Below, piece after piece: positions 1-5,153 of a stretch of DNA of 5,153 nt. Both the position numbers and the translations under genes were made by a program. The stretch lies in the IMG/VR virus record IMGVR_UViG_2740892271_000002, one strand, 5' to 3'. How positions within the stretch are numbered: the stretch's first letter is position 1; the number at the start of each line of letters is the position of its first letter. The notes below the pieces were generated by a model that saw only the letters and a list, made by a program, of their open reading frames with translations, did not search any database and was not told where the DNA came from. The DNA is from a virus (taxonomy: Duplodnaviria > Heunggongvirae > Uroviricota > Caudoviricetes).

Positions 1-9
1 GCATAAAAA

Positions 10-39
10 AATCCGGAAACAAGTGAGCGTTTCCGGATT
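10..39 (-). terminator. Candidate intrinsic terminator hairpin downstream of the portal gene
   Basis: Perfect inverted repeat: plus 11-20 atccggaaac pairs with 29-38 gtttccggat (extendable by one A-T pair at 10/39), 8-nt loop. On the minus strand the stem is followed directly by a T-run (complement of the A-run at plus 5-10). Lies 33 nt past the portal stop codon (72-74). Confidence 0.35.
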
Positions 40-71
40 CTTACACAGCCACTGGATCGGTCAACTGATCC

Positions 72-1319
72 TTAACTGATCGGCATTACACCACCGGGAC
101 GCGGATTCATATCTTCCAGGTCGCGGCAGTCATTGGAAGAGTAAATTCCCCAGTTGATCCCGGTGGCGTAGGCTTCAAAACGGGACTTCATATCCCCGCG
201 CAGTAACGCCCCGGCGTTAAATTTGGCGTAATAAACGCCCTGCTTACTTTTTCGTACCAGTCCGGTGTTGATCCGCTGTTCGATGCGGGTCAGATACGGC
301 ACCAGTGAATAGTTGATAAATCCCAGCCCCAGCTCTTCGATATTGTTGAAGGTGGCGCGATCGGTGTTCTGCACCATGTGCAACGGCACCCGGAACAGAC
401 GACAGATTTCTTCCAGCTGAAACTTGCGGGTTTCCAGGAACTGACTGTCCTCGGCGTTCAGCGCCATCGACTTCCAGTCCAGCCCCATTTCCAGAATCAT
501 CGGGCGGTGAGCATTGCCAAGCCCCGTGTGACACTCCTCAAAATCTTTCTTCAGACGCTCGTAAGCATCCGGCGTGAGCTTTTGTTCCGTACGCAACACA
601 CCGGATGTCACCGCACCATTACTAAACAACCTGGCACCGTGCTCCTCGGTTGCCGCTGCCAGTGAAATGGCCTCACGCGCATACGCAATGGGATTCAGCC
701 CGACAAGTCCATCCAGCGTCAGGGTGCGCACATGCCAGATTTCATTCTGGGTCAACACATCCACGGAACCATCCGGAAACGTCACCTGATAAACCGGCTG
801 CCACTGGCTGTTCAGCTTCGGTTCCACACAGCCCGGATCTATCGGAAGAAGCTCCACCACTTCTCCCAGTGCCTTTACCTTGTAGGCGTAAAAATTCCCC
901 CGTAGACACAGGCAGACAATAACCAGCTCCCAGAATTCCTGCGGTGTCATGTAGCCATTAGGTTTTGCCGAAACCAACTTATGCAGTCGTTCATCCACCG
1001 CCCGTGTTTTCAGGGTACCGCTGATTTTGTAGAGACTGCAGGGCAGCATACCAACAGACTCTGCCAGCACCCTGACGCAAGAATAGACCGCCGTCAGGCG
1101 CATGGCCCGCTGGCTACTGATCCGCTTTCCGGTATAGGTGTCGTATGACAGCCCGATAGCATCAGCAGTTCTGCTGGCGTGGTCACCGGCACATCGCTTT
1201 TTCGTTGAAATAATCCCGAAAAGAACACTATTTACCTCCGCCGACAGACTGCCGTGTACGGTCGAGATATCGCGCCACCAGCCACGACCAGAACAGGCAC
1301 AGCGCCCCGGCAACAACAA
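72..1319 (-). CDS. Phage portal protein, HK97 family
   Basis: 415-aa ORF directly downstream of terminase large subunit. Sequence has the character of HK97-family portals (e.g. [19 protein letters not shown] near the N-terminus). The 5' end is uncertain: the most upstream start is a TTG triplet (1319/1316/1313) with no Shine-Dalgarno, and the first in-frame ATG is at 1103. Confidence 0.85.
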
Positions 1320-1410
1320 AACCCGCCGGGGGATAAATCAGCCAGGCACCATACGCCAGCAAAAGCGCACCCAGCACGCCCACCAGAGGCGCGAGAATCA
1401 GCATGATCAT
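1228..1410 (-). CDS. Hypothetical small membrane protein (60 aa, two predicted transmembrane helices)
   Basis: ATG at 1410 preceded by GAGGT with 5-nt spacer, 11 nt after the terminase large subunit stop. Codon usage is CTG/GCG/GGC-rich, typical of enterobacterial coding sequence. Two hydrophobic segments separated by YPPAG, with a basic C-terminus. Overlaps the 5' end of the portal ORF in another frame. Confidence 0.5.
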
Positions 1411-1421
1411 AATTACCTCAG

Positions 1422-3155
1422 TTAAAGCGAGCGGATCCCGTAGGACTCAATGTGGTCAGACAGCGTGTCTTCTTTCTCGTACAGCATGGCTCTGCCAACC
1501 GCCATAATCAGCGCAACTGCACCATCGATTTTGTTTTCCGCCTGCTCTTTGACGGGTTTCACCACATCATCGTTACCCGGCATGTTTTTGCCGACCACGT
1601 TGCCGATACACCAGGTCATGATGGGATTGCCGTCATGATGAAAACGTCCCGATTCAATCGCTGCTTCCAGCTCTTTCATCGGATCGGACATATTGGTGAA
1701 GTTCTGGACGATAGTGACGGGATTCAGGTCTTCATCAGCAAGGTCATGTGACAACCCGGTCGCCCCGAAGGGGTCGATGGGTGACTCACTGACCGGGCTG
1801 ATTTTGTTCGCCGCTTTGGCCTCCTCGAGGATGTAGCGATAATCCACCTCCGCACCATCGGTAACGGTCAGAACGCCCATTTCCACCCATTTCTGAAAGC
1901 GTTCGGCTGTCCGTCGATCTTCATTTTTCTCGACGCTGTACACCGTGTCATACGGTACCCAGAAACGCGGGGCCACACTGTAGTAATGCGTTTTACCGTC
2001 AATCTCGCGGGTATAAAGTCGCGCCATGCTGTTCATATCCAGCTTACGCGCCAGGTCAAAGGCCAGAATGCACGGCTGCCCCTCGAACTGCTCAAGGGTC
2101 AGTGATTTATCCTCGCAGCTCTGCCAGCTCACCAAGTTGAAATACGCCGAACGCGCCGACACCCAGATATTGAGGTGTTTTGTTTTAAAGACGTTTGCCA
2201 GACGGGCGTTATTTTTCGCACGCTGCTGCTGACTTAACAAAAATTCGCGATAAACCGACACGCCAATATTTGGATTGGCTTTTTCCAGCACCTGCGGGCC
2301 GGTCCAGTCGTCACCTTCATCAACGGTATAGATGATCCCGAACAGTTCATCGTTAGGCACCGAGCCGTTGAGCATCTCGATGACTTCCCGCCGCTTGTCG
2401 TAGCACGGCCCCTCAATGTTGTACCCGGCGGTGGTGATGGCCCACATCAGTGGCTGACGTCGCGCCCCCATCCCGGTAAGCATTGTGGTATAAAGCGCAT
2501 CGGTGGCATGCTCGTGATATTCATCAACCACGGCACAGTGGGGTGATGAACCATCACCTGGGTTGCCGATCAGCGGTTCAAACCGCGCGCCATCCTCCGG
2601 ACGGTTCATGTTTGAGGCGTTAACCTCAATCCCGAACGCTTCCGTCAGCATGGGTGTGCGTTTACACATCAGTCGCGCCGGGCGAAAGACTTCCCACGCC
2701 TGTTTCTCTGTCGTGGCACCGGAATACACTTCCGCGCCAAACTCGTTATCACAGGCAAAACAATACAGGGCAACACCGGCAGAGATTGCTGATTTGCCGT
2801 TCTTACGGGGGATTTCGGTGTACACCTCCCGGAAGCGGCGCAACCGGGTGCCTTTATTGACCCAGCCAAACGCACAGCAGATCACAAATAGCTGCCACGG
2901 CTCCAGCGTGATGGGCATCCGTTTGAATGCCCACTCCCCCTTGGTGTGCGGCAACAGCTGAATAAATTTCGCGGCCCGTTCAGCCAGGTCCTTGTCGAAG
3001 CGGTAACGAAACGACTTACTTTTTTCCGCCATCAGGTCATCAAGATGGCGCTGGCAGGCCTGAATCACAAACTGGCAGGCAACAATCTTTCCGCGCACGA
3101 CATCCCGGGCATACTGATTTGCAGCATTTACGTTGGGGTAAGATTTCCGGCTCAT
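1422..3155 (-). CDS. Phage terminase large subunit
   Basis: 577-aa ORF. N-terminal region ([23 protein letters not shown]) and a P-loop-like motif (PRKNGKS) are typical of HK97-type large terminases. Its ATG (3155-3153) overlaps the TerS stop as ATGA, indicating translational coupling. Confidence 0.92.
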
Positions 3156-3646
3156 GATTCGATAATTTTCAGAAACGGGTTAGTGGCTTTCTTCTGCCCC
3201 GCCAGGCCAATCAGACGCTGGCGGCTGCTGGGGTCGAGTCCGAGCATTGCCCCCGTGCTGCTCATCTCGGACTCCTGTTCTTTTTTGGCGGTCAGCTCCG
3301 GATTTTTGACCCTGCCGCCCATTGCACCGGTGATGGTGTTGCCCTGTATGGCAATATTTTTCACGGCACGTCGCCAGAACTCATAGGCCACGCACCACCG
3401 CTCAAGTACCGCCAGGTCAGTCACGCACAGCAGGCCCTGACCGCAGAGTTCTTTGGTTGTCAGTTGCCACATGATCGTGGCGAGAGGGAGATCTTCTTCA
3501 GCGAACCACTCTGGTGGCTCAACACCTTTGATGGGCGTAAAAACAGGTTCATCTTTGTTCAGGGCTCGCTTGCCGGGGTTTCCGGCCAGCGCCTTGCGCG
3601 CCGTTGGCTTGGGGCGACGCCCGGAACGCCCCGCCGTTCCAGCCAT
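3152..3646 (-). CDS. Phage terminase small subunit, P27 family
   Basis: N-terminus [34 protein letters not shown] matches the conserved P27-family TerS signature. ATG at 3646 is preceded by AGGAG with an 8-nt spacer. The track's upstream start at 3655 is a GTG overlapping that AGGAG, so 3646 is preferred. Confidence 0.9.
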
Positions 3647-3767
3647 ATGCGGCACTCCTGGTTAAATTTCATTTTTCGCGGGTATAAAAAAACGATGGGG
3701 CGGGCAGTCCGGAAGACGTCAGGTCACAGGGATTTGCCCCGCCCCTCCCTACAAGTGAGAATAATTA
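3647..3767. other. Structured GC-rich intergenic region between HNH and TerS; candidate cos/packaging site (alternatively a terminator-like element)
   Basis: Imperfect inverted repeat ggggcgggca (3697-3706) / tgccccgcccc (3735-3745) flanking a 28-nt spacer that contains the palindromes tccgga and gacgtc. A 7-nt A-run lies at 3685-3691. In HK97-like phages the cos site sits between the HNH gene and the TerS gene. Confidence 0.3.
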
Positions 3768-4118
3768 TCACCGGATTCGTTCGCGCGCTGTTTTCGCTTT
3801 ATGGCAGGGCCAGCACAGACTCTGCAGGTTGCTGTCTGCGTCTGTTCCGCCATGCGCTTTCGGGATGATGTGGTCGACGGTTTTCGCCTCGCTCACCACA
3901 CCGACACGCAGACACAACTGACACAGACCTTTATCGCGCTTCAGAATACGGGCACGAATCACCGTCCATTTTGAGCCATAGCCACGCTGGTGGCGGCTCA
4001 GTCCGCGCTGGTGCTGCACCCAGCCTTCACCGCGATGTTTATCGCAGTAACCCGAACTGTCTGTGGTTGTACCTGCACATCCACGCTTACGGCAGGCACG
4101 TGGGATTAGTGATGGCAT
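3768..4118 (-). CDS. HNH endonuclease (packaging-associated)
   Basis: 116-aa ORF with CQLC ... DHIIP ... SNLQSLCWPCH motifs (HNH/zinc-finger core) plus an N-terminal Cys cluster (CRKRGC...GYCDKH). ATG at 4118 preceded by GAGGT. Position immediately upstream of TerS/TerL is the conserved HNH-terminase arrangement. Confidence 0.9.
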   Translation of the reverse strand: MPSLIPRACRKRGCAGTTTDSSGYCDKHRGEGWVQHQRGLSRHQRGYGSKWTVIRARILKRDKGLCQLCLRVGVVSEAKTVDHIIPKAHGGTDADSNLQSLCWPCHKAKTARERIR

Positions 4119-4160
4119 AAATACCTCATACCCTGCGAAATGTTTACCACGATAAAAAGG

Positions 4161-4417
4161 CTACTTAATGCACTGAGTGCGGATATACTCCTGTGCCCCT
4201 TCCAGTTGCATCTGCATCGTCATCAGCCGCTCTCTGAGGGTGAAATAATCCCGTTCAGCGGTGTCTGCCAGTCGGGGGCTGGTTGCATTATCCACGCCGG
4301 AGGCGGTGGTGGCTTCACGCACTGACTGACAGACTGCTTTGATGTGCAACCGACGACGACCAGCGGCAACATCAGCGCGCAGAGTTTCATTTTCAGCTTT
4401 CGCATCAGCTAACTCCT
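4161..4417 (-). CDS. Rz: Rz i-spanin, C-terminal part (5' end lost in the N-run)
   Basis: The 84 visible residues (ELADAKAEN...RRRLHIKAVCQSVREATTASGVDNA...ERDYFTLRERL...) closely match the C-terminal half of lambda Rz as recalled. Stop codon at 4161-4163. Confidence 0.85.
4223..4405 (-). CDS. Rz1: Rz1 o-spanin outer-membrane lipoprotein, nested within Rz in another frame
   Basis: 60 aa, MRKLKMKLCALMLPLVVVGC TSKQSVSQCVKPPPPPAWIMQPAPDWQTPLNGIISPSESG: signal peptide with lipobox (VVGC) and a proline-rich mature region, nearly identical to lambda Rz1 as recalled. ATG at 4405 preceded by AGGAG. Confidence 0.85.
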   Translation of the reverse strand: MRKLKMKLCALMLPLVVVGCTSKQSVSQCVKPPPPPAWIMQPAPDWQTPLNGIISPSESG

Positions 4418-4642
4418 NNNNNNNNNNNNNNNNNNNNNNNNNNNNNNNNNNNNNNNNNNNNNNNNNNNNNNNNNNNNNNNNNNNNNNNNNNNNNNNNNNN
4501 NNNNNNNNNNNNNNNNNNNNNNNNNNNNNNNNNNNNNNNNNNNNNNNNNNNNNNNNNNNNNNNNNNNNNNNNNNNNNNNNNNNNNNNNNNNNNNNNNNNN
4601 NNNNNNNNNNNNNNNNNNNNNNNNNNNNNNNNNNNNNNNNNN
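4418..4642. other. Run of 225 N (assembly gap or masked sequence)
   Basis: Directly visible in the sequence. Interrupts the endolysin and Rz coding regions. Confidence 0.99.
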
Positions 4643-4928
4643 CCGGTATATCGACTTTGATGTACGGGTTAATTTGTCTGGCGACAGTGGCAAGGTCTTT
4701 ATTCAGGAGGGCTTTGCATTCTGCTTCGGTATACGTTTTACCGAGCATGATGTCTTTTCCGGTGTGTCCGTGACATACAGTCCATACACCAATGATATCT
4801 TTGTATGGTATGTAGCTGACACCTTCCAGACCATCGTTACCACCTGGGCCAGTGATTAACACAGATGCTATAGCAACAGCCCCACCACCAATAGCAGCTG
4901 CAACAGCCTTGCGTAATGATGGCGACAT
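4643..4928 (-). CDS. R: SAR endolysin (T4-lysozyme-like muramidase), N-terminal part (3' end lost in the N-run)
   Basis: N-terminus [57 protein letters not shown] has a Gly/Ala-rich signal-anchor-release domain followed by the E...D...T catalytic arrangement of phage 21 R-type lysozymes. Its ATG overlaps the holin stop as TAATG and is preceded by GAGG. Confidence 0.9.
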
Positions 4929-5143
4929 TATTCACCTCTCGCAGCCTTACGCTTGTCTTCTCTTATTTTGAAATACAGATTTGTCAGATAAGTCAGAAGC
5001 CCCAGAAGCAGACTTCCCAGCACACCAATCGCAGCCCACTGTGATGGACTGACCTGATCCAACCACTGCAAAAACCAGTAGCCGGCACTGCCGGCGGAGG
5101 TGCCGTAGGCAATGCCTGTTGATATTTTTTCCATCTGATACAT
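4928..5143 (-). CDS. S: Class II holin (pinholin, phage 21 S-like) with dual-start motif
   Basis: 71 aa, [71 protein letters not shown]: two transmembrane segments, the first Gly/Ala-rich (SAR-like), with a basic C-terminus. Two in-frame ATGs at codons 1 and 4 (5143 and 5134). Confidence 0.9.
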
Positions 5144-5153
5144 ATCCCGCCCC

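Follow-up and report, generated by a model that had tools for sequence, protein, structure and literature searches.

The portal gene in a 5,153-nucleotide stretch of phage DNA, referred to here as the window, is very probably a dead gene: its features are best explained by a true GTG start, a real one-base deletion and an IS4 lesion, all beside a conserved ymfR gene to which the portal start is coupled. The window covers the lysis and packaging end of a defective Shigella sonnei prophage of the P27/ST64B/e14 type. The gene order throughout, on the minus strand, is holin, endolysin, Rz, HNH, TerS, TerL, YmfR and portal. The S21-type holin is encoded at 5143..4928, and 3.5 kb separates ymfR from the holin-endolysin-Rz cassette. 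TerL (577 aa; 1422..3155, minus strand; PF03354 and PF20441) is intact and lies directly upstream of ymfR. Shigella sonnei is the organism in the database entries for both YmfR and the truncated portal product of the window, and the exact 60-aa protein carries the database name 'protein YmfR [Shigella sonnei]'. The finding on the window is ordinary and already annotated.

Start of the portal gene

The original prediction described a portal without a canonical start, its 5' end overlapped by a small ORF. This description does not hold. A GTG at 1226..1228 (minus strand), in the third reading frame, was overlooked; it is located 6 nt past a GGAGG Shine-Dalgarno sequence (1235..1239, minus strand) and has G1228 in common with the ymfR stop codon TAG, forming a TAGTG junction in which the true overlap of ymfR and portal is 1 nt. 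The GGAGG near the end of the small ORF had been noticed correctly, but was placed at about 1236..1240 instead of 1239..1235. It lies inside the codons for the C-terminal Gly58 and Gly59 of YmfR, both invariant in the alignment. The GTG-1228 frame encodes the portal N-terminus that is annotated and conserved among relatives, in which the annotated portal CDS begins at the last base of the ymfR stop. Among the 111 Enterobacterales loci collected, a start at the ymfR stop opens a full-length portal in 80 (79 with 408-413 codons and one with 452). These 80 intact portals begin with GTG in 73 cases and ATG in 7, and the N-termini in intact loci read VFFSGLFQ or MFF(P/S)GMF. The junction in distant relatives is TGATG or TAATG, with GGAGG or GGGGG ahead of it; across all junction types the same Shine-Dalgarno position is filled by GGAGG, GGGAGG or GGGGG. 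The portal start codon is GTG in the window and ATG in the distant relatives.

In the intact relatives, ymfR and portal would form a translationally coupled pair, the Shine-Dalgarno sequence of the portal being contained in the ymfR Gly-Gly codons and its start sharing a base with the ymfR stop. Judging from the arrangement of the junction, the coupling probably acts by termination-reinitiation or by exposure of the Shine-Dalgarno sequence by ribosomes translating ymfR. As grounds against itself, the original prediction had named relatives with a portal start aligned to this region and evidence of a frameshift; both were found.

A one-base deletion in the portal gene

The portal body (89..1165, minus strand; codons 22-380 of 413) is out of frame with the GTG start and has no start codon of its own. 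It belongs to the HK97 family, with 358.8 bits against PF04860 (E=3e-107, cut-off 39.1) and 263.3 bits against TIGR01537 (E=3e-78, cut-off 112). Alignments with seven relatives reveal a 1-nt deletion at 1166..1167 (minus strand), where one G of CTG-GCT at codon 21/22 has been lost: the sequence of the window at this site is CTGCTGATG, i.e. with no extra G, and one extra base is present in all seven aligned relatives. Differences near the deletion are synonymous when read in the GTG-1228 frame, and putting one G back gives an open frame of 380 codons. The loss at 1167/1166 falls 62 nt into the portal gene, so that ribosomes starting at GTG-1228 would stop after 44 codons; the present product (1094..1228, minus strand) comprises 21 authentic portal codons and 23 out-of-frame codons, followed by TGA (1096..1094). 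The remaining 359 portal codons stand in another frame without a start.

The identical 37-nt deletion allele, with the same 44-codon GTG product, was found in 14 other distinct loci (6 IMG/VR contigs and 8 NCBI genomes), and carriers of the allele include chromosomes of 4.3-5.0 Mb, several of them closed. The intact counterpart allele with the extra G is present in two loci (L009 and L016). A lineage-specific portal of 343 aa is predicted by gene callers for at least 1000 contigs with the organism name Shigella sonnei; this 'portal protein' is a pseudogene fragment. Further decay is seen in L022 and L024, in which TerL is split. Neither the deletion allele nor the intact forms were found in the species-representative genome collection, where S. 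sonnei has no separate representative. We regard the deletion as a real, fixed pseudogene mutation on the strength of its repeated appearance in different assemblies, many of which belong to a single clone; the closed chromosomes agree. The earlier suggestion of a frameshift in the assembly was therefore correct as to the frameshift, but the frameshift is not an artefact, given the identical deletion in the other loci and closed chromosomes.

The 415-aa ORF that had been taken for the portal is a composite. As originally reported, its frame opens at 1337 and contains no ATG or GTG before codon 73. It is closed by TGA 1340..1338; codon 73 (1103) is its first ATG, and a GTG does not occur until codon 84. 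The only earlier starts, TTG at 1319, 1316 and 1313, have no Shine-Dalgarno sequence. The 5' part consists of about 30 out-of-frame codons across ymfR and 21 out-of-frame portal N-terminal codons. It is followed by the true portal body from codon 52, and then by 5 codons and a stop from IS4. The segment at 1229..1337 (minus strand), which holds the three TTG codons, is a spurious 5' extension in which the portal-body frame is open by chance across the 3' half of ymfR. Residues 1-51 show no portal homology with Pfam, TIGRFAM or PHROG profiles. The comparison of the ORF with portal families, recommended earlier to find where conservation begins, gives a PHROG 12 match from residue 52, exactly where the base was lost. 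It is the frameshift that creates the false appearance of a '90-nt overlap' and a 'missing start', because the portal-body frame stays open backwards into ymfR after it. A single lineage-specific deletion can thus mimic overlapping genes and non-canonical initiation convincingly.

IS4 insertion in the portal gene

Positions 1..88 (minus strand) represent the left terminus of IS4, on the transposase side. The element sits in portal codon 381 and is oriented like the portal, and the terminus is identical in 88/88 nt to the end of IS4 of E. coli ME8067. The 12-bp target site GTCCCGGTGGTG (89..100, minus strand) recurs on the far side of the element: the right-hand junction, 'CTGGCATTA|GTCCCGGTGGTGATG', was found in L015 and establishes the 12-bp target duplication. 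L015 itself, in which a partial IS4 comes after a portal 3' end free of the IS, may be an assembly chimera, and nothing but this right-hand junction was used from it. In closed genomes, a 442-aa Nterm_IS4/DDE_Tnp_1 transposase comes next, outside the window, and is followed by chromosomal raiA-pheA or bamE-recN. The terminal sequence, a target duplication within 11-13 bp and a DDE transposase together identify the element as IS4. Since IS4 cuts the gene at codon 381, the stop of the 415-aa ORF falls inside the element; the ORF owes its last 5 codons and its TAA (74..72) to the IS4 terminus. This second lesion removes the portal C-terminus and cuts the gene off from the remainder of the head module. 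With the 1-nt deletion and the IS4 insertion, no uninterrupted ORF runs from the conserved start to the C-terminus, and the portal is therefore a dead gene; ymfR is intact. IS4 insertional pseudogenes in Shigella show the same IS4-identical terminus and 12-bp duplication, and there is nothing unusual about the one in the window. The insertion truncating the portal 3' end had been missed when the sequence was first read.

Alternative readings of the portal gene

A portal 5' end that is really intact, with a frameshift owed to faulty sequencing or assembly, is very improbable. The missing base does belong to a GG pair, the window resembles a short-read contig broken in an IS element, and a systematic error is conceivable where many carriers of the allele are one clone. 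However, the same 37-nt allele is carried by the other 14 loci from different assemblies, large chromosomes included, and the same truncated 343-aa product is called on the S. sonnei contigs mentioned above. The gene also bears a second, independent lesion (IS4), and the split TerL in some genomes adds to the decay.

More improbable still would be a functional portal of reduced length that starts at ATG 1103, the 343-aa product of gene callers. The Pfam and TIGRFAM profiles begin nearby (ORF residues 69-77), and the ORF is annotated automatically in many S. sonnei genomes. However, ATG 1103 has no Shine-Dalgarno sequence, and its product is short of 42 conserved residues at the N-terminus and of the last 33, in place of which IS4 gives 5 foreign ones. 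In addition, no head could be built, because chromosomal genes, and not protease and capsid genes, come after IS4 in the closed genomes.

We give almost no credence to non-canonical initiation, either at TTG 1319..1313 or by reinitiation inside ymfR, of a 415-aa portal overlapping ymfR. The frame is open from 1337 with its three TTG codons, but these have no Shine-Dalgarno sequence, portal homology begins exactly at the deletion, and the C-terminus and stop of the ORF derive from IS4. Comparison with relatives refutes the TTG start: they begin the portal at a GTG or ATG overlapping the ymfR stop and have no long ymfR overlap, because their portal body is the GTG frame. What endures of the earlier idea of coupled, non-canonical initiation is the coupling, through the 1-nt stop/start overlap; intact relatives initiate in another frame and in the canonical way, at a GTG or ATG preceded by GGAGG or GGGGG. 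Programmed recoding, by which the -1 frame change would regulate portal synthesis, is just as implausible. Programmed frameshifts occur in phage morphogenesis genes, e.g. tail chaperone G/GT, and provide a precedent, but there is no slippery heptamer at GAA-CTG-CTG-ATG and no conserved two-frame arrangement: none of the 80 intact relatives, all single-frame, has the frame change. There is also an allele that matches except for having the extra G, and the frame change is distributed as a single mutation specific to one lineage would be.

The ymfR gene and its distribution

The 60-codon ymfR gene (1228..1410, minus strand) is intact, running from ATG 1410..1408 to TAG 1230..1228, and encodes a two-helix inner-membrane protein. 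The ORF, its Shine-Dalgarno sequence and its two hydrophobic segments agree with the original prediction. A strong Shine-Dalgarno sequence (GAGG at 1416..1419, minus strand, extended to GAGGT) is located 5 nt upstream of the ATG, and the gene begins 11 nt after the TerL stop TAA (1424..1422); this TAA-n-GAGG-n-ATG layout recurs in distant relatives. The two hydrophobic helices are evident as Kyte-Doolittle segments 1-26 and 24-46, and as helices 2-25 and 27-57 in an AlphaFold2 model (pLDDT 72.5). With a GRAVY hydropathy of +1.16, the protein is a two-TM hydrophobic hairpin of about 60 aa with a short Pro-containing turn between the helices. Its gene is located between TerL and an HK97-family portal, with the stop overlapping or abutting the portal start. 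These are characters of the YmfR family. In a profile search, residues 1-55 matched PHROG 502 (E=2.8e-28), which the PHROG listing places under 'moron, auxiliary metabolic gene and host takeover'. The K-12 protein (e14, b1150) bears the label IPR020297, and the annotation 'protein YmfR' is found in about 1390 E. coli records. Pfam and NCBIfam searches gave no family for YmfR, PADLOC gave no defence match, and in the literature searched ymfR appears in gene lists only, with nothing useful obtained for IPR020297 or the ST64B 'integral membrane protein'.

ymfR is a genuine gene under protein-level purifying selection. It is intact in 111/111 collected loci, its dN/dS is 0.11-0.20 against relatives with dS of 1-1.9 (near saturation), and its pN/pS is 0.25 (26 unique genes); GC3 is 67%, vs 64-65% for TerL and portal. 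Of the earlier proposal that the small ORF is an inserted gene, a possible moron, next to an N-terminally shorter portal, the genuine, selected gene (dN/dS 0.1-0.2) can be kept, but ymfR is not an inserted moron and the portal is not naturally shorter. Insertion was rejected on three observations: the slot is occupied in all the Enterobacterales loci, ymfR has no promoter or terminator of its own, and the e14 copy is co-induced with prophage genes.

The homologues of the small ORF that had been sought between TerL and portal in related prophages were found in all 111 Enterobacterales loci. The same slot is occupied in the distant proteobacterial and metagenomic relatives examined, again coupled to the portal start, and the YmfR-portal arrangement extends over Escherichia, Klebsiella, Enterobacter, Buttiauxella and unrelated metagenomic phages to E ~1e-5. 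It is noted that the best 80 related loci by YmfR alignment are all 97-100% identical, and that the distant contexts come from exact-protein look-ups. There are 166 clusters homologous to YmfR, with a length of 59-61 aa in nearly all, and 405 YmfR-family clusters at 50% identity; the gene is uncalled in several phage records. In the same genomes, YmfR is 58-68% identical vs 80-85% for the portal, and it diverges faster than TerL too. An Enterobacterales-only YmfR profile did not separate the slot ORFs of Vibrio K343 and Morganella from an S21 holin control (5.2 vs 6.0 bits), and therefore no homology is claimed from it. A broader 126-sequence profile with segment-preserving shuffles separates K343, Ralstonia, Burkholderia and Morganella, with Vibrio Va_178/90 marginal. 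YmfR is absent only from modules with portals <40% identical. HK97-like mEp235 and mEpX2, and phages of Rhizobium, Xanthomonas and Agrobacterium, assemble the same kind of portal without a YmfR-like gene, so that YmfR is not universally required.

Possible roles of YmfR

We infer that YmfR is expressed late, forms a hairpin in the inner membrane (N-in, C-in) and acts with the head/portal module, and is not a lysogenic-conversion moron. Tentatively, its putative role may be to aid portal or procapsid assembly at the membrane. With still more reserve, YmfR-like proteins could be viewed as a dedicated portal-coupled inner-membrane factor in a large HK97-type clade of gamma- and beta-proteobacterial phages, tethering or nucleating portal, procapsid or packaging-motor assembly at the cytoplasmic membrane; the ribosomes that make them would translate the portal next. 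If this is true, the YmfR family is not accessory and is larger than annotation shows. T4 gp40 is a membrane protein that assists assembly of the gp20 portal, and to our knowledge a membrane role in portal assembly has so far been described only for this pair; we also know of no need for such a factor in HK97 itself. As a phage inner-membrane protein linked to the portal, gp40 serves as a model for the speculative role of YmfR, by functional analogy only.

It is possible, though doubtful, that YmfR is instead a moron-type accessory protein (for superinfection exclusion, host modulation or holin-like modulation of lysis) with no head role, held in its slot by linkage only. Its PHROG category, its faster divergence and the many HK97-type modules without it are consistent with this reading, as is the survival of intact ymfR beside dead portals in both S. 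sonnei and K-12 e14. An autonomous transcription unit and patchy presence among close relatives, which would mark a moron, are not seen: with 11 nt to the TerL stop and the 1-nt portal overlap, no minus-strand terminator-like site and no promoter-like site on either strand is present in 1000-1800, and ymfR occurs in all 111 loci of the clade. The fixed position, the 1-nt stop/start overlap and the portal Shine-Dalgarno sequence within ymfR codons hold across genera and metagenomic phages. In addition, e14 ymfR would not be expressed constitutively: in step with other genes of e14, its mRNA goes up by about 4.5 log2-fold in SOS-linked conditions.

The shape of YmfR also resembles that of the class II holins or pinholins (S21) in size (about 60 aa), two TM helices, predicted N-in/C-in topology and a charged C-terminal tail. 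However, ymfR lies outside the lysis cassette, 3.5 kb away, and YmfR has no Pfam holin match; the S21-like holin of the window scores 2.4 bits, i.e. background, against the YmfR-family profile, and no holin or defence profile was matched.

Related prophages and their annotation

The e14 element of E. coli K-12 has the same gene order as the window (aaaE, a TerL pseudogene; ymfR, b1150; beeE, a portal fragment). The two YmfR sequences are the same 60-aa protein, in one 90%-identity cluster, and in e14 as well the portal CDS begins on the last ymfR base and an intact ymfR stands beside a portal that has decayed, in this case to 157 codons. The damage is not the same: in e14 the portal is truncated or fused and the terminase chimeric, whereas the window has an intact TerL, the deletion at codon 21/22 and IS4 in codon 381. 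phiP27 (L36-L37-L38), ST64B (sb2-sb3-sb4), SfII, SfI and SfIV are 89-95% identical to the window in DNA over TerL-ymfR-portal and share its GGAGGTAAATAGTG junction exactly. In these phages the small gene is annotated as 'putative integral membrane protein' or 'membrane protein'. They are functional phages with an intact 413-aa portal, in contrast to the frameshifted and IS4-interrupted copy in the window.

A clean annotation rule follows for phages of this group: the final base of the ymfR stop is the first of the portal, whose ribosome-binding site is contained in the ymfR Gly-Gly codons. By this rule several records are wrong. The ST64B portal is annotated from ATA, and the small gene is omitted in SfIV and in Burkholderia vB_E438. 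In other phage records the YmfR homologue is called 'head-tail joining protein W'. Lambda gpW, a soluble head-completion protein, has the same position, between terminase A and portal B. YmfR, a two-TM hydrophobic hairpin, has no detectable similarity to it, and the 'W' label is a positional mis-annotation.

A conserved GTG start for the portal gene

All genes of the window lie on the minus strand, in the order S21-type holin (5143..4928), endolysin and Rz (4928..4161, partly masked, Ns at 4418-4642), HNH endonuclease (4118..3768), TerS (3655..3152), TerL (3155..1422), the 60-aa ORF ymfR (1410..1228) and a portal-like ORF (1319..72). The sequence features described in the original prediction were all present on re-inspection. 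The 60-aa ORF has GAGGT 5 nt upstream of its ATG. The portal-body frame, followed as a 415-aa ORF opening at 1337, runs upstream as far as a TGA (1340..1338). In it, early start-like codons are limited to TTG at 1319, 1316 and 1313, all lacking a Shine-Dalgarno sequence, and the first ATG is at 1103 (codon 73). A GGAGG is found at 1239..1235. What had been missed is a GTG (1228..1226) in the third frame, 6 nt past this GGAGG, whose first base is the last base of the TAG stop of the 60-aa ORF (TAGTG). The ORF opened by this GTG has 44 codons.

In the phiP27, ST64B, SfII and E. coli records, the first base of the portal CDS coincides with the final base of the ymfR stop codon, equivalent to window 1228, as it does in e14, the cryptic prophage of K-12. 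Among 111 collected loci containing ymfR, the overlapping start leads to a full-length portal ORF in 80 (GTG in 73, ATG in 7), which is 408-413 codons long in 79 and 452 in one; in 7 further loci the portal ORF reaches the locus end. Distant relatives have a TGATG or TAATG junction with an ATG start, GGAGG, GGGAGG or GGGGG upstream, and the same portal N-terminus, MFF(P/S)GMF. Since relatives annotate the start at this position and it opens a full-length ORF in 80 of the 111 loci, the portal start is canonical, namely the conserved GTG-1228 with its GGAGG, and the claim that no such start exists is not upheld. The ST64B RefSeq record (NC_004313, 1770) erroneously places the portal start 3 nt too far upstream, on an ATA codon.

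Disruption of the portal gene by a deletion and IS4

DNA alignments to seven relatives reveal one base missing in the window, a G of the CTG-GC(G/T) stretch in codon 21/22, located at or between 1167/1166. With one G put back, 380 unbroken codons extend to the 3' junction. The neighbouring differences are synonymous in the GTG-1228 frame (AGT>AGC, GAC>GAT, GAG>GAA, GCG>GCT) aside from one Ala>Val change, indicating a diverged, once-functional allele hit by a single deletion. Portal profile homology in the 415-aa ORF begins at residue 52 at the earliest (PHROG 12; 69 for TIGR01537 and 77 for Pfam PF04860), and residue 52 is the deletion site. Codons 1-51 thus contain no portal sequence and represent an out-of-frame reading of ymfR and the portal N-terminal region. 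The frameshift accounts for both the missing start and the long ymfR/portal overlap proposed originally, the actual overlap being 1 nt. A programmed-frameshift reading of the frame change was rejected on a defining test.

Portal homology ends at window 89, and positions 88..1 match the transposase-proximal IS4 terminus (TAATGCCGATCAG...) at every base. The terminus of the 415-aa ORF (...GG-VMPIS-stop, TAA 74..72) is within IS4, and the insertion point is codon 381 of 413. The other IS4 junction, in a related contig, reads CTGGCATTA up to the junction and GTCCCGGTGGTGATG beyond it, which defines a 12-bp target duplication (window 100..89). This contig, L015 (IMGVR_UViG_2663762996_000003, 1-5700), has the frameshifted portal with an unbroken 3' end into the protease gene; there follow an internal IS4 part and the IS4 right end, and after the 12-bp target duplication come the portal 3' end, protease and capsid. 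L015 reflects either misassembly of two prophage copies into a chimera or a rearrangement mediated by IS4, and suggests that the prophage's other half is still present in at least one genome.

Six IMG/VR contigs derived from different source genomes matched the 37-nt deletion allele in an exact-pattern scan. Over 4.3-4.4 kb, five of the six are 100% identical to the window, and in three the spacing between the GTG and IS4 is also as in the window. The intact 38-nt form occurs in two other contigs, with a portal of 413 aa in one (L016) and running past the contig end in the other (L009). The window's exact YmfR was traced to eight NCBI assemblies (contigs 4.3-5.0 Mb, several closed chromosomes), all eight with the deletion allele and a truncated portal followed by IS4 transposase. 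Beyond the transposase lie chromosomal genes, either raiA-pheL-pheA-tyrA-aroF or, after an IS3-family element, bamE-recN, which marks the prophage element as a remnant. Because the same allele recurs across these contigs and assemblies, including closed chromosomes, the frameshift suspected originally is real and its attribution to assembly is not upheld; judged from the genome sequences, the mutation is inherited and fixed in an organism that is clonal and rich in IS elements.

Gene callers in those assemblies choose ATG-1103, giving a 343-aa 'portal protein', and at least 1000 contigs named Shigella sonnei carry an identical product; the database name of the window YmfR is 'protein YmfR [Shigella sonnei]'. 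TerL is split in some S. sonnei genomes, with 90 + 498 aa called in L022 (4257-5989) and only the 498-aa fragment in L024 (4493-5989), which shows ongoing decay of the remnant. In all S. sonnei genomes with disrupted TerL, ymfR is intact. The window portal matches its family by sequence and is not an intact gene. The finding is one of ordinary processes, a point deletion and an IS insertion in a decaying prophage, plus an already annotated gene. The closest known case is e14, which also keeps an intact ymfR (b1150), flanked there by a terminase pseudogene and by beeE, a portal fragment; the nearest functional relatives are phiP27 L36-L38 and ST64B sb2-sb4. Portal pseudogenes of independent origin are found directly 3' of intact ymfR in L049, L084, L100 and L130 (e14), with premature stops after 312, 48, 157 and 157 codons, respectively.

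YmfR as a conserved family

The remaining interest is YmfR itself, a widely conserved, portal-coupled, predicted membrane hairpin whose role is putative. The ORF is annotated 'protein YmfR' in ~1390 complete E. coli records, between 'terminase large subunit' and 'phage portal protein', and '(putative integral) membrane protein' in phiP27, ST64B and SfII. Hydropathy gives two hydrophobic segments, and the AlphaFold2 model has two helices with a break at Tyr26-Pro27-Pro28. The family comprises 166 clusters by single-sequence search, 356 by profile search of a word-indexed database and 405 at 50% identity by exhaustive search, nearly all 50-70 aa long, and the window YmfR belongs to it by every membership test. 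In the alignment, the conserved core starts M-(I/F)-L-x-I-L-(A/T), continues with (S/A)-(Y/F) and (F/Y), and ends G-x-L-C-L-x-W-S-W-L-V before a variable basic tail. The C-terminal Gly-Gly is invariant, and its codons form the portal ribosome-binding site, so that ymfR and portal are interlocked at the nucleotide level.

The gene is intact in 111 of 111 loci and under purifying selection (dN/dS 0.11-0.20 against relatives, with synonymous sites near saturation). YmfR diverges faster than the portal of the same genomes (58-68% versus 80-85% identity), and ymfR keeps company with the portal even beside a TerL of a different type (40% identity, L105). Homologues occupy the slot between TerL and portal in the 111 loci and in distant phages. 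The order HNH, TerS, TerL, YmfR, portal, S78 protease, capsid is kept in Escherichia, Klebsiella, Enterobacter and Buttiauxella, and for weak profile matches (to E ~2e-5) in unrelated metagenomic phages, where the YmfR and portal genes overlap by 1 nt except in L120, in which 3 nt separate them. One such phage has a 611-aa portal with a C-terminal ADP-ribosyltransferase domain, PF03496 (L118 3686-5521; L119 3320-5155).

Among phage records with portals <40% identical, a small two-helix ORF fills the slot in Burkholderia vB_E438 (unannotated), Ralstonia YO104_1, Vibrio K343, Vibrio Va_178/90_p41 and Morganella IME1369_02, and is absent from HK97-like mEp235 and mEpX2 and from Rhizobium, Xanthomonas, Agrobacterium, Bacillus and Clostridium phages. 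Against a 126-sequence YmfR profile, the Burkholderia, Ralstonia, K343 and Morganella ORFs score 42.9, 25.3, 21.0 and 15.3 bits, with 0-1 of 1000 shuffles preserving the hydrophobic segments scoring as high; the negative controls, S21 holin and Rz1, score at background. By these profile scores the four are YmfR homologues, and the Va_178/90 ORF is marginal. It should be mentioned that the ORF is uncalled in SfIV (NC_022749) and vB_E438 (L116, ~620-800), and that four records (H30, H34, H35, H43) wrongly give the ORF the name 'head-tail joining protein W', carried over from lambda on the basis of position. OR844959.1 (1764 bp, 'Enterococcus phage Efm 3-10') shares 97.3% identity with the enterobacterial TerL-ymfR region and is probably mislabelled or a contaminant.

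Possible roles of YmfR

Stop/start overlaps occur throughout the late operon, with 1 nt common to the holin stop and endolysin ATG (4928), 4 nt between TerS and TerL (3152-3155) and 1 nt between ymfR and portal (1228), an arrangement that suggests serial translational coupling of lysis and packaging genes. The 255-aa ORF at 4161..4928 is an artefact of 225 masked bases (4418-4642); unmasked S. sonnei genomes have two genes there, a 165-aa lysozyme and a 154-aa Rz (Phage_lysis), with an Rz1-like 60-aa lipoprotein ORF (4405..4223, MRKLKMKLCALMLPLVVVGC...) embedded in another frame.

In T4, assembly of the gp20 portal is helped by the membrane protein gp40. By analogy, YmfR might have a membrane-associated role in portal or procapsid assembly, a tentative reading that we weakly favour; an accessory function, in exclusion or in modulating lysis, has roughly the same probability. 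A literature search found no functional study of ymfR. The moron option raised originally failed a defining test. The gene ymfR lacks both a promoter-like site and a same-strand terminator-like site of its own, K-12 ymfR mRNA rises with other e14 genes under SOS-linked conditions, and the family has no match among Pfam, NCBIfam and PADLOC models, all of which speak against a classical moron; its slot is also constant across the clade. The evidence argues for a late gene within the head-gene translational unit. A holin reading was rejected on a defining test.

A transcriptomic study (PMC4213855) describes the 'ST64B portal gene STMUK_2003' with a predicted signal peptide or surface trafficking; its gene model may include, or be confused with, the hydrophobic YmfR homologue sb3.

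Follow-up and report, generated by a model that had tools for sequence, protein, structure and literature searches.

A probable cos site of the SfV/SfI/phiP27 type between the HNH and TerS genes of a phage with an HK97-like packaging module

The 121-nt gap at 3647-3767 between the HNH endonuclease gene and the TerS gene of this phage DNA raises the question of what it is for. A preliminary description of the 5,153-nt stretch analysed here, called the window, had proposed a cos or packaging site, with a minus-strand terminator or attenuator after the HNH gene as the alternative. The gap was therefore compared with the mapped, annotated or deposited genome ends of related phages, and the alternatives were weighed against an alignment of relatives.

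Genes and repeats around the HNH-TerS gap

All genes of the window lie on the minus strand, in the order holin, endolysin, Rz/Rz1, HNH, gap, TerS, TerL and portal:

5143..4928, minus: holin, class II
below 4928 to about 4161, minus: endolysin and Rz/Rz1, broken by a run of N at 4418-4642
3768..4118, minus: HNH endonuclease (Pfam HNH PF01844, E 1.6e-16; phrog_144, E 1.5e-42)
3152..3646, minus: TerS of the P27 family (TIGR01558, E 3.3e-20; Pfam Terminase_4)
1422..3155, minus: TerL, HK97-type (Pfam TerL_ATPase and TerL_nuclease)
1228..1410, minus: membrane protein of 60 aa (phrog_502, E 2.8e-28)
below about 1319, minus: portal, HK97 family (TIGR01537)

The order HNH, gap, TerS, TerL that had been proposed is thus borne out by the open reading frames and their family assignments, and all four packaging genes (HNH, P27-family TerS, TerL and HK97-family portal) match membership of the HK97 type. 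The HNH protein is 34% identical to HK97 gp74 (E 2e-10) and TerL is 26% identical to HK97 gp2 over 522 aa (E 8e-31). Judged by its sequence, the HNH gene is that of a gp74-like packaging accessory nuclease, placed directly upstream of cos; the gp74 HNH protein of HK97 is described as stimulating terminase cleavage (PMC11331095, PMC9410871). BLASTP found no similarity between the TerS of the window and HK97 gp1, which has no Pfam Terminase_4 match, and a search for solved structures of this TerS returned none. Many SfV-like prophages, on the other side, carry a TerS 99-100% identical to that of the window. The gap ends at the HNH stop codon (3768-3770) on one side and at the TerS start on the other, which in relatives is the ATG at 3646, preceded by AGGAG at 3655-3659, and not the GTG at 3655.

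Several observations concern the remainder of the window. The 60-aa hydrophobic reading frame belongs to a phrog_502 family of the moron/auxiliary category, has no Pfam match, and is oddly placed between TerL and the portal gene. The 225-N run hides the 3' part of the endolysin gene and the start of Rz, and the reading frames called across it are artefacts of the mask. No near-identical full-length copy of 3100-4400 was found in the complete genomes of E. coli, where the best matches have 90-93% identity and fall into two pieces with bor/iss inserted. The holin begins with MYQME, its second Met being codon 4, and matches the family of the S holin of phage 21 (Pfam PF04971), for which an antiholin and a holin are both annotated in the phage 21 record.

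Within the gap, the repeat arms, the 28-nt spacer, the short palindromes and the A-run of the preliminary description were all located where it had placed them:

3697-3706, plus-strand letters: repeat arm 1, ggggcgggca
3735-3745, plus-strand letters: repeat arm 2, tgccccgcccc
3707-3734: 28-nt spacer between the arms, holding tccgga (3708-3713) and gacgtc (3715-3720)
3686-3692, plus: run of seven A, which is a T7 tract on the minus strand

A repeat search gave a perfect 8-nt inverted repeat, GGGGCGGG/CCCGCCCC, with arms 33 nt apart. When the 121-nt region was shuffled 2000 times with its dinucleotides preserved, 9.7% of the shuffles contained a perfect inverted repeat of at least 8 nt, and the RNA fold of the gap region had a z value of -1.21, 24 of 200 shuffles folding equally well. 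The 8-mer GGGGCGGG is present in three copies in the window against 0.29 expected, a number reached by none of 200 shuffles. The statistics of the inverted repeat are modest, and the repeat alone is unremarkable.

The third copy of GGGGCGGG (5146-5153, minus) does lie upstream of the holin gene, as had been pointed out, at -10..-3 of the holin ATG. This is the ribosome-binding position, and the copy there is unrelated to cos. A 98.6% identical E. coli locus (L150, 840-913) has a terminator-like hairpin, ggccatcagag...ctgatggccttttttc, followed by ...gtcggggggcgggatATG, upstream of the holin gene.

The cohesive-end sequence and its relatives

On the minus strand, positions 3706..3697 read TGCCCGCCCC, which is the reverse complement of repeat arm 1. 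In phage SfI, both ends of virion DNA were read by run-off sequencing, and set against the prophage the reads left a 10-nt gap, 5'-TGCCCGCCCC-3', from which cos packaging was concluded (PMC3636060). The SfI record has the same TGCCCGCCCC as its last ten bases and restarts at GTCGTTTTTTTATACCCGCG. Positions are numbered below from the top-strand cut, so that +n is window position 3697-n and -n is window position 3696+n. In this numbering the window and SfI agree at every base between -33 and -1 and again from +2 onward into the TerS gene; downstream of the cut they differ only at +1.

A megablast search of phage records with window 3560-3860 as the query gave matches to SfV and SfIV (each 100% on the TerS side) and to SfI, SfII, ST64B and phiP27. 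The match to phiP27 covers the HNH side at about 90% identity, and the phiP27 record carries an annotated cos-site feature, CGCCCGCCCC, with which the window 10-mer aligns in register. The 10-mer also aligns with the right-end 3' extension CGCCCGCTTC of phiE125 and phi644-2 and with the HK97 end CGCCGCCAAA. The alignment to cos regions of HK97-like phages that had been suggested as a check was run, and no gaps were needed to align the junctions of HK97, phiE125, phiP27, SfI and the window across the record ends. The proposal of a cos site between HNH and TerS in an HK97-like module is upheld by this agreement: the sequence is that of the mapped SfI end, and phiP27, HK97 and phiE125 lie in register with it. 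The window further has what is common to the cos subgroup of SfV, SfI, phiP27 and phiE125, namely a gap between HNH and TerS-TerL on one strand, a cohesive end mapped on virions of a member, and flanks in register with the genome ends of the members. From sequence comparison we put at about 0.92 the probability that the gap is the cos of a temperate phage of the SfV/SfI/SfIV/phiP27 type with an HK97-like packaging module. The cos element as such is already known, being mapped in SfI and annotated in phiP27.

SfI, SfII, SfIV and SfV have been described as having a common cos site (PMC3851460), and the cos mechanism of SfV was termed "postulated" in the SfI paper (PMC3636060). The published ends within this group are not fully concordant, because the SfV record (NC_003444) starts at window position 3713, which puts its first base 7 nt ahead of the SfI-mapped 10-mer, and the SfIV record does likewise; the SfI record starts at window position 3696. 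The SfI, HK97 and phiE125 records break directly after the 10-mer. The SfV and SfIV record starts are probably not the true end.

A mosaic joint was observed at the site. On the HNH side (3674-3860) the window has about 90% identity to phiP27 and has diverged from SfV, whereas the TerS side (3560-3713) is 100% identical to SfV and SfIV, and the TerS of phiP27 is only 48% identical. The point of exchange falls inside the conserved cos core.

The polarity of the overhang was taken from the better characterized members. HK97 DNA has 10-nt 3' overhangs (PMC9410871), and phi644-2 and phiE125 have ten-base 3' extensions, 5'-CGCCCGCTTC-3' on the right end (PMC2920897), which fall at the position homologous to the window 10-mer. 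The gap, rather than an overlap, between the SfI run-off reads from the two ends is what 3' overhangs would be expected to leave. Because of these three cases the expected product in the window is a 10-nt 3' overhang, and 3' polarity would hold for the SfV/SfI group by homology to HK97 and phiE125 together with the SfI run-off gap. From the length of the overhang, the bottom-strand cut would lie between 3706 and 3707. In the mechanism that we propose, TerS would bind the block ACCCGCGAAAAATGAAATTTAA at +14..+35, as its conservation suggests. By homology to HK97, the TerL nuclease, stimulated by HNH, would nick the strands 10 nt apart around TGCCCGCCCC, at 3697/3696 on the top strand and 3706/3707 on the bottom strand, to give 10-nt 3' overhangs. 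Packaging of the concatemer would start from the TerS side and end at the next cos, and the G-rich region upstream of the cut might act at termination, possibly, as a speculation, like lambda cosQ.

Blocks in fixed register and readings of the inverted repeat

Relatives were collected from 62 loci in bacterial genomes (Enterobacterales, Gilliamella, Comamonas, Acidovorax and others) with TerS 30-99% identical to that of the window, and from 80 near-identical viral contigs. An anchored ungapped alignment and a MAFFT alignment of about 40-60 relatives plus HK97, phiE125 and phiP27 agreed with each other. The 62 genome loci have the same blocks in the same register, apart from a 1-nt shift of the block register in a few betaproteobacterial loci. 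The blocks in the window are as follows:

-53..-42 (3738..3749, minus): G-rich box (G-box) GGGAGGGGCGGG, corresponding to the second repeat arm of the preliminary description
-41..-35 (3731..3737, minus): GCAAATC, family word (T/G)CAAATC
-34..-15 (3711..3730, minus): variable spacer of constant length, holding gacgtc and part of tccgga
-14..-11 (3707..3710, minus): conserved GGAC 5' of the cohesive end
-10..-1 (3697..3706, minus): cohesive end 5'-TGCCCGCCCC-3', corresponding to the first repeat arm
+5..+11 (3686..3692, minus): T7 tract
+14..+35 (3662..3683, minus): ACCCGCGAAAAATGAAATTTAA, the most conserved block of the region

The G-box has high information content at a fixed position in about 60 relatives including HK97 and phiE125. 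The word (T/G)CAAATC starts exactly 41 nt before the end in HK97, SfI, phiP27 and the window, and phiE125 has GAAAAAG there. Around the cut, GGAC(C/T)GCC (-14..-7, 3710..3703) is nearly invariant in the family alignment, while the 3' half of the 10-mer (-6..-1, 3702..3697) is variable, so that 17 different 10-mers occur among the relatives. The TTTTT at +7..+11 is highly conserved. The palindromes tccgga and gacgtc, which are present in the window, sit in the variable spacer when relatives are compared and do not stand as a conserved signal.

The inverted repeat, one part of the site as first described, does not come out as the functional unit. The helix of the window (8 + 2 pairs) has 69.5% of its cells paired in 38 distinct relatives, and column shuffles gave a mean of 69.5 +/- 1.0, with 279 of 500 at least as high and no excess covariation; RNAalifold predicted no pairs on the relatives. 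In some relatives the G-box is changed to GGGGGAGG and the other arm has no compensating change, most relatives have only 3-6 complementary bases, and the complementarity between 10-mer and G-box is missing from HK97 and from many relatives. Since pairing equals that of the shuffles, GGGGGAGG is uncompensated and HK97 lacks complementarity, the repeat mainly reflects a G-rich box lying opposite a C-rich cohesive end and is not a selected hairpin.

The same comparison bears on the possibility that GGGGCGGG...CCCGCCCC followed by U7 forms a hairpin in late mRNA and serves as a terminator or attenuator after HNH. Such a hairpin could coexist with cos, the minimum free energy fold does pair both arms, and the U7 run follows. 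Lambdoid late transcripts cross cos under Q antitermination, and a terminator at cos would for that reason be tolerated. However, the terminator scan did not call the site, which has a loop of about 28-33 nt and four nucleotides (AUCG) between the stem and U7, and neither the short loop with an immediately following U tract nor the stem kept in relatives that mark a Rho-independent terminator was found. The fold energy is ordinary for the composition, and the region has no Rfam match. With pairing at the shuffled level, an empty RNAalifold result and a non-complementary HK97 site, the terminator reading has no comparative support. The T tract, moreover, is conserved everywhere, also in members without hairpin complementarity, and its role would for this reason lie at the DNA level. 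A terminator or attenuator here thus seems quite unlikely, and as the main function of the gap it was rejected. Very unlikely, in our judgement, is that the symmetry itself is the signal, as a site for a dimeric protein or a cruciform recognised by the terminase. The perfect 8-nt repeat of the window would suit such a site, as would the excess of in-register pairing (69.5%) over slid registers (49-57%), but the in-register value is inflated, since the tested structure was taken from the window. Another pair of complementary 8-mers, TAGGGGGG/CCCCCCTA, occurs in Gilliamella loci. When G-boxes and cos ends were exchanged among 41 relatives, mean complementarity was slightly lower, 5.30 +/- 0.12 against 5.54 observed, a value as high being found in 3% of permutations with relatedness uncorrected. 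Against this stand the frequency of such repeats in shuffled sequence and the few complementary bases of most relatives given above, the position of the cut inside one arm and not at the centre of symmetry, and a G-box that stays constant against the 17 different 10-mers. The symmetric-site or cruciform reading was rejected, the complementarity being mostly an effect of composition.

A further alternative accepts the site as a cos but takes it for a remnant, left unused in a prophage that is defective or packages by headful. The N run masks part of the lysis region, so that the integrity of the prophage cannot be read there. Contrary to this alternative, the HNH, TerS, TerL and portal reading frames are intact with full-length family matches, and the critical cos bases are identical to those of the functional phages SfV, SfIV and SfI. 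Moreover, SfI (PMC3636060) and SfIV (PMC3851460) have been reported as cos and not headful packagers. An unused remnant is, on these grounds, very unlikely, and the reading as a cos of the SfV/SfI/phiP27 type is retained.

With this cos reading, the TerS-side block can be compared with the site known from HK97. The minimal HK97 TerS site is at +15..+29 and consists of CCCG and an A/T tract, of which one G and the adjacent A-tract are read (PMC11331095); on the HK97 record it is CTAACCCGATTTTTT. The window has CCCG at +15..+18 and then A5 at +21..+25. The block ACCCGCGAAAAATGAAATTTAA is predicted to be the TerS recognition site, cosB-like in kind; the use of the HK97 position is an analogy, because the TerS of the window has no pairwise similarity to gp1. 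Phages with a TerS 48-50% identical to that of the window (phiP27, phiE125) keep the block, and another sequence takes its place where TerS identity is 25-27% or TerS is unrelated.

A scan of viral contigs with the 14-mer GGGGGGATCAAATC gave at least 120 stretches with at least 105 distinct flanks. The matches listed (L156-L274) are mostly cos-like junctions: a strict pattern search for G/A-N-AC(C/T)G near the expected distance picks out 48 flanks among them, and about 20 more are of the HK97 type (TGACCGCCGCCAAA|GTTTGA), which this pattern misses. At least four classes of downstream block can be told apart, that of the window, that of HK97, AGGTAGATTTTTGCGCGTGAGAAATAA and CCTTTTTTCACACCGCCGCAGGTTAGAAAAC. 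Identities to the window proteins are:

same class (phiP27, phiE125): TerS 48-50%
third class (L159): TerS 25%, TerL 54%
fourth class (L206): TerS 27%, TerL 39%, HNH 69%
HK97: TerS none detectable, TerL 26%, HNH 34%

Across the classes, TerL (26-54% identity) and HNH (34-69%) stay homologous. From these class identities, the downstream block changes with TerS, and the G-box and cut core follow TerL and HNH. The G-box and (T/G)CAAATC at -53..-35 would then be read by TerL, HNH or the portal rather than by TerS. In the available text of HK97 packaging papers (PMC11331095 and PMC9410871 among them) the one site described is that of TerS, downstream of the cut. We tentatively raise the possibility that the G-box with (T/G)CAAATC, 41 nt or about four helical turns upstream of the cut, is an undescribed and widely shared third component of HK97-type cos sites, common to classes that differ in the TerS-side element and read by the TerL/HNH/portal part of the motor. 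It may, for example, work in the manner of cosQ, as a signal by which the motor is halted or positioned when packaging terminates. A large superfamily of HK97-type cos sites appears to be recognisable by the G-box/TCAAATC word.

Another motif was noted beside the blocks. At 3756-3770 (minus) there is a 7-1-7 palindrome, TGATAATTATTCTCA, with one mismatch to the Fur-box core TGATAATnATTATCA. At up to two mismatches this core has one match in the window against 0.01 expected, and one of 200 shuffles has any. Relative to the cut it spans -74..-60, and it shares bases with the HNH stop codon. Palindromes of this kind (10-14 of 14 positions matching) occur at -72..-84 in phiP27, SfV, HK97 and many enterobacterial relatives, and one relative (L096) has a perfect one, TGATAATCATTATCA; among the relatives compared, none was found in Xenorhabdus, Comamonas and phiE125. 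It may be a site for host Fur, another accessory site, or neither.

Significance and comparison with known cos systems

The cos site is real but known, because it carries the same ten bases that were mapped as the SfI cohesive end; with the same sequence mapped in SfI and annotated in phiP27, it says nothing new about packaging. Its use is that it fixes the exact ends of the prophage genome, which is of value for annotation, for predicting transduction and for spotting satellites that copy the site. Only mildly new are the three-block architecture in fixed register and the apparent division of labour between its upstream and downstream parts. The architecture spans phages from enterobacteria to Burkholderia and Comamonas, with a TerS-side block that changes with the type of TerS, and such a comparison could guide mutagenesis in the HK97 in-vitro system.

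The lambda cohesive end quoted in the preliminary description, GGGCGGCGACCT, agrees with the lambda sequence, but the likeness seen there between this end and the G-rich motif is superficial: the shared word is limited to GGGCGG and the flanks are unrelated. In outline the two sites are alike, with staggered nicks at a G/C-rich site, a small-terminase site on the side packaged first and possibly an upstream termination element. They differ in the overhang, which is 12 nt and 5' in lambda and expected to be 10 nt and 3' here, and in the terminase, which in lambda is Nu1/gpA with no HNH. The R-sites and IHF sites of lambda were not found at this locus (the IHF consensus has no match in the window), and the flanks are not collinear; the window thus does not have a lambda-type cos. 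At the left end of lambda (13-43) there are CGCGGGT, the reverse complement of ACCCGCG, and ATGAAAATTTT, words which resemble the window block at 3662-3683 (ACCCGCGAAAAATGAAATTT) in another order and orientation; this may be coincidence.

HK97 shares with the window the G-rich box and TCAAATC 41 nt before the end, the GAC(C/T)GCC core, an HNH gene upstream with TerS and TerL downstream, homologous TerL, HNH and portal proteins, and CCCG with a homopolymer A/T tract downstream of the cut. In contrast, the HK97 10-mer, CGCCGCCAAA, is not complementary to the G-box, and the downstream element CTAACCCGATTTTTT is displaced by 4 nt and has its tract on the opposite strand. No relation between the HK97 TerS and that of the window could be detected, and about 320 nt separate the HK97 HNH gene from the genome end. 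The strict HK97 combination of a gp1-type TerS with the CTAACCCGATTTTTT site at +15..+29 was not found in the window. The Burkholderia phages phiE125, phi644-2 and phi1026b have their extension CGCCCGCTTC at the homologous position, a G-rich box in register, downstream GCCCGCGAAATTAAAAA, a TerS with 50% identity and HNH upstream; they differ in the betaproteobacterial host, in the 3' half of the 10-mer and in AGAAAAAG, which replaces TCAAATC.

The Stx2e phage phiP27 has its site at the same position, with the same G-box, the same 41-nt spacing and the downstream CCCGCGAAA block. It differs in the first base of its 10-mer, C in place of T, in its diverged TerS and in the A/T pattern after CGCGAAA. 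SfI, SfV, SfIV and SfII depart from the window in the HNH side, which in the window follows phiP27 and not SfV, and in the G-box word, TCAAATCT against GCAAATCC in the window; position +1 is A in the window and SfV, and G in SfI. Otherwise these four phages have the same 10-mer, the same order of HNH, cos, TerS and TerL, a TerS 98-100% identical, and a sequence that matches the window exactly over -33..-1 and again from +2 up to and including the TerS start.
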